Assembly (NCBI GenBank): GCA_965205505.1
Contig: CBDBHB010000009.1
Coordinates: 160,001 to 224,000, forward strand
Direction: 5' to 3'
Length of the DNA stretch: 64,000 nucleotides
Source: Acidobacteriota bacterium
Lineage (GTDB): Bacteria > Acidobacteriota > UBA890 > WLXD01
Part shown: piece after piece, positions 1 through 64,000 of the stretch
Layout: each line of letters starts with the position of its first letter
Position numbering within the stretch: position 1 is the first letter of the stretch
Position numbers and translations under genes: made by a program
The notes under the pieces: generated by a model
Told to the model about the DNA's origin: nothing
Databases searched by the model: none
Seen by the model: only the letters and a program-made list of their open reading frames with translations

Positions 1-1482
1 GCGCGGAGCCAGTACCCTACGTAGGTCCGGCGCCGGGGAGTGCTCTTGACCCGTCTCCAGATCGCGGACAACGAGAATCGTGGGCCCGAGGCCGGCGGGC
101 AGCATGCCCCGGTCGGACAAGTAGACCATGCGCCGCCCGTCGGCAGATAAAGCAGGCGAACGATTGACCCCGACGAACCGGCTGCCGATAGCTACCCGCT
201 CACCGATGGCGCCGGTCTGCGGATCGATGGTAGCGGTGTAGATATCGTCGAGGCTGATCTGCTGCGCGTAGACCAGCGCCCCATGATCGGCAAAGCCGAG
301 CGGGATGCTACGCCCGAAGTCCGGCTTGACGAGCTGCGGCTCCCTGCGCCTGCGGCCATCGCGGCCTACCTGGACGACCCATGCCGCCAGCGTCCCCGTA
401 CGGTCGCTGACGAACAGCACGTGCCTGCCGTCCGTGGTCCAGATCGGCAGCAGGTCGTTGGCGGGGTGATCTACGAGCTTGGTGGTCACCGAGCCGTCGC
501 TGGCGATCAGCAGGATATCGTGGGTACCGTCGTCGTCGCGATGGTGGTATGCGATCCAGCGCCCGTCGGGCGACAGTCGCGCGGTTACGGACGCCGTCGC
601 GCCCAGCTCGGCCACCACGCGGATGCTGCCATCTTCGATCGAGATCAGCACTAGCTCGTGGGTGGTTTCGTCGACATCCACCACGGCCAAGAGATCACCG
701 CCGTCCGTTGACCAACTCTTGAGCTCGACTTGACGAGGTCGCATCCAACCGGTGAGCACCGTGCGCTCCTCGGACCCGTCCACCGAGATGATGCGGATCT
801 CGCAGCCAGTCTCGGGCGAGCTCCGCGTATAGGCGATGCTTCGGCCGTCGGGTGATACAACGCTCGAGCGCCACATGTTGCTGTCGAGGGCGCTACCGAG
901 ATCGGTCACGGCACGCTGGAAACCTCGGTCCAGGTCGTGGATCGCGAGGCTACCGGAGGCGGTGTCGACGAACGAAATGAAGCTCCCGTCAGGCGACAGC
1001 GCGCCGAACGCGTAGGCGTCGGACCCTTCCAAGAGTCGGCGGGCGACCATCGAGTTGCCCACGCCGATGCGCAGCTCGTCGCCCAGCACGGCTCGCGCCA
1101 GGCGCACGAGCTCGCCGAGTCGCGGATCCATAGCGTAGTTCGTGACGATCCGCCGGTGGTGCGCCAGCGCCTCCTCCACGCGACCGACTCGCGAAAGCAA
1201 CACCGCAAGACGAAACTCAGCAACGGCCGCCAGCGGTGCATCAGCATCCGGCGCGCCGAATGCTCGCTCGTACGAAGCAATGGCCGCCTCGGGATTGCCT
1301 ATCGCCTCCTCGAGATGGATGGCTCGCTGCAGGAGCTGACGCGCCGATTCGGGTGCCTGTGGAATCGCGGCGCCGGCGGCGTTCCCATTCGCCACGAGCA
1401 TGGCGCCGCAGAGCGCGACGGTCACGCCGACGATCGTTGCCCCCCGGGAGCGAGAGGCAGTCGGACCGAAGCCAGGGATCAT
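1..1482 (-). CDS. Exported TPR + TolB-like (PD40) beta-propeller protein, runs off left edge
   Basis: Not in the ORF track (no stop in window). ATG overlaps the regulator stop (ATGA, 1479-1482). Manual translation of the N-terminal part gives a hydrophobic leader, TPR-like helices (ARQLLQRAIHLEEAIGNPEAAIASYERA) and SPDG repeats (LSPDGSFISFVD, VSPDGRSIAY). Confidence 0.8.
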   Translation of the reverse strand, partial: MIPGFGPTASRSRGATIVGVTVALCGAMLVANGNAAGAAIPQAPESARQLLQRAIHLEEAIGNPEAAIASYERAFGAPDADAPLAAVAEFRLAVLLSRVGRVEEALAHHRRIVTNYAMDPRLGELVRLARAVLGDELRIGVGNSMVARRLLEGSDAYAFGALSPDGSFISFVDTASGSLAIHDLDRGFQRAVTDLGSALDSNMWRSSVVSPDGRSIAYTRSSPETGCEIRIISVDGSEERTVLTGWMRPRQVELKSWSTDGGDLLAVVDVDETTHELVLISIEDGSIRVVAELGATASVTARLSPDGRWIAYHHRDDDGTHDILLIASDGSVTTKLVDHPANDLLPIWTTDGRHVLFVSDRTGTLAAWVVQVGRDGRRRREPQLVKPDFGRSIPLGFADHGALVYAQQISLDDIYTATIDPQTGAIGERVAIGSRFVGVNRSPALSADGRRMVYLSDRGMLPAGLGPTILVVRDLETGQEHSPAPDLRRVLAPR

Positions 1483-2171
1483 GGGATGAACTTGTAGCCG
1501 GCGCCGCGCACCGTCAACAGGTGACGTGGGTTCTGCGAGTCGGCCTCGAGCTTCTGCCGCAGGCGATACATGAATGTGTCGATAGTGCGCGTCGTCGGGT
1601 ACGCGTTTAGCCCCCACACGTCATCGAGCAGCCGATCGCGAGTGATCACCTCGTGCGGATGCTCGATCATCAACCGCAACATGGCCACCTCACGGTCGGT
1701 GAGGTCGTACTGCTCGGAGCCCTTGAACACCACGTATTGCCCGAAATCAACCACCGCAGCGCCGATCTCGACCCGTTCGCCGCCGCCGTTTTCATCGCCG
1801 GCACGACGAAGGTGAGCCCGCACGCGTGCCAGCAGCTCCTTCACGCTGAACGGCTTGGTGACGTAGTCATCCGCGCCGGTATCGAGCCCCTCGACCTTGT
1901 CCCCCTCCTGCGACTTCGCTGTGAGCATGATTATCGGGGTGCGGATACCCCTTCGGCGCAGCTCCCGACAAACCTGAATGCCGTCGCGCTTAGGCAGCAT
2001 CACGTCGAGAAGAATCAGGTCCGCGCGACCGGTCAACGCCAGCTCGATACCGACCTCGCCATCGGCCGCCACCAGCACGGCGAATCCGTGATGCTCGAGC
2101 GCGTCGCGGAGCCCGCTGGCCAGGTGAGGCTCATCCTCGATTACCAGGATTGTCGATCGGCGCTCACTCAA
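1479..2171 (-). CDS. OmpR/PhoB-family response regulator
   Basis: LVIEDE, LLDVMLP, ADDYVTKPF, and winged-helix C-terminus TVRGAGYKF. Confidence 0.97.
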   Translation of the reverse strand: MSERRSTILVIEDEPHLASGLRDALEHHGFAVLVAADGEVGIELALTGRADLILLDVMLPKRDGIQVCRELRRRGIRTPIIMLTAKSQEGDKVEGLDTGADDYVTKPFSVKELLARVRAHLRRAGDENGGGERVEIGAAVVDFGQYVVFKGSEQYDLTDREVAMLRLMIEHPHEVITRDRLLDDVWGLNAYPTTRTIDTFMYRLRQKLEADSQNPRHLLTVRGAGYKFIP

Positions 2172-4443
2172 GAGGATCCTTCTCGTTCGGTTGCTCGTCG
2201 AACTTCAGGCTCGTCGTACGCCGGCGTTGTTGCGCCTCGGGGTCGCGCGGCAGCACAACGGTGAAGGTCGTACCGTGGTTCGGCGTGCTCTCGACGTCGA
2301 TGCGACCGCGATGCGCGTCAACGATATGGCGCACGATGGTCAGCCCGATGCCGCTGCCGGCGACGGATCGGAGCTCGGGATTGTCAATACGGCAGAACGG
2401 GTCGAAGATTTGCTCGATGGCCTCGTTGGTCATGCCGACTCCGGTGTCTGAGACGTCGATCCGCACTCCATCGTCCTCGGGTGCCAGGGTCACGGCTACG
2501 TGCTTGTCGCCCTCGCCGATGTACTTGGAGGCGTTCGACAACAGGTTCACAAGCACCTGAGCGATGCCCTCGCGATCGATCCGCACCATCACCGGCTCGG
2601 TCGGAAGGTTGACCTCGAGCTCGATGCCAGCGGTCTCGAACGAGTATCGGTAGCGCTCGATGATATCGGCAATCAGGCGACTCAGATCGTCGGGCCGGAA
2701 GCGGAAATCGCGGCGGCCCGACTCGATACGTGAGAAATCGAGCACATTCTCTATGACGCCGGAAAGTCGCTCGCTCTCGTCGAGCATCACCTGGTAGTAC
2801 TCGGGCTTCTTGGACTCTGGGAGCCATCCGGCCCGGAGGTTCTCGGCGAACATGCGAATCAACGACAGCGGCGTCTTGAGCTCGTGCGAGACATTCGACA
2901 CGAAGTCCGAGCGGGCTCTCGCCAGTGCCACCTCGCGCGAGATGGTGCGGGTGGCGACCACCATCCCTCCTACCACGGCCAGGAAGGCGGCTATCAGCAG
3001 AACAGCGTAGTCCATCACGTCGCGTTGGCCCACCGCCGCCAAGGTGCCGGCGCGTGGGAAGGCGGCGATGCGCCAGCCCGGCAACGCCACCAAGGCGATC
3101 CGGGCGGTCACCTTGTCCTTCGGAGGTTCGCTCGTCGTTGCTATCACGATCTCGTTGGCTGAATCCAGCAGGGCGACACCGTGTCCGCGCCAAGGGCCAT
3201 CTTCTTCCAGCAGGTAGGCCAGTAGCCACTTGACGGTGGCGGGTCGCCACCGCCGGATGAGTCGCCATCCGGTGTTGCCACGCTCGGCGAACACGGTAGC
3301 GCCGCTGACGTCGGCCTGGAGGTTCAGGTAGCTGGTCCGCCACTCCGTCGCGTCGCGTCCGTCGCGCGGATCGCTGGAGACGTCGGTGTTGGAGATCGAG
3401 CGCAGGGCGCGCCTTCCAAGGCCGGTGGAGGTAGCGACGGCCTCGAGTTGCGATGCCTGTCGAACCAGCACGGTGAGCGACGAATCCACGCTCTCGAGAT
3501 CACGATCGCTCGCCAGGATCTTGTCGAGCTGTTGGATCTGCGCTTCGCTTAGCTGGTGCCCGCGCACGGCCGCTTCGAGCTCGCCGCGATAGAACTCGTA
3601 AACGTCGGCATCGAGGTTGAAGCGGTGCTCGATCAAGAATTCGAACGCCCTGAACGTGCTCTCACAGGCGGCCGGTTCGTTGCCGCTCTCGTGGAGCGCG
3701 TTACTCTCCTGCAGGCGTGCCACCACTGCCCAGCGCGACAACTCAGCGTCGAACGGATCGGCGATCTCGACAATGCGCGCGTAGGTTTCGACGGCGCCGA
3801 CCGAACGACCGACCTTTCGTTGAGTGCGCGCCAGCGCGTTGAGCGCGCGGACGCGATCGGTGCCGGTGACGGCCGCCCCCGCCGCGCGGCGGTACATGCG
3901 CTCTGCCATCGTTAGATCGTGCGTTCGCAGCTCGGCGTCCTGACCTCGATCGAAGAGCCATACCGAGGAGTCATCGGTCGGCAACAGAGTTCGAGCGAGC
4001 TCGGCGGAAAAGCTCGGCACCACATTGGTGTCGCTTGCCCGTACCGGGTACACGATGCGCCCGTCGGGGGCGAGCATCAGCATGGGTCGCAGTGCCGGGA
4101 AAGTGCGCTCAGCTTCGTGCAACCTCCGGATGACGCTCTGGTCGGTCCACGGACCCTCCCCGAGCTCGTCGAGCAGCTCACGCTCCCACTCCGCCATGGT
4201 CTCGTCGAGCTTCGTAGTAACTAGGTCCGCAATGCGGACGTAGCGCTCCTCGACAAGCAGCTGACGGGTTGCGGCGCGCTGACTGATCGAGACGATGCTG
4301 ACCACCGCCAGGATAAGGATGGGCAGCATGAACGCCGCGATCAGCCCAAGGCCCGCTCGCGACGTCCAACGAATACCGGACCAGCCGGGCGGCCGCGATT
4401 TCCACCGGCGCATAGAAACTCCCATGAATGGGAATATTCCCAT
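2164..4443 (-). CDS. Membrane sensor histidine kinase with TPR-like extracytoplasmic region
   Basis: Two TM segments; H-box VSHELKTPL, N-box NLLSNASKY, G1 DTGVG, G2 GSGIGL. True start may be about 4413. Confidence 0.95.
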   Translation of the reverse strand: MGIFPFMGVSMRRWKSRPPGWSGIRWTSRAGLGLIAAFMLPILILAVVSIVSISQRAATRQLLVEERYVRIADLVTTKLDETMAEWERELLDELGEGPWTDQSVIRRLHEAERTFPALRPMLMLAPDGRIVYPVRASDTNVVPSFSAELARTLLPTDDSSVWLFDRGQDAELRTHDLTMAERMYRRAAGAAVTGTDRVRALNALARTQRKVGRSVGAVETYARIVEIADPFDAELSRWAVVARLQESNALHESGNEPAACESTFRAFEFLIEHRFNLDADVYEFYRGELEAAVRGHQLSEAQIQQLDKILASDRDLESVDSSLTVLVRQASQLEAVATSTGLGRRALRSISNTDVSSDPRDGRDATEWRTSYLNLQADVSGATVFAERGNTGWRLIRRWRPATVKWLLAYLLEEDGPWRGHGVALLDSANEIVIATTSEPPKDKVTARIALVALPGWRIAAFPRAGTLAAVGQRDVMDYAVLLIAAFLAVVGGMVVATRTISREVALARARSDFVSNVSHELKTPLSLIRMFAENLRAGWLPESKKPEYYQVMLDESERLSGVIENVLDFSRIESGRRDFRFRPDDLSRLIADIIERYRYSFETAGIELEVNLPTEPVMVRIDREGIAQVLVNLLSNASKYIGEGDKHVAVTLAPEDDGVRIDVSDTGVGMTNEAIEQIFDPFCRIDNPELRSVAGSGIGLTIVRHIVDAHRGRIDVESTPNHGTTFTVVLPRDPEAQQRRRTTSLKFDEQPNEKDPLE

Positions 4444-4584
4444 GAAGATCCGAAGGCCCGGTCAACGCTTTGTCAACATGCGAGGGAGCGCGCCGAGGGA
4501 CGGGGCACTCGCGGCCACCGGGCTGGTGCAACCTTGTTCGGAAGCTCGCTCGCACCGCTGAAGGCGCCGCAAGGACCGAAAACA

Positions 4585-4598
4585 TGGCGGAGGGGGTG
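4585..4598 (-). other. tRNA 3'-end fragment (CACCCCCTCCGCCA), probable att site
   Basis: Ends in TCCGCCA as tRNA-Ser/Sec do; no T-loop or rest of a tRNA adjacent; lies about 220 bp upstream of a P4-type integrase. Confidence 0.6.
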
Positions 4599-4814
4599 AC
4601 CGCTATTTGACGGTTCCGTCATGTTCTCTTACCTTTCTAAAATGTCCTAGAACACCAATATATACAGATAGTTACAGTTACTACGACCGCCTTGCGTGTT
4701 CCATCGAAATCCGTTACATTCCAGATTGTAATTGTATATGGGATTGTTGTTTCTGAGTTCTACCCCTCCGCCCACAACCACTACATACGGTATCGCGGCA
4801 GCAGGACGGACACC

Positions 4815-6023
4815 ATGCCCAAGCAGCGCGGCAGCAGGCATCCGGTCAAGGCGCTGAGCGCCCAGTTTGTGCGCAATGCTCCGCCAGGCTTCTATTGCGA
4901 CGGCAGCGGACTGAACTTGCGCGTGGACCCGTCGGGCGTGCGGCGTTGGGTGCAGCGGCTTGTGATCCAAGGCCGGCCACGGACGCTGGGCCTGGGAGGC
5001 TGGCCGCTGGTGTCGCTGTCCGAGGCCCGCGAGGTGGCGTTTGCAAACCGCAAGCTGGCACGCGCTGGCGGTGACCCGCTGAGCGACAAGCGCAAGGCCC
5101 GGGATACGCCGAGTTTCGCGCAAGCGGCTGCAAAGGTGATCGAGATGCACCGCCCTGGCTGGCGCAACGCCAAACACGCGGCGCAGTGGGAGTCCACGCT
5201 TGCTACGTATGCCTTCCCCCGCATCGGTGCGATGCCGGTGTCGGAGGTAACAACGGCCGAGGTGTTGGAGGTACTGGAACCGATCTGGCATGAAAAGCCC
5301 GAGACCGCACGCAGGGTACGTCAGCGCATCGGTGCGGTGATGAAGTGGGCCGTGGCGCAGGGGTACCGTGGCGACAACCCGGCCGGTGAGGCCATCGCCC
5401 ATGCGCTGCCACGGCACAGCAAGGTCAGAGCCCACATGCGCGCCTTGCCTCATGCCAAGGTGGCCGGTGCAATCGAGGCGGTGCGGGCTTCGGATGCCTC
5501 GATGAGTGTGAAGCTGGCCTTCGAGTTTCTGGTGTTGACGGCATCCCGCTCCGGCGAGGTGCGGTTGGCTACGTGGCAGGAGATGGACCGGGAGGCGGGG
5601 GAGTGGACAGTTGCGGCCGAGCGCATGAAGTCGAAGCGTGCCCACCGGGTACCGCTGTCGACTCGAGCCTTGGAGATCCTGAGCCAGGCGCGGGCACTGT
5701 CGGATAGGGAGACACTGGTGTTCCCAGGCTCGCGAGCTGGTAAGCCGCTGTCGGACGCAACGTTTTCCAAGCTCATGCGGCAGCTGGGTATCGCCGCGGT
5801 ACCGCACGGGTTCCGCTCATCGTTCCGGGATTGGGCGGCGGAGTGCACCAACGCACCGCGGACGGTCATGGAGGCGGCCCTGGCGCATGTAGTACGCGAC
5901 CGGACCGAGGCGGCCTATGCGCGCTCCGACCTGCTGGAGCGCCGCCGGCAGCTAATGAACGACTGGGCCGCTTACCTGAGCGCTGAGGGCGGCAAGGTGG
6001 TACCAATGCTGCGTCCTGCCTAG
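4815..6023 (+). CDS. P4-like tyrosine integrase with arm-binding domain
   Basis: N-terminal DGSGLNLRV..LGLGGWPLVSLSEAR; catalytic residues in ASRSGE, MKSKR, HGFRSSF, LAH, AAY. ATG at 4815 follows GGA-rich sequence. Confidence 0.95.
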   Translation: MPKQRGSRHPVKALSAQFVRNAPPGFYCDGSGLNLRVDPSGVRRWVQRLVIQGRPRTLGLGGWPLVSLSEAREVAFANRKLARAGGDPLSDKRKARDTPSFAQAAAKVIEMHRPGWRNAKHAAQWESTLATYAFPRIGAMPVSEVTTAEVLEVLEPIWHEKPETARRVRQRIGAVMKWAVAQGYRGDNPAGEAIAHALPRHSKVRAHMRALPHAKVAGAIEAVRASDASMSVKLAFEFLVLTASRSGEVRLATWQEMDREAGEWTVAAERMKSKRAHRVPLSTRALEILSQARALSDRETLVFPGSRAGKPLSDATFSKLMRQLGIAAVPHGFRSSFRDWAAECTNAPRTVMEAALAHVVRDRTEAAYARSDLLERRRQLMNDWAAYLSAEGGKVVPMLRPA

Positions 6024-6122
6024 AGAGTCCTGATGCCCATCCAGTGTGACAGTGCAGCAGAGCCTGCCCGTCGCGCTGCGTCACCCTCAGGCGCAGGTTG
6101 CGGTCCTCGTACGCTGGAGATG

Positions 6123-6344
6123 TCACTCTGCCGACGGGGAAGGGCCAGGCTCATCACCCCTGGGCATGGCAATCGGACGGCTATCTGCCCACTCTTGGAT
6201 ATCCTCCTGTCGCCAGGCTACGGCACGGCGGCCAATGCGCACCGGACGGGGAAACTCCCCCGCCTCCATCGCAGCGTAGATCGTGGAGCGTGAAAGCCCA
6301 GTCAGCTCCTCGACGTCGGCGCGGCGAAGGAATCTAGTCGTCAT
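6123..6344 (-). CDS. AlpA-family excisionase/regulator
   Basis: FLRRADVEELTGLSRSTIY..GEFPRPVRIGRRAVAW; convergent with the integrase. Confidence 0.93.
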   Translation of the reverse strand: MTTRFLRRADVEELTGLSRSTIYAAMEAGEFPRPVRIGRRAVAWRQEDIQEWADSRPIAMPRGDEPGPSPSAE

Positions 6345-6468
6345 CGTTCGTCTCCCCCTCCGAGGCTCTGCGCAGAAGCTTACGGAACGCTGTTGGGTCC
6401 TTTGACCTGACCCCCCAAAACGGATCCAGAGGTAATCTCACGATCTGGGTCGAAAAGGGGAGGTCAGA

Positions 6469-6747
6469 ATGCCGACGAAGAGGCACAGCGCCGAGCAGAT
6501 CGTACGCAAGCTCCGGGAGGCTGAAGTGGAGCAGGCGCAAGGCGGGACGGTCAAGGATGCCTGCCGCAAGCTAGCGATCACCGAGCACACCTACTATCGG
6601 TGGCGGCGGGAGTACGGGGGGCTGAAGGTCAACCAGGCCAGAAGGCTCAAGCAGCTGGAGAAAGAAAACGCCCGGCTCAAGAAACTGGTGGCGGAGAAAG
6701 AGCTCGACCTGTCGATCCTGAAGGAAGTCGCGGAGGGAAACTTCTGA
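6469..6747 (+). CDS. IS3 transposase OrfA
   Basis: [14 protein letters not shown] and leucine zipper [17 protein letters not shown]. Confidence 0.95.
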
Positions 6748-7640
6748 GCCCAGCTCGACGGCGCGAGGCGGTGGCGCATGTACGGGGGCGGCTGGGCGTC
6801 TCCGAGAGGCGGGCGTGCCGGGTACTGAAACAACCACGCACGACACACAGGTACATGCCAAGAGAACCGGGCGATGAGCAGATGTTGACGGAGCGGATCG
6901 TGGATCTAGCCCGACAATACGGGCGCTACGGGTATCGGCGAGTGACGGCGTTGTTGCGTATGGAGGGCTGGTGGGTGAACCACAAACGAGTGCAGCGTAT
7001 CTGGAGGCGTGAGGGGCTGAAAGTACCGACAAAGCAGCCCAAACGAGCCCGGCTGTGGCTCAGCGATGGCTCGTGCATCCGGCTGCGACCACAGCGCAAA
7101 GATCACGTCTGGGCGTATGACTTCGTTCATCACCGGACGCACGAGGGTCGGGCTATGAGGCTGCTGACGATCGTCGATGAGTACACACGAGAAAGCCTGG
7201 CGATCGATGTGGCACGGAAGCTCAACTGTGAGGACGTGCTCGAGCGGCTCGGGTGGTTGTTCGTGCACCGGGGCATACCTAAGCACATCCGGTCCGATAA
7301 CGGACCGGAGTTCACCGCCGAGGCGGTTCGCGACTGGCTCGGTAGGCTCGGTGTGGGCACGCTGTTCATCGAGCCGGGCTCGCCGTGGGAGAACGGCTAC
7401 GTGGAGAGCTTCAACGGCAAGCTCCGAGACGAGCTGCTCAACGGCGAGATCTTCTACACGCTCAAGGAGGCAAAGGTTCTGATCGAGAGATGGAGGCAGC
7501 AGTACAACCGCATGCGACCGCACAGCTCGTTGGGCTACCGACCACCGGCCCCGGAGGCGCTGTTGTTGAAGCCGGCTACGCTCTTGGAGGCGCTTCGCCG
7601 GCCTCAACAACCCCTTGTCAGCACCGAGTTACTGAGATAA
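6744..7640 (+). CDS. IS3 transposase OrfB (DDE), expressed by -1 frameshift
   Basis: [43 protein letters not shown]. Confidence 0.95.
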
Positions 7641-7979
7641 GACGTGGTACTAACCGTGGGGTCAGGTCACCTTGGCTTGAAGGCGCACCAGCTTGTTCAT
7701 TTCGAGCGCGGCTCTAATCGACTCAGGCGCTTCCTCTAGCAATCGTTCTTCCTGTGCGCCGAGCCAATCAACGACCTCACCTATTGTCCTAGCGTTGCCG
7801 AAGACCGGCGTCGTGGAGATCGTCAAGCTCGTGGGGTGACGAGCCTCGAAGCCCAGCTGACCTTCGATCAGATCCCCAAGAAATCGGCGGCGCGCACCGG
7901 CGACTTGATGCGGCGTGGGGTAATCGCCGGTGAAAACGGCAGCTTGGGTTAGCTCTTTGAAAATGAACGCATCGAGCAT

Positions 7980-8825
7980 CAACCCGAGGTCGACGGCGTG
8001 GTAGGTGTCGCCGATCACTGCGGGGCGGCCACGGACGATTCCTACTTTGGCCACTCCGGGCACCGTGCGCGCTCTGTCCAGGTCGGCCGAGATGAGCGGG
8101 CTCAGGTGCTCGTGATACGGCGACCGAAGGTATGCACCGTACAGCAGCCCGCCGGGACCGAGATCTCCGACATACTGCTGCGCACCGGTCACGATGTCGC
8201 GAGCCCGGACATCGTCCAGCTCCCTGTCCACGTACGACCCGGACAGCTCCTGGCGCGCTGGCGGCTCCAAGTCCACGAGCACGACACTGGAGACAACCAG
8301 CTGGCTCATGCCCACGGTCATGCTCGGGTCTGAGGCCGACACGACACCGCCGCGCCGGACCTGGACTTGCTCCGGGTCCAGTCCCAGAATCTCTGCCCCG
8401 GCCCGCCGCAGCGACATCGAAGCGGCCAGCGCAGTTTGCCAAAACCCCCATCCCACCTGCCGTGTGGCACTGCTGCCCTGGGTAGCTCCATCGTCAGGGC
8501 ACAGCTGTGTGTCGCCCATCACCACGTCGACTGCCTTGGGCGGTATCTCGAGTGCCTGGCTGACGAGGGCGACGATGACCGTCTCCAGACCCTGGCCGAT
8601 CTCGGTGCGTCCGGTGAGCGCCGTTACCGTCCCGTTGGAGCCGATCAGCAGCCAATCGTGGTAGTCGAAGTTCTGCTTCACGTACCGGCAAACTTCGTCC
8701 GCGTTGTCAAAGCGCGCGAAGCGCGGTTGCTGGGACGGCGTTTCTCCAACCGGGAGGAAGCGAAAGCCGTAGGCTATGAATGTCCCGCCGGTGGAGGTGA
8801 TGAACTCGCGGCGTGGAAGCTTCAC
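7980..8825 (-). pseudogene. Truncated xanthine/isoquinoline oxidoreductase-family molybdopterin subunit (IorB-like)
   Basis: Tat-like PRREFI; GRTEIGQG, GDTQLCPDDGATQGSS, VTGAQQYVGD. Similarity stops near 7980 after about 280 aa, far shorter than the usual ~700 aa. Confidence 0.8.
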
Positions 8826-9304
8826 GACGCTGTCCGTCGGCGTGTTGAGGCCGCTTCGATCGACTCGATGATGTTCTGGTAGCAGCCGCAGCGACAGATG
8901 TTGTCGTCCATAGATTTGATGATCTGTTTGCGCGAAGGAGTGGGGCGCCTACGCAGCAGGTCCGTAGCAGTGATGATCATTCCGGCAGTGCAGAAGCCGC
9001 AGGCGAATCCGTTGTTGTCGATAAATGCTCGCTGCAGCGTCGTCAGCCGCCCATCCTCGGCAAGTCCCTCGATGGTGGTGATCTCATCACCAGCACGGAG
9101 GCTCCAGACCGGCACCGTACAGCTCGTCTGGCGGCGGCCGTTGATCAGCACGCTGCAAGCACCACAGATCCCCACTCCGCAGCCGAACTTGGTACCGGTC
9201 AGCCCGAGTCGGTCCCGCAGCGCCCACAGCAGCGCCTCGTCCGGATAAGCGTTCACCGTGCGGGCTTTCCCGTTTACGGTGATCGAGACGCGCGCGCGCT
9301 GCAT
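8822..9304 (-). CDS. (2Fe-2S)-binding small subunit (CoxS/IorA family)
   Basis: GTKFGCGVGICGAC, CGFCTAG, NICRCGCY; likely start ATG at 9304. Confidence 0.95.
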   Translation of the reverse strand: MQRARVSITVNGKARTVNAYPDEALLWALRDRLGLTGTKFGCGVGICGACSVLINGRRQTSCTVPVWSLRAGDEITTIEGLAEDGRLTTLQRAFIDNNGFACGFCTAGMIITATDLLRRRPTPSRKQIIKSMDDNICRCGCYQNIIESIEAASTRRRTAS

Positions 9305-9306
9305 AT

Positions 9307-10900
9307 TTAGCTTGTTGGAAACGAACGCTGGTACGCAACCTGGCCAGGGTGCACCACCCTGACTTCGTCCCCGGACTTGCCCTGCCATACAGGTCCCAAC
9401 CGAATGGTTCGATTGCGATAGGTGCCGCCTTGGAACAGGTCCGGCGTCGGATCGTGTGGAACCCATACAGTGGGCTCGCCGCGGACCCGGTCGGCAACTC
9501 GGATCACACCACCGTGTTGGACTCGATACATCGGTGCGTCATCCCACTTGAACCCCTCGCGGGGGTTCTTACCCAGCACGACATAGCGCAACTCGACACG
9601 CTCCGGGCTCACGTCGAAAACGGTATATCCGGCAACGCCCAGGAACTCATCCCCATAAAGCGCAGCCCATCCTGGATTGCCCCACCAATTGGACGACATT
9701 CTCCACGGCCGCCCGCAACAGATGTACTCGATGTCATCGCGCCCACCGTGGGCAAAGATGTGGTCGTGCCCGTTCAGAAAGTACCGGGCGCCGTAGCGCC
9801 GCATCAACCGGTTCAACTGAGCCTGCTCGCCCAGGTGAGCCATGCGTGCTCCCCCGCGACCATACGCACCGGCAGCAGTGGCCGCCGCGTTCCAGGCTCC
9901 CCCTCCCACAAGATGGTGGCAGATGACGAACTTGTGGCGGCTCCGGGACAACCGCAGCACCTTGCCGAGCCAGCTCAGCTGCGCATCACCTAGAGTCCAG
10001 TCCTCGGGAACGCGCGGCACGTTACGGGTGTATCGGAACGGGTCCAGAACCACGAAGGTCGCGTCGCCCCAGCTCCAGGCGTAGTAGTTCTCAAGGGGTG
10101 ACCGATGGCCCGACTCTGACCATCCCTCGTTCTCTCCTCCCTCCGGATAGGTTGTAGGGCCCGGATTCAGCAAGTAACGCTTCCGCGCGTTGGCCCCCCA
10201 GCGCATCAAGTGAGGATGCCGGTAGTAGCGTTCCCCGTCGTGATTGCCCAGAACGAAGAACGCCGGGATCGACCCCAGGATCGGAGCGTACAGTCGGCGC
10301 AACAGCGCGTAGCGCGCGTGCGCTTCGCGCTGGCTGTTGACTGCTGCCAAGCTGTTTCCAGACCCATCGATGCAGCTCTCATCACCCAAGAAGACAACGA
10401 AATCCAGATCCTCAGCCGCAACCAGGTTTGTGCCACGGCGCAGGGGGTCGTACCAGCCGTCCTGATTGTCATCGCGAATCAGGTGCGCATCCGCTAGCAG
10501 CGCGAACCGAAACCGCGAGCCCATCGGCCGCTGGGTTCGGAAACCGGTGACCGCGCCCCTGACCCACCGCGACGAGCCCTCTGCGAGCCGGTCCACTCGA
10601 TACCAGTAGCGCTTCGCTCGGGAGGAAAGATCTAGATGGAATCGAAGGTCGCCGAGCTCGTTGGACACCTGCTTGAACGACAGATCATTCCGGCCCCGGC
10701 CCCAAACAACGCGGGTTTCTCCAGGCGTGCTTACGTATAGCGAAACCTCGGCGCTGTCTCGGGTGACCCGGCCGAGCATCGGTGGAGCCTCAAGTGACAG
10801 CTCCGCTGCATCCTCCCCGACGTGCACCGGCCACCAAGCACCCGGGGGTAGCGCAAGACTCGTTGGCTAGCCCTGCGAGGACATTTCTGCGATTGGCCAC
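9307..10900 (-). CDS. Metallophosphoesterase (purple acid phosphatase-like); Tat leader separated by a 1-nt frameshift
   Basis: DAH, LGDE, GNHD, CHH, GHDH motifs. GGAGGA + GTG at 10900 gives MANRRNVLAGLA, which joins the main frame if one base near 10864-10866 is removed. Confidence 0.8.
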
Positions 10901-11449
10901 AGGGCGGTCCTCCCGACGGCAAGAGTCCGGCAAATAGGTGCCGGGCCATGCGTACCACCGATAAGGAAGCAGGCGGTTCCCGCGTATTCCTGAGAGCGAT
11001 TCTCAGTGTTGTATTCAGCGGGAGGCCCGACTCCAGAAGAGGAGCCGTTCCTTATCGGTTTGTACGCACCCGCAAAGTTAGCACAGGAGAGTCGTTTGCG
11101 CGTTTTGGACGTAAAACGCACGAGAGCACATAGCGTGCGCCCATGATGAGTGCTCTCAACCCACGTCGAGGGGGGCTCGCCCAACGTGTGCGCCACACGT
11201 CGATCACGCGGCCATCACAAAGTGACGGGCCGCATGGCAGCAGGGGTCCCCAGGGGTAGGCAGGCGGGGCGATCAGGTTAGAGAGGGCGGACGACGGGCG
11301 GCGCGACAGTCAACCGAGCTGGGGGCGCGCGTGTTTGTGAACCGGATTACGTACACGGGCCGGCGAGCACGCAACCGGCAACGCGAGCGGTGAGATCGTC
11401 AGGCCCGGGAATCAGACGATCAGCAGCACGGATCGCCCGACTAGAGAGT

Positions 11450-11534
11450 CTCTACCGCTCCGCTGGCTTCAACCCTTGGGCAAAACACCGAGCCACTGAG
11501 ACAGGAACGTGGTATTAACCGTGGGGGCTGGTCA
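11450..11534 (+). mobile_element. Degenerate IS3 right-end remnant
   Basis: ACTGAGACAGGAACGTGGTATTAACCGTGGGGGCTGGTCA resembles the end of copy 1 (7631-7669). Confidence 0.75.
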
Positions 11535-11575
11535 GTCTTCGTCCAGGCTTGAGCACACAGGGGAGTATTCGAGCG

Positions 11576-12271
11576 ATGTTTTTCTTCGATCCGACGTATC
11601 TGCTGTTCATCCTACCGGGATTGGCTCTGTCGCTCTGGGCAAGCTTCCGCACGAAGTCGGCATTCCGGAAATATTCGAAAGTGCGGTGTGCGCGCCACCT
11701 CACCGGCGCCCAGGCCGCCCGCCTCATGCTCGACCGCGCAGGGCTGCACGACGTGAGCATCGGGCGGTCACACGGCGTACTCTCGGACCATTACAATCCG
11801 GCCACGCGCCGCTTGGCATTGTCGAAGGACGTCCACGATGCCGCCTCGATTGCGGCGATCGGCGTGGCCACGCACGAAGCCGGCCATGCCATACAGCATG
11901 CGGCCCACTACGCCCCCCTCTGGCTGCGGAGCACACTCGTGCCCACGGCCAACATCGGTTCGTCGATCGGCTACGTCGTGATGATGATCGGACTGTTTAT
12001 GGCATCGCAGTCTTTGGTGGCCGTTGGCGCGGTCCTGTTCTCGGCGGTCCTTCTGTTCCAGGTGGTGACTCTTCCCGTGGAGTTCGATGCCACCGCTCGC
12101 GCCAAGAAACTCGTGGTGGAGTACGGGATAATCAGTGAGCACGAGCGGGCGGGCATGGACCGCGTGTTGAACGCCGCCGCGCTCACCTACGTGGCCGCCG
12201 TGGTCAGCACGCTCCTGACCCTGCTCTACTTCTTGATGCGGGCTGGCTTGCTAGGCGGCCGGGACGACTAA
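11576..12271 (+). CDS. YugP-like neutral zinc metallopeptidase (membrane)
   Basis: LSDHYNP, ATHEAGHAIQH, TLPVEFDA, AAALTYVAA. Confidence 0.93.
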   Translation: MFFFDPTYLLFILPGLALSLWASFRTKSAFRKYSKVRCARHLTGAQAARLMLDRAGLHDVSIGRSHGVLSDHYNPATRRLALSKDVHDAASIAAIGVATHEAGHAIQHAAHYAPLWLRSTLVPTANIGSSIGYVVMMIGLFMASQSLVAVGAVLFSAVLLFQVVTLPVEFDATARAKKLVVEYGIISEHERAGMDRVLNAAALTYVAAVVSTLLTLLYFLMRAGLLGGRDD

Positions 12272-12289
12272 CGGTGCTTTCCGAGTAGG

Positions 12290-12403
12290 TTGTTCACATC
12301 GGGGCCTTCTGAGACCAATGGGGTAACCGGGACCAACCTTGGTGTGCCCATTGCGGTGCTGCCACCGCGGATCTTCCGCGTCGGCGCCAGCGTGAGTTTC
12401 TGA
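12290..12403 (+). pseudogene. C-terminal remnant of an acidobacterial TonB-dependent receptor-like protein
   Basis: Manual translation NLGVPIAVLPPRIFRVGASVSF* (PRxxRxG..F* beta-barrel ending). Confidence 0.55.
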
Positions 12404-12499
12404 GGCGCACCGTGCTGATCTGAGCTGTCGGGTCCGGGCGGGTGGCGGCGTCCCCGTTCGCCACCGACCTCGACGGCCGGTGACGAGCCGACGACCACG

Positions 12500-12751
12500 G
12501 GGTTCCTGGTGGGCGGCGGCCCATCGTGTATCGCGGCCTGGCCTCTCGGCTCCTACCTGAGCGAGCCCGCATGCGCGTCGGCGGGGAAGGTGCAGAACTC
12601 GGGACTGTCGGGGCCGATTCCAAGACCCGGTACGAAGAAGCTGCTCCAGGAGAGAAAGCAGATCGAAGAGGAATTCGGTGACAGTCTTACCTGGCACAAC
12701 GCCGAGAACGCTCAAGCGTGCCGAGTGTATGTTCAGAGGGGCACCGTGTGA
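12500..12751 (+). pseudogene. DUF4268-like fragment
   Basis: LLQERKQIEEEFGDSLTWHNAENAQACRV. Confidence 0.45.
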
Positions 12752-12759
12752 TCCGTACT

Positions 12760-13025
12760 GCCCTGCGGCGGGCCTCCCGGCGGAGCGCATCCACCAGGAA
12801 GAGCTGTCGATCCGCGTCAAGCGCCGCTGCAAGTGGAACGAGCCACAGGCGAATGTCGCTGCCGGCTCTAGCGCGCCGAACGAGCGCTGGAGCATGGACT
12901 TCATCACCGACCAACTGCACAGCGGCCGCTAGTTCCCCATGGTGACGGTCGTGGATCACTTGACTCGTGACTGCCCGGTGCTGGAGGCCGGTGTGTCGAT
13001 GAGCGGGCAACTAGTGGCAACGTGC
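12760..13025 (+). pseudogene. Remnant of a different IS3-family transposase
   Basis: APNERWSMDFITDQLHSGR*FPMVTVVDHLTRDCPVLE, with an in-frame TAG. Confidence 0.8.
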
Positions 13026-13199
13026 ATAAGCGTCTGTCGGTGCAGCGGCCCGTCACTGAAGGGCTGGCCGGCGAGTGGACACTCGGTGACGGTCAGCTTC
13101 TCGAGTCAGTAGATGGATGCGGCGCGGACTCGGGGCCCTCGGAGCGGCAGCGGGAGTCATTTGCCCGCCAGTTCGACCAGACGCGCTTCCACGCTTCAC

Positions 13200-13311
13200 G
13201 CTCGCACACCGCTTCGAGGCTCATGCCTTGCTCGCCGGCCGTCTTCCGATCGTGGCACTCACGGTAGATCGGCTGGACGTTGTCGCGGTCCCAGAAGCGC
13301 TCGGGCGCCAC
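13200..13311 (-). pseudogene. Phage HNH endonuclease C-terminal remnant
   Basis: RFWDRDNVQPIYRECHDRKTAGE resembles FWDxxNxQxLCxxCHxxKT. Confidence 0.55.
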
Positions 13312-13319
13312 TGGTTTCC

Positions 13320-13560
13320 GGCAACGGCGGCGAGCGCATGTTCCGGACCGTGCCGTCCGTGAGGTTGACCAGCTGCACGCTCAAGATGTCTTTGCTCGAC
13401 GCCGTCCTCAAACACGCGGAAGTCCGCTGCAGTGAGCTCGTCAACGAAGTTACTGTCCTCGTCGGTGACGATCGTGTCGACGCGGACGCGTGTCACCGCC
13501 GACCGGAACATGGGCGCCTGAACCGGCGGCAACGCCGCCTGAGCCAGCGTCGTGAATACC
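13320..13560 (-). pseudogene. Acidobacterial VWFA-domain protein N-terminal remnant
   Basis: PMFRSAVTRVRVDTIVTDEDSNFVDELTAADFRVFEDGVEQ, then a frameshift and truncation. Confidence 0.75.
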
Positions 13561-13891
13561 GGAACTCCGGTTGCGCCTGTGACGCTGATGCCGCCCGTGA
13601 CCGGTAGTCCCAGGACGGTCATAGCCAGGACAAAACCAGGAGCCGGCCCGATTCAACTGCTTTTCTCACCCAACAACCTCGGCTTGAAACACGGTGTTTC
13701 ACTGGATCGCACCGTCCGGCCATCGCCGCTCTCCATAGCTGCTACGAACTAACCATCCAGCGGCGTGAACGGGTCCGCGCTGAAAAACCTGCCTCCGGTT
13801 CCGGGCTTGGCGGGCACGGCCCCTAGGTCTCGTCCGCCCAGATGTGCTCTGTCCTGTTGCGGCTGCCAGCCGGTGGTCCGTTCGGTCTGGT

Positions 13892-14354
13892 CTAGGGCTG
13901 CGGCGACGAAGACCGGCCTGGAACACGGTGCAGGGCGCCCGGAGGGCTCAGCGTACAGCCAGCGCAGAACCTCGACTTTAGAGAACCCGCACCGGTCAAT
14001 GTGCCCTTCAGCAAGTAGTTGCCGACAGTTTTCAGGGCATTGGCTTTGAAGTGCAGCACTACAAGACTTTCGCCGGGTACCGATACGTTTGGGAAGGATT
14101 GCTTCCACTTCACAGGCCCGGTGAGCTTGAAGGTCAGGTTGCCTGTATGAGTGTCGGAGCCGAGGTTCGCCACAACAAGGGCGTAGTTGTACTTGTAATC
14201 CGGGATTGGCATAACGCCGAAGCACTCGAATCCAGAGTCAAACACTCTGGGCTTAATGAGGGTCGTATAGGGCATGTAGGGCAAGACGTTCTTGACGCCA
14301 CGAAACTGCTGCTTGGCCTCGTCGGAGAGGTTGTAGGCCAGCATATGCAGGCCG
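13892..14354 (-). pseudogene. Hypothetical beta-rich protein, 5' end cut by IS3 copy 2
   Basis: The ORF start lies inside the IS terminus; natural-looking beta-strand sequence follows. Confidence 0.5.
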
Positions 14355-14388
14355 TGACCTGACCCCACGGTTAGTACCACGTCTTATC

Positions 14389-15273
14389 TCAGTAACTCGG
14401 TGCTGACAAGGGGTTGTTGAGGCCGGCGAAGCGGAGCGTAGCCGGCTTCAACAACAGCGCCTCCGGGGCCGGTGGTCGGTAGCCCAACGAGCTGTGCGGT
14501 CGCATGCGGTTGTACTGCTGCCTCCATCTCTCGATCAGAACCTTTGCCTCCTTGAGCGTGTAGAAGATCTCGCCGTTGAGCAGCTCGTCTCGGAGCTTGC
14601 CGTTGAAGCTCTCCACGTAGCCGTTCTCCCACGGCGAGCCCGGCTCGATGAACAGCGTGCCCACACCGAGCCTACCGAGCCAGTCGCGAACCGCCTCGGC
14701 GGTGAACTCCGGTCCGTTATCGGACCGGATGTGCTCAGGTATGCCCCGGTGCACGAACAACCACCCGAGCCGCTCGAGCACGTCCTCACAGTTGAGCTTC
14801 CGTGCCACGTCGATCGCCAGGCTTTCTCGTGTGTACTCATCGACGATCGTCAGCAGCCTCATAGCCCGACCCTCGTGCGTCCGGTGATGGACGAAGTCAT
14901 ACGCCCAGACGTGATCTTTGCGCTGTGGTCGCAGCCGGATGCACGAGCCATCGCTGAGCCACAGCCGGGCTCGTTTGGGCTGCTTTGTCGGTACTTTCAG
15001 CCCCTCACGCCTCCAGATACGCTGCACTCGTTTGTGGTTCACCCACCAGCCCTCCATACGCAACAACGCCGTCACTCGCCGATACCCGTAGCGCCCGTAT
15101 TGTCGGGCTAGATCCACGATCCGCTCCGTCAACATCTGCTCATCGCCCGGTTCTCTTGGCATGTACCTGTGTGTCGTGCGTGGTTGTTTCAGTACCCGGC
15201 ACGCCCGCCTCTCGGAGACGCCCAGCCGCCCCTGTACATGCGCCACCGCCTCGCGCCGTCGAGCTGGGCTCAG
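14389..15273 (-). CDS. IS3 transposase OrfB
   Basis: Same DDE motifs as copy 1. Confidence 0.93.
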
Positions 15274-15548
15274 AAGTTTCCCTCCGCGACTTCCTTCAGG
15301 ATCGACAGGTCGAGCTCTTTCTCCGCCACCAGTTTCTTGAGCCGGGCGTTTTCTTTCTCCAGCTGCTTGAGCCTTCTGGCCTGGTTGACCTTCAGCCCCC
15401 CGTACTCCCGCCGCCACCGATAGTAGGTGTGCTCGGTGATCGCTAGCTTGCGGCAGGCATCCTTGACCGTCCCGCCTTGCGCCAGCTCCACTTCAGCCTC
15501 CCGGAGCTTGCGTACGATCTGCTCGGCGCTGTGCCTCTTCGTCGGCAT
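15270..15548 (-). CDS. IS3 transposase OrfA
   Basis: Differs from copy 1 OrfA only at Q/L (EVEQAQ vs EVELAQ). Confidence 0.95.
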
Positions 15549-15614
15549 TCTGACCTCCCCTTTTCGACCCAGATCGTGAGATTACCTCTGGATCCGTTTT
15601 GGGGGGTCAGGTCA

Positions 15615-15906
15615 CGTCGGCTACTACTTGCTGACCGGAACGCCGGTGTTCGACGGCCCGCCGCTCGGCGTGCTGATGGATCACGTGAAGACCTCGCCGG
15701 TGCCGCCGTCCGACAGGCTTGAGACCGAGATTCCTGCCGGGCTCGAGCGCGTCATTCTCAGGTGCCTCGAGAAGGATCCGGACGCCCGCCATCTGAGCGC
15801 CGCGGAGCTGGCGGAAGCTCTAGTAGCCTGCTGCCCCGAGCCGCGATGGAACGCCCGTCGAGCGGCCGACTGGTGGAAACTCCATCTGCCACCTGCCGCG
15901 ACCTGA
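15615..15906 (+). pseudogene. Ser/Thr kinase C-lobe remnant cut by IS3 copy 2
   Basis: VGYYLLTGTPVF..LERVILRCLEKDPDAR (subdomains IX-XI) starts at the IS end. Confidence 0.85.
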
Positions 15907-16138
15907 CGATCAGGGGATCCCCAACATGGTTCTGGTCACCACTCCAGGGCCAGAACTTGCCCCAATCCGAGCGTCGCGCAGTTAACTTGACAGTGCCCCG
16001 TGGCTGGGCAACCCGTGGGCCGCTCCTGTCGGTCCCGCGCCCCACTCGACGCATCGGACCTTCCTCGGCCCGGTCATCATCGCTAGCATGTTGGCGTGCT
16101 AGTGCGTCATCACTGGAGCGTTCCTAACGCGGCTCGCC

Positions 16139-18760
16139 ATGCGCAAACCCCTGATTGTGGTCATCTTGTGGCTGGCTCTTGTAGTCGGTGCAGGTGCACG
16201 CCTCGAAGCTTCGAGTCAGGCCGATGGTGGCTCCGCATCCCGCAAGCGTGAGGCTCAGGTCCACGCTGCGAACAAGACAGGACACCAGACGCCCCGTCGC
16301 CGCGAGATTCCCGTGCGTCTGGTCGGACCGAGCGGGCGAATGACTGTTCCGAGCACGCCCGTAGTCATGAGCGACAGTCGGCGGCGGTCGCCGGTTGCCG
16401 CGTCCGTAAGCTTGCCGAGACGGCACATTCCTGTTCGGATGGTGACGCCAGGCGAGATCAACGCGCCGATTCGCATCGCCAACGCTCCGATCATCGCCCC
16501 TGATAGGGTGCCACCAGCACTGGCCGTCGATCCCGCGTTACCTGCACCGTTCGATGCGAACATCGCCAGCGTCACGCCGAGAATTTCTGCGCCAGCGATC
16601 GGTGCTCGGCGAGCTGGGTCGAACCGGGCACGCGGCGTGACGCCGTCGATGACCGTGTCGCGAGCCGCCGAGGCTCCGATGATGGACGGCGTGGTCGACG
16701 ACGCCAGCTGGGCGCTCGCTGACGTGGCCACGGACTTCTTGCAGCGCGAGCCGCAGCAGGGACAGCCGGCCTCGGAGCGCACCGAGGTGCGGGTCCTCTA
16801 CGACGACGAGAACTTGTACATCGGCGTGATTGCCTATGACAGCAATCCCAGCACGATCCTCGCCAGCGAGCTACGCCGCGACGCCATCGGCGGCAGAGAG
16901 GGTGGCGGTGGCGGCAGCAACAGGGGCTCGGACGACACGTTTAGCGTGGTGCTCGACACCTTCAACGACGGTCGCAGCGCGTTTCTGTTCCGGGTCAACC
17001 CGCTCGGCGCCCGCTACGACGCCACCATCCGCAACGAGAGCGAGGTGAACTCCGACTGGGACGAGGCCTGGGAGGCAGCCGCACAGATCACCTCGCGCGG
17101 CTGGGAGGCCGAGCTCGTGATTCCACTCGGCATTCTCCGGTACTCCACGAGCGCCTCCGACTGGGGCGTCGACTTCGAGCGCCAGATACGCCGCAAGAAC
17201 GAAGAGGTGGCGTGGAGCAACTACCGACGCGACTTCCAGTTCATCGCCGTATCGCAGGCAGGCGACCTACGCGGCTTCGAGAACCTGTCGCTGAAACAAC
17301 GGTTCCGGCTCCGACCCTATTTCCTCGGAACCTCCACATCGCTGTTCGAGGATCCCCGACGCATCAACACCGTCGATCAGGAGCTTGGCATCGACGACCT
17401 CAAGATCCAGCTCACCTCCAACCTCACCGCCGACCTCACGTACAACACCGACTTCGCCCAGGTCGAGCTCGATGACCAGCGCGTCAACCTGACGCGCTTC
17501 TCGCTCTTCTTCCCGGAGAAGCGCGATTTCTTTCTCGAGGGCGCCAACAACTTCAGCTTCGGGCCCCGCGGGGGCGACGGTGGCTCCGAACCCCCGCTGC
17601 TGCGCCTTTACCACTCGCGCAACATTGGGCTCTCGGACTCGGGGGAGCCCATACCGATCGACTACGGCGCCAAGATGACCGGCAAGATCGGCGGAGGCAC
17701 CGTCGGGCTGCTGCACGTCCGCACCGACACCCCGGACCTCATTGGCAGCCAGCAATTCACCGCGTTGCGGTGGCGCCAGGACGTGCTGTCCCGTTCCAGT
17801 GTCGGAGCATTGGTGACCAACGTCGAGCGGCCGAAGGGGGGCACCAACACCGTCGTCGGCGCCGACGCGAGCTTCACGTTCTTCGACAACCTCAACATCG
17901 CCGCGTTCGCCGCCCGCGCCACCGACGACGACCTCGAAGAAGGCAAGTTCGCCGGCCAGTTCCGCGTCGCCTGGCAGAGCGATCTGTGGCGCGCCAGTGT
18001 CGACATCACTCGCATCGACCCCGAATTCAGAGCCGATCTGGGCTTCGTGCTGCGCGAGGACGTCGTGCGCCGCGTCTATCGCGGATCGTGGAATCCGCGG
18101 CCCAGCGGAATCCCGTGGCTTCGATCGGTGAACTTCAGCGCCAACCACACGACGTTCCACGACAGCCACGGCGATCTCGTCAGCCGCGAGGTCTGGGGCG
18201 GCGCCTTCCTCAACACCGAGGCAGGCGACTTCGGCGGGGTGCTCGCTGTGAGCTTCTTCGAGCGCCTCGACCTGCCCTTCGAGATCCATCCCGAGGTAAC
18301 GATCCCGCCGGGGGAGTACCGGTTCAACTACGTGTACAGTCTCTTTCGAAGCTTCGCGGGTCGCTGGTGGAGCATCGGCGGCGACGCCCGCATCGGATCG
18401 TTCTACGACGGGACCATCTTAACGATATCGCCACGGTTGACGTTCCGACCGAGCCCCAACCTGGTTGTCTCGCCCGCCTTCAGCTACAACAAGTTCGACC
18501 TCCCGGCCGGGAGCTTCACCTCCAACGTGCTGAACACCCGCGTCAGCTACAGCTTCTCGGATCGTTGGCTAACCGACGCCCTGATTCAGTACGACAACGT
18601 CTTCGATACGGTGTCGTTGTTCGCCCGCCTGCGCTACATCTACCGCATCGGCGACGATATTTATCTGGTCTACCGCCAGGCCGGCAACTACGACGGCTTC
18701 CGCTTCGGCGGCCACGACCGCTCGCTCACTCTCAAGGTAACGCGCTCCTTCGAATGGTAG
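16139..18760 (+). CDS. CBM9-like + DUF5916 outer-membrane protein
   Basis: Signal peptide; DGVVDDASW..TEVRVLYDDENLY; NTDFAQVELD, NLTRFSLFFPEKRDFFLEG; terminal aromatic residue. Confidence 0.88.
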   Translation: MRKPLIVVILWLALVVGAGARLEASSQADGGSASRKREAQVHAANKTGHQTPRRREIPVRLVGPSGRMTVPSTPVVMSDSRRRSPVAASVSLPRRHIPVRMVTPGEINAPIRIANAPIIAPDRVPPALAVDPALPAPFDANIASVTPRISAPAIGARRAGSNRARGVTPSMTVSRAAEAPMMDGVVDDASWALADVATDFLQREPQQGQPASERTEVRVLYDDENLYIGVIAYDSNPSTILASELRRDAIGGREGGGGGSNRGSDDTFSVVLDTFNDGRSAFLFRVNPLGARYDATIRNESEVNSDWDEAWEAAAQITSRGWEAELVIPLGILRYSTSASDWGVDFERQIRRKNEEVAWSNYRRDFQFIAVSQAGDLRGFENLSLKQRFRLRPYFLGTSTSLFEDPRRINTVDQELGIDDLKIQLTSNLTADLTYNTDFAQVELDDQRVNLTRFSLFFPEKRDFFLEGANNFSFGPRGGDGGSEPPLLRLYHSRNIGLSDSGEPIPIDYGAKMTGKIGGGTVGLLHVRTDTPDLIGSQQFTALRWRQDVLSRSSVGALVTNVERPKGGTNTVVGADASFTFFDNLNIAAFAARATDDDLEEGKFAGQFRVAWQSDLWRASVDITRIDPEFRADLGFVLREDVVRRVYRGSWNPRPSGIPWLRSVNFSANHTTFHDSHGDLVSREVWGGAFLNTEAGDFGGVLAVSFFERLDLPFEIHPEVTIPPGEYRFNYVYSLFRSFAGRWWSIGGDARIGSFYDGTILTISPRLTFRPSPNLVVSPAFSYNKFDLPAGSFTSNVLNTRVSYSFSDRWLTDALIQYDNVFDTVSLFARLRYIYRIGDDIYLVYRQAGNYDGFRFGGHDRSLTLKVTRSFEW

Positions 18761-18899
18761 GGGCAGCGTCCACGACGGCAGACCGAGGCACATGCCTCGA
18801 TTGCCCCGGGAGCGAGGATTACGCGGTCCTTCGCCCGACCGCGCGACTGGGAATTCGGCGAAAGCCGATTTGATTGAGCCGATGGCACGCGAAGATGCC

Positions 18900-20102
18900 T
18901 CACGGCAACGAAGCGTCCTCGGCGTCGGCCACGACCATGATCTCCACGAGCCCCGCCGGTACCACGAGCACCGCCTCGACGGTGGTGCGCGCGGGACGCG
19001 GCATCGGCATCAGGTCGCGGTACGTGTTGCTCATTTGGGTGAAGTAACGCGAGTCGGAGATGTAGACGAAGCTCTCCACGACGTCCTCGAGTCCCAGCCC
19101 GGCGGCAGCTAGCGTCGCCTGGATCTTCTCGATTGTGAGGCGCGTCTGCGCGACCACATCGCCCGGCGGGTAACCCTGGTCGTTCCAGCCGGTATAGCCC
19201 CGCACGAACAGGCGCCCGCCGGCGAGGATCGACGGCGAAAACGGCAGGCTGGAAGTCTCCTCGCCGACGACGCGGCGCGCCGGGTCGCGCACCGCCACTG
19301 CCTGGATCTCGATCAGTAAGTCCGGGTGCATTAGCCCCGCCTTCATGGCGGCGCGCGCCGGCGGCTCGTCGGTGAACACCGAACGATACGCGGCGTTCAT
19401 CTTCTGAAAGTGCCGTGTGTCACGCAGGTACACGCGGTTGGAGACCACATCGGCGTAGCTCATCCCGGCTGCCCCCAGCACGCGGCCGATGTTGGCGAGC
19501 GTGCGCGCAGTCTGCTCACCGATGTGGCCAGGCAGCAGCGTCCCCTGAGCCGGATCGTTGGACACGGCCCCGGCCACAAACAGCGTGTCCCCGGCTAGAA
19601 TGCCGTAGCCGTAGCCGTAGCCGGGGCCCGAGGGGCGCCAGCCGGCGGGCGTGATGCGTCTGAGCTCCACGCCCTCGCGTACCGCCACTATCGACATCTC
19701 GATCAGCGCCTCGGGCACCGCCAGGTCCGTGCGCACCGTGGTGCGCGTGGGGGCGTTTTCCGGAAACACCTCGCGGAAAACACCGTTCATGGCTCCGTAG
19801 TGCCGGTCGTCGGCCAGATACACCGTCAGGCTCGCCACGCGCGACAGGTCCGAGCCGGCCGCCTGCAGCACGCGCTCCAGGTTGGCGAACGTCTGGCGCG
19901 TCTGCGCCTCGATGCCGGCGGCAAATCCCTCGTCGGGGGCGCGGCCGAGCGCCCCGGTCGTGTAGAGGAAATCCCCCGTCCAGACCGCGTGGCTGAACGG
20001 CAGGTCGGGGCTGGCTCCCGGAAGGGTGACGGTGCGCTTGTCACCGGATGCCGGTGCAAGTGCCAGAAGGGCGGCGAGGACAGGGGTAAGCGCAACTTTC
20101 AT
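18900..20102 (-). CDS. Three-domain Rid (YjgF/YER057c/UK114) protein with signal peptide
   Basis: Three repeats ending PTRTTV..LIEM, PARAAM..LIEI, PARTTV..LVEI; leader MKVALTPVLAALLALAPASG. Confidence 0.92.
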   Translation of the reverse strand: MKVALTPVLAALLALAPASGDKRTVTLPGASPDLPFSHAVWTGDFLYTTGALGRAPDEGFAAGIEAQTRQTFANLERVLQAAGSDLSRVASLTVYLADDRHYGAMNGVFREVFPENAPTRTTVRTDLAVPEALIEMSIVAVREGVELRRITPAGWRPSGPGYGYGYGILAGDTLFVAGAVSNDPAQGTLLPGHIGEQTARTLANIGRVLGAAGMSYADVVSNRVYLRDTRHFQKMNAAYRSVFTDEPPARAAMKAGLMHPDLLIEIQAVAVRDPARRVVGEETSSLPFSPSILAGGRLFVRGYTGWNDQGYPPGDVVAQTRLTIEKIQATLAAAGLGLEDVVESFVYISDSRYFTQMSNTYRDLMPMPRPARTTVEAVLVVPAGLVEIMVVADAEDASLP

Positions 20103-20250
20103 GGGGACCTCGTCGTGCAGCAGTGGCCACGATGTCGCCGTCGGACCACCAAGTATAGGCGGCCGTAGTCGGCCACCGACGACGAACGTTTTTATTTCAC
20201 CACCGGCCAGACGGAGATCGACATACGCGATCGAGCTGGGTTCGCGCTGA

Positions 20251-20295
20251 AACTGGTTCGACGAGCTGAAGCGGCTCGTGCCGACGGATCAGTAG
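20251..20295 (+). pseudogene. Extreme 3' remnant of a kinase/TolB-propeller gene
   Basis: NWFDELKRLVPTDQ*, the typical C-terminus of this family. Confidence 0.75.
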
Positions 20296-20505
20296 CGTCG
20301 TCAGGCGCCGTTCCGAACAGCGCCGTCCCCCAACGTCGTGGGTAGTTGCCATGCGTCACAGCGAGCCGTGCACGGCTCCGCAGCGGGTGCTAGGTACCAG
20401 GAGTACTTCATAGGGGCGCCGCGTTACCAGCGCAGCCTTCCCCGGTACCCGGAGCGCCGAGCCGATAGGATCGAGATGTGTTGGCGTCAACCGAGGAGGC
20501 GAGGC

Positions 20506-21000
20506 ATGCACGGCGACATCGATCGACTGGTAGGAACGTACGAGGCAGGGCACATCAGCCGGAGACGGCTGGTCACGCAGCTGAGCGCGATGACGGCGCT
20601 CGTGACAACCGTTGGTTTGGCCTCTGGTGCTCAGCCCCGGAGCACCGGGCAGGATGCCGGAGCGACATTCCAGGCTGTGGGCCTCAACCACATCGCCCTC
20701 AGTGTCGCCGACATACCGCGGTCGCGCGACTTCTACGTTCGACATCTCGGTCTGACGGTCTCGCGCGAGTCCGCCAGCAGTTGCTTCCTGGATTGCGGGC
20801 CGCACTTCGTCGCCCTGTTCCGCAGTCGCTCACCCGGTCTGAACCACTACTGTTACGAAGTCGAAGGCTACGACGTGAACGCGGCGGCGGAGACCCTACG
20901 CGCCAATGACCTGCCCCCGCGGGTGTCTGGCGGCCGCATCTACTTCGACGACCCCGACGGCCTCGAAGTGCAGCTCGCCGCGCCGGGCCATGGCGCATGA
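20506..21000 (+). CDS. VOC/glyoxalase-family protein with Tat-like leader
   Basis: ISRRRLVTQL; LNHIALSVADIPRSRDFY, GLNHYCY, IYFDDPDGLEVQL; GGAGG RBS before ATG 20506. Confidence 0.9.
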   Translation: MHGDIDRLVGTYEAGHISRRRLVTQLSAMTALVTTVGLASGAQPRSTGQDAGATFQAVGLNHIALSVADIPRSRDFYVRHLGLTVSRESASSCFLDCGPHFVALFRSRSPGLNHYCYEVEGYDVNAAAETLRANDLPPRVSGGRIYFDDPDGLEVQLAAPGHGA

Positions 21001-21057
21001 CGCACTGCAGTGGCGAAGTCTTTCGGTGACGGGTAGCCTCCGACGACGGGAGGACAT

Positions 21058-22974
21058 GTGGAACCCGGTACCCGACTAGGCCCCTACGAAATCACCGAGC
21101 AGCTCGGTGCTGGCGGCATGGGAGAGGTGTACCTGGCGCAGGACACCCGCTTGGGCCGCAAGGTGGCCATCAAGGTGCTGCCCGCCGAGTTCGCCTCTGA
21201 CCCCGAGCGCCTCGCCCGCTTCGAGCAGGAGGCCCGAGCTGCTGCTGCCCTGAACCACCCGCACATCGCAGCGGTCTTTGATGTCGGCACCGAAGACGGC
21301 ACCCACTTCATGGTGCAGGAGTACCTGGAGGGAGACACGCTGCGGGAGCCGCTACAGAGGGGTGCGTTGCCGCTCAAAAAGGCGCTCGGGTTGGCCACCG
21401 AGATCGCCGAGGCGCTGGCAGCAGCACACGTCGCCGGGATCATCCACCGGGATCTGAAGCCGGAGAACATCTTCGTCACCAAGGAGGGCCACGCCAAGGT
21501 GCTGGATTTCGGGTTGGCGAAGCTCACCGAGGTGGCCGGGGCAGGCTCTCCGGGCGGTGCGACCCAGTCACCCACCATGATGGGCACGGTGGCCGGTCAG
21601 GTGATGGGAACCGCTGGCTACATGGCCCCCGAGCAGGTTGAGGGCTCCGAGGAGATCGACCATCGGGCCGACCTGTTCTCCTTCGGCTGCGTGCTCCAAG
21701 AGATGGCCTCAGGGACGCGAGCCTTCGGTGGCAAGAACGTCACTGAGGTTCTGCATCACCTGCTCAACAGTGACCCCGAGCCGATGGCCGACGGGCTGCC
21801 GCTGAAGCTGCACTGGATCCTCGACAAGTGCCTGGCAAAGGAACCTACTCGGCGCTACCAGAATGCCGATGACCTCGTTGTTGACCTGAAGGCACTGGCC
21901 CGCGAGGTGGAGTCGGGCGCAGCACGCTCTGCGCAAGACGCCGAGGCAGGAGGGTCCGAGGATCCGCGCGGGGCGATCCTGCCCACCCGTGCGCTAGTGC
22001 CGGTCGGGGTATCCATCATCGCAACGGCGATCGTTTTCGGAGCCGCCGGGTATTGGTCTGGAGTCGGGAGCAGTGAGGGTGATGATGCAATGGGCCGGCA
22101 GGGTCAGGTCAGCACGGCAACCGAGATCAGCCTTCCGCCGGAGACCCCTCTCCCGCTCGGCGGGCGAGCCACTGAGGTGGGCTTTGACAACCCTTCGATT
22201 GCTCTTTCACCGGATGGTTCGTTGCTTGTTTTCGTCGGAATGTCCGGTGCCACAACGCAACTGTACCGGCGGGAGATGAACGGTTTCGATGTCGACGCGA
22301 TCCCCGGCACGGAGGGAGCCACTCACGCTTTCTTCTCGCCCGATGGCGAGTCTCTCGGGTTTCTCACCAATAACCAGGTGAAGAGAGCGTTGCTTCGGGG
22401 AGACCCGCCGCAGACCCTGTGTGATGCACGAAGCCCGGTTACCGCAACCTGGACCCGCAACGATGCGATCTACTACACGTCGCAACAACGGAGTCGGTTG
22501 TCGCTCGTCGAGGCCGGGGGCGGGGAATGCCGGGAAGTTGGGCCCGAAGTTGGGAGCCGCAGCTACGGCAAAGTACTGCCGGAGGGCAAATGGGCATTGG
22601 TCGGCGACAGTGACGTGCACAGCGCCGGTGACTACCGTGACATTCAACTGCTGTCGCTTGAAACCCTCGAAACGAGGCTGCTCATCCGTAATGGGTACGA
22701 CGCTCGCTACATCGGCACGGGCCACATCCTTTTTGGGCGCTCCGGAGGACTCTACGCCGTTCCCTTCGACCTCGCCGGCCTGACGGTGACGGGCGAGCCG
22801 GTGCTGGTGGCTCGTGACGTTCGCATGGACTCGTTCTTTTCCGTAATCCAGGTAGCGGCGTCTGACAACGGCATCGTTGCTTATGTGCCGGGGGGCGATG
22901 CCTCGGTCGGAAAAATGGCCTGGATTGATCGTGACGGCACAACGGAGTATCTATCTGGTCTACGTCTCTCTTAG
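21058..22974 (+). CDS. Ser/Thr protein kinase + TM + TolB-like propeller, probably C-terminally truncated
   Basis: [34 protein letters not shown]; SPDG repeats; ends mid-propeller without the YDV/LNW terminus. Confidence 0.9.
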   Translation: MEPGTRLGPYEITEQLGAGGMGEVYLAQDTRLGRKVAIKVLPAEFASDPERLARFEQEARAAAALNHPHIAAVFDVGTEDGTHFMVQEYLEGDTLREPLQRGALPLKKALGLATEIAEALAAAHVAGIIHRDLKPENIFVTKEGHAKVLDFGLAKLTEVAGAGSPGGATQSPTMMGTVAGQVMGTAGYMAPEQVEGSEEIDHRADLFSFGCVLQEMASGTRAFGGKNVTEVLHHLLNSDPEPMADGLPLKLHWILDKCLAKEPTRRYQNADDLVVDLKALAREVESGAARSAQDAEAGGSEDPRGAILPTRALVPVGVSIIATAIVFGAAGYWSGVGSSEGDDAMGRQGQVSTATEISLPPETPLPLGGRATEVGFDNPSIALSPDGSLLVFVGMSGATTQLYRREMNGFDVDAIPGTEGATHAFFSPDGESLGFLTNNQVKRALLRGDPPQTLCDARSPVTATWTRNDAIYYTSQQRSRLSLVEAGGGECREVGPEVGSRSYGKVLPEGKWALVGDSDVHSAGDYRDIQLLSLETLETRLLIRNGYDARYIGTGHILFGRSGGLYAVPFDLAGLTVTGEPVLVARDVRMDSFFSVIQVAASDNGIVAYVPGGDASVGKMAWIDRDGTTEYLSGLRLS

Positions 22975-23102
22975 TATCGCGTATTGCCACTCGCCGTCAC
23001 CCACTGCCCCGACCGCTCTGGACCCCAGTCTCGCGAGCTCCCTCCCCCCTGCTGCCCCGTGGCAGGCAGTCAATCTGGCGCCGCAGGGACGCTGCCTCTC
23101 CG

Positions 23103-23134
23103 TGGACCCTCGCACGCTCCAGCGATAGGCTTCA
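23103..23134 (+). promoter_or_regulatory. Repeated promoter-like motif preceding kinase 5' scars
   Basis: TGGACC-17nt-TAGGCT; near-identical copies at 29946-29977 and 31167-31198. Confidence 0.6.
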
Positions 23135-23164
23135 CGCGCCCGCCCATGACACATCAGGAGCGCC

Positions 23165-23272
23165 ATGGAACCCGGCACCAAACTAGGCCCCTACGAAGTC
23201 ACCGAGCAGCTCGGCGCTGGCGGCATGGGAGAGGTGTACCTGGCGCAGGACACACGCCTGGGCGTCCGTTGA
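23165..23272 (+). pseudogene. Kinase gene 5' remnant
   Basis: [35 protein letters not shown], nearly identical to the start of 21058. Confidence 0.9.
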
Positions 23273-23402
23273 TTTAAGGCGACAGTGACGGAGTTCACCT
23301 GATCGCTAGCGAAGACGCCGCCTGATCAAATCCCTCAATCGACAAACATTTGCAAATAACTCGGCTCTCACGGACTTTGCCCCTATCAGTCAGAGGAGAC
23401 GG

Positions 23403-24458
23403 ATGATGAAGGTTCTTCGCGGTTTAGGGATGCTGGTGGTTCTCGTCGTCATGGGCGCAGCTGTAGGCCAACCGATGGCCCACGCCCAGACCACCATCAA
23501 GGTCATGGTGCCAACCGGCGTCAAGGAGGAACTGGCGGATCTGGAAGCCCGGTTGCCTAACCTCGAGCTCATCGAGGCGGAACCAGAGCGTATCTTCGAG
23601 GCAGTGCCCGAGTGCGATGCGATCATCGGTCTGGTCTACGGCCAGGACGCCCGGGAGATCCTTCGTCGTGGCAAGAAACTACGCTGGGTTCACAGCACTA
23701 GCGCCGGTGTTGAAAACATTGTGCACCTGCCGGAGATGCAAAACAGCGACATCGTCTTGACCAACGCCAAGATCATCCAAGGCCCGGAGATCGCCGATCA
23801 CGTGTTCGCCCTCCTGTTGACCCACACACGCAACCTGAAGCAATTCAACCAGGCAATGAGCGACGGCTGGATGCAGGACCGCGACGATCTCCGCCTGCCG
23901 ATCATCGAACTGCGAGGCAAAACGATGCTGATCATCGGTCTGGGCGGCATCGGCACCCAGGTGGCGCAGCGCGCCGCGGCCTTCGGGATGCGTGTGCTTG
24001 CGGTCGATCCCAAGGACATCCCGTTGCGACGCGACGTGGAATACGTCGGCAAACCGGATGAGTTAAACGATCTGCTCCCAGAAGCCGACGTCGTCGTGAG
24101 CTCCGTTCCTCACACACCAGAGTCGGAGGGGATGCTTGGCAAGGAGCAGTTCGATCTAATGAAGGATGGCGTCTATTTCATCAATGTCTCGCGAGGCAAG
24201 ATCGTCCAAACCGACGCGCTGGTCGCAGCGCTGCAGTCAGGCAAGGTTCGCGCTGCCGGTCTGGATGTCACCGACCCGGAGCCGCTACCCAACGAGCATC
24301 CTCTCTGGGAGATGGGCAACGTGATCATCACGCCGCATATCGCGACCAGATCGGATCAGTTGTGGGGACGGCAGGTGAAGTTGATGCAGGCCAACATCGA
24401 ACGTTTTGTCACCGGGCAGCCGCTGTTGCATGTGGTCAACCAGGCTGCCGGTTTCTGA
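23403..24458 (+). CDS. D-2-hydroxyacid dehydrogenase family protein with signal peptide
   Basis: IIGLGGIG, INVSRG, AGLDVTDPEP, ITPHIA; leader ending MAHA-Q. Confidence 0.93.
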   Translation: MMKVLRGLGMLVVLVVMGAAVGQPMAHAQTTIKVMVPTGVKEELADLEARLPNLELIEAEPERIFEAVPECDAIIGLVYGQDAREILRRGKKLRWVHSTSAGVENIVHLPEMQNSDIVLTNAKIIQGPEIADHVFALLLTHTRNLKQFNQAMSDGWMQDRDDLRLPIIELRGKTMLIIGLGGIGTQVAQRAAAFGMRVLAVDPKDIPLRRDVEYVGKPDELNDLLPEADVVVSSVPHTPESEGMLGKEQFDLMKDGVYFINVSRGKIVQTDALVAALQSGKVRAAGLDVTDPEPLPNEHPLWEMGNVIITPHIATRSDQLWGRQVKLMQANIERFVTGQPLLHVVNQAAGF

Positions 24459-24716
24459 ACGCAGGCCCGCGCTTCCCGCCGCTCGGCGGCCGCCGTCGTC
24501 GGCCCGCAGTCATAGAACGGCCTCTGCGCCCTGCCGATACCAAGCAGGATGAAATCCGCCAGGCGAGCGTCGCGCCAGCTCTCTGGTGGCGGCTCCTCGG
24601 TCTGGACCGACCTTTACGGGTAGTTTTGGGAGATCGCGGAGCATAAACCGACCTCACGCCACCGCCGCCTTCTCGCCTGTTGTCCCCGCCCGATCTCACC
24701 GGTAGAGTCCTGCCCC

Positions 24717-24767
24717 ATGGAACCCGGCACCAAACTCGGTCCCTACGAGATCACCGAGCAGCTCGGA
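24717..24767 (+). pseudogene. Kinase gene 5' remnant
   Basis: [17 protein letters not shown] followed by unrelated sequence. Confidence 0.85.
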
Positions 24768-24880
24768 AGGACGCGACGCTCGGCTCCGGGAGAGCTGCAG
24801 CCTAGAGCCAGGCTGCCTCAGGCGCTGATAACCCGGCCAGGATCCCAAGGGCAGATTCGAGCACGATGTCCGGGGTCTCG

Positions 24881-26566
24881 TTACCAGAGCTTGTCGACCT
24901 CATCCGTGAGACCCGTCAACTCCCAGTGCGCGAGCGCGAACGGGACCAGGCCGGCGGCCAGAATCTCGTCGATCACGTCGGGCATGTTGAAGTCGTCGCC
25001 GAGCTGGTGGGCGCGGTCGGCGATGATCTTCTCGAACTGGCTTCTTCCCACCGGATACGCCACCTGATATCCGGGCGCCCTTACGGCGTCGCGCTTGTGG
25101 TTCCACATCGAGTTGCTGTCGGCAATCGCCCAGCCGTTGGGAGTCATATCGGCCTCGAACTGGTTCCAGCCGGCGTAGTCGACGGCGTTGGCAATGAACT
25201 GCAGCTCCCCCATCGCCCGGGCGCCTTCGTAGGCGTACTCGATAACCTGGAGCTCTCGGGCTCGGCGCCCCGGTCGCTCGTCGTAGACGCCGGCGTGCAT
25301 GAGCACCTCTTCCAATCCGCCGGCGAACCCCTCCCAACGGGGATGGGTCAACTCGTAGAGGCGGCGGGCGGCGCGTATCGGCGACTGAGTACCCGTCTGC
25401 CGGATGGAATCGAGCCCGTGACCGATGTCCTCGTGGATGATGTTCATCTTGGGGTTGCGGGCGATCAGGTTGGTGAAGAACGACATCGGCCGGCCCATCC
25501 ATTCCGTCGACGCCGGTATCGCCACGTCGCCGATGCGGGCGTAGGCCTCGGCGATGTCGACAAATCCTCGTTCCCGGAGGAATCGCAGCAGCTCATCCTC
25601 CGCCTCGGCATAGGTGCGCAGGTACTCGGCCGGGTCGGTGGCGGGCTGCAGCCGCGGCAGCTCGCGATTGCCGTTCTCCTCCAGCTTCAGCGCCGCCATG
25701 TTGCGGTCCCACTCGCGGCGCGCCAGGGCCCAGGCCTCGTCCCACGTGTAGGGGATCAACCAAACGTTCCTGGCCCACCAGTTGAAGTTCTCCTTGCCCA
25801 CACCTGTCGGTGCGGTCATCTGGTCGAGGTTGTCGTTGATCCAGTCGCGGTAGTCCTGCACCGCCGTAAGGGCCTGCTCCGCATGAACGACAAGCTCCGG
25901 GTGATGCTCCCTCAATCGCGGCACCAGCTCCCCCAGCAGCATGCCCTCGCGCTCCATCGAGCGGATTCCCAGCAGCGCCATGTCACGCTTGGCCTCGGCG
26001 AGGTCGATGTTGGCCTTTCCCTGCGCCAGGATCTGCGGCAATGCACGCAACCGCACGCGGTACGCCTCGATCTCGTCTTGTCGCAGCGGCAGATCGGGCC
26101 GTGCCGACAACCAGAACCAGAACCCGGGCTCGACCTTGGAGCTCGAAAAACCGTAGAAGGGCGAGCCTTTCGAGCTCGGCGAGCCCCAATAGAAATCCGG
26201 GCTGGTCGACCACGGCTTCATCACCCGGTGGTAGAACTCCAGCCCGTTCATCTCGGCGCGCACCAGGTGATAGTCCACCTGTTGCGAGATGGGCCACTCG
26301 CCGATGTCGAACGCGGCGAGGCGACGCTGGTACTCACCCAGCTCGCCATACTGGCGCTGCATGGCGGCGGCCGTATAGTCGGGAACGCCGTCGGTGACCA
26401 CCGGCTCGTGAAACACGCGAAACTCCTCGAACAGGACCACCAGATCGTCGTAGCTGCCCCCCGCGTTGCCGCTGGTGACGGCATCGTCCGCCGGGGCGCC
26501 GCAGGCCACCGCGAGCAACGACGCCAGCAGGGCGGTTGTGGCCGATGGGCGAGATCTCGCGCGCAT
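24881..26566 (-). CDS. DUF885-like lipoprotein
   Basis: GGAGG RBS, lipobox LAVAC; HEDIGH, WEGFAGGLEE, YPVG..EILAAGLVP. Confidence 0.7.
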   Translation of the reverse strand: MRARSRPSATTALLASLLAVACGAPADDAVTSGNAGGSYDDLVVLFEEFRVFHEPVVTDGVPDYTAAAMQRQYGELGEYQRRLAAFDIGEWPISQQVDYHLVRAEMNGLEFYHRVMKPWSTSPDFYWGSPSSKGSPFYGFSSSKVEPGFWFWLSARPDLPLRQDEIEAYRVRLRALPQILAQGKANIDLAEAKRDMALLGIRSMEREGMLLGELVPRLREHHPELVVHAEQALTAVQDYRDWINDNLDQMTAPTGVGKENFNWWARNVWLIPYTWDEAWALARREWDRNMAALKLEENGNRELPRLQPATDPAEYLRTYAEAEDELLRFLRERGFVDIAEAYARIGDVAIPASTEWMGRPMSFFTNLIARNPKMNIIHEDIGHGLDSIRQTGTQSPIRAARRLYELTHPRWEGFAGGLEEVLMHAGVYDERPGRRARELQVIEYAYEGARAMGELQFIANAVDYAGWNQFEADMTPNGWAIADSNSMWNHKRDAVRAPGYQVAYPVGRSQFEKIIADRAHQLGDDFNMPDVIDEILAAGLVPFALAHWELTGLTDEVDKLW

Positions 26567-26589
26567 GAGCTGCCTCCGTGTACGGTGCG

Positions 26590-26741
26590 CTAGTGTAGCC
26601 CTACGAGCCTGCGAATCGAGGCCAGGATGGCCCCGAGTCGAAGCCGACGCCTTGCTTGAAGACGAAGCGCACGTTGCGAATATGACCGTCTGTGGCTGGG
26701 TCACCGGCGAGCACCATCAGATCGGCCACCTTGCCCGTTTC
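26590..26741 (-). pseudogene. Amidohydrolase C-terminal remnant cut by an IS end
   Basis: Manual translation ETGKVADLMVLAGDPATDGHIRNVRFVFKQGVGFDS. Confidence 0.7.
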
Positions 26742-26886
26742 TGACCTGCCCCAAGTGTTTGGGCCACTCTGTAACTCATAGAACCGGTGTTGACAAGAGG
26801 TTGTTGGAGCCGGCGGAGCGGAGCGCAGCCAGTTGCAACAACGACGCTTTCGGGTGCGGGCGGCCGATAGCCCAACGAGCTGTGCC
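26742..26886 (-). mobile_element. IS3 right-end remnant (related variant)
   Basis: Encodes [13 protein letters not shown] and ends GGGGCAGGTCA. Confidence 0.85.
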
Positions 26887-26939
26887 GGGCGCTCGGAAAA
26901 TGTCCGTTCACAACGACCAACTCGAGCCCGGAGAACCCC

Positions 26940-28400
26940 ATGAGCTCCCGAGTGATTGTCCTGATGCTTTCCGTGATCCTGCCGGTGTCCAGTGCGAGCG
27001 CCCAGCAGCTACCGGCGCGGACGGCGGAGACCGACGCCGAGGCCGTTCGCCTGGCGAGAAACGACAAGCTCGACCTGATCCTGCCCGGCGCCATGCGCGA
27101 CAACGACGTCGACATGTGGATCCATGTCAGTCGGTACGGCGGCATCTTCGCGAACGGGCACGGCGACCCGATGGACCGGCACTTCGGCCGCACCTCCGGC
27201 TATCTGATGTTCACCGACCTGGGAGACCGCATCGAGCGCGCCGTGTTCGGCGACTCCGGAGCCGTCGGCAAGATCGACGTATGGGGCTCCGATGCCGTTG
27301 CCCTGGCTCTGGGTGGCTGGAACTATAACAACTCCGACCCGCGGATCGGCTACACCGTTCCCGAGGTGTACCAGGAGATCACCGATTTCGTCGCTCAGCG
27401 TGATCCGCAAACGATCGCCGTCAACACCTCCGACTGGCTCCCGCTCGCCGACGGCATCTCGCACTCCGCCTACCAACGGCTCGTGCAGATCCTGGGACCG
27501 AAATACTCCGAGCGAATCGTCTCGGCCGAGAACGTGATCACCGACTTCGTCGTCAGAAGGACCGCCAGGGAGATCTCGGCACAGGTCGAAGTTCTGGCAC
27601 TCGCCCGCCAAAGTGCCGAGCAGCGGTTGTCGCAAGTCGTGCCCGGCGTTACCACGGTCAAAGAGATCGGTGCCCGCGTCTACTACTCAGCGACCAAAAC
27701 GCCCGACGAGACGGTGCCGAACGACCCACCCGACGCCCGTTGGTTCTTTAGTGACCCCGACTACATCCTGCAGCGCGGCGATCTCTTCGCTTTCATCATG
27801 TACGCGTCCGGTGACGCGGCCGTCAAGGATGCGGACGGCTACATTGGGGGTGGCGGTCCCGGGGGCGACTACATGGGGTTCGGGGCCGATGCGAAGATTC
27901 ACGCCTACATCCTGAGGGAAGGCGAGACTGCGGTCCCTGACTTTATCCAGCGGGTCTTCGACAAGGCGATCATCGGCCGGCGGATCATGCGCGAACACAT
28001 GAAAGTCGGCATGACCGCCAAGGAGTCGCTCGACGCCATGGTCGCCGCGATGGAAGCGGCCGGCTACATCTACACGCCGTTCGTCGATATCGGCACCAAG
28101 GATTACGAGATCATCCAGCAGGCGCTCGCCAACACCGACAAGCCGGGGTTTTCCATCGACAACCATGCATCCGGCAACAGCGGCGAGGTCGGCCCCTCGA
28201 TGGCCGCGTTCCGGGCAGACACTCACCATTTGAGGATCCAGGAGAATCATCTGTTCGCGTTCGAGTACATGGTGCACATGAACATCGCCGAACGACCCGG
28301 CTACCCGCTGGCCTTCAACATCTCGAATCCGCAGGTGGTCACCAGCAGGGGCGTCGAGTTCATCCAGCCGCCGAACGAGGAGATCTTCCTGATCTACTGA
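26940..28400 (+). CDS. Exported M24 (Xaa-Pro aminopeptidase-like) family protein
   Basis: Signal ASA-Q; KLDLILPGAMRDNDVDMWI, DPQTIAVNTS..ADGISH, HAYILREGETAVP. Confidence 0.75.
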   Translation: MSSRVIVLMLSVILPVSSASAQQLPARTAETDAEAVRLARNDKLDLILPGAMRDNDVDMWIHVSRYGGIFANGHGDPMDRHFGRTSGYLMFTDLGDRIERAVFGDSGAVGKIDVWGSDAVALALGGWNYNNSDPRIGYTVPEVYQEITDFVAQRDPQTIAVNTSDWLPLADGISHSAYQRLVQILGPKYSERIVSAENVITDFVVRRTAREISAQVEVLALARQSAEQRLSQVVPGVTTVKEIGARVYYSATKTPDETVPNDPPDARWFFSDPDYILQRGDLFAFIMYASGDAAVKDADGYIGGGGPGGDYMGFGADAKIHAYILREGETAVPDFIQRVFDKAIIGRRIMREHMKVGMTAKESLDAMVAAMEAAGYIYTPFVDIGTKDYEIIQQALANTDKPGFSIDNHASGNSGEVGPSMAAFRADTHHLRIQENHLFAFEYMVHMNIAERPGYPLAFNISNPQVVTSRGVEFIQPPNEEIFLIY

Positions 28401-28533
28401 GTCTCCCCCCTCTCCGAGTTGGGTTAAGTTGACAGTGTCCGCGGCCTGTCTCGAGCCGCTGAATTGAACCGCATGTGAACGGCGGCCCTTTCTATCGGCT
28501 TCTATGAAAGCCTTTCCGGGAGAGGATTTGACG

Positions 28534-29661
28534 ATGAGACTAGAGCGCATGGGCGTGGCCCTCTTCCTCGCCGTTGGGCTGGCGATACTCCCAGCCTGCG
28601 TTGGTGAGGACCAGGCCGCACAGGAGGCGGCTATGAAGGGCGGGGACGACCGTACCGGAGGATACGATCCGGTGGCAGATTGGTGGAAGCCGGCGCCAGA
28701 CCACGACGAGGAGTGGACCTGGGGTCAGGTCTCTGGTGTGGCGGCTGACAATCCGAACCGGATTATCGTTGCAGTGTGGGGCGACCGGAACGCCGAAGGC
28801 GAAGAGCGGCCGAACAGCTCCAACTACATGGTGGTCGTCGATGGGAACGGGGACATCGTCGAGCGCTGGACCCAGTGGGACAGCATGCTCAACACTCCCC
28901 ACCAGGTCTACATCAGCCCCTACGACCCGGAGCGCCACATCTGGCTCGTCGAGCGCGGCGGAGGAACCAGAGACATCCACGAGCAGGTCATCAAGTTCTC
29001 CAACGACGGCAAACAGATCGTGATGCGGCTCATCGACCCCAACCCGCGCCAGAGCGGGGAGGAGGCACGGGCGAACAAGAACCCGGGACCGCTCGACTTC
29101 GGCCAGGCCTCGGTGATGACCTTCCTCCCGGACGGCGACTTTCTGCTCGGGGACGGTTACCAGAACGGTCGTATCGCCAGGTACAACGCGGCCGGCGAGC
29201 TCGTGTCGGAGTTCGGCTCGGTCGGGAGCGGCCCCGGACAGTTCGACCTCATCCACGGCGTCGCCGTGGACCGCGATCATCGCATCTACGTCGGCGACCG
29301 GACCAACGACCGCATCCAGGTCTTTACGGAAGACGGCGAGTTCATCGAGGAGTGGCCCGACGTCACCGATCCCGTCGGAATCTTCATCGACGAGAATGAC
29401 GCAGTCTGGGTGATTTCTGCGGCAGTGAACCGAATCCTCAGGTACAACCTGGACGGGGTCCTCCAGTACCACTGGGGTGCGTTCGGCGGGACGAGGGGCG
29501 GCTTTCCTGGTGGCCTCGCGCGTCCACACCAGATGGACGTGGACCAGGACGGCAACGTCTATGTCGCCAGCTGGGACGGCGGATGGTTGAGCAAGTTCGT
29601 TCCGAAGCCCGGGGCCGATCCCATAAAGCTCGTCGGCCGGGGATTGGTTCTCACGAACTAG
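28534..29661 (+). CDS. NHL-repeat (PAL-like) beta-propeller lipoprotein
   Basis: Lipobox LPAC; DGYQNGRI, GSGPGQFDLIHGVAVD..IYVGDRTNDRIQVF. Confidence 0.88.
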   Translation: MRLERMGVALFLAVGLAILPACVGEDQAAQEAAMKGGDDRTGGYDPVADWWKPAPDHDEEWTWGQVSGVAADNPNRIIVAVWGDRNAEGEERPNSSNYMVVVDGNGDIVERWTQWDSMLNTPHQVYISPYDPERHIWLVERGGGTRDIHEQVIKFSNDGKQIVMRLIDPNPRQSGEEARANKNPGPLDFGQASVMTFLPDGDFLLGDGYQNGRIARYNAAGELVSEFGSVGSGPGQFDLIHGVAVDRDHRIYVGDRTNDRIQVFTEDGEFIEEWPDVTDPVGIFIDENDAVWVISAAVNRILRYNLDGVLQYHWGAFGGTRGGFPGGLARPHQMDVDQDGNVYVASWDGGWLSKFVPKPGADPIKLVGRGLVLTN

Positions 29662-29723
29662 GCGTTCCGGACACGAAACCGAACGGGAGATGGAGCAAGT
29701 CCCTCGGCGCGATGAGCCGCGGG

Positions 29724-29856
29724 GGTACTGTCAAGTTAAAACTCGAAATCAGCGAGAAACGCGTGATCCATGAACCTCAAGGCCCTTGCCCTGCGGGCGT
29801 TTCACTTCCGGCCAAGAGGCCTCAGCTGTCCGTAGGCGAGTTCACCTGATAGCACC
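29724..29856 (-). repeat. MITE-like element family A (inverted copy)
   Basis: GGTACTGTCAAGTTAAAACTCGA..GAGTTCACCTGATAGCACC; the interior is the reverse complement of 31203-31332. Confidence 0.85.
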
Positions 29857-30004
29857 CTTCGTGTCTTGAAGAATAGCGTCGCTCCACGGGCCGTAGAGCC
29901 TTTCTTCGTGAAAGCTCAGCGACGGAAGCGAAACGCCCCCTCCCGTGGACCCTCGCCCACCCCAGCGATAGGCTTCAGGCGCTCACCCACCCTCTGGTAG
30001 CGCC

Positions 30005-30072
30005 ATGGAACCCGGCACCCGACTAGGCGAGTACGAGATCCTCGACCGTCTCGGTGCGGGTGGACGTGGCGA
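30005..30072 (+). pseudogene. Kinase gene 5' remnant
   Basis: [20 protein letters not shown] after the conserved promoter-like motif. Confidence 0.8.
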
Positions 30073-30150
30073 TCAGCGCGCCGCTTATGCGCGACTTCGT
30101 GGCCCGCAACGTCTATGCCACCGACTGAACCGAGAACACACACCCTGACC

Positions 30151-31134
30151 ATGGACACGAAGACAATGAAAGCGGCGCTGATGCGCAAGCCAGGCGCACC
30201 CGAGGTGCTGGCGATTGAGGAGTTGCCGGTTCCTGAACCAGCGCCCGGGTGGGTACTCATCCGAGTGAAAGCGTTCGGGCTCAACCGCTCCGAGCTTTTC
30301 ACGCGACAGGGTCACTCACCGGGGGTGACGTTTCCCCGTGTACTTGGCATTGAGGCGGTGGGAATTGTGGAGGACACGCCGGGCGGCGAGTTCAAACCGG
30401 GGCAAACCGTGGCCACCGCGATGGGAGGCATGGGTCGGCAGTTTGATGGCGGCTACGCCGAGTACACCTGCGTACCTGCCATGCAGATACAAGCGATCAA
30501 CACGACGTTGGATTGGCAAACGTTGGGCGCACTGCCCGAGATGGTCCAGACCGCCTGGGGCTCGCTCACCAGTGCCTTGCGGCTGCAACCTGGTCAGAGC
30601 TTGCTGATTCGCGGTGGCACCACGTCGGTGGGCTTGGCCGCCGCGGCGCTGGCCAAACAGCAAGGCGCGACCGTCGCCGCGACGACCAGAAAAGCTGACC
30701 GTCAAGCCATGCTCGAAGGCAACGGCGCGGATCATGTGTTTATCGACAGCGGTGAGATCGCCGACGATGTACACGGCGTCTTCCCCGACGGTGTGGACAA
30801 GGTGCTGGAGCTCGTCGGAACCACCACGCTACTCGACTCGCTGCGGTGCGCTGCGCGTTGCGGCTCCGTGTGCATGACCGGCATGGTCGGCAACGCCTGG
30901 GAGCTTGAGCGATTCAGTCCGATGGGCGCGATCCCGTCCACGGTGAGCCTGACCACTTATGCGGGCGGCGACCGGGACTTCATTGACACACCGCTACAGA
31001 GGGTGGTGAACGACGTAGAGGAGGGTCGTATAACGCCTAAGATCGGACGAGTCTTTCAGCTCGACGACATCGTGGAGGCGCACCGTTGTATGGAAGACAA
31101 CGCAGCTGGCGGCAAGATCGTCGTCCTGACCTGA
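30151..31134 (+). CDS. MDR-family NADPH:quinone reductase-like oxidoreductase
   Basis: [41 protein letters not shown]. Confidence 0.92.
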
Positions 31135-31202
31135 GACAGGGGATCGCGACTCTAGGCAATACTCCGTTGGATCTCGCACGCTCCGGCGATAGGCTTCACC
31201 CG

Positions 31203-31332
31203 GGTACTGTCAAGTTAACTCGATTTGAGCAGTTGAGGCCTCTTGGCCGAACGTGAAACGCCCGCAGGACAAGGCCCTTTCGGTTCATGGATCACGCGTT
31301 TCTCGCTGATTTCGAGTTAACTTGACAGTACC
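31203..31332 (+). repeat. MITE-like element family A, 130 bp
   Basis: Perfect 21-bp terminal inverted repeat GGTACTGTCAAGTTAACTCGA; noncoding; no target duplication seen. Confidence 0.9.
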
Positions 31333-31347
31333 GTTCGCGGGACTCGG

Positions 31348-32627
31348 CTAGCGATCGCTGTGGTCAAGCGGTAGCGGAGCGCTCGACCAGCGCCACCGCA
31401 ATGCGCTCAGGATGTCGGTCACCGAACTTGTTGACGCAGCATCGTTCGTGCCGGGCACCGCGCTGCTGGCGTAATAGACCAACAACCCGCCGCCGGCCGA
31501 GCCGCCGCTGACCTCCAACTCGACCTGGTAATGGTCCTTTGCCCCTCTGACGCCCTCGAAGTCGACACTGGCACCCAGGTCCTCGGCGCTAATGGCCACC
31601 CTTTGCGTGGCGATCTTCTTTCGCTTTCCCTTCTTGTCGACGTCGAACAACGCGGCTTCGAGCTCGTTCGGAGCCGAGCTTGACGGACTGAAGTTGTTTT
31701 TCGCGATCATTAGCCCGACAGCGATGTCACGCGGCGCGGCGCTCCTCTTGACGCGGGTGGAAGAGGGATGTCCACCTTCCATTTCGGCAACTTTCCGGCA
31801 GCCGTCGTGCCTTTGACGTCGAACGAGTCGGTAACCAGCGTAGTAGTGCGCTGAACCGAACCCGCTTGCCGGAGGCGCGGTTGGAGCTCAACCCGCGGCC
31901 CGACGAGCACTGAGCTTGCGGGGGAACTGGATCGTCCAGCCGACCGGGCCGGCGCGCGCGTGATCGCCTTGCCCACGTTTGCCGCGTTGTAGACCAACAC
32001 GCCCGGAAAGAGACTGCCGCCATCGAAGTCGACCTCGACTGTGTGGTGGCTGCCCGCGGCCACGACGTTCTTGAACACCACGCGCCCGGCGCCGCTCTTG
32101 GCGACCTTGCCGCTGCGAGTACCGACCTCTTCCCGCTTTCCCTTCTTGTCGACGGCGTACAGCGTGACGGTCATTCCCTTGGGTACGCCGCGGGGAGACC
32201 GGTATTCTTCATCGGTGATATTCACCGACACAGCAATCTCACGGCGGCCCACCCGAGTCAGCGTTTCGGGCAGGTCAGCCGTCCACGTCGGGAGCTTCTT
32301 GCCAGTCGTCTTGGAACGGACCGTAAGAAAATCGATTACAGCGGTCCCGTTGCTGGATGTGCCGGCAGCTAACGCGCTTCTCAGGCCGTCCGGGGGGATC
32401 CTGCCGTGCCGCAAGACGCCAAATCTGCGTAGGCACGTTTTGTAGGCAGTCTTGCGGCTCGGGTCGACAAGCTCACACATGATCACGATGAGCTTGAGAT
32501 CCTCGCTCAAGCTTGGATCGTCAAGAAGCCCAAGCCCCACGTCCCCGCACGCCGACAGAGTCAGCGCGAGCGCGATGCAGACAGCTGCCACCGCGACGCT
32601 GTTTCGGGTATATGCCGTTCCCTCCAT
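31348..32627 (-). pseudogene. Lipoprotein with two tandem beta-sandwich-like repeats, frameshifted near 31760
   Basis: Lipobox LSAC; repeat 1 GKKLPTW..LYAVDKKGKR, repeat 2 GKLPKW..(frame change)..LFDVDKKGKR. Confidence 0.65.
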
Positions 32628-32911
32628 GCTCACCCTCCGCTTTTCGGGGTTCAATTCCCGCCGACCTCTCCTGTTGATGCGAATCGTGACGTGCCAACGC
32701 ATGAGGCACCATCCGAGGTCTCAGCGCTAACTTTAGCAACGTTGGTCAGTAGTATAAAAGCTAAAACTATCTTGAAGAAACTCAAGACAATTTTTTGGAA
32801 CTGATCGTACTTGTATCTATGTTTTACTATGTTTATCTACGCAATGGCGGGCTCAGTTCAGGCTGGAGCAGCTCAGAATCGGATGACGCCCTCTACGACA
32901 CCGTCGGTTCG

Positions 32912-33560
32912 CTATTCCAAGCTAACGAACAGGCCGTCAACCCAGGCAACGAAACCGTTCTCCAACCGAACTAGATACCAGTAGCGCCCCGCGCCCATTG
33001 AGCGCCTTAACACGATCACCCCCTGCGCTGCCGCTATTACGCTCGTGATGCGGTCTTCTCGCCTGGCTTCCGGGGCCGTGTAGAGCGGAGAACGGGCGTC
33101 GAGGGTCGCTCTGGCGTCAAACGCCTCGCCGTGGTCGACTTCTACTTGGGGTTCGGCGTTGTGGAGCCTCAGGTTTTCGCAACCTTGGGCAGCGCCTCTG
33201 TCACAGGCCTGTCGATACAGCTCGACCGCGCGCGACAGGTTCACGGCTACGCCGATGCCGTTTGCGTACATGGTGCCGAGACTGTTGCAGCCGCTGCCAG
33301 CGCCTCCGTCACAGGCCTGTCGATACAGCTCGACCGCGCGCGACCGGTCCTCGGCCACGCCCCTGCCGGCGTAGTACATGCTGGCGGCATTGAAACAGCC
33401 CATGGCCGAGCCTTGCGAGCAGGCTCGATTGAAGAGAGCGGCCGCAGTTGGATAGTGCAGTGTCACGCCACGCCCGGAGTAGAAGTCGCCACCCAAAGTT
33501 TGACACTCGGATGCGGTCGAGCAACTCGGTAGGTTCGGGGCAATCTGGGCAGCAGCGCGA
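32912..33560 (-). CDS. Sel1-repeat protein with SH3-like C-terminus, probably 5'-truncated
   Basis: Repeats GCxxLGxMYxxGxGV..RAVELYRQACD; tail WYLVRLENGFVAWV. Confidence 0.75.
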
Positions 33561-33599
33561 GCATCTCGGATCTTCAGTATGCCCGGCGGTTTTCCGACC

Positions 33600-33860
33600 C
33601 GAGGGCACGACTTGAAGTTCGAGACGGCCGGAGAGCACGTCGTCCTCTGCTTCGCGCACCCGGAGATGGAAGCCTACATCGTGATCACCGACAGCCCCTA
33701 CGCGGCGGTGAGCAGCGATGAGGGAACCTTCGAGATGCAAAATGTGCCTTCAGGCGCCTACACCGCGCGAGTCTGGAACGTCGACGAGGCACGCCGTGGT
33801 ACGAGATCGGTGACCATCGACGGCGCCCTGACCGAGATCGATCTCACGGAGCCTCGGATT
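33600..33860 (+). pseudogene. Cupredoxin/carboxypeptidase-regulatory-like protein C-terminal fragment
   Basis: FETAGEHVVLCFAHPEMEAYIVITDSPYAAVSSDEGTFEMQNVPSGAYTARVW. Confidence 0.65.
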
Positions 33861-33992
33861 GATTCGAGGCCGAAGACCACTTGCTGCTCGGGATCAAGAG
33901 AGCGTAACCCCGAGGACAAACCTCGCGCCGATGAGTTTTGGCGGCGCTTGAGGTCCGATGAGGACAAGCCTGCGTCGGGTTGAAGCAACGTC

Positions 33993-34290
33993 CTACACCT
34001 CGATCTGCTCGCTGGCCTTCCGCACGTCGTCCTTGGTGATGCCCATGTAGGTGAGCAGTGACCCAGGTGTCCTGTGCCCGAGCTTGCTCTGGATAACGGC
34101 CATGGGAATGCATCCATCCAAGGCAGCTCGCCCCCAGGCCTTCCGCCAGGAGTGGGGTGAGTAGGTAGGCTTTCGGGTCTTGGCTTGCTGCACCTCGAAG
34201 GAGTTCTTGACGCCTCGAGGTCCGACCGCATCGCCGACCTTGATGGAAAGCAAGTCGGATGCTCTCAATGCCCAGTTCGGCCCGGGGTGT
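33993..34290 (-). pseudogene. Tyrosine recombinase remnant with internal deletion
   Basis: NWALRASDLL (catalytic Arg), HSWRK, LGH, TYMGI; the spacing between motifs is too short. Confidence 0.8.
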
Positions 34291-34355
34291 CTCGAAGCTT
34301 TCCCTGACCTCGAAGCATGTCTTGGACAAGTCGGACCTTTGCGACCTGGATGTAG

Positions 34356-34495
34356 TCAGCTCCCGTAGAGTCGGTGGAGTTGCTCAGCACCGTTGCCAAG
34401 GAACTCATCGATAGAGCGCCGAACAATTTCCAAGACGGACAGGCCTGTTTCAGCTGTCAACGCCTTTAGCCTCCTTGTTTGCGGCTTCGTTAGGT
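34356..34495 (-). pseudogene. Ribbon-helix-helix (CopG-like) regulator lacking its start
   Basis: Manual translation LTKPQTRRLKALTAETGLSVLEIVRRSIDEFL. Confidence 0.65.
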
Positions 34496-34600
34496 CCAGT
34501 TCAGCACGACCTGCACTTGATCCCTACGGATCGTGTTGTATGTGGTGAAGAGGAAACGGCTGCCATCCGGATGCACATCGTAGCTCAGCAAGTGATCCGA
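34490..34600 (-). pseudogene. 3' remnant of a kinase/TolB-propeller gene
   Basis: DHLLSYDVHPDGSRFLFTTYNTIRRDQVQVVLNWT*. Confidence 0.8.
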
Positions 34601-34619
34601 GAGCGGTGAAGTCAAGCCT

Positions 34620-34653
34620 CCCCTACCGTAGAACAAGATCTGGGGGCAGGTCA
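34620..34653. mobile_element. Isolated IS3-type terminus
   Basis: TGGGGGCAGGTCA matches the other IS3 ends in the window. Confidence 0.55.
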
Positions 34654-34696
34654 GGAAATTGCCGGACACGCACCCCGTAGCCGTGGGACCGAGTCG

Positions 34697-36314
34697 CTAC
34701 GAGGCCGCCAGTCGCTGGCGAGCGGCCGGCTCATCGTTGATGGATCGGACTAGCTCATCCAAGGGCAGTGGGCGCCCCAACAAGAAACCTTGAACCTCCC
34801 CGCAGCCGCATTCTCTGAGGAAGTGTAGCTGCTCCAGATCCTCCACGCCCTCGGCGATAACCTGTATCTGCAATGCCGCTGCCATCGCGATGATCGCCCC
34901 AACGATAGTCGCGTCCTCGGAATCAGTGACCAGATCCTTGATGAAGGATTGATCGATCTTCAGATGATCGATGGGGAATCGCTTTCAGGTAGCTCAACGA
35001 CGAGTAGCCGGTGCCGAAATCATCGAGGGCAATCTTGAGTTTGAGCTGCTTGAGCTGTTGCAGGGCACGATCGGTGCATTGGTCGTCCTCCATGAGCACA
35101 CTTTCAGTGAGCTCGATCTCAAGGTGCTCCACCGGGTAGGCCGTATCTTGTAGTGCAGCCCTGACACTATCCACGAATTCGGGGCAACGGAACTGCGCCG
35201 CCGAGATGTTCACCGAGAGGCGAAGAGGTTCTCTTCCCTGCTCGTAGAGCTTGTGCCAGTCGGAACAGGCTTGGCGCAGCACCCAATCGCCGATGTCCAC
35301 GATCAACCCGATCTCCTCCGCGATCGGCACAAACTCTAACGGAAAGACCAAGCCGCGCGTCGGGTGATTCCACCTCAGCAGAGCTTCCACACCGGTGAGG
35401 TCGCCGTCGCGAATCGAGAACTGCGGTTGGTAGTGCAGCACAAACTGGTTCTGCTCGAGGGCCTGGTGCAGTTCGTGCTCGAGGGAAAGGCGTTGCAAGG
35501 TGCTCGCGTTGAGCGACGGGTCGAAGAAGTGAAAGCTGGCACCACCGCGATCCTTGGCTGCGTACATGGCGGCGTCAGCGTTCTGCAGCAAGGTCTCCGC
35601 GCTGTCCCCGTCGCGCGGAAACAAGCTGATCCCAATGCTGGTGCTGACGTGAAGATTTCTGCCATCCACTACGAACGGGCGCGAGAATATTTTCTGGATG
35701 CGTTGAGCCACACGCGCCGCGTCCGCTTCCCGCGTGACGTCTTCGAGCAGGACGATGAACTCGTCGCCACCGAAGCGCGCCACCGTCGGATTCGGAGCAG
35801 GCTTGACAACTCTGGCGACCACATCCTCCAACCGGACGCAGACGACCAGGCGCCGCGCGGTCTCCGCCAGCAACTCGTCGCCCGCTGAGTGCCCGAGCGT
35901 GTCGTTGACGTTCTTGAACCGATCCAGGTCGAGGAAAAGGCACGCAACCCGCCTCCCGTGGCGGCGCGATCGAGCGAGTGCCTCCTCAAACCGGGCTTCC
36001 AGCAAGCACCGGTTTGGCAGGCCGGTCAACGTGTCCCGATGCGACCCAGTCATCATCAGAATCGGTATGCTCGCGTGTTGCTTGGACTGACGCACGCGAC
36101 GACAGACCTCGAAACCATCGATGCCGGGCATCACCACGTCGAGCACCAAGAGGTGCGGGTAGTGCTCGTCCAGAAGCGTCAGTGTGGTCGATCCATCGGC
36201 CGCCTCCTCGACGCGCACACCCAGAGGCTCGAGCGCCTCGCGAGACAGAATGCGGACGGTCGGGTCATCGTCAGCGACTAGAACGATGGGGCTGTCGTCA
36301 GTCAATGCGCTCAT
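34697..36314 (-). pseudogene. REC-GGDEF-EAL protein with in-frame deletion and late frameshift
   Basis: REC is cut at ILMMTG and joined directly to HRDTLTGLPNR; FGGDEF and VEALLRW are intact; an extra A near 34984 breaks LKRFPIDHLKIDQSF. Confidence 0.88.
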
Positions 36315-38368
36315 GCGGCCTCCATCGCCGCAAGTCGAGCCTTGACCACATCGAGCTCACGTGCCAGAAGCGTCAGCTTGACATCGGCAGCATCGATCTC
36401 GGTTGCACACCCCATGGCCTCGAGTTCGGCACACAACGCCACGACTTGGGTTGCCCCAACGTTGGCACTGCTAGATTTCAGAGAGTGCGCCGCCTCCGCT
36501 AGACCAACGGCATCTCCGGCAGCGACGGCTGTGTCCAGATCGACCATCAGGGCTTCGGTCGACGACAGGTAGGTTTCGGTTATTCGTTTAAGGACGTTTG
36601 GTTGGCCGTCACGCTGCAGCGCCCGGATCTCGTCCAGGATGTTTTCGTCTATGCAGTCCCCGTCGCTCCGATTCGTGCGTGTGTCGGCTGCTGGCGCATC
36701 GTCGTCGGGATCGTTTCGTCGCGGCGCTGGTACTGCACCTGAAGCACGCCGCTCGTCGCCGGTCGCACGGATCAGCACGTCGCACAAGGCCTGCTGATCG
36801 TACGGCTTGGCGAGGTAGTCATCCATGCCAACCGCAAGGACTTTGTCCCGGTCGCCGGCCAATGCGTTGGCAGTCAGCGCGATGATCGCAACGTGATTAC
36901 TGCTGCCGGATTCCATTTTGCGAATCCGACGCGTCGCTTCATAACCATCGACCAGCGGCATCTGGCAATCCATCAGCACAGCGTCGAAATCACGAAGCTT
37001 GAAACGGGACACGGCTTCGGCGCCGTTGGCGGCCACTTCTACCTGGCAACCCAAGTTCCCGAGCATGACGCGCGCCACCTCCATGTTCACCACGTTGTCC
37101 TCGGCCACGAGGATTCTCAGGCCTAGGTCCTGCGTGTCGGATCGCGGTTCGGTAGTTTCGGCGCGAGCCGGTTTGCGCTCGCGGCCCATAGTCTCCACCA
37201 AGACGTTGAATAGGTTGGATTGGCGAATTGGCTTGGTGAGGCAGCGCCTGACGCCCGCTTGCAACACCGCCTGTTGATTAAAGCTCGCCCCAAGCGAAGT
37301 GGAAGTGAGCATGACCAACGTAGTCCCGGCGATCGAGGGATCCGCCTTGATGTACTTCGTCAGCTCGAGGCCATCCATCTCGAGCATGTTCATGTCGAGC
37401 AAGACGAGATCGAAGGGTGTGCCCTCGCGGGCCGCCTCTCGGAGCAGGTCGAGCGCCTTGAACCCATCGTCCGCCGACTTGTTGAACATGGTCCACGCAT
37501 CGGTCTGATGCTCGAGGATCCGAAGATTGGTCTCGTTGTCGTCCACAAGCAGGACGCGTACACCTTCGAGGACCCGTTCGCAGCGGCGGGCGTCGGCCAT
37601 CACAGCAGCGACCCGGACGCGGACAGTGAACCAGAAGGTCGTACCCTCGCCTTCGCTGCTGCGAAGACCGATATCCCCGCCCATCGCGCGGCTCAGCTGT
37701 TGCGCGATCGTGAGTCCGAGGCCGGTGCCGCCGAAGCGGCGCGTCGTCGAGCCGTCGGCTTGCGAGAAAGCATCGAAGATACGGCCTTGCGCTTCGGGCA
37801 GGATGCCGATCCCCGTATCGCGTACCTGGAGCAGAATCGTCGCCTCGCCATCCGAGAGGTCACGGGTGCTAGCAGTGACCACCACTTCTCCCTCTGAAGT
37901 GAACTTGATAGCGTTGCTGACGAGGTTGATCAGCACCTGGCGTAGCCGCCCTGGATCGCCGATGGTCACACGCGGGGTGTCTTCGGCAACGTGACATATG
38001 AGCTCGAGTTTCTTTTGGTGGGCTGTCGCCGCGAACGGCGCTACGGCTGCTTCGATCGTCTCCCAGAGGTCGAACTCGACTTCCTCCACCACCAATTTGC
38101 CGGCTTCGATCTTCGAGAAGTCGAGAACGTCGTTAATGATGTCGCGCAGGGCCTCGCCGGATTGGCGTACCGTACGAGCGAAGCTCTCTTGCTGCTCGGT
38201 GAGCTTCGTGTGCAGCAACAAGTCCGTCATGCCTAGAACGCCGTTCATGGGCGTGCGGATTTCGTGGCTCATCGTGGCCAGAAAGTCCGATTTGGCTACG
38301 TTGGCCTCCTCGGCGTGTTTCTTGGCCTCGGTTATCTGGCGATCGCGGGTTCGGATCTCGACGAGCAT
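36311..38368 (-). CDS. Hybrid histidine kinase (HisKA-HATPase-REC-REC-HPt), sensor part deleted
   Basis: MSHEIRTPMNG, FGGTGLGL, two REC domains, AAHSLKSSS. Upstream frame reads AFNEML (HAMP end) directly after the yfiR-like gene. Confidence 0.9.
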   Translation of the reverse strand: MLVEIRTRDRQITEAKKHAEEANVAKSDFLATMSHEIRTPMNGVLGMTDLLLHTKLTEQQESFARTVRQSGEALRDIINDVLDFSKIEAGKLVVEEVEFDLWETIEAAVAPFAATAHQKKLELICHVAEDTPRVTIGDPGRLRQVLINLVSNAIKFTSEGEVVVTASTRDLSDGEATILLQVRDTGIGILPEAQGRIFDAFSQADGSTTRRFGGTGLGLTIAQQLSRAMGGDIGLRSSEGEGTTFWFTVRVRVAAVMADARRCERVLEGVRVLLVDDNETNLRILEHQTDAWTMFNKSADDGFKALDLLREAAREGTPFDLVLLDMNMLEMDGLELTKYIKADPSIAGTTLVMLTSTSLGASFNQQAVLQAGVRRCLTKPIRQSNLFNVLVETMGRERKPARAETTEPRSDTQDLGLRILVAEDNVVNMEVARVMLGNLGCQVEVAANGAEAVSRFKLRDFDAVLMDCQMPLVDGYEATRRIRKMESGSSNHVAIIALTANALAGDRDKVLAVGMDDYLAKPYDQQALCDVLIRATGDERRASGAVPAPRRNDPDDDAPAADTRTNRSDGDCIDENILDEIRALQRDGQPNVLKRITETYLSSTEALMVDLDTAVAAGDAVGLAEAAHSLKSSSANVGATQVVALCAELEAMGCATEIDAADVKLTLLARELDVVKARLAAMEAA

Positions 38369-38389
38369 TTCGTTGAAGGCGCCGATGCG

Positions 38390-38916
38390 GTCCGTTCCGC
38401 GACCTTCAGGAGCTGAGAGCGGAACACAAGCCCCGCACGCTCGCCAGCCTGGCGATTGATCTCGAAGCGCACTTTGTTCCTGCGAACGAACAGACGTACC
38501 ATCCCGCCGGCATTGGAGAACCGATCGAACTCGGCCACCGTAAGCACACCGAAATCCCGGACTGCGGCAAGCACATCGTCGACACTCTCCCGGTGAGCTT
38601 GCCCGATGAACAAGATATGCATGCTCCGCAGCGCATCCAGATCGTCAGACTGCCGCACTTGTATCGTGCGTCCCCCAGCCTGCTTGCTGTCGTAGGCGGC
38701 GATGGCCCGGCCGAACGACGCGTCGCCCAGAACGCCCACAAGTAAGCTGTTGTTCTCGTCCACGAATGCCTCCGCCGGCCAGTCAACGAACTTCGCGAGG
38801 TTGTTAAGGCAGGCTGCCTTGATTTGCTGTTCGCGGTTGGGATCGTCTTGGCCGCTCACTGTTTCTGCGGGGGAGAGTAAGGCCGTAGCCACCAACGCGA
38901 CTATGATCTGTTTCAT
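38390..38916 (-). CDS. YfiR/DUF4154-family periplasmic protein (own stop lost by deletion; reads on to 38332)
   Basis: Signal peptide; EQQIKAACLNNLAKFVDWP, GGMVRL..KVRFEIN..QLLKVA. Confidence 0.88.
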
Positions 38917-38929
38917 CGTCTCGCCCCCC

Positions 38930-40009
38930 CTAGAAGGTCCAGCTCCAGGCGGCCATCAAGTTGAGGCCGGACTGGAGCTGCGGGCCACGGAGGTTCTGAT
39001 ACAGGGGGATGCCCGCCCGGAACCCAAGGCGATTGCCATCGAGCGCGCCGTTGGGTGCGAACAACTGGATGCCAAGCGACAGTTCGATGCGCTCGCCAGC
39101 GCGCAGGAGCGGGTCGGCCGTAGGCACCATGGCGGGATTCAGCGCGGCATCCGCACCGTCGATGTTTCCCCAGAAGAACCCGTCGACCTGCACGGCAGGC
39201 CCGAGGGAATCGAGCCAGCGCCAGGCCAGTCGCGTGGTAGCGTGCAGTTCGTTGCCGAGGCGATAGCCATTGTGGTTGTGTCCGAGCCGCAGGATACCCT
39301 TGGCTTCGGCGGCCCACGAGAAGCGCTCGCTCTCGCCGAGGTAGCTGACACCGGGGCGCAGGTCGAACGTACCGGAACCGAGCTGCATCGGATACGGCAA
39401 GCGCATATTGCTGCCGGCGGGCGTGTCTCCGCGCACATCGATCGACCCGGTCGGCACGCTGACCCCGCCATGCAATAGGACCAGGTGCGGGTCCCGGGTA
39501 ACGTCCGCGACGGCTGTGTAGGTGCCGCCGAGCTGGATGTCCCCGAAGCCTTCAGCGCGAGTCGTGAAACGCATGCCCCCTCGGGTGAGGTGGTCCATCG
39601 AGATGCGCCGGTACGGCGCCATAACGCCAACCGTCAGGTCATTTGAAGGCGCGTACATCAAATGGACCATATGCATTCCCATGTCCATCCGAGTCGGCGT
39701 CACCATGAAGCTCTGCAGCACTTCAGAGGGTGCCAGGCGCGTTCACCCGGAACGGTTGTCCTGCATGTGCATGGCCATGTAGCTGTAGCCGATCATCACC
39801 TCCTCGGCGAGGTGGGTATGGGTACCGAGAACGTTCACCTGCAGAACGTCAAGATCTAGAAGTTCGTCAAGCGTGAGGTTGGCGAACTCGTCCTCCGGGG
39901 CCTGGCTCTGCTCGGGCTTTTCATTTGACTTCTGACTCTGGGCCAGCGCTCCCGCGGGTGTGAGGAGCAACGCCAGCAGCATCGCGATAGCCGATACGTT
40001 AGGCATCAA
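38930..40009 (-). pseudogene. Met/His-rich outer-membrane beta-barrel protein with in-frame TGA at 39743-39745
   Basis: ORFs 39743-40009 and 38930-39721 are in one frame; THTH..MAMHM, GFGDI, PYPMQLGSGTFD, terminal F. Confidence 0.75.
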
Positions 40010-40376
40010 TGGGCTCTCTCCTCATTGTTCGCATCGTCCCTACGGTGCCGGATGTGCGCGCAGTTAAGGCTATCCATAGACTACTATAGATAAGATAACG
40101 AGTTAAAAGATAGATAAATAGTTTAATAATATTGTGTAGTCTCTATATATTGTCTTAACGTATTAAAAATATCTAAATATCGGTAATAATAAGTATTAAT
40201 CGTTTTCCGACGCAATCAGAAGATAAAATTCACTTGCGGCTGTTTTTGTCCGTTTCTAGCCGTCAAAAGTTTACCGTGACCTGGCGAAGTCACCCCGACG
40301 CGCAAGGAAGCCATCAGCCCGATTTTTCCCGGGACGTTGCGAACACTCGGATTTTGAGCAGACGAAGCGCCCTACC

Positions 40377-40509
40377 GATACTGTCAAGTTAACTCGATTA
40401 TGATCGGCTGAAGCCTCTTGACCGGACGTGAAACGCCCGCAGGATAAGGAATTTGCGGCTCACGGATCACGCGTTTCTCGTCGATTTCGAGTTAAAACTT
40501 GACAGTACC
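40377..40509 (+). repeat. MITE-like element family A
   Basis: GATACTGTCAAGTTAACTCGA..TCGAGTTAAAACTTGACAGTACC; interior similar to 31203-31332. Confidence 0.88.
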
Positions 40510-40595
40510 CAAGGGGCTGTCGTTCGTATATGTTGATAGACATATATGCTGTTCGACGAATAGTCTGCGCCCATTCGGCGAAAGAGGAGCCCTGA

Positions 40596-40967
40596 GTGAA
40601 CGCACCCAACCGTAACTCGACTTCGGCCGCCGAGTTTCTGCCGCTGTCGGCGCGCGACTTCTACATCCTCTTCTTCCTCGCCCAGGGCGAGCGGCACGGC
40701 TACGGCCTGGTCAAGGCGATCGACGCGCACAGCGATGGTGCGGTGCGACTCGACCCCGCCAACCTCTACCGGGGGATCCAGCGATTGGTCGCCACGGGCC
40801 TGGTGGCCGACGGGCCGTGTCGAGCCACCGGCGACTCGCCACGCGAGCGCCGCTACTACCGCATTACCGAGCTCGGCCGCGAAGTAGTGGCGGCGGACGC
40901 TGTCCGCATGCGGGATCTCGTCGTCGCGGCAGCCGACAAGCGCCTCATTCCCGACTCCGAGGCCTGA
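40596..40967 (+). CDS. PadR-family transcriptional regulator
   Basis: GERHGYGLVK, PANLYRGIQRL, RRYYRITELG. Confidence 0.92.
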   Translation: MNAPNRNSTSAAEFLPLSARDFYILFFLAQGERHGYGLVKAIDAHSDGAVRLDPANLYRGIQRLVATGLVADGPCRATGDSPRERRYYRITELGREVVAADAVRMRDLVVAAADKRLIPDSEA

Positions 40968-40968
40968 G

Positions 40969-43677
40969 ATGCGGCCGCAGCCACCATTCCTCGAGATCTC
41001 CGCTCGGCTCTATGGCGCGTTGCTGCGGCTGCTTCCGGCCCCGTTGCGACGGGTGCGTCGCGCCGAGATGATGGAGCTATTCCGCGACCTGGTTCGCGAC
41101 GGCTACGGGCGCGCTGGGGCGCGCGGAGCTCTGTTGGCAGGGGTGCGCTGCTGCACCGGACTCGTACGAGTTGCCGCCGCCGAGCGACTGCGGCGACCCG
41201 ACCGAAATCCGCTCCGAATCGACACAGACTCGATGCTCATCCGTGTCCTCGGCGACCTGCGCCTGGCAGCCCGAACCCTGCGCCGCACGCCCGGTTTCAC
41301 GCTCGTGTCGGTGCTTACCCTCGCCCTCGGCATTGGCGCCACCACGGCGATCTTCAGCCTGGTCTATGGCGTCGTGATCCAGGGGCTGCCGTACGACGAG
41401 GCCGAGAACCTCGTGTTCATCGACCACAAGGCTCCGGTGGTGGGCTTCGACAGCGGTCTCGGATCGGGGCCCGGCCTGTACTGGCACTATTCGCGGTACG
41501 CGGAGTCGATTGAGCAGATTTCCTACTCGGAGCTCTACGAGGTAACGATTACGGGCGAAGGCCTCGAGCCGGCGTTGGTGTGGGCGGCGGAGGCAACCTC
41601 GGAGCTGTTTTCCGTGTTTCGGATCCGCCCTTTGCACGGCAGGCTCTTCACGGCCGACGATGACGTGCCCGACGGCGAACGGGTGGTGATCCTGAGCCAC
41701 GCTTACTGGCGGCGTCACTTCGGTGGCGACCCGACGGCGGTGGGCCGGGATCTCGAGGTCTCGGGGCGACGCTACCCGATCGTCGGCATCCTGCCGCCCG
41801 ACTTTCGCTACCTAAGCGTCGTCGAGCTCTTTCTGAGCAACCGCACGGACTTCGCCAACAACTTCGGCGGTTTCAACGGGCAGTCGATTGCGCGGGTGAA
41901 GGCCGGCACGTCGCTCGAGGCGCTGCGTATGGAGCTCGACCGCCACCTGGCGCAGATCGAGCGCAGCTATCCCGACCCCGCCATCACCACCATGCTGCGC
42001 GAGGCCGAGATCGGCGCCGTGCCGATCGACCTCAGAGCTTGGATCGTCGGACCCGTGGAGCAGCTTCTGTGGATTCTCATGGGTACCGTCGGCTTCCTGT
42101 TGCTGATCGCCAGCGCCAACGTCGCCAATTTGTTTCTGGTGCGCGCCGAGGGGCGCCATCGGGAGATCGCCGTGCGCCATGCGCTCGGCGCTAGCCGCGG
42201 CCAGGTGCTGCGGGGCTTCCTGGCCGAGAGCCTGTTGCTGTCGGGCATCGGGTGCGTGGCCGGTGTGTTGATCGCCAACGTGGGCGTTCAGTTCCTCCTG
42301 GGTAGGATCCCATTCGTTCTGCCCCGCGCCGAAGAGGTCGGAGTCAACGCCGTCGCGCTGGCCTTCGCGGTGGGCATCTCGATCGGATGTGGCCTCGTGT
42401 TCGCCTGCCTCCCGGTGTTGCGCGAAGGCGCCAACATCAACGACGTGCTGCGCGACGGCAGCCGGACCAGCACGGTGGGCGGGGCGCGCGTGCGCACCCG
42501 TCAAACGCTGGTCGTCGCCCAGATCGCGCTGTCGCTAGTGCTGCTGTCAGGTGCCGGGTTGATGGCGCGCAGCTTCGCCCGGCTGGCCGCCGTGCATCCG
42601 GGCTTCGAGTCAGGCAACGTGTTGACGTTCCAGCTTTCCCTGCCGGGCTCGCGCTACGCTGGCGACGTCGAGGCCGCTGCCTTTCACGATGCCCTGCTCG
42701 ATCGTCTGCGGGTTTTTCCGGGGGTCACCCAAGTGGGTGCGGTGCGAGACTTGCCGCTAACCTGGTCGGGCGGTGGGGACATCCTGATCAAGGAGAGCGA
42801 TCCTCCTGTCGACGGCGAGCTTCCGCCGATCATCTGGATGAACCGGGCCGCGCCCGACTACTTCAACACCCTGCGGATTCCCCTGATCGCCGGACGCACG
42901 ATCACGCGGGCCGATCACGACGAGGCGCGCCCGGTGATCGTCTTGAATCAGTCGGCGGTCGACGTTTTCTTCGCCGGCGAGAACCCGGTCGGCGAGCGTG
43001 TGGCCATCGGAATGGAGTACGATCCACGATGGCTCGAAGTGGTCGGCATCGTCGGTACCACCAAGCAGGAGACTCTGAGGGAGGTCCCGACCCCGATTGG
43101 ATTCTTGAGCATGGTCGAGGAGGGCTCAAACAGCGCGCGGCAGATGTCGTACGTGATCCGGGTGGATGGCGATCCCCTCAGTCTCGGTGAGGCGGTGCGC
43201 GCTGCGGTGCGCGAGGCCGATCGCGATCTGCCGATCATCCGTATGCGGAGCATGGCGCAGGTCGTCACCGAGGCCGGCGCTCCGATGGCGTTCACCATGG
43301 TCCTGCTGGGCCTCGCGGCGGGCCTCGCCGTGCTGCTGGGCAGCATCGGCGTCTACGGTGTGATCTCGCACATCGTCGGGCACCGCACCGGCGAGATCGG
43401 CATTCGCATGGCGCTCGGCGCCGCCGGGACGAACGTACGTCGAATGCTGCTACGCGAGGGCGCCGCGGTGGCCGCAATCGGGCTGGGTCTCGGGCTCGCC
43501 GGTACCTTCTTGCTGGTCCAGACGATGGAGTCGCAACTCTACGATGTCGATCCCTTCGATCCGCTAACGCATGCAACCACCAGCCTGGTTATCCTCGGCA
43601 TCGTCCTGCTGGCAACCTGGATACCCGCACTGCGCGCGTCGCGCATCGAGCCGGTGGTGGCGCTGCGGGCGGAATAA
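40969..43677 (+). CDS. ADOP-family duplicated ABC permease (MacB/FtsX-like)
   Basis: LTLALGIGATTAIFS, ANVANLFLVR..REIAVRHALGA, EIGIRMALGA, PVVALRAE. Confidence 0.95.
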   Translation: MRPQPPFLEISARLYGALLRLLPAPLRRVRRAEMMELFRDLVRDGYGRAGARGALLAGVRCCTGLVRVAAAERLRRPDRNPLRIDTDSMLIRVLGDLRLAARTLRRTPGFTLVSVLTLALGIGATTAIFSLVYGVVIQGLPYDEAENLVFIDHKAPVVGFDSGLGSGPGLYWHYSRYAESIEQISYSELYEVTITGEGLEPALVWAAEATSELFSVFRIRPLHGRLFTADDDVPDGERVVILSHAYWRRHFGGDPTAVGRDLEVSGRRYPIVGILPPDFRYLSVVELFLSNRTDFANNFGGFNGQSIARVKAGTSLEALRMELDRHLAQIERSYPDPAITTMLREAEIGAVPIDLRAWIVGPVEQLLWILMGTVGFLLLIASANVANLFLVRAEGRHREIAVRHALGASRGQVLRGFLAESLLLSGIGCVAGVLIANVGVQFLLGRIPFVLPRAEEVGVNAVALAFAVGISIGCGLVFACLPVLREGANINDVLRDGSRTSTVGGARVRTRQTLVVAQIALSLVLLSGAGLMARSFARLAAVHPGFESGNVLTFQLSLPGSRYAGDVEAAAFHDALLDRLRVFPGVTQVGAVRDLPLTWSGGGDILIKESDPPVDGELPPIIWMNRAAPDYFNTLRIPLIAGRTITRADHDEARPVIVLNQSAVDVFFAGENPVGERVAIGMEYDPRWLEVVGIVGTTKQETLREVPTPIGFLSMVEEGSNSARQMSYVIRVDGDPLSLGEAVRAAVREADRDLPIIRMRSMAQVVTEAGAPMAFTMVLLGLAAGLAVLLGSIGVYGVISHIVGHRTGEIGIRMALGAAGTNVRRMLLREGAAVAAIGLGLGLAGTFLLVQTMESQLYDVDPFDPLTHATTSLVILGIVLLATWIPALRASRIEPVVALRAE

Positions 43678-43681
43678 CCGT

Positions 43682-43856
43682 CTAGCAGGCCGTGGTGAAA
43701 GTATGGTGGGTCTGGTTACGGCGACAGGGGGTTGCGCGCGTATGCTGCGTCGTTCCTCGTCAACGATGGGGTAACCATCGTCTCCTCCTCTCTCCTTGCC
43801 TCCACTTCGCAAGACCCTGTCGCCAGACCCACCACACTTTCACCACGGCCTGCTAG
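43682..43856. repeat. MITE-like element B with long terminal IRs flanked by CTAG
   Basis: CTAG-CAGGCCGTGGTGAAAGT..ACTTTCACCACGGCCTG-CTAG; about 45-bp imperfect IR. Confidence 0.85.
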
Positions 43857-44032
43857 CTGCCTGCGCTCGGGATGGTGGCTTGGCGCCGGCGCAGTCGATA
43901 CAGCCCGTACAGCCCGATCACCACCGCTGCGAGGCTGGTTACTTGCGGCACCGGCGGGCCACCAGCCCACAGGTAGAGCCGCGGGTCAGCACGGAAGAAC
44001 TCGTTGACGAACCGAATCGCGCCGTAGTGGCA
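43853..44032 (-). pseudogene. Lgt-like protein C-terminal remnant
   Basis: YGAIRFVNEFFRADPR..QVTSLAAVVIGLYGLYRLRRR. Confidence 0.65.
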
Positions 44033-44035
44033 TTC

Positions 44036-44731
44036 GATCTGCGGATGCCAGCGGAAGACGAGCTGGCGCTGAGCGCCGACACGCAGCTGTCACCTCACCT
44101 CGCCTGGCACTTCCCGCGCCAGGCCGACTTCTATAACCAGCGCTACCTCACCTTCCGCCACGCCGATGCCGAGGAGCGGCGACGGTGGATCGCCTCACTC
44201 CGCCGGCTGGCCGCCAAGCTGACGTTCAAGTACGGGCGTCGACTGCTGTTCAAGTCGCCGTTGCACACCGCCCGCGTGCCCCTCTTGCTGGAGGCCTTCC
44301 CCGACGCCCGATTTGTCCATCTTCACCGCGATCCCTATCGCGTCTACCAGTCGACCCGCTACATGGAGCTCGAGGTGGAGCCGTTCTACCGTTACCAACG
44401 CGGTCGTCCGGACACCCTCGAGGATCGCATCCTCCGACGCTACCGCCTGCTGTACGAGGCGTACCTGAGCGACCGCGCACAAATACCCGCCGGGCGCCTG
44501 GTAGAGGTCGGGTTCGACGCGCTCGAGAGGGAGCCGATGGCAACTCTGGAGCACGTCTATCGGGGCCTGCAGATACCGGGCTTCGCCGCCGCGATGCCCG
44601 CGCTGGAACGCTACCTGGCATCGGTGCGTGACTATCGCAAGAATGTCTACGGCAAGCTCGACGCCGACGCCGCAGCGCGCGTGCGGCAGCAATGGGGCTT
44701 TGCCTTCGAGGCGTTCGGCTACCGGCGCTAG
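44036..44731 (+). pseudogene. Sulfotransferase, 5' half missing
   Basis: PAEDE, LLFKSPLHTAR, PDARFVHLHRDPY; no RSGTT loop. Confidence 0.8.
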
Positions 44732-44779
44732 CGCGATCCGGAAGGCCAGTGCGCCTCCGCCGCCGCCGATGATTGCGCG

Positions 44780-45533
44780 CTAGTCCGGCGTCCCGAACTC
44801 CCGGTTCGAGCCTGTTCGGTTCCCGCTTCTCTCCATCGCGAGCACCTCGAACTTGTACGCAGTTCCGGCGTCCAGGAACTCGGGTGGGACGGTGATGGTT
44901 GTTGTCGTGGGTGCCAAGTCGGCGGAGAAAGTGCGCCCATTGCTTGTATTCCAGATCGTCACGCAATAGCCGGTGATTCTGCTGCCGGGTGGGTTTGGGA
45001 CCCGTTGCCACTGGAAGATGGCCCAATTCGGGTTCACTAGCTCTCCCGGAGCCGGAAAGTCGATTTGAGGCGCACCTGGAAGCGCGTGGGTCAACCTCGA
45101 CTTGCCGTTCAGCTTCTTTCCTCCCGTCGTCGTCCCCCTGAACTTGTACTCGCCTTCGGGGAAGAGCGCCAGCAGCTCCTCGAGCGTTTGTACGTCGAAC
45201 GACGGCTCGGCGCTCTCGAAAAAGAGATCGGTGATGCCCTGCACGCCAATGGCGCCGTCCGCCGTTACGTCGAACAGCGTAGTGCCCTCCGGATCGGTAA
45301 GGCTCATCGAGTCAACCCTCGCCGTCGAGGAACAGTTGGATCCCGGCATCTCCGTCGGTGTCGTTGATCTGGATGAAGATGGCGCTATCGTTCAACCGAA
45401 TCTTCGCCGCGCGCCGCGTCTCCGTCTGGCCCGGCGTCTTGCTTGTCGCACCTGCGCCCAACAAACCCATCGCGAGCGCTGCACAAATCAGCATCAACCT
45501 GATCCGTCCGATACATGAGCCCTCTGTTCGCAT
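44780..45533 (-). pseudogene. Exported hypothetical protein (Fn3-like C-terminus), 1-nt frameshift near 45314
   Basis: Signal + INDTDGDAGIQLFLDGEG continues as DSMSLTDPEG in an adjacent frame. Confidence 0.65.
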
Positions 45534-45674
45534 CACAACCCCTTTGGTTCTCAGCCCTGCGATTGACAAAGCGACGGCCTCTCCGGCTCGTCGAGGGCGC
45601 GAGTCAAACACAGATCGGCGGCACCCTCCAGAGATCCACCAGACGCGGCGGCCCGCGAAGATCGACGCCCGACG

Positions 45675-46460
45675 CTACATCGCCGTGGTGCTGAGCCCCG
45701 CGTCGACGTAGTGCACTTCGCCGGTGACCCCCTTGGCGAGGTCGGAGAGCAAATACAGGCCGGCGGCTCCGACGTCGTCGGTGTCGACGTTGCGGCGTAG
45801 CGGCGCCCGCTCCGCCATGGCGGCAAGCATTCCCCGTAGTCCCGAAACACCGGAGGCGGCGAGCGTCTTGATGGGGCCGGCGGAGATGGCGTTGACGCGG
45901 ATGTTCTTCTCACCCAGGTCCAGCGCCAGGTACCGGACGGCGGCCTCGAGCCCGGCCTTGGCGATACCCATGACGTTGTAATTGGGGACTGCCTTGACGG
46001 AGCCGTAGTAGGTCATCGCCACGATGCTGCCGCCGTCGGTCATCAACGGCTCGGCCTTGCGGGCCAGCAGCAGCAGCGAGTACACGCTGATCTCCATCGC
46101 CTTGAGGAAGCCCTCCCGCGAGGTGTCGATGGTGCGCCCCCTGAGGTCCTCGCGCTCGGCGTAGGCGATGGAGTGCACCAGGAAGTCGAGGCCGCCGAGG
46201 CCGTCTTGCACCTGGACGAAGGCGTCGTCCACCTGGGCCTCGTCGGTGACGTCCATGGGCACCAGCACGTCGCTACCGATCGACTCGGCCAGCGGCTGCA
46301 CGCGCTTGAGCAGCGCGTCGCCCTGGTAGGTGAACGCCAGTCGTGCCCCGGCCGCGGCCGCACGGCGGGCGATGCCCCAAGCAATCGACCGGTGGTTGGC
46401 CACGCCGACGATCAGGCCCTTCTTGCCGGCCAGGAGGTCGGTTGCCGGGATGTCGCTCAT
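45675..46460 (-). CDS. fabI: Enoyl-ACP reductase
   Basis: [40 protein letters not shown]. Confidence 0.97.
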
Positions 46461-46469
46461 TGCAGCTCG

Positions 46470-46583
46470 CTACTTCTTGGAGCCGCTGGTCTGCTTCTTC
46501 TTACTCGTGGCCTTCGGCCGCTTCTTGCCGTGCGAGCCCATGAATATCTTGCCGCGCTTGGTGCGCGGGTCACCCTTACCCAA
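46470..46583 (-). CDS. thx: 30S ribosomal protein THX (bTHX)
   Basis: Missed by the ORF track. AAGGAG + TTG; MGKGDPRTKRGKIFMGSHGKKRPKATSKKKQTSGSKK*. Confidence 0.9.
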   Translation of the reverse strand: MGKGDPRTKRGKIFMGSHGKKRPKATSKKKQTSGSKK

Positions 46584-46808
46584 GGTGGTTCTCCTTGTCG
46601 GTCGTTAATGGCGTGGAACCAGCCCGGGAAGGATAGCCGATAGGGTCAGCATCATGCTCGCGCCGGGCGCGTTCGTGATCCAGACCGACGGATCGTTGGT
46701 GTCCCTCGGTGAGGAAGCGAGTCTACCGGAAGAGCCCGGCGCGGTGGGAGTAGCAGCGAGGCAGGTTAGTCCTCTCGTGTTGCGTGGACGCGGACGCTCT
46801 GCCTCGGG

Positions 46809-47429
46809 TCAGATGAGCGGCGGCAGCAGGAACCAGCTACGCGCCTTGTAGGCCTCGAACTCCGGGTAGCGCGCCAGCGAGCGATCCTTTTTGAGCATGT
46901 TGGGGATCCACACCGCCACCAGGAACAGCGCGATCACCAGCAGCGGCAGCCAGTGCATGGCGAGCAGCCCGAAGCCCAGGTAGATGAGCAGCTCGCCCAG
47001 GTAGTTGGGGTTGCGGCAGCGGGCCCAAAGGCCGGTGTGCACCAGCTGGTCGGGGCGCAGCTGCAGCGCGATGTTCTTGTGCATGTCGGAGGCGAAGTGC
47101 AGAAACACGCCGAAGCCCCACAGGGCGACGCAGGCGGCCACGTACCAGGGCGGGGGCGCCACGCTGCCTGAAGTCACGATCCACGGCGCGATCCAGTAGA
47201 GCGACAGCCCAGCCCAAATCATCAGGCCGTACACCACAGAGCTGCGCTCCTCCCAGCTCTTGTCGGGAAAGGTGCGGCTCTTGCAGACCCACAGCAGGCC
47301 GTAAGTGCCATGCAGGGCGAGATAGATCCACGCGGCGAGGTGATCCCAAGAGGAGTGCCAGGCCATCATGCCAAGGACGGCGGGGCCGGTGATGACTTTG
47401 TGGGTGTCGATGAAGTGGCGTTGTCGCAT
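46809..47429 (-). CDS. DUF1295/steroid 5-alpha-reductase-like membrane protein
   Basis: Multi-TM; SDMHK, GLWARCRNPNYLGE. Confidence 0.85.
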   Translation of the reverse strand: MRQRHFIDTHKVITGPAVLGMMAWHSSWDHLAAWIYLALHGTYGLLWVCKSRTFPDKSWEERSSVVYGLMIWAGLSLYWIAPWIVTSGSVAPPPWYVAACVALWGFGVFLHFASDMHKNIALQLRPDQLVHTGLWARCRNPNYLGELLIYLGFGLLAMHWLPLLVIALFLVAVWIPNMLKKDRSLARYPEFEAYKARSWFLLPPLI

Positions 47430-47935
47430 CTGGCCTACTTCAGCGCGATTCCCGGAATGTAGTTGATCTCGCCGGTGTCGCGCTCCTCGAGCAGGTAAGT
47501 GAACACGGGTCCGGACCTGGAGATCTTGGCGTCGACGTACAAGTCATCCACCTGGCCGCGGCTCGCCAGGCGGCTCGGGAACTGAACGCTCGCCGTCTGG
47601 TTCGGCTCCACCATCACGGTCTTTGAGAACACCCGGTCGCCGTTGCCGACCCCAGCACCATCACGACTGCCAGCAGAAGCGCCCGCGCCGCGGTCGCGCT
47701 CCGTTTGCGGCCGGCGCGGAAGGTTCGTTCACCGTTCACCATGGAACCCGGTGCGTTCACTGTTCACCTCACGTGCTCTCGTCGGTCATCGGCGACGCTG
47801 CGATGGCTCGGCAAGGATAGCCGATCCTGCCGCGCCACCTCAGATGCCAGGTAGAGATCCTGGACAAGGCCGCGGGTCTTTGTTTGGATGCCGCATCGTG
47901 ACGATGGCTAGAGCGACCAGCGCAACCGACGGCGG

Positions 47936-49393
47936 GTGCCGACCGTGATCCGAACCGGCGAGCAGTACATCGAGTCGATTCGCGACGATCGCGAGGTGTG
48001 GATCGACGGCGAGCGGGTCGACGACGTCGCCACGCATCCGGCGTTCAAGCCGATTGTCGACGTGCGCGCGCGCATCTATGACATGGCGCATGACGAGCAG
48101 TACCGCCAGGTGATGAGCTACGTCGACGACGACACGAACGAGACCAACGCCATCGCGCTCAAGCTACCGAAGGAGGAGCAAGACTGGCGCGACAAGCGCC
48201 GCGCGGTCGACACGGTGATGCTGGAGATCGGTGGCGTGGTAACTCGGGTCGGCGACGAGACCATCGGCGAGATGTGGTTGTTGTTCGACGGCAGCGATGT
48301 GCTCGCCGAGATCGATTCGCAGTTCGCCAGCAACATCGAGCGGCACATCCAGCACGCGCTGCGTGGCGATGCGTTCCATGTGTCGGCCAACACCGATCCG
48401 AAGGGCGACCGCTCGAAGGCGCCGCAGGACCAGGATCCGGACATGCTGCTGCACGTGGTGCGCGAGACCGATGCCGGCATCGTCGTGCGGGGCGCCAAGT
48501 ACGAGACCGCGTCGGCGTACTCGAACCAGGCTTTCGCCAAGCCGACGATCGCCAACTGGGGCGATGCGGAGCTGTCCGACTACGCCGTTGGCTTCATCGT
48601 GCCGATGAACGCTCAGGGCCTCAAGCACCTGTGCCGGTCGAGCTTTGCCGAGCGCGGCTCAGCAGTCGACTACCCGATCGCCAGTTGCTTCGACGAGGTC
48701 GACACGTTGATGATCTTCGACGACGTGCTGATCCCGTGGGAGGACGTGCTCTTCCACCGTCACACGCGCGCCGCGGTCTTCATTCGCGCCACGCTGCATC
48801 GCTATAGCGCCTTCCCCTTCGTACAGCGGATTCTGACGATCGCCGACCTGTTGATCGGCACGGCGCTGTTCAATGTTCGACAGACCGGCACCGACAAACA
48901 GCAGGCGGTGCGCGAGAAGCTCGCCACGATGGCCTGCTATCGAGAAGGGATCAACGCCCACCTGACGGCATCGATCGCGCTCGGTGAGCGCAGCCCAGCC
49001 GGTCTGATGATGCCCAATCAGTCGCTGCTCTACACCGGCCGTGTGCTGGCCTGTAGCCAGCTCCCCGCCATGGTGCACCTCGCCCGTGAGCTATGCGGCG
49101 GCCAGATTTGCGTCACCCCCGACAGTCGATCGTTCGCCGCAGCCGAGATCGGACCGTGGCTGAAGAAGTACTACAGCGTCAACGAGAACTGGGTTGCGGA
49201 GGATCGCCGCAAGCTGCTTGCCTACGCGCGCGATCTGATCAACTCCGACCACGCCGGACATCGGGTGACCTTCGAGCTGTTCGCCCAATCGCCGCCGTTC
49301 GCACACCTGGCTGCCGTCTACAACAACTTCGACTTCTCTGGCCCGCTAGATCTAGTCAAGAAGGCGGCCGGGTTGTCTGATCAAGTGTCGTAG
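47936..49393 (+). CDS. 4-hydroxyphenylacetate 3-hydroxylase (HpaB/PvcC)-family flavin monooxygenase
   Basis: TGEQYIESIRDDREVWIDGERV..HPAF, GIVVRGAK, FDEVD..FDDVLIPWE. Confidence 0.9.
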   Translation: MPTVIRTGEQYIESIRDDREVWIDGERVDDVATHPAFKPIVDVRARIYDMAHDEQYRQVMSYVDDDTNETNAIALKLPKEEQDWRDKRRAVDTVMLEIGGVVTRVGDETIGEMWLLFDGSDVLAEIDSQFASNIERHIQHALRGDAFHVSANTDPKGDRSKAPQDQDPDMLLHVVRETDAGIVVRGAKYETASAYSNQAFAKPTIANWGDAELSDYAVGFIVPMNAQGLKHLCRSSFAERGSAVDYPIASCFDEVDTLMIFDDVLIPWEDVLFHRHTRAAVFIRATLHRYSAFPFVQRILTIADLLIGTALFNVRQTGTDKQQAVREKLATMACYREGINAHLTASIALGERSPAGLMMPNQSLLYTGRVLACSQLPAMVHLARELCGGQICVTPDSRSFAAAEIGPWLKKYYSVNENWVAEDRRKLLAYARDLINSDHAGHRVTFELFAQSPPFAHLAAVYNNFDFSGPLDLVKKAAGLSDQVS

Positions 49394-49398
49394 CCCAC

Positions 49399-49833
49399 AT
49401 GAGCCATCTGAGGTTGCGCAAGTTCAACACTCGCGACACCTATCCCGACCAGGATCTCGACAACGACCTGTGCCAGGTTGTCGTCGCCGGCAACATCGTG
49501 TTCCTGCGCGGGCAGGTGGGCACCGATCTGGATGGCAACACCGTGGGAATCGGTGATTGTGCCGCTCAGGCCGATCAAGCGATGCGCAACGTCGCTCAGC
49601 TGCTTCAGGAAGCTGGCAGTGAGCTGGCCGATGTTTGCAAGATCACCGTCTACCTCACCGATCGGGACTACCGAGGGCCGGTGTATCGCACGATCGGTCG
49701 CTGGTTGAAGGGCGTCTTTCCGGTGTCCACGGGGCTCATCGTCGACGGTCTCGCGTCGACCGATTGGCTCGTCGCGATCGACGTCATTGCGGTGATTTCG
49801 GAGACCCAGATCGCCGACGGCGCAGACGGATGA
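49399..49833 (+). CDS. Rid-family protein (no catalytic Arg)
   Basis: RKFNTRDTYPDQDLDNDLCQ, VFLRGQVG, FPVSTG. Confidence 0.9.
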   Translation: MSHLRLRKFNTRDTYPDQDLDNDLCQVVVAGNIVFLRGQVGTDLDGNTVGIGDCAAQADQAMRNVAQLLQEAGSELADVCKITVYLTDRDYRGPVYRTIGRWLKGVFPVSTGLIVDGLASTDWLVAIDVIAVISETQIADGADG

Positions 49834-50501
49834 CGATGTCGATCGCGGCTCGTTGCTCGCGCACTGGAATGGTCGGGGTGACGGTGTCGTCGTCGAGCAT
49901 CTGTGTGGCGGCTCGCTGCGCCTTCGTGCGCGCTGGTGCCGGCGCCGCCCTGAGCCAGAACATCACCGATCCGAGCCTCGGTGAGCGCGCTCTCGATCTG
50001 CTGGAGCAGGGGAGGGATGCCGAACAAGCGCTCGGCGCCGTGGTGGACTCCGCTGAGCACGCCGCCTGGCGGCAGCTGGCCGTTGTCGACACGGCCGGCA
50101 GGGTGGCGCACTTCAACGGCGAACGTACGTTGGGGCTACACGCGGCGGCGGAGGGGAGGAACTGCGTCGCGATTGGCAACCTGCTGGCCGACGATCGAGT
50201 CCCCGCGGCGATGGTCCGGGGCTTCGAGTCGGCCAACGGTCATCTCGCAGCGCGGCTGCTGGCTGCCATAGAGGCGGGTCTGGCAGCAGGTGGCGAAGAG
50301 GGCCCGGTGCGCTCCGCCGGGCTGCTGGTGGCCCACCAGGTATCGTGGCCAATCGTTGATCTGCGCGTCGACTGGGACACCGACCCGGTACCGCAGCTGG
50401 GAGTTCTGTGGCGTGAGTACGAGCCGCAACTGGAATCCTATGTTACCCGTGCCCTGGACCCGAGCGAGGCACCGTCGTACGGCGTGCCGGGCGATCCCTG
50501 A
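49830..50501 (+). CDS. DUF1028 (Ntn-hydrolase-like) protein
   Basis: MTMSIAARC..VSSSSICVAARC, GNLLA, AGGEEGPVRSA, DLRVD; ATGA coupling to the Rid gene. Confidence 0.9.
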   Translation: MTMSIAARCSRTGMVGVTVSSSSICVAARCAFVRAGAGAALSQNITDPSLGERALDLLEQGRDAEQALGAVVDSAEHAAWRQLAVVDTAGRVAHFNGERTLGLHAAAEGRNCVAIGNLLADDRVPAAMVRGFESANGHLAARLLAAIEAGLAAGGEEGPVRSAGLLVAHQVSWPIVDLRVDWDTDPVPQLGVLWREYEPQLESYVTRALDPSEAPSYGVPGDP

Positions 50502-50504
50502 CCG

Positions 50505-50627
50505 ATGCTGATGCGCCCGCTGGGTCACCTCAACGTGCTGTCGCCGCCGTTGATTCTCACCCTCGAGCAGATCGACACGATCTTCAGGGTCCTGCGTTCA
50601 TGCGGCCTGGCCGTAGACAAGAGGTAG
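50505..50627 (+). pseudogene. Class-III aminotransferase C-terminal remnant
   Basis: MRPLGHLNVLSPPLILTLEQIDTIFRVLR. Confidence 0.7.
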
Positions 50628-50629
50628 CA

Positions 50630-52321
50630 ATGAGCATGCTTCGAGCACACTCGTCCGTTGCGCTGGCAGTCTTGCTTTTCACCGTTGCCTGCGCCGATGC
50701 GCCGGATCCGGCTGACCTGGTGCTCCGCAACGGGGCCGTCTACGCGGTCGTTGCCGCCCAACCGTGGGCCGAGGCGGTGGCGATCGGTAACGGTCGGATC
50801 GTTGCCGTCGGCTCGGACCAGGAGATCGACTCCTTGATCGGTCCGGATACCACAGTCGTCGATCTCGAGGGCAAGATGCTGCTGCCTGGTTTCGGCGATT
50901 CGCACGTACATCCGGTTGATAACCGCGGCTGCAATGTGCGCGACATCGTCACCCTCGATGCCGTCCTGGCCGCCATCAGCGACTGTGCCTCGCAGGGAGG
51001 GCAGGACGAGTGGATTCGCGGCGGCGGTTGGGCGCTCTTTCTTTTCGATCAGGCCAACCCGCACAAGTCGGTCCTCGACGAGATCGCCCCGGGGCGCCCG
51101 ATCATCCTCACATCGCAGCACGGCCACTCCGCCTGGGCGAGCTCGCGCGCCCTCGAGCTGGCCGGGGTCACGAAAGACACGCCGGATCCGGAGAACGGCC
51201 GCATCGAGCGTGATCCGGCCACCGGAGCGCCTACGGGCACGCTGCACGAGTCGGCCAGCCGGCTGGTCTACGAGCACATTCCGGACCCGAGTGACGAAGA
51301 GCGTACCGAGGCTCTGAAGCGCGGGCTACAGCTGGCCAACAGCCTCGGCATCACCTCGTTTCAGGATGCGGGCGGGGGTCGGGAGTCGCTGCAAGCCTAT
51401 GCGGCGTTGGAATCACGCGGCGAGCTGACGGTCAGGGCGATCACCGGACTGCGCATCAACGCCGCAGATGGACTCGACAATGTGGCTCGTGTGGTCGGCT
51501 TGCGCGAGGAGTTCGGCGGGGAGCGCTTCAGGCCGACGAGCGTGAAGATCGGTGGTGATGGCTTGATCTACAACCACACCGCGGCCCTGCTCGAGCCGTA
51601 CGCCGATCGTCCAGACTTTCGCTGGCATCCCAACATCGCGCCGCAGGAGCTCAACCCGCTGGTCGCGGCACTCGATGCGGAGGGGTTTCAGGTACACATT
51701 CACGCGGTCGGCGATGCGACGGTGCGCTACGCGCTGGATGCCTTCGAGCATGCACGCGAGGTAAACGGCTCACGCGACGCGAGGCACCACATCGCCCACA
51801 TCGACCTGGCGCACCCCGACGACTTCTCGAGGTTCGCGGAGCTGGGCGCGATCGCCAACTTCCAACCGATCTGGTCGCAGCGCGACGAGATGGTGATCGA
51901 CCTCATCGAGCCACGCATCGGGCCGGAGCGCACGCGATGGGTGTATCCGGTCGGCGCGATCGTCAAGGCCGGGGGCCGAATCGCCTTCGGTAGCGATTGG
52001 GGGGTGTCGTCGATGAATCCCCTCGAGGGCGTGCAGGTGGCGGTTACGCGCCGGGGCCTGAACGCCGGGCCCGGTGAGCCCTTCAACGAGGAGGAGCTGG
52101 TCGATCTGGAAACCGCCATCGCTGCCTACACGATCGATGTCGCCTATCTGAACTTCTGGGAGCAAGAGATCGGCACCATAGAAGCCGGCAAGTACGCCGA
52201 TCTCGTGGTCCTCGATCGCAACCTGTTCGATATTCCCGCGGAGGGGATCCACCAGGCGCGCGTCCTGCTGACCCTTCTGGAAGGGGGGGCCGTGTACGAG
52301 CATGAATCCTGGCGCTGGTAG
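50630..52321 (+). CDS. Amidohydrolase-3 (YtcJ-like) lipoprotein
   Basis: Lipobox TVAC; PGFGDSHVH, HAVGD, RHHIAH, FGSDW, GKYADLVVLD. Confidence 0.93.
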   Translation: MSMLRAHSSVALAVLLFTVACADAPDPADLVLRNGAVYAVVAAQPWAEAVAIGNGRIVAVGSDQEIDSLIGPDTTVVDLEGKMLLPGFGDSHVHPVDNRGCNVRDIVTLDAVLAAISDCASQGGQDEWIRGGGWALFLFDQANPHKSVLDEIAPGRPIILTSQHGHSAWASSRALELAGVTKDTPDPENGRIERDPATGAPTGTLHESASRLVYEHIPDPSDEERTEALKRGLQLANSLGITSFQDAGGGRESLQAYAALESRGELTVRAITGLRINAADGLDNVARVVGLREEFGGERFRPTSVKIGGDGLIYNHTAALLEPYADRPDFRWHPNIAPQELNPLVAALDAEGFQVHIHAVGDATVRYALDAFEHAREVNGSRDARHHIAHIDLAHPDDFSRFAELGAIANFQPIWSQRDEMVIDLIEPRIGPERTRWVYPVGAIVKAGGRIAFGSDWGVSSMNPLEGVQVAVTRRGLNAGPGEPFNEEELVDLETAIAAYTIDVAYLNFWEQEIGTIEAGKYADLVVLDRNLFDIPAEGIHQARVLLTLLEGGAVYEHESWRW

Positions 52322-52385
52322 ACGCGACCACAGGGATACGACCCGTTTCCGAGGCCGGTTCACCGGACACGAAGGAGGTGCCGCA

Positions 52386-53924
52386 GTGAAGCATATGCCC
52401 GCACCAGCCCTGGCGATCGGATGGGCCCCAGTGTGCGCGTTCGTCTTGTTCCTCCCCCATATCGCGAGCGCCCAGCAGACAGAGCCTGTTTCGCGCCTCG
52501 AGTCCGCCGACTGTGTCACCGGGGAGCTGGTCGACGCCAACGCCGACTGCTACCTGTTCTTCGGCCAGGAGGATCGCGACGATCCCAACGGCACGATCGT
52601 CGAGCTGCCGGTGGCGGTGATCGCGCCCGACCGCGAAGGCGATGTCCCGAGCCCCGATCCAAAACCTGACCCTCTCTTCTTCTTCCCGGGCGGGCCGGGG
52701 CTGTCCCCGATGGACAACTTCGACTGGATACGCGGCGATACCGGGAATCGCCCGCTGGTGCTGATCGATCACCGCGGCTTCAGGTATGCGAAGCCGACGC
52801 TTGTTTGCCCCGGCAGAACCATCTCGCCGTATCAGAACGAGCTGTCGCCGGTCATGGTCGCGTCCACCGACACCATGGAGCGGCTGCGCCTCCACGCCGA
52901 GACGGTGCAGCGGTGTTACGAGAAGCTCGTCGACGAGGGCATCGACGTGGCGAAGTACAACGAGTACGACATCGCGCGCGACGTCGACGAGATCCGCCAG
53001 CTGCTGGGCTACGGCAAGGTCAACATCTACGGCTACTCCACCGGCGCCGGGAGCGTGCTGGCGTACCTGCGCTACTACCCCGACAGCGTGCGCGCGTTTG
53101 TGCTCGGGGCGCCCTGGTTCGGCGAGTATCGCAACCGCGCCGCGATCGATGAGTTCTACACCATCAAGCAGATGTACACCGACATCCTGGGCCTCTGCGT
53201 TGCCGAGGATCCGCCCTGCCGCGAGCTGCTTCCGGCCTGGTATTACGCGATCGACCGCGCCCGCCGGGCGCTCGATGCCCGGCCCTACATCAAGACCGTG
53301 CAGACCGAGGATGGCGGGACAGTGACCCTGACCTTCGACGGCGTTGCCCTGATCGCCAAGATCTATCGCCGCTTCTCGGATATCTATATGAAGCTGCCCA
53401 ACGTGCTGGCGCGAGTACAGAGGCACGACTATTCGGCGCTCGACGATTTCTTTGGCACCGATCGCTGGCGCCAGGTGTCTGCCGACGATGTCGACGATCG
53501 GCAGCCCTACGGCTACTACCTGGCCCACATCTGCGGTGACATGGGGGTGAACCGGCCGACCGAGGAAGACGTCGTCGCCATGCTCGAGCGCGAGCCGGCC
53601 CTGGTGGCGTTCGAGGACAACAAGATCTGCGCCTGGTGGGGGGTGGACGGTGCCGTGCCGCCGGAGCACAACGATCGCTTCTACTCCGACGCTCCAGGGC
53701 TGTCGCTGCACGGCCAGGTCGACTCATGCTGCACCACCCGCTGGGGCCACTACTTGGCGCGGACGATGCCCAACCTGCAGATCGTCGAGTTTCAGGCACT
53801 GGGTCACGGCTTGCCGGGGGAGTGCCGGCCGCAGGTGATCTCGAGCTTCCTGAACGACCCGCATACCGAGGTCGATGATAGCTGCACCGACGACGTGCCG
53901 CTGGGTCCCTGGGTCTACCAGTAG
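52386..53924 (+). CDS. Exported alpha/beta hydrolase (TAP-like C-terminus)
   Basis: FPGGPG, IDHRG, nucleophile elbow GYSTG, GQVD, LGHG. Confidence 0.88.
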   Translation: MKHMPAPALAIGWAPVCAFVLFLPHIASAQQTEPVSRLESADCVTGELVDANADCYLFFGQEDRDDPNGTIVELPVAVIAPDREGDVPSPDPKPDPLFFFPGGPGLSPMDNFDWIRGDTGNRPLVLIDHRGFRYAKPTLVCPGRTISPYQNELSPVMVASTDTMERLRLHAETVQRCYEKLVDEGIDVAKYNEYDIARDVDEIRQLLGYGKVNIYGYSTGAGSVLAYLRYYPDSVRAFVLGAPWFGEYRNRAAIDEFYTIKQMYTDILGLCVAEDPPCRELLPAWYYAIDRARRALDARPYIKTVQTEDGGTVTLTFDGVALIAKIYRRFSDIYMKLPNVLARVQRHDYSALDDFFGTDRWRQVSADDVDDRQPYGYYLAHICGDMGVNRPTEEDVVAMLEREPALVAFEDNKICAWWGVDGAVPPEHNDRFYSDAPGLSLHGQVDSCCTTRWGHYLARTMPNLQIVEFQALGHGLPGECRPQVISSFLNDPHTEVDDSCTDDVPLGPWVYQ

Positions 53925-53942
53925 GCTGCGGCCGCCCGGGCA

Positions 53943-53985
53943 CCAACGTTCAGCGTTCACCCTCGCCAACGTTCAGCGTTCACCC
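53943..53985. repeat. Short tandem duplication
   Basis: CCAACGTTCAGCGTTCACCC twice with a 23-bp period, between convergent genes. Confidence 0.8.
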
Positions 53986-54025
53986 CGAGGGCGCGGTCGG
54001 CGCCGCGCACAGGCGCGTTCGGCGT

Positions 54026-54976
54026 TCACCGCAGCAGTGCCCCGAGCACGTCCGGCACGTTGGTGAACATGCCGTCGACGCCGATTCCGATCAGTCGGCG
54101 CATCTCCTCGGGATCGTCGACCGTATAGGGGTGCACCACCAGGCCGCGCTTATGCGCGTCGTCGAGCAGCGCCTGGTCCACGTCGCTGTGGTGCGGCCCG
54201 AGCCCGTTGGCATAAGCGGCGACCTCGCTCAGCTGCGAGCGGATGCTGGCGCTGGTCTCGCGCCAAGGGGCGAGTTGCACTCGGGGTAGCGAGGGCTCTA
54301 GGTCGCGTAGCTTGAGCAAGCTGTCGGGGCTGAACGATTGCAAGATTACCGTATCGTCGTTGGGCGACGCTGGCACCAGGTCGAAGGCGCGCAGCAGCCT
54401 CAGTAGCTCCTCCTCCATGCCGGGTGCGGCCTCGGGGTTCTTGGTCTCGATGTAGAAGCGGGCGCGGCCCGCATAGCGCTCGAAAATCGACTCGAGCGTC
54501 GGGATACGCTGCTCGACGAACTCGGGGCGGGCCCGATCGGGGTGCTCCTCGTTGAACCATGCTCCGGCATTGCAGCGCTCGAGCTGCGCATGGCCTTTCT
54601 CGATGACCGCACCGGTGCAGTCGCTCGCCGGGCCGCGTGCGGTGCGGTCGAGGGTGTCGTCGTGCATTACCACGAGCACTCCGTCGGCGGTCATCTGCAA
54701 GTCCTGCTCGAGGTAATCGGCGTTCATCTCCAGCGCTAGATCCCACGAGGCGAAGGTGTGCTCCGGGGCGTAGGCGGAAGCGCCGCGATGGGCAATGTTG
54801 ATGACCGGTCGGCTCGTCATGACGCTCGTCGTTGTGCCGTTGGCATCGTTGCGGCTCGTTGCGTCGGGGGGTGTGCAGCTGATAGCGACGGTCGCCGCGA
54901 TCAGGGGCAGGGCCAGCCTAATCGATTGGTGCCGATGGCTCGGCCGCGGCGCGGCAAATGGCGTCTTCATCGACAC
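54026..54976 (-). CDS. Glycerophosphodiester phosphodiesterase (lipoprotein)
   Basis: IAHRGASAYAPEHT, LEQDLQMTADG..VMHD, IETK, GVDGMFTN. Confidence 0.95.
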   Translation of the reverse strand: MSMKTPFAAPRPSHRHQSIRLALPLIAATVAISCTPPDATSRNDANGTTTSVMTSRPVINIAHRGASAYAPEHTFASWDLALEMNADYLEQDLQMTADGVLVVMHDDTLDRTARGPASDCTGAVIEKGHAQLERCNAGAWFNEEHPDRARPEFVEQRIPTLESIFERYAGRARFYIETKNPEAAPGMEEELLRLLRAFDLVPASPNDDTVILQSFSPDSLLKLRDLEPSLPRVQLAPWRETSASIRSQLSEVAAYANGLGPHHSDVDQALLDDAHKRGLVVHPYTVDDPEEMRRLIGIGVDGMFTNVPDVLGALLR

Positions 54977-54977
54977 C

Positions 54978-56252
54978 TCAGAACCGGCTCACGTCGCGGC
55001 CGAACGCCAGCGTGGTGAGCCAGTCGAACACCACCAACACCTTGTTGCGCACGCTTACCAGGCGAGTCCAGTACACCGAGCGCCAGAGAACCCAGCTTGC
55101 GAAGCCGCGGCCCTTCACGTTCGGCAGATCGGCGAGCGCCCGATGCTCGCCGACGTAGGCCAGCATGCCGAGGTGGCGGAATCGGAACCGTTTCTCCGGG
55201 CGCCCCGCGGCCATGCGGTTGAGGTTGCCGGCGAGATACTTGCCCTGTTGCTGGGCCACCTGAGCGGTGGGGGGCAGCGGGTCGCCGTCGATCGCGGCGC
55301 AATCGCCGAGCGCCCAGACGTTGTCTTGGCCCGGAACACGGAGCGTGGCTCCCACCAGCAACCGCCCGTTGGGCGACTTCGCCCAGTCGAGGCCGTCGAT
55401 CAACGGTGCCGGCGCGTTGCCGGCCGACCACACGGCGAGTCCGTAGGCCAACCGCTCGCCGTTGTTCAGGGTCACGGCGTCGGCGTCGATCGCGGTCACC
55501 GGTGTGTTGGTTCGAACATCGATGTCCTGGCGTCGGAAGCGGCGTGCCGCGAAGCTGGACAAGCTGCGATCGAACGCGCCGAGAATCGATCCCGAAGATT
55601 CCAGCAGCGTGATGCTAACGTGATCCACCGTGCTGCGGAACCAGCGGTGCAGGTCGGCGTCGATGAAGTCGTGCAGCTCGGCAGCAAACTCCACGCCGGT
55701 CGGGCCGCCGCCGATAACTACGAAGTGCAACAGTTGCGCCCGCGCCTGCGCGTCGATGCCGGGCCGGCTGGCGCGTTCGAGTTGCTCGATGATGCGCTGC
55801 CGGATGGCGCGCGCGTCGGGCAGGTCGCGCAAGAACAAACAGTGCTCATGGACTCCCGGCACACCGAACGTGTTGTTGCTCGCACCCACAGCGACGACGA
55901 GATGGTCGTAGCCCAGGTCGAAGCGATACCCGTCGCTCATGGCCTCGCACTGGATGTGCCGCGCCTCGGGTTCGATGGCCTCGCAGGCCGCCTGATAATA
56001 GGTGAGCTCCCGCACCGAGCGAATCGGCTCGATGATGCTGCGGAACTCCACCGTGCCCACGGTCGTGCTGGGCAGCAGCGGCGTGAACAGGAAGTAGTTG
56101 CGCGGGCTGACCACGGTGACGTCGAAGTGTTTGCGATCGAGCCGTCGCACCACCTGCATGGCCCCGAAGCCGGTGCCCAGGACCACGACGCAAGGCTTGT
56201 TCGCTGCGCTCAGCGGGCTCAGGTCAGCACGTAGTAGATGACGTAGAGCCAC
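54978..56252 (-). CDS. ndh: Type II NADH:quinone oxidoreductase (start uncertain, probably nearer 56215)
   Basis: VLGTGFGA, SPRNYFLFTPLL, IGGGPTGVEFAAEL, ALGDCA, PTAQVAQQQG. Confidence 0.92.
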   Translation of the reverse strand: MALRHLLRADLSPLSAANKPCVVVLGTGFGAMQVVRRLDRKHFDVTVVSPRNYFLFTPLLPSTTVGTVEFRSIIEPIRSVRELTYYQAACEAIEPEARHIQCEAMSDGYRFDLGYDHLVVAVGASNNTFGVPGVHEHCLFLRDLPDARAIRQRIIEQLERASRPGIDAQARAQLLHFVVIGGGPTGVEFAAELHDFIDADLHRWFRSTVDHVSITLLESSGSILGAFDRSLSSFAARRFRRQDIDVRTNTPVTAIDADAVTLNNGERLAYGLAVWSAGNAPAPLIDGLDWAKSPNGRLLVGATLRVPGQDNVWALGDCAAIDGDPLPPTAQVAQQQGKYLAGNLNRMAAGRPEKRFRFRHLGMLAYVGEHRALADLPNVKGRGFASWVLWRSVYWTRLVSVRNKVLVVFDWLTTLAFGRDVSRF

Positions 56253-56368
56253 GAGAACAGACCATGGATGACCGCCCAGAGCACCGAGTGGTGCTGCGTG
56301 AACGAAATGGCAATCGCCAGGGCAGAGCCGAAGCTAACGCCGTGCTTGGCGGCGTCGGATCCTTTCAT
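56219..56368 (-). CDS. 49-aa small membrane protein
   Basis: AGGAGGAGGA RBS + ATG; MKGSDAAKHGVSFGSALAIAISFTQHHSVLWAVIHGLFSWLYVIYYVLT*. Confidence 0.8.
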   Translation of the reverse strand: MKGSDAAKHGVSFGSALAIAISFTQHHSVLWAVIHGLFSWLYVIYYVLT

Positions 56369-56377
56369 GTTCCTCCT

Positions 56378-56421
56378 CCTGTTGCCGTTAACCCTCGACC
56401 TGTTGCCGTTAACCCTCGACC
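56378..56421. repeat. 21-bp tandem duplication spanning the methyltransferase stop codon
   Basis: CCTGTTGCCGTTAACCCTCGA x2. Confidence 0.85.
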
Positions 56422-57170
56422 GTCAGCGCGTACATCAGGATGGAGCCGGCGACGGCGGCGTTGAGCGAGTCTATGCTGCCGGTCATGGGAATCGCGATGC
56501 GCCGGTCGGCGGCCGTCCGGATCTCTTCGCGCGCACCGCGTGCCTCCCTGCCGATGACCAATATCCAGCCGCGTCGCGGGGGCTCCGCCGCTTCACCGTT
56601 GCGCTCTGCCACCAGCAGGTCGAGGTGACGCGCCGAGCGCCAGGCGTCGAGCTCGGGCCAGCTGGCGCGCAGCATCGTCACCCGAACGATGCTGCCGGCC
56701 GAGGCTCGCACCACCTTCGGATTCCAGGGGTCGACCGTGCCGTCGAGTGCCACCACCACGCTCACCCCGAAGGCGGCAGCGGAGCGCACCAAGGCCCCGA
56801 GGTTGCCGGGGTCGCCGATCGCATCGGCGACCAGCACCCTGGTGGCTTTGATGGCCTCGAGGCTCGCCGAAGGCTGCTCGCAGCCCAGCAACACCCCTTG
56901 GGGCGACTCGGTGTCGGCCAGCTCGGCAACGTCGGCATCGGTGGCGTCGATGATTTGCACGCGGGCGCCCTCGAGCCGTTCGATCAGCTTCACTCCGGCC
57001 GGCTGGGCGTGCAGGCGTGGCGACACCACCGCGAAGCGCACCCTGGCGCCGGCGTCGAGCACCTCGGACGCGCAGCGCACGCCCTCGGCGAGGAACATCT
57101 GCTCACGCTCGCGCGTCTTGCGGCGGCGTAGACGTCCGATCAGCAGCCGTCGGCTACGGCTCAGTTCCAT
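56409..57170 (-). CDS. TrmH/SpoU-family RNA methyltransferase
   Basis: DPGNLGALVRSAAAFG, VIGREARG, IPMTGSIDSLNAAVA. Confidence 0.95.
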   Translation of the reverse strand: MELSRSRRLLIGRLRRRKTREREQMFLAEGVRCASEVLDAGARVRFAVVSPRLHAQPAGVKLIERLEGARVQIIDATDADVAELADTESPQGVLLGCEQPSASLEAIKATRVLVADAIGDPGNLGALVRSAAAFGVSVVVALDGTVDPWNPKVVRASAGSIVRVTMLRASWPELDAWRSARHLDLLVAERNGEAAEPPRRGWILVIGREARGAREEIRTAADRRIAIPMTGSIDSLNAAVAGSILMYALTVEG

Positions 57171-57283
57171 AGTTTCCTTGTATTACTTTGAAATACAAAG
57201 TACTCTTAGTTCTTCCAACGGATATAGATCGATACCGGCGTTACTCTCATCGCTCGCGCCGGACGTTGTCACGGAGGTTTCTC

Positions 57284-57718
57284 ATGAGCAAGCTGGATCC
57301 ACGCTGGGTTCGTGCCGGCGCGGTCTACGTCGGGGTAGTGGTTGTGGTGGTGATGGTGGCCTGGGTCGGCCTGTTCCCGGGAACCGGCGAGCGCTTCCCC
57401 GGCGATCCGCCACTCGGACACCCGTACCGCGTCTCTATGGCGGCGGTCGTGCTATCGCTCGCGGTTGGACTCGGTGGTCTGTGCGCGTGGATAGGCTCCT
57501 CGGCGCACAGCTGGATGATGGGCTTGGCCGCCCTAATGCTGGGCGGCATCGTCACCGGCGCGTTCCTCGGCTTGGCGCCGTGGATTCTGTATCCCCACGA
57601 CCAGTACCCGGTCGCGTTCATGTGGTTGGTGGCCGGGGCGCCGACGGGATTTCTCAGCTGGCTGGCCGGGAGCGTTCTACTCGGCCTGCCTTGCGATTCC
57701 GTAACCGATCTCGCCTAG
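57284..57718 (+). CDS. Hypothetical membrane protein
   Basis: GGAGG RBS; four hydrophobic segments. Confidence 0.65.
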   Translation: MSKLDPRWVRAGAVYVGVVVVVVMVAWVGLFPGTGERFPGDPPLGHPYRVSMAAVVLSLAVGLGGLCAWIGSSAHSWMMGLAALMLGGIVTGAFLGLAPWILYPHDQYPVAFMWLVAGAPTGFLSWLAGSVLLGLPCDSVTDLA

Positions 57719-57793
57719 TGTCCTGACTCACGACAGGGTCGGTGACGAACGGCCGACTCTTGGCATTGCCTCGGTAACTCAGCCGAAGCCCCT

Positions 57794-60484
57794 TCAGGAG
57801 CGGAGCACGCCCACCGGGCTGACACTGGTCGCTCGACGCGCAGGGATCCACGCCGCCAGCAAAGCGATCGCAAGGCCGCCGACGCCGACGCCGATGAACA
57901 CTGCGGGATCGGTAGCAGAGACGCCGTACAGCAGCGAGCTCATCAGTCGCGTGGCGGCGAAGGCGGCGGCGAGCCCGATGGCGGCTCCGAGAGCCGCAAA
58001 CATCAGTCCCTGGGCCAGCACCATGCGCTGGATCTCTTTCTCGCGGGCGCCCAGGGCCATGCGAATGCCGATCTCTCGGCGGCGCTGCCCAACGGAGTAC
58101 GACAGCACGCCGTAGGTGCCGATGGCCGCCAGCAGCCCGGCCATGGAGCCAAAAGCGACGAGCAGCACCATTGTGAACCGAGTATCGGCCATGCCGACGC
58201 CGATGGCGCGTTCCAGAGTGCGCACGTTGAAGGCGACGAGCAGTGGGTCGATCTCGGCTATCTGGGTACGGATCGCGGTCATCAGGCCCGGTACATCGGC
58301 GGAGGTGCGCACCAGCTGGAACATGCTCCAGCGACGCTCGGCGAACTGTGTGTGGCTGAAGTACACCTTGGGGGTGGGCGATGACGAGCGCTGTCGTAGC
58401 AGCGTGTCGCCGACGATGCCGATGATCTCGCCGTCGTGACCGCCGGATCTGATCGTCTCGCCAATCGGGTTCGCTCCAGGTCCCTAGCCGTCCGCAACCG
58501 CCGCCTCGTTGAGATACACCGCCCACGGTGCGTCCAGCGTATCGTCCGGACCGAAGCGACGTCCCGCCAGCAGTGGGATTCCCACCAGGTCGAGATAGTC
58601 GCCCGAGATGACGCGGATGTTGGCGAGGTGGTAGTCCCAGCCCGAGTCGCTGTTCGGGTCGGCCACCCCGTACCCCCAAATGTTGTAGGTGCCAGTGACT
58701 GGCAGCCATTGAACCGCGCCGACCGCATCGACGCCGGGGATGCTAGCGACACGCCGTCGCAGCTCCTGGTAGAAGCCCTCACGTTCTTGCGCCGTGTCGT
58801 ATCGGGCCTGCGGCAGCCGTAGCTCGAACGTCGTAACGCCGCTCGGATGCACGCCGGTCTCACGAGTCTGCAGCAGCCAAAAGCTGCGCATCATCAGGCC
58901 CGCCCCGATCAGGAGCACGAGCGCCAACGCGACCTCGCTCACCACCAACGCGGACCGCATGCGGTTGGTGCCCCGGCTGCCGCTGTTGCCGCGGTCGTCC
59001 TCGCGCAACGCCGTCTCGAGGTCTTTCCCGGCGCTGCGAAAGGCGGGGACCAGGCCGAAGACGGCGGTTGTCAACAGTGAAGTGGTGAGCGCGAACGCCA
59101 GCACTCGCATGTCGAACGACATGTCGTTGATGAGCGTGAGGGACTGCGGCGCGAGGCGCAGCAAAGCGCGCGTCATCATCGCCGCCAACGCAACGCCCAG
59201 CACGCCACCGATGAGCGCCAATACGAGGCTCTCGGTAAGCAGCTGCCGAACCAGGCGCAGTCGCCCCGACCCGAGGGCGGCGCGGATGGCGAGCTCCTTG
59301 CGCCGCGTCATGCCGCGGCCGATCAGCAGGTTGGCGACGTTGACGCAGCCGATCAGCAAGACCAGCGCGGTGGAGCCGAGCAGCACCCAGAGCATCGTGT
59401 TGGCGTTGCCCACCGAGTCCTCTTGCAGCGGTTGGATCCATGCATAGCGTCCGTCGTTCGACTCCGGATACTGGCGCGCCAGCTCTTCGTCGAAGGCGGT
59501 GAGCTGCTGTTGCGCCTCGGCCAGCGTCACTCCGGGAGCGAGTCGACCAACGACCGTCATGTAGTGGTTGTCGCGCACGTTGAAGCCGCCGGGCGTCATG
59601 TCGTGTGGCACCCACACGTCGACGTCGTCGCCCACCAGATCGACGAAGGTAGCGGGCATGACGCCGACGATCTCCCAAGCCTCACCATCGAGCGTGACCG
59701 TGCGGCCGACGATCTCAGGATCACGTTCGAAGAGGTTCCGCCACAGTCGTGCCGACAGGATCACCACTCGGGAGTTGCCGTCCTTCTCGGAGCGCTCGAA
59801 CACCCGCCCGGTCATCGGACGCAAGCTGTAGACGTCGAAATAGTCCGATGTCAAGTAAAGTGCAGAGATTCGTTGCGGTGCGCCCTCGCCGGTGAGATCA
59901 AAGCCCATGGGGCCGTAGTTCCCCATCCCCGCCAGCGACTGGAACGTGCTCAGCTGATCCCGGTAATCGGCGTAGTCGAGGGGCGACACAACGTCGAAGT
60001 TTGTCGGGGCGCTCTCGAAGCCACCGCTGCGCGAGTAGTACTGATACACCCGCACCAGTCGGTCGGGCTCCGGGTAATCGAGCGGGCTCAGCAGCACTCC
60101 GTTAACTACCGAGAAGATGGCGGTGTTGGCGCCGATCGCCAGCGTCAGCGTGGCGATTACTACGAAGGCGAACAGCGGCTCGGCCAGCAGGCCGCGCACC
60201 GCAAACCGAATATCCGCTACCAGGTTGCCGATCACGTTGTGCTCACGACGGGGATCTCTCGGTAGACCGCCGCCCAGGCCGGCGGCCGGAAGCTTGCAGG
60301 CGAAGGCGATCGTCTGACGCCAGTACCACAACCAGGCTCGCAGCCTGCCGTGGGTATGTCGCAGGTGCTGGAATTCTTCTTGCAGATCGCCGAGCACGTC
60401 GCGTCTCGACGGTGGCGGCAGCAGTCAGGTGACGAGCGCCGTCGCCAGGTCCGGCGTCTTCCCGTCGCGTGCACGCCGGCTCAC
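57794..60484 (-). pseudogene. ADOP-family permease with two in-frame stops
   Basis: One continuous frame from a GTG overlapping the padR stop; TGA at 60425-60427 and TAG at 58484-58486; typical ADOP motifs. Confidence 0.9.
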
Positions 60485-60801
60485 AGTTCTTCTTCCAGGC
60501 CCTGCCACATCGACAACAGCGCGTCGCGCGAGCCGCGCAGGCGTTCCATGGCGTCGGGCTCTAGCGCGAAGAAGCGCTTCGCTCGGCCGCCACGCTCAGC
60601 GGTCGGCTCGCCGAGCCGCGACGTTACCAGCCCCTTTGTCTCCAGCCGTTTGAGCGCCACGTAGACGGCCGCGTGGCTAGCCCGACGCCCGGTTCGGTCG
60701 CCGATCTCGGCGATGATCGGCACTACGTAGGCGTCGTCGCCAAGCCGCGCCACCGCCAGCATCACCAGCTGCTCGAAGTCGCCGAGCGAGTCGCGTCCCA
60801 T
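60481..60801 (-). CDS. PadR-family regulator (acidobacterial type)
   Basis: LGDFEQLVMLAV, VYVALKRLETKG, ERGGRAKRFF. Confidence 0.93.
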   Translation of the reverse strand: MGRDSLGDFEQLVMLAVARLGDDAYVVPIIAEIGDRTGRRASHAAVYVALKRLETKGLVTSRLGEPTAERGGRAKRFFALEPDAMERLRGSRDALLSMWQGLEEEL

Positions 60802-60862
60802 CTGATTATCCTAGCAAAGTAAGGATCGATTTCCTTGCAATGCTAGAGATACAAAACCGTGA

Positions 60863-62233
60863 ATGCAAGTCGGAGCGTGTCGCGGGATCGGCGATTGCAT
60901 GGACGCTATTCGGCGGGCGAGAGTGTTCTTCGATACGATCGGCCGCATGATGCAAACGGCCGACCCAGCGAAGCTCGAGCGCCTCCCCCCGAGGCTGGTG
61001 CCGGGCCTGTACCTGGCGGGCGCCCACATCGCGCTGATCACCGCGTTCTCGATGCTCGCCTGGCGGCCGGGCATCCTGGCGGGCTTTTTCTATCACCCCC
61101 AGGCGATGACGCTGGTTCATCTGGTCACGCTGGGTTGGATCACCGGCTCGATTCTGGGATGGATCTACATGGTCGGGCCGATTGCGCTGCGCACACCGAT
61201 CGCCGCTCGGCGCACAGACATCGTGGCGTGCGCTCTTTTCCTGACCGGTGTGGCTGGGTTGGTGAGCCACTTCTGGCTGAATCGCTACAACGGCATGCTG
61301 TGGTCGGCGGGCATGTTGCTGCTCAGCATCGCTTTTGTCGCTTGGCGTGTGCTGCGCGCCGTGCTGCCGGGGACGATGCCGCGGCCGATCAAGCTCCACA
61401 TCGTATTGGCGTTTGTGAACATGCTGGTGGCTGGAATCTGGGGAGCGCTCACCGGCCTCGAGAAGCTCCAAGTCGATGCGGTGCCGGGCCATATTCTCGC
61501 AAACGTGTTCGCGCACGCCCATCTCGCGGCGCTCGGCTTTGCAACGATGATGGTGATCGGGCTCGCCTATCGGCTTCTGCCGATGATGTTGCCCTCGGCA
61601 GTGCCGCCGGAGCGGGGCCTCTACGCCAGTGCCTGCCTGTTGGAGATCGGTGTGCTGGGGTTGTTCGCCGGCCTGATAACCGCGAGCCGATGGACCGGTG
61701 CGTTCGCTGTGCTGAGTATTCTGGGGATCGTCGCGTTCGCCTCCAGGGTGGCGTGGATGATCCGATCTCCGCGCCCTGCCCCCAAGGCGCTGGTCAAACC
61801 CGACTATGGGGTGCTGCATGCGATGCAGGCGATCGGCTACCTGGCGCTCAGCGCGACGCTCGGCATGGCGCTGTTGTACATGCAGCCATCGGAGACCGAG
61901 CTGCGGCTGATGCCGGTTTATGGCTTGCTGGGTCTCGTAGGCTTCCTGTCGCAGATTGTCATCGGCGTGGCAACGCGAATCCTGCCGCTGGTCACCTGGC
62001 TCCAGCAGTTCGTGCGGTACGGACAGAAACCAGACATTCCCTCGCAGTACGCCATGATGGGGCGGCGCGTTCAGGCCGCCAGCTTCACCCTATGGACGCT
62101 CGGCGTCCCGGTGCTCGCCGTGGGCCTCATAACAGGGAACGAGATGGCCATCTCTGTCGGGGCCGCGGCGTTGGCGGCGGCCACGCTGCTGGTTGGCATG
62201 AACGTTGCGCGGGTACTACGGTACGCCTTCTGA
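60863..62233 (+). CDS. Polytopic membrane protein with intramembrane His residues (heme-copper oxidase subunit I/NnrS-like)
   Basis: About 12 TM segments; VHLVTLGW, FAHAHLAALGF; start may be 60899. Confidence 0.65.
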   Translation: MQVGACRGIGDCMDAIRRARVFFDTIGRMMQTADPAKLERLPPRLVPGLYLAGAHIALITAFSMLAWRPGILAGFFYHPQAMTLVHLVTLGWITGSILGWIYMVGPIALRTPIAARRTDIVACALFLTGVAGLVSHFWLNRYNGMLWSAGMLLLSIAFVAWRVLRAVLPGTMPRPIKLHIVLAFVNMLVAGIWGALTGLEKLQVDAVPGHILANVFAHAHLAALGFATMMVIGLAYRLLPMMLPSAVPPERGLYASACLLEIGVLGLFAGLITASRWTGAFAVLSILGIVAFASRVAWMIRSPRPAPKALVKPDYGVLHAMQAIGYLALSATLGMALLYMQPSETELRLMPVYGLLGLVGFLSQIVIGVATRILPLVTWLQQFVRYGQKPDIPSQYAMMGRRVQAASFTLWTLGVPVLAVGLITGNEMAISVGAAALAAATLLVGMNVARVLRYAF

Positions 62234-62239
62234 CCGCCA

Positions 62240-62995
62240 CTAGTAGCTCCAACTCCTCAGGAGCTGCTGAAACGCCAGCATTGCCATGAGCGACAACGTG
62301 AGCGACACGGCCACCACCTGGGCGGATGCTTGCTCTAGCGCGTCAGGCACTAGCTCGGTGAACACCAGCCACAGCATTGCTCCGGCAGCGAAGCCGAGCC
62401 CGACCGGCAAGAATGGGCGAAAGGTCAGCACGAACAAGAAGGCGGGAACGGCCATGAGCGGCTGAGGGAGGCTCGAGAACACACTCCAGCCGGCAGCGCT
62501 CCACGGTTTGACGCCGCGCGGTACGAGCACGAGGCTGATGGCGAGCCCTTCGGGGATGTTGTGAACGGCGATTGCCGCAGAGATGAACACGCCGAGTGCG
62601 TCGCTGCCGCCGTAGGCGACGCCGACGCTTACGCCCTCGGCAACGGAATGAAGCGTCATCGCGCCGACTACAATCAACGCTTTGGTGGCGTCGGCACCGC
62701 GCACTTGTCCGATCTGCAGGTCGCGACCGCCCCCGCTCAGAAGCCGACGGCTCGCCGCCATGAACACCAGTCCGGCGAGAACGCCGACGAACACGCGCAT
62801 CGTGCTCAGTGGCATGCCCTCGTTGATGAGGCTATGGCTCGCCGCCACCATGAGACCGGCCGCTGCGGCGTTGGAGGCACCCAGCCAACGGCGCGCCAGC
62901 CCGGCGACGAAGAAGAACGGAATAGCCCCGAGGCCCGTTGCCAGCGCCGTGAGGAAGGCGGCGAGGAATACCGTCCACGCGTTGATCTGCAGCAT
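62240..62995 (-). CDS. ZIP-family metal transporter
   Basis: LHSVAEG, AVHNIPEGLAI, GFAAGAM. Confidence 0.93.
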   Translation of the reverse strand: MLQINAWTVFLAAFLTALATGLGAIPFFFVAGLARRWLGASNAAAAGLMVAASHSLINEGMPLSTMRVFVGVLAGLVFMAASRRLLSGGGRDLQIGQVRGADATKALIVVGAMTLHSVAEGVSVGVAYGGSDALGVFISAAIAVHNIPEGLAISLVLVPRGVKPWSAAGWSVFSSLPQPLMAVPAFLFVLTFRPFLPVGLGFAAGAMLWLVFTELVPDALEQASAQVVAVSLTLSLMAMLAFQQLLRSWSY

Positions 62996-63128
62996 GGTCT
63001 CGTCGATTGCTGGCTTGCGGCCGTGGCAACTCTCGCGGTCCGCGAGGATCGTAGGCGCTGCGGGATGGCCGCGACTCCGCCGCCGTGGACATCGGTGAGG
63101 TCGTTGAAGGCGTGGTGATTTCTTGAAA

Positions 63129-64000
63129 CTACATAGCGACGGGCTCGCCGGCAGCGTCCACCATGGGTAGCCCGGCGGCCGCCCACGCGCCCATGCCGCC
63201 GGTCACGTTGCGAACGTGACGGAAGCCGTTGCGCAATAAGACGCTGCAGGCAGTGCTTGATCGAGTCCCAACGGCGCAGAGCACCGACACGCGACTGTCG
63301 ATGCTCAGCTCGAGCTCGTCGATCCGGTCGGCGAGGAACTTGAAGTTCATGTAGTGGGCACCGTCGACGTGTCCGGCGTCCCACTCCGAGGTCTCGCGCA
63401 CGTCGAGCACCTGCATCCCGCCGCCGTTGGACAGCGCCGAGGCAAGCTCGTGGACGCTCATCTGCGGCAACGTCTCCTGCGGGCGCCCGGCGCGCAGCCA
63501 GCTTCTCATGCCACCGGCCAGATGCCCCTCGACCCGAGAATCCAGCCCCAGGAAAGCCATCGCGTGGAGGGCGCGGTCCGCCGCCTCGGCGTCGTCGGTG
63601 ACCAGCAGGATCGGCACGTCGGGTGGGATCACCCAGCCGACCCGCTGTTCGAACTCGGAGCTGCTCTGCAAGATGCTCATCGCGCCCGGAACGTGCCCGC
63701 CGCCGAAAGCGGCCGCCGATCGGGTGTCAATCACGAGCCGGCTGTCCTCGGTTAGCTCGGCAAACTCGTCGGCGCCCAGGGGGCGGGCCCGGGGCGGGTC
63801 CATCGTCAGCGGCCTTCTGCCCTGGTTGATCGCGACGATGTTCTCGATGTTGGCGGGGCGCGGCGGCTGGTCGGTGTTCATGTACGCGACAAACGCGTCG
63901 CGATTCTCGAACTGCAGGGCCGCGTTGTTGCGCTTCTCATACCCGACCGTGGTGACAACCTTGCCACTCGTTACGCGTCCTCACGTCGAGCCCGCTACAT
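63129..64000 (-). CDS. MBL-fold persulfide dioxygenase-rhodanese fusion (CstB-like), runs off right edge; in-frame TGA at 63981-63983
   Basis: (H)VAGST*GRVTSGKVVTTVGYEKRNN, then a pseudo-rhodanese domain (GHVPGA) and a catalytic rhodanese domain (CAVGTRS). Confidence 0.88.
63952..63967 (-). promoter_or_regulatory. Candidate bacterial SECIS hairpin
   Basis: GTGGCA-AGGT-TGTCAC starting 13 nt after the in-frame TGA. Confidence 0.6.

Follow-up and report, generated by a model that had tools for sequence, protein, structure and literature searches.

A probable UGA-encoded selenocysteine in a CstB-type gene

On comparative sequence evidence, the UGA at codon 187 (63981..63983, minus strand) of a gene at the edge of the 64,000-nt stretch of Acidobacteriota DNA analyzed here (the "window") almost certainly encodes selenocysteine (Sec) at the central catalytic position of a sulfur-detoxifying enzyme of the CstB type, where it aligns with C201 of the CstB Cys-Gly active-site loop. 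We put the probability at roughly 0.87 that this gene specifies a CstB-type persulfide dioxygenase (PDO)-sulfurtransferase whose loop Cys (C201-G202) is replaced by Sec (U187-G188). The first-pass annotation of this DNA had proposed that Sec replaces the Cys of an HxAGSxCG motif to give a selenoenzyme for sulfide and persulfide detoxification; our analyses support this proposal, and none of the contrary signs that it named (a genome lacking Sec machinery, other lesions in the gene, close homologues all with TGC or TGT and no hairpin, or reads with a Cys codon) was encountered. Its view of that Cys as a functional sulfur-carrying residue likewise agrees with the consulted portion of a 2026 preprint on CstB (PMC12934615).

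Gene structure and integrity

The whole MBL-rhodanese-rhodanese gene occupies positions 223129-224541 of its contig (G000:C9, minus strand) and comprises 470 codons with the TGA read as U. The C-terminal 289 codons and the TAG stop lie inside the window (63129..64000, minus strand), and the N-terminal 181 codons lie beyond its edge, which is spanned by the codon for H181. By ORF analysis the gene is intact, with codon 187 as its sole in-frame TGA, and it starts at a GTG preceded by a GGAGGAG ribosome-binding site. Re-reading the minus strand bore out the earlier suggestion that the rhodanese ORF (63129-63881) continues upstream through the TGA to the window edge: its frame reads, from 63998, VAGST-TGA-GRVTSGKVVTTVGYEKRNN. 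The sequence beyond the edge is open as well and carries HSHADH, an instance of the HxHxDH motif sought in an upstream MBL frame, and no lesion besides the TGA was found anywhere in the gene. Contigs from four runs of four different studies all read the same TGA, with no TGC or TGT; two differences between strains, in codons 162 and 271 (flanking the UGA), are synonymous. Public gene calls for TGA forms consist of C-terminal fragments only (264-292 aa, e.g., P0016 and P0080), and P0080 is annotated as a "hypothetical protein".

Across the 470-codon protein, Pfam recognizes a Lactamase_B domain (35.9 bits, cut-off 22.7) and two Rhodanese stretches, and the layout is predicted to be a non-heme-iron MBL domain followed by an inactive and then a catalytic rhodanese domain. 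Because two solved structures match the sequence over its full length, namely the beta-lactamase/rhodanese domain protein of Alicyclobacillus acidocaldarius (PDB 3TP9, the best solved relative; E 1.7e-68, aligned residues 14-460) and Staphylococcus aureus CstB (PDB 3R2U; phmmer E 2.6e-55), the residue correspondence with CstB is fixed. The metal-site residues (HSHADH 56-61, H112, D137 and H181) are all present and align with both structures, and codon 187 aligns in both with the Cys of HGAGSxCG. Opposite UGA187, residue 225 of the 3R2U chain corresponds to C201 after a 24-residue tag offset, and the same offset places C408. U187-G188-R189 is thereby aligned with C201-G202-K203 of CstB, and U187-G188 also with the Cys-Gly of 3TP9, which is a Cys form with HGAGSACGK at the same motif position.

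The middle rhodanese-like domain (~residues 250-350; 63492..63794, approximate bounds, minus strand), delimited by Pfam and by its match to the corresponding domains of 3TP9 and 3R2U, lacks a Cys in the loop after LLVTDD (residues 312-317), and is probably non-catalytic. The C-terminal catalytic rhodanese (residues 364-455; 63177..63452, minus strand; PF00581) has the active site C422-A-V-G-T-R427, with the codon for C422 at 63276-63278 on the minus strand; C422, R427 and R382 align with CstB C408, R413 and R370. The protein therefore shares with CstB its PDO, inactive rhodanese and catalytic rhodanese domains, the HxHxDH motif with the metal-site His and Asp, a chalcogen-Gly dipeptide at the aligned loop position, and the rhodanese Cys with both steering Arg. 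It differs in the loop itself (GSPCGKSLGA in CstB, with Cys, vs. GST-U-GRVTSGK here, with a UGA-encoded residue read as Sec) and in its genomic setting, which lacks a cst-operon context. Assignment to the Blh/BpPRF-type PDO-rhodanese family (NF040641) was ruled out, with 33.5 bits against an NCBIfam equivalog cut-off of 625; BpPRF structures match the PDO domain alone (E about 1e-20).

Conservation of the UGA and distribution of Sec and Cys forms

TGA fills the codon-187 column in every one of the 92 orthologous loci from genomes and in 71 of 80 metagenome loci, in both cases together with the hairpin described below, which answers the earlier call for TGA/Cys pairs with a conserved hairpin. 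Ten relatives with 61-90% identity have their TGA at the same single column as the window's gene, as does G321, and all 80 of the loci from named MAGs (55-68% identity) have it too. When the 11 closest orthologues were inspected one by one, both halves of each gene were open, with no other lesion. According to their sequence records, carriers of the TGA form belong to the Acidobacteriota, Gemmatimonadota, Chloroflexota and Krumholzibacteriia, and the selenium form has a wide distribution among bacteria of soil and sediment.

Cys forms exist at two distances. Close orthologues in the databases (P0003-P0015, 52-59% identity) have HVAGSTCGR, whereas paralogues at 34-43% identity have TGC or TGT in place of the TGA; two distant Cys paralogues flagged for a single TGA (L034 and L038) also have Cys at the codon-187 column. 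With P0003-P0015 and the metagenomic loci L197 and L208 taken together, the close Cys orthologues retain the same loop (HVAGST-C-GRVTSGK) but have TGC for TGA, and the residues and codons of what would be the 3' arm of the hairpin vary (SGK followed by T, H, F, S, A and others). A FastTree phylogeny places them either inside the Sec clade or as its sister group. The metagenome scan returned 71 TGA loci against two close Cys loci in this clade, and the selenium form thus outnumbers the sulfur form there.

A conserved candidate SECIS hairpin

Just downstream of the UGA lies a candidate bacterial SECIS hairpin (63952..63967, minus strand) composed of GUGGCA (63967-63962), AGGU (63961-63958) and UGUCAC (63957-63952). 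Thirteen nucleotides (63980-63968) separate the TGA (63983-63981) from its 5' arm, a G-U pair is one of the 6 bp in the stem, and the loop begins 19 nt past the UGA with G at loop positions 2 and 3; the spacing, loop distance and loop-position-2 G given in the first-pass annotation were all confirmed on the sequence. These features of position, size and small G-containing loop fit the description of bacterial SECIS elements in the part of PMC1088965 consulted. The hairpin in the formate dehydrogenase FdhA of the same genome is similar in that it starts 12 nt past its UGA (vs. 13 nt), has a 5' arm beginning with GUGGC and a small loop containing G and U; it differs in having an 8-bp, more stable stem and the loop GUC (vs. 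AGGU).

Across orthologues the consensus is GUGGCA-AGGU-UG[C/U]CAC, and the 6-bp stem pairs in all 82 distinct sequences, with a single variable pair (G-U in 46, G-C in 34 and A-U in 2). Among 81 non-redundant genes, and leaving Met and Trp aside, the only columns out of 460 with an invariant third base are codon 187 and codons 192-196. Within the set of 11 orthologues, the residue is invariant in 182 columns with degenerate codons; just 16 of these keep the codon as well, and four of the 16 are the consecutive codons 192-195. The codons used in the hairpin are rare elsewhere in the same genes (AGT makes up 7.0% of Ser and GTT 15.9% of Val codons). The two Cys forms compared at the DNA level, L197 and L208, have AGC GGA AAA/AAG CAT at the hairpin codons and no hairpin, and a TGA form, L196, has an AGC that creates a C·A mismatch in the stem. 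Close homologues are thus not uniformly Cys forms lacking a hairpin: the orthologues have TGA, and it is the Cys forms that lack the element.

The thermodynamics of the hairpin are unexceptional when taken alone (62-nt fold, z = +0.85; equally good or better folds in 158 of 200 shuffles), and its significance derives from its conservation across orthologues rather than from the fold of any single sequence. RNAalifold found no compensatory pairs in 11 sequences, no covariation measure on the 82 distinct sequences rose above column shuffles (167 of 500 shuffles reach the observed score), and a permissive Rfam scan of the hairpin region returned no family, the narK RNA alone appearing at chance level (13.3 bits, E 3.6).

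Selenocysteine machinery and genome context

A check of the genome for selA, selB, selD and selC found the complete set: selA (516.6 bits), selB (354.6 bits), selD (322.8 bits) and a tRNA-Sec detected by ARAGORN and by Rfam RF01852 (68.2 bits, gathering score 47). The genome also encodes FdhA (1323.5 bits), with one in-frame TGA. TGA ends 710 of the 1373 open frames of at least 500 codons, more than any other terminator, and therefore is not globally reassigned. We found selA in 37 of 41 sampled relatives, so that its co-occurrence with the TGA form is not discriminating; in G023, which has the TGA form, selA was not found in a 69%-complete assembly.

The gene adjoining the MBL-rhodanese gene in this genome encodes a ZIP metal transporter. 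Among the neighbors of the 92 loci, a sulfur context in Chloroflexota comprises a PhsA-like Mo enzyme (36), a DmsD/TorD-like chaperone (31), TsuA/YeeE-like half proteins (26) and an SQR-type-III-like flavoprotein (8). No type-III SQR was recognized in the window's 96%-complete genome (19.5 bits at best for the family model, no match to the SQR-like protein of locus L098 used as query), nor any match to the PF04143 (YeeE-type) transporter. An upstream ORF family, c11, occurs in nine Acidobacteriota-type loci.

Alternative readings of the UGA and of the enzyme

A TGA inside a gene may simply be an inactivating mutation in a decaying pseudogene, and the window itself has at least one case of an in-frame stop: in a permease gene, a TAG at 58484-58486 interrupts a long frame that looks conserved. 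However, 92 genome loci and 71 loci from metagenomes, with protein identities of 55-90%, share this TGA column, the 11 closest orthologues are free of other lesions, and the differences between strains, upstream as well as downstream of the TGA, leave the protein unchanged; such conservation effectively refutes decay, to which we give almost no credence. It is very improbable, too, that UGA187 is a real terminator separating a 186-residue MBL fragment from a rhodanese initiated at an ATG inside the gene (63881), the two perhaps forming a regulated pair. The fragmentary public gene calls and the presence of that ATG speak for this arrangement, but in all orthologues the 33 codons between the TGA and the ATG are conserved as protein (GRVTSGKV.TT.GYE.R.N) and align with a structured loop and helix of CstB. 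The 186-residue fragment would moreover stop just past the last metal-site His, without the catalytic residue, and termination does not require wobble bases to be frozen just 3' of the UGA.

Those frozen bases could in principle belong to a hairpin that stimulates another kind of read-through, with UGA187 translated as Cys, Trp or Gly, either through near-cognate decoding or under a local recoding signal, and the covariation tying the hairpin to a SelB-binding fold is weak. Against this stand a complete Sec machinery used by FdhA in the same genome, the identity of the recoded position (the catalytic Cys, a classical Sec/Cys pair), the fit of the hairpin to this genome's FdhA element and to the SECIS description in the consulted part of PMC1088965, and the fact that most long frames end in TGA; we regard insertion of a standard amino acid as highly unlikely. 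A selenoenzyme with chemistry other than that of CstB is a different matter, as it leaves the Sec in place. Classical PDOs release sulfite, and the Sec form might do the same, act on selenium species such as selenopersulfides or selenide, or have Sec serve as a ligand of the iron or as a redox switch. The clade's loop signature (HVAGST-U-GRVTSGK vs. HGAGSPCGKSLGA in CstB), the modest identity to CstB, the PhsA-like Mo enzyme and YeeE/YedE-type transporters adjoining some loci, and the lack of a recognizable SQR in the window's genome would all be compatible with this. But the three-domain architecture is identical to that of CstB, and the residues that the consulted part of PMC12934615 ties to the shuttle (Cys/Sec-Gly, rhodanese Cys and both steering Arg) are all conserved, which makes such a departure unlikely.

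Proposed mechanism

The comparative evidence goes most of the way to establishing Sec decoding of UGA187, which would be read by Sec-tRNA(Sec)-SelB steered by the GUGGCA-AGGU-UGUCAC hairpin 13 nt downstream; the reaction scheme that we infer for the Sec enzyme comes by analogy from CstB. According to the portion of PMC12934615 consulted, CstB converts two RSSH to thiosulfate in an Fe(II)/O2-dependent manner via an S-sulfonated loop residue, C201, a persulfidated and self-S-sulfonated "glutathione-mimic", and this shuttle mechanism depends on the Cys-Gly dipeptide, on the Cys of the rhodanese and on two Arg that steer the loop. In CstB the distance from S to Fe is 3.4 Å. By analogy, the selenolate of U187 would take the sulfane sulfur from a low-molecular-weight persulfide to give enzyme-Se-S(H), and its terminal sulfur would then be oxidized by Fe(II) and O2 to an enzyme-Se-SO3(-) adduct. 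The loop could next swing over to the C-terminal rhodanese site, where attack by the C422 persulfide would release thiosulfate and regenerate selenol and thiol. Selenium is expected to be a better nucleophile and leaving group than sulfur, and Sec to resist irreversible over-oxidation beside an O2-activating iron. We give even odds to the specific proposal that the enzyme really acts on a selenenyl persulfide (Sec-Se-SH) tethered to the protein itself, which would be oxidized to a Se-sulfonate and carried on the swinging loop to the rhodanese.

Relation to known selenoproteins and significance

We regard the protein as a Sec version of an enzyme already known in its Cys form. The main texts (without supplements) of the published selenoprotein literature searched mention neither a PDO nor an MBL-fold hydrolase that contains Sec, the family is missing from NCBIfam 20.0 and from the selenoprotein catalogue table in the consulted part of PMC13188914, and the literature searched yielded no description of the proposed Se-S-O intermediate chemistry. 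SelTryp of Kinetoplastida (PMC1557815, consulted in part) is likewise a selenoprotein with an MBL-fold domain and two rhodanese domains, but it is eukaryotic, has its Sec in a C-terminal CxxU tail rather than the MBL loop, and uses a eukaryotic-type SECIS. Two further kinds of selenoprotein act in reactive-sulfur metabolism, the rhodanese-like bacterial forms 1-5 (PMC13188914, same portion) and a selenoprotein subtype of type III SQR defined by NCBIfam (NF049943), and they show that Sec has repeatedly taken the place of a sulfur-carrying Cys. In the rhodanese-like forms of that catalogue, however, Sec occupies the active site of the rhodanese or lies in another motif, whereas in the protein studied here the rhodanese retains its Cys and the predicted Sec sits in the dioxygenase domain.

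The Sec form would thus add a selenoprotein family built on a non-heme-iron dioxygenase. In nearly every selenoprotein, Sec stands in for a redox-active Cys with a catalytic role. Its conservation at the position of C201 in several phyla therefore offers independent evolutionary support for the loop residue as the real substrate carrier of CstB. That role for C201 in CstB-type enzymes is the proposal of PMC12934615, as put forward in the portion consulted. In practical terms, current gene calls split or truncate the gene, and a simple model combining HxAGST-U-GR with the hairpin could correct annotation pipelines. The natural Sec and Cys sister forms also make a well-matched pair in which nucleophilicity and leaving-group ability can be compared cleanly, as can the extent to which each form resists self-oxidation beside an O2-activating iron. 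If the selenenyl-persulfide reading is true, selenium supply would affect sulfide and persulfide detoxification in Chloroflexota, Acidobacteriota and Gemmatimonadota of soil, sediment and wastewater.

An in-frame TGA at the catalytic loop of a CstB-type gene

The frame of the rhodanese ORF at 63129-63881 (minus strand) had been read upstream in the first-pass annotation as VAGST-TGA-GRVTSGKVVTTVGYEKRNN, and this is what the sequence holds, with the TGA at 63983-63981 (minus strand). Past the window edge the frame runs on without a stop and encodes the expected MBL motif HxHxDH (HSHADH, residues 56-61). With the TGA translated as selenocysteine (Sec), the gene (hereafter Sec-PDO; contig C9 of the source genome G000, 223129-224541, minus strand) has 470 codons from a GTG start 5 nt after GGAGGAG, and codon 187 (U187) is its sole internal stop. 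The predicted protein comprises one MBL domain and two rhodanese stretches (Pfam), and no NCBIfam 20.0 model reaches its cut-off on it. Its closest solved structures, both matched over the full length, are 3TP9 (E 1.7e-68) and 3R2U, the S. aureus persulfide dioxygenase (PDO)-rhodanese CstB (E 2.6e-55), and in both alignments the TGA column is the Cys of HGAGSxCGK. Since the chain numbering of 3R2U is offset by 24 residues, making its loop Cys C201 and its rhodanese Cys C408, U187 corresponds to C201 and C422 to C408. Likewise, R427 and R382 align with CstB R413 and R370, and H112, D137 and H181 are present alongside HSHADH.

The source genome is Sec-competent: the machinery that the first-pass annotation proposed to look for was found in full, with one tRNA-SeC (ARAGORN; confirmed by Rfam at 68.2 bits vs. 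a gathering score of 47), selA in two copies (516.6 bits), selB (354.6 bits) and selD (322.8 bits), each of the sel genes above its curated cut-off. TGA terminates 710 of the 1373 G000 open frames of at least 500 codons, and is thus not reassigned. FdhA, found at full length (1323.5 bits), contains a single TGA in frame; a second molybdopterin enzyme that contains one (C9:1541902-1543956, locus L224; context CAAT-U-HAPTVAG) is probably another FdhA-like selenoprotein. The selA copies, identical in score, lie in opposite orientation on contig C6 (10376-11734, locus L002, and 191379-192737, locus L001) and may reflect either duplication or a repeat in the assembly. The selD gene (C1:10698-12218; loci L011 and L232) sits inside an open frame of 758 codons, the N-terminal part of which has a weak match to pyridine-nucleotide-disulfide oxidoreductase, an arrangement that fits the known “Nterm_to_SelD” fusion (TIGR03169). 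ARAGORN also reported a tRNA without assigned identity at C9:617574-617648, with a four-base anticodon reading (agca).

Distribution of Sec and Cys forms

TGA/Cys pairs, for which the first-pass annotation proposed to search the relatives, are abundant: the column is TGA in 92 genome loci and 71 metagenome loci, and TGC or TGT in the Cys forms. A six-frame search of 40 relatives recovered 10 orthologues (61-90% identity), each with exactly one internal TGA, which lies at the same column in 10/10; all are otherwise intact and begin MWFES or MWLET. An additional TAG flagged in the orthologue of G004, a genome of the same genus, is its natural terminator and no lesion. One further TGA orthologue (genome G321, 56% identity) came from a 401-genome sample of the phylum, whose tallies take in two unpublished genomes (G047 and G166), all other results being independent of both. 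Named species-representative genomes yielded 93 relatives, and the best 80 of these (55-68% identity) carried TGA at the column in 80/80 loci; record titles among these best 80 of 93 were Vicinamibacterales on the Acidobacteriota side, Longimicrobiales on the Gemmatimonadota side, many Chloroflexota (Caldilineae, Ardenticatenaceae, Promineifilaceae, Leptofilum) and also Krumholzibacteriia.

Across loci L016-L141, the codon was TGA in 92 rows, TGC in 24 (one of which, L057, is an off-frame chance match to the search pattern) and TGT in six, with six fragments not covering the column; the 92 TGA loci are partly non-independent (82 distinct 66-nt sequences), and some named contigs are apparently from the same genomes as those searched separately. 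A metagenome scan using an alignment of Cys forms as query returned 80 loci, namely 71 TGA forms, two close Cys forms (L197, L208) and seven distant Cys forms (42-43% identity). Protein databases hold 13 full-length Cys orthologues (52-59% identity, loop HVAGSTCGRVTSGK), and TGA forms appear there as C-terminal fragments only (264-292 aa, one named “hypothetical protein”). Of the genomes of the genus, G000 and G004 carry the TGA form, G002 and G003 have a 39-40% identical Cys paralogue only, and G001 gave no match to Sec-PDO. A 5.9-kb locus from a Promineifilaceae MAG contig (L077) encodes, on the + strand, a TGA form (HLAGST-U-GRV) together with a canonical CstB-like paralogue of the Cys type (HGAGSACGKGLGAIP), hence Sec and Cys forms coexist side by side in some genomes.

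The TGA is not a sequencing error. Besides the 163 loci, contigs from four runs, each belonging to a different study, show no difference at positions 1481-1483 of the window's gene locus (L015), and differ from it at codons 162 and 271 only, both synonymously; the run marked as possible source is not among the four, although near-identical records may still be the source.

A FastTree phylogeny covers 165 rows. They were drawn from 242 X-free sequences with a minimum length of 400 aa (149 Sec, 93 Cys) by removing same-state near-duplicates (at least 88% identity), and the Sec column was excluded from the alignment. The Sec/Cys label requires three changes on this tree; the smallest clade with all 89 Sec rows (SH-like support 86) also includes five Cys rows in two nested groups, and its sister is a clade of nine Cys orthologues (joint clade 100). 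On the simplest reading of this quick tree, which came with long-branch warnings, Cys would have changed to Sec once and reverted twice, and the gene would have spread across phyla.

A candidate SECIS element

The hairpin proposed earlier is confirmed in the sequence 13 nt 3' of the TGA, its loop starting 19 nt after the UGA (minus strand; GTGGCA 63967-63962, AGGT 63961-63958, TGTCAC 63957-63952), with a stem of 6 bp including one G-U pair. Taken alone it does not stand out: in folding, the 62-nt stretch has no advantage over its shuffles (z = +0.85; 158/200 at least as stable), and Rfam gave no match for the region. It fits the description of bacterial SECIS elements in the available text of PMC1088965, and resembles the hairpins of FdhA and the second molybdopterin enzyme in G000 (GUGGCC-GGUCU-GGUCAC in the latter), which share its GUGGC 5' arm and a loop with G-U and start 12 nt after the UGA.

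Codon usage at the hairpin is constrained. In the 11 closest orthologues, 16 of 182 residue-invariant degenerate columns are codon-invariant, four being the consecutive codons 192-195. Collapsing pairs of at least 88% identity left 89 TGA forms, from which those shorter than 440 aa, with N or lacking a recognisable N-terminus were dropped; among the 81 non-redundant full-length forms remaining (460 codon columns), an invariant third base (Met/Trp aside) is limited to codon 187 and codons 192-196. The frozen codons are rare otherwise in the same genes (AGT 130/1856 Ser, GTT 485/3048 Val). Residues of the 3' arm are confined in TGA forms to V/F/I/A then A/V, compatible with UUG[C/U]CAC, and vary freely in Cys orthologues (T/H/F/S/A, then I/V/A/N/S); both close Cys forms with DNA read AGC GGA AAA/AAG CAT GTC, from which the stem cannot form. 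Covariation in the stem is minimal: five of six pairs never vary, and the other is G-U in 46, G-C in 34 and A-U in two (L073 and L081, where the protein changes from Gly to Asp and from Ala to Val). No covariation measure beats column shuffles (167/500 reach the observed score), and RNAalifold found 0 compensatory pairs in 11 sequences. In one TGA form outside the 81-form set (L196), the codon AGC puts a C·A mismatch into the stem.

Gene neighborhood

Among the 92 TGA loci, neighbors include a PhsA-like Mo oxidoreductase (36 loci; 202 bits, below the equivalog cut-off), a DmsD/TorD/NarJ-like chaperone (31), two TsuA/YeeE-like half proteins (26) and a flavoprotein closest to “type III SQR, selenoprotein subtype” (eight; 231.8 bits, below cut-off). 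A conserved Chloroflexota cluster (L068-L123) places the PhsA-like gene upstream of Sec-PDO, and the DmsD/TorD-like gene and both half proteins downstream. As judged from gene content, the Chloroflexota context would fit sulfur metabolism; none of these partners was found in the window's own genome (SQR-like, SQR-III model and PF04143 queries).

In the window, Sec-PDO is followed after 133 nt by a ZIP-family metal transporter gene of the same orientation (62240-62995, minus strand; Pfam Zip 54.6 bits), which is not conserved beside Sec-PDO in other lineages. At 60863-62233 (+ strand), a 456-aa membrane protein has a weak sub-threshold COX1 match (29.6 bits vs. a cut-off of 34.8). A 637-aa permease-like ORF (58484-60397, minus strand) adjoining a PadR regulator ends at a TAG (58484-58486), after which the same frame runs on for another 229 codons without a stop, GC3 being similar on the two sides (0.83 and 0.82). 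The ORF probably belongs to the nonsense pseudogenes mentioned in the first-pass annotation and, its stop being TAG rather than TGA, is no Sec candidate.

Inferred function and novelty

In CstB, according to the available text of a preprint (PMC12934615), the C201-G202 dipeptide acts as a glutathione mimic; it is part of a mobile loop and sits 3.4 Å away from Fe(II). C201 first becomes persulfidated, is next S-sulfonated in a reaction that needs Fe and O2, and travels about 27 Å to persulfidated C408, aided by R370 and R413, with release of thiosulfate (PMC12934615). Variants C201A and C408A are inactive, in agreement with the functional, sulfur-carrying role earlier ascribed to the loop Cys; the term selenocysteine occurs 0 times in the text available (PMC12934615). 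Because all CstB shuttle residues are conserved in the Sec-PDO protein, with Sec at the C201 position, we infer the same cycle, which would by analogy run via Se-SH and Se-SO3 intermediates.

The Sec/Cys pair is genuine and conserved, falling on the loop residue central to catalysis, and we put the overall reading, a Sec variant of a CstB-type enzyme, at a probability of roughly 0.87; Sec decoding is better supported than the proposed Se-S-SO3 chemistry. Full-text literature searches (supplementary tables, which may list candidates, being outside their scope) turned up neither a PDO nor an MBL-fold hydrolase that contains Sec, and the same holds for the available parts of the deep-Sep main text (PMC12013277) and of the GOS selenoproteome paper. 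The prokaryotic selenoprotein table of a May 2026 review, as available (PMC13188914), has no lactamase, MBL, persulfide, dioxygenase, hydrolase, glyoxalase or PF00753 entry. Among selenoproteins, trypanosome SelTryp comes closest in domain content; its Sec is located in a CxxU tail at the C-terminus, according to the text available (PMC1557815). The CstB-type enzyme is of a kind already known, and its Sec form appears to be new.
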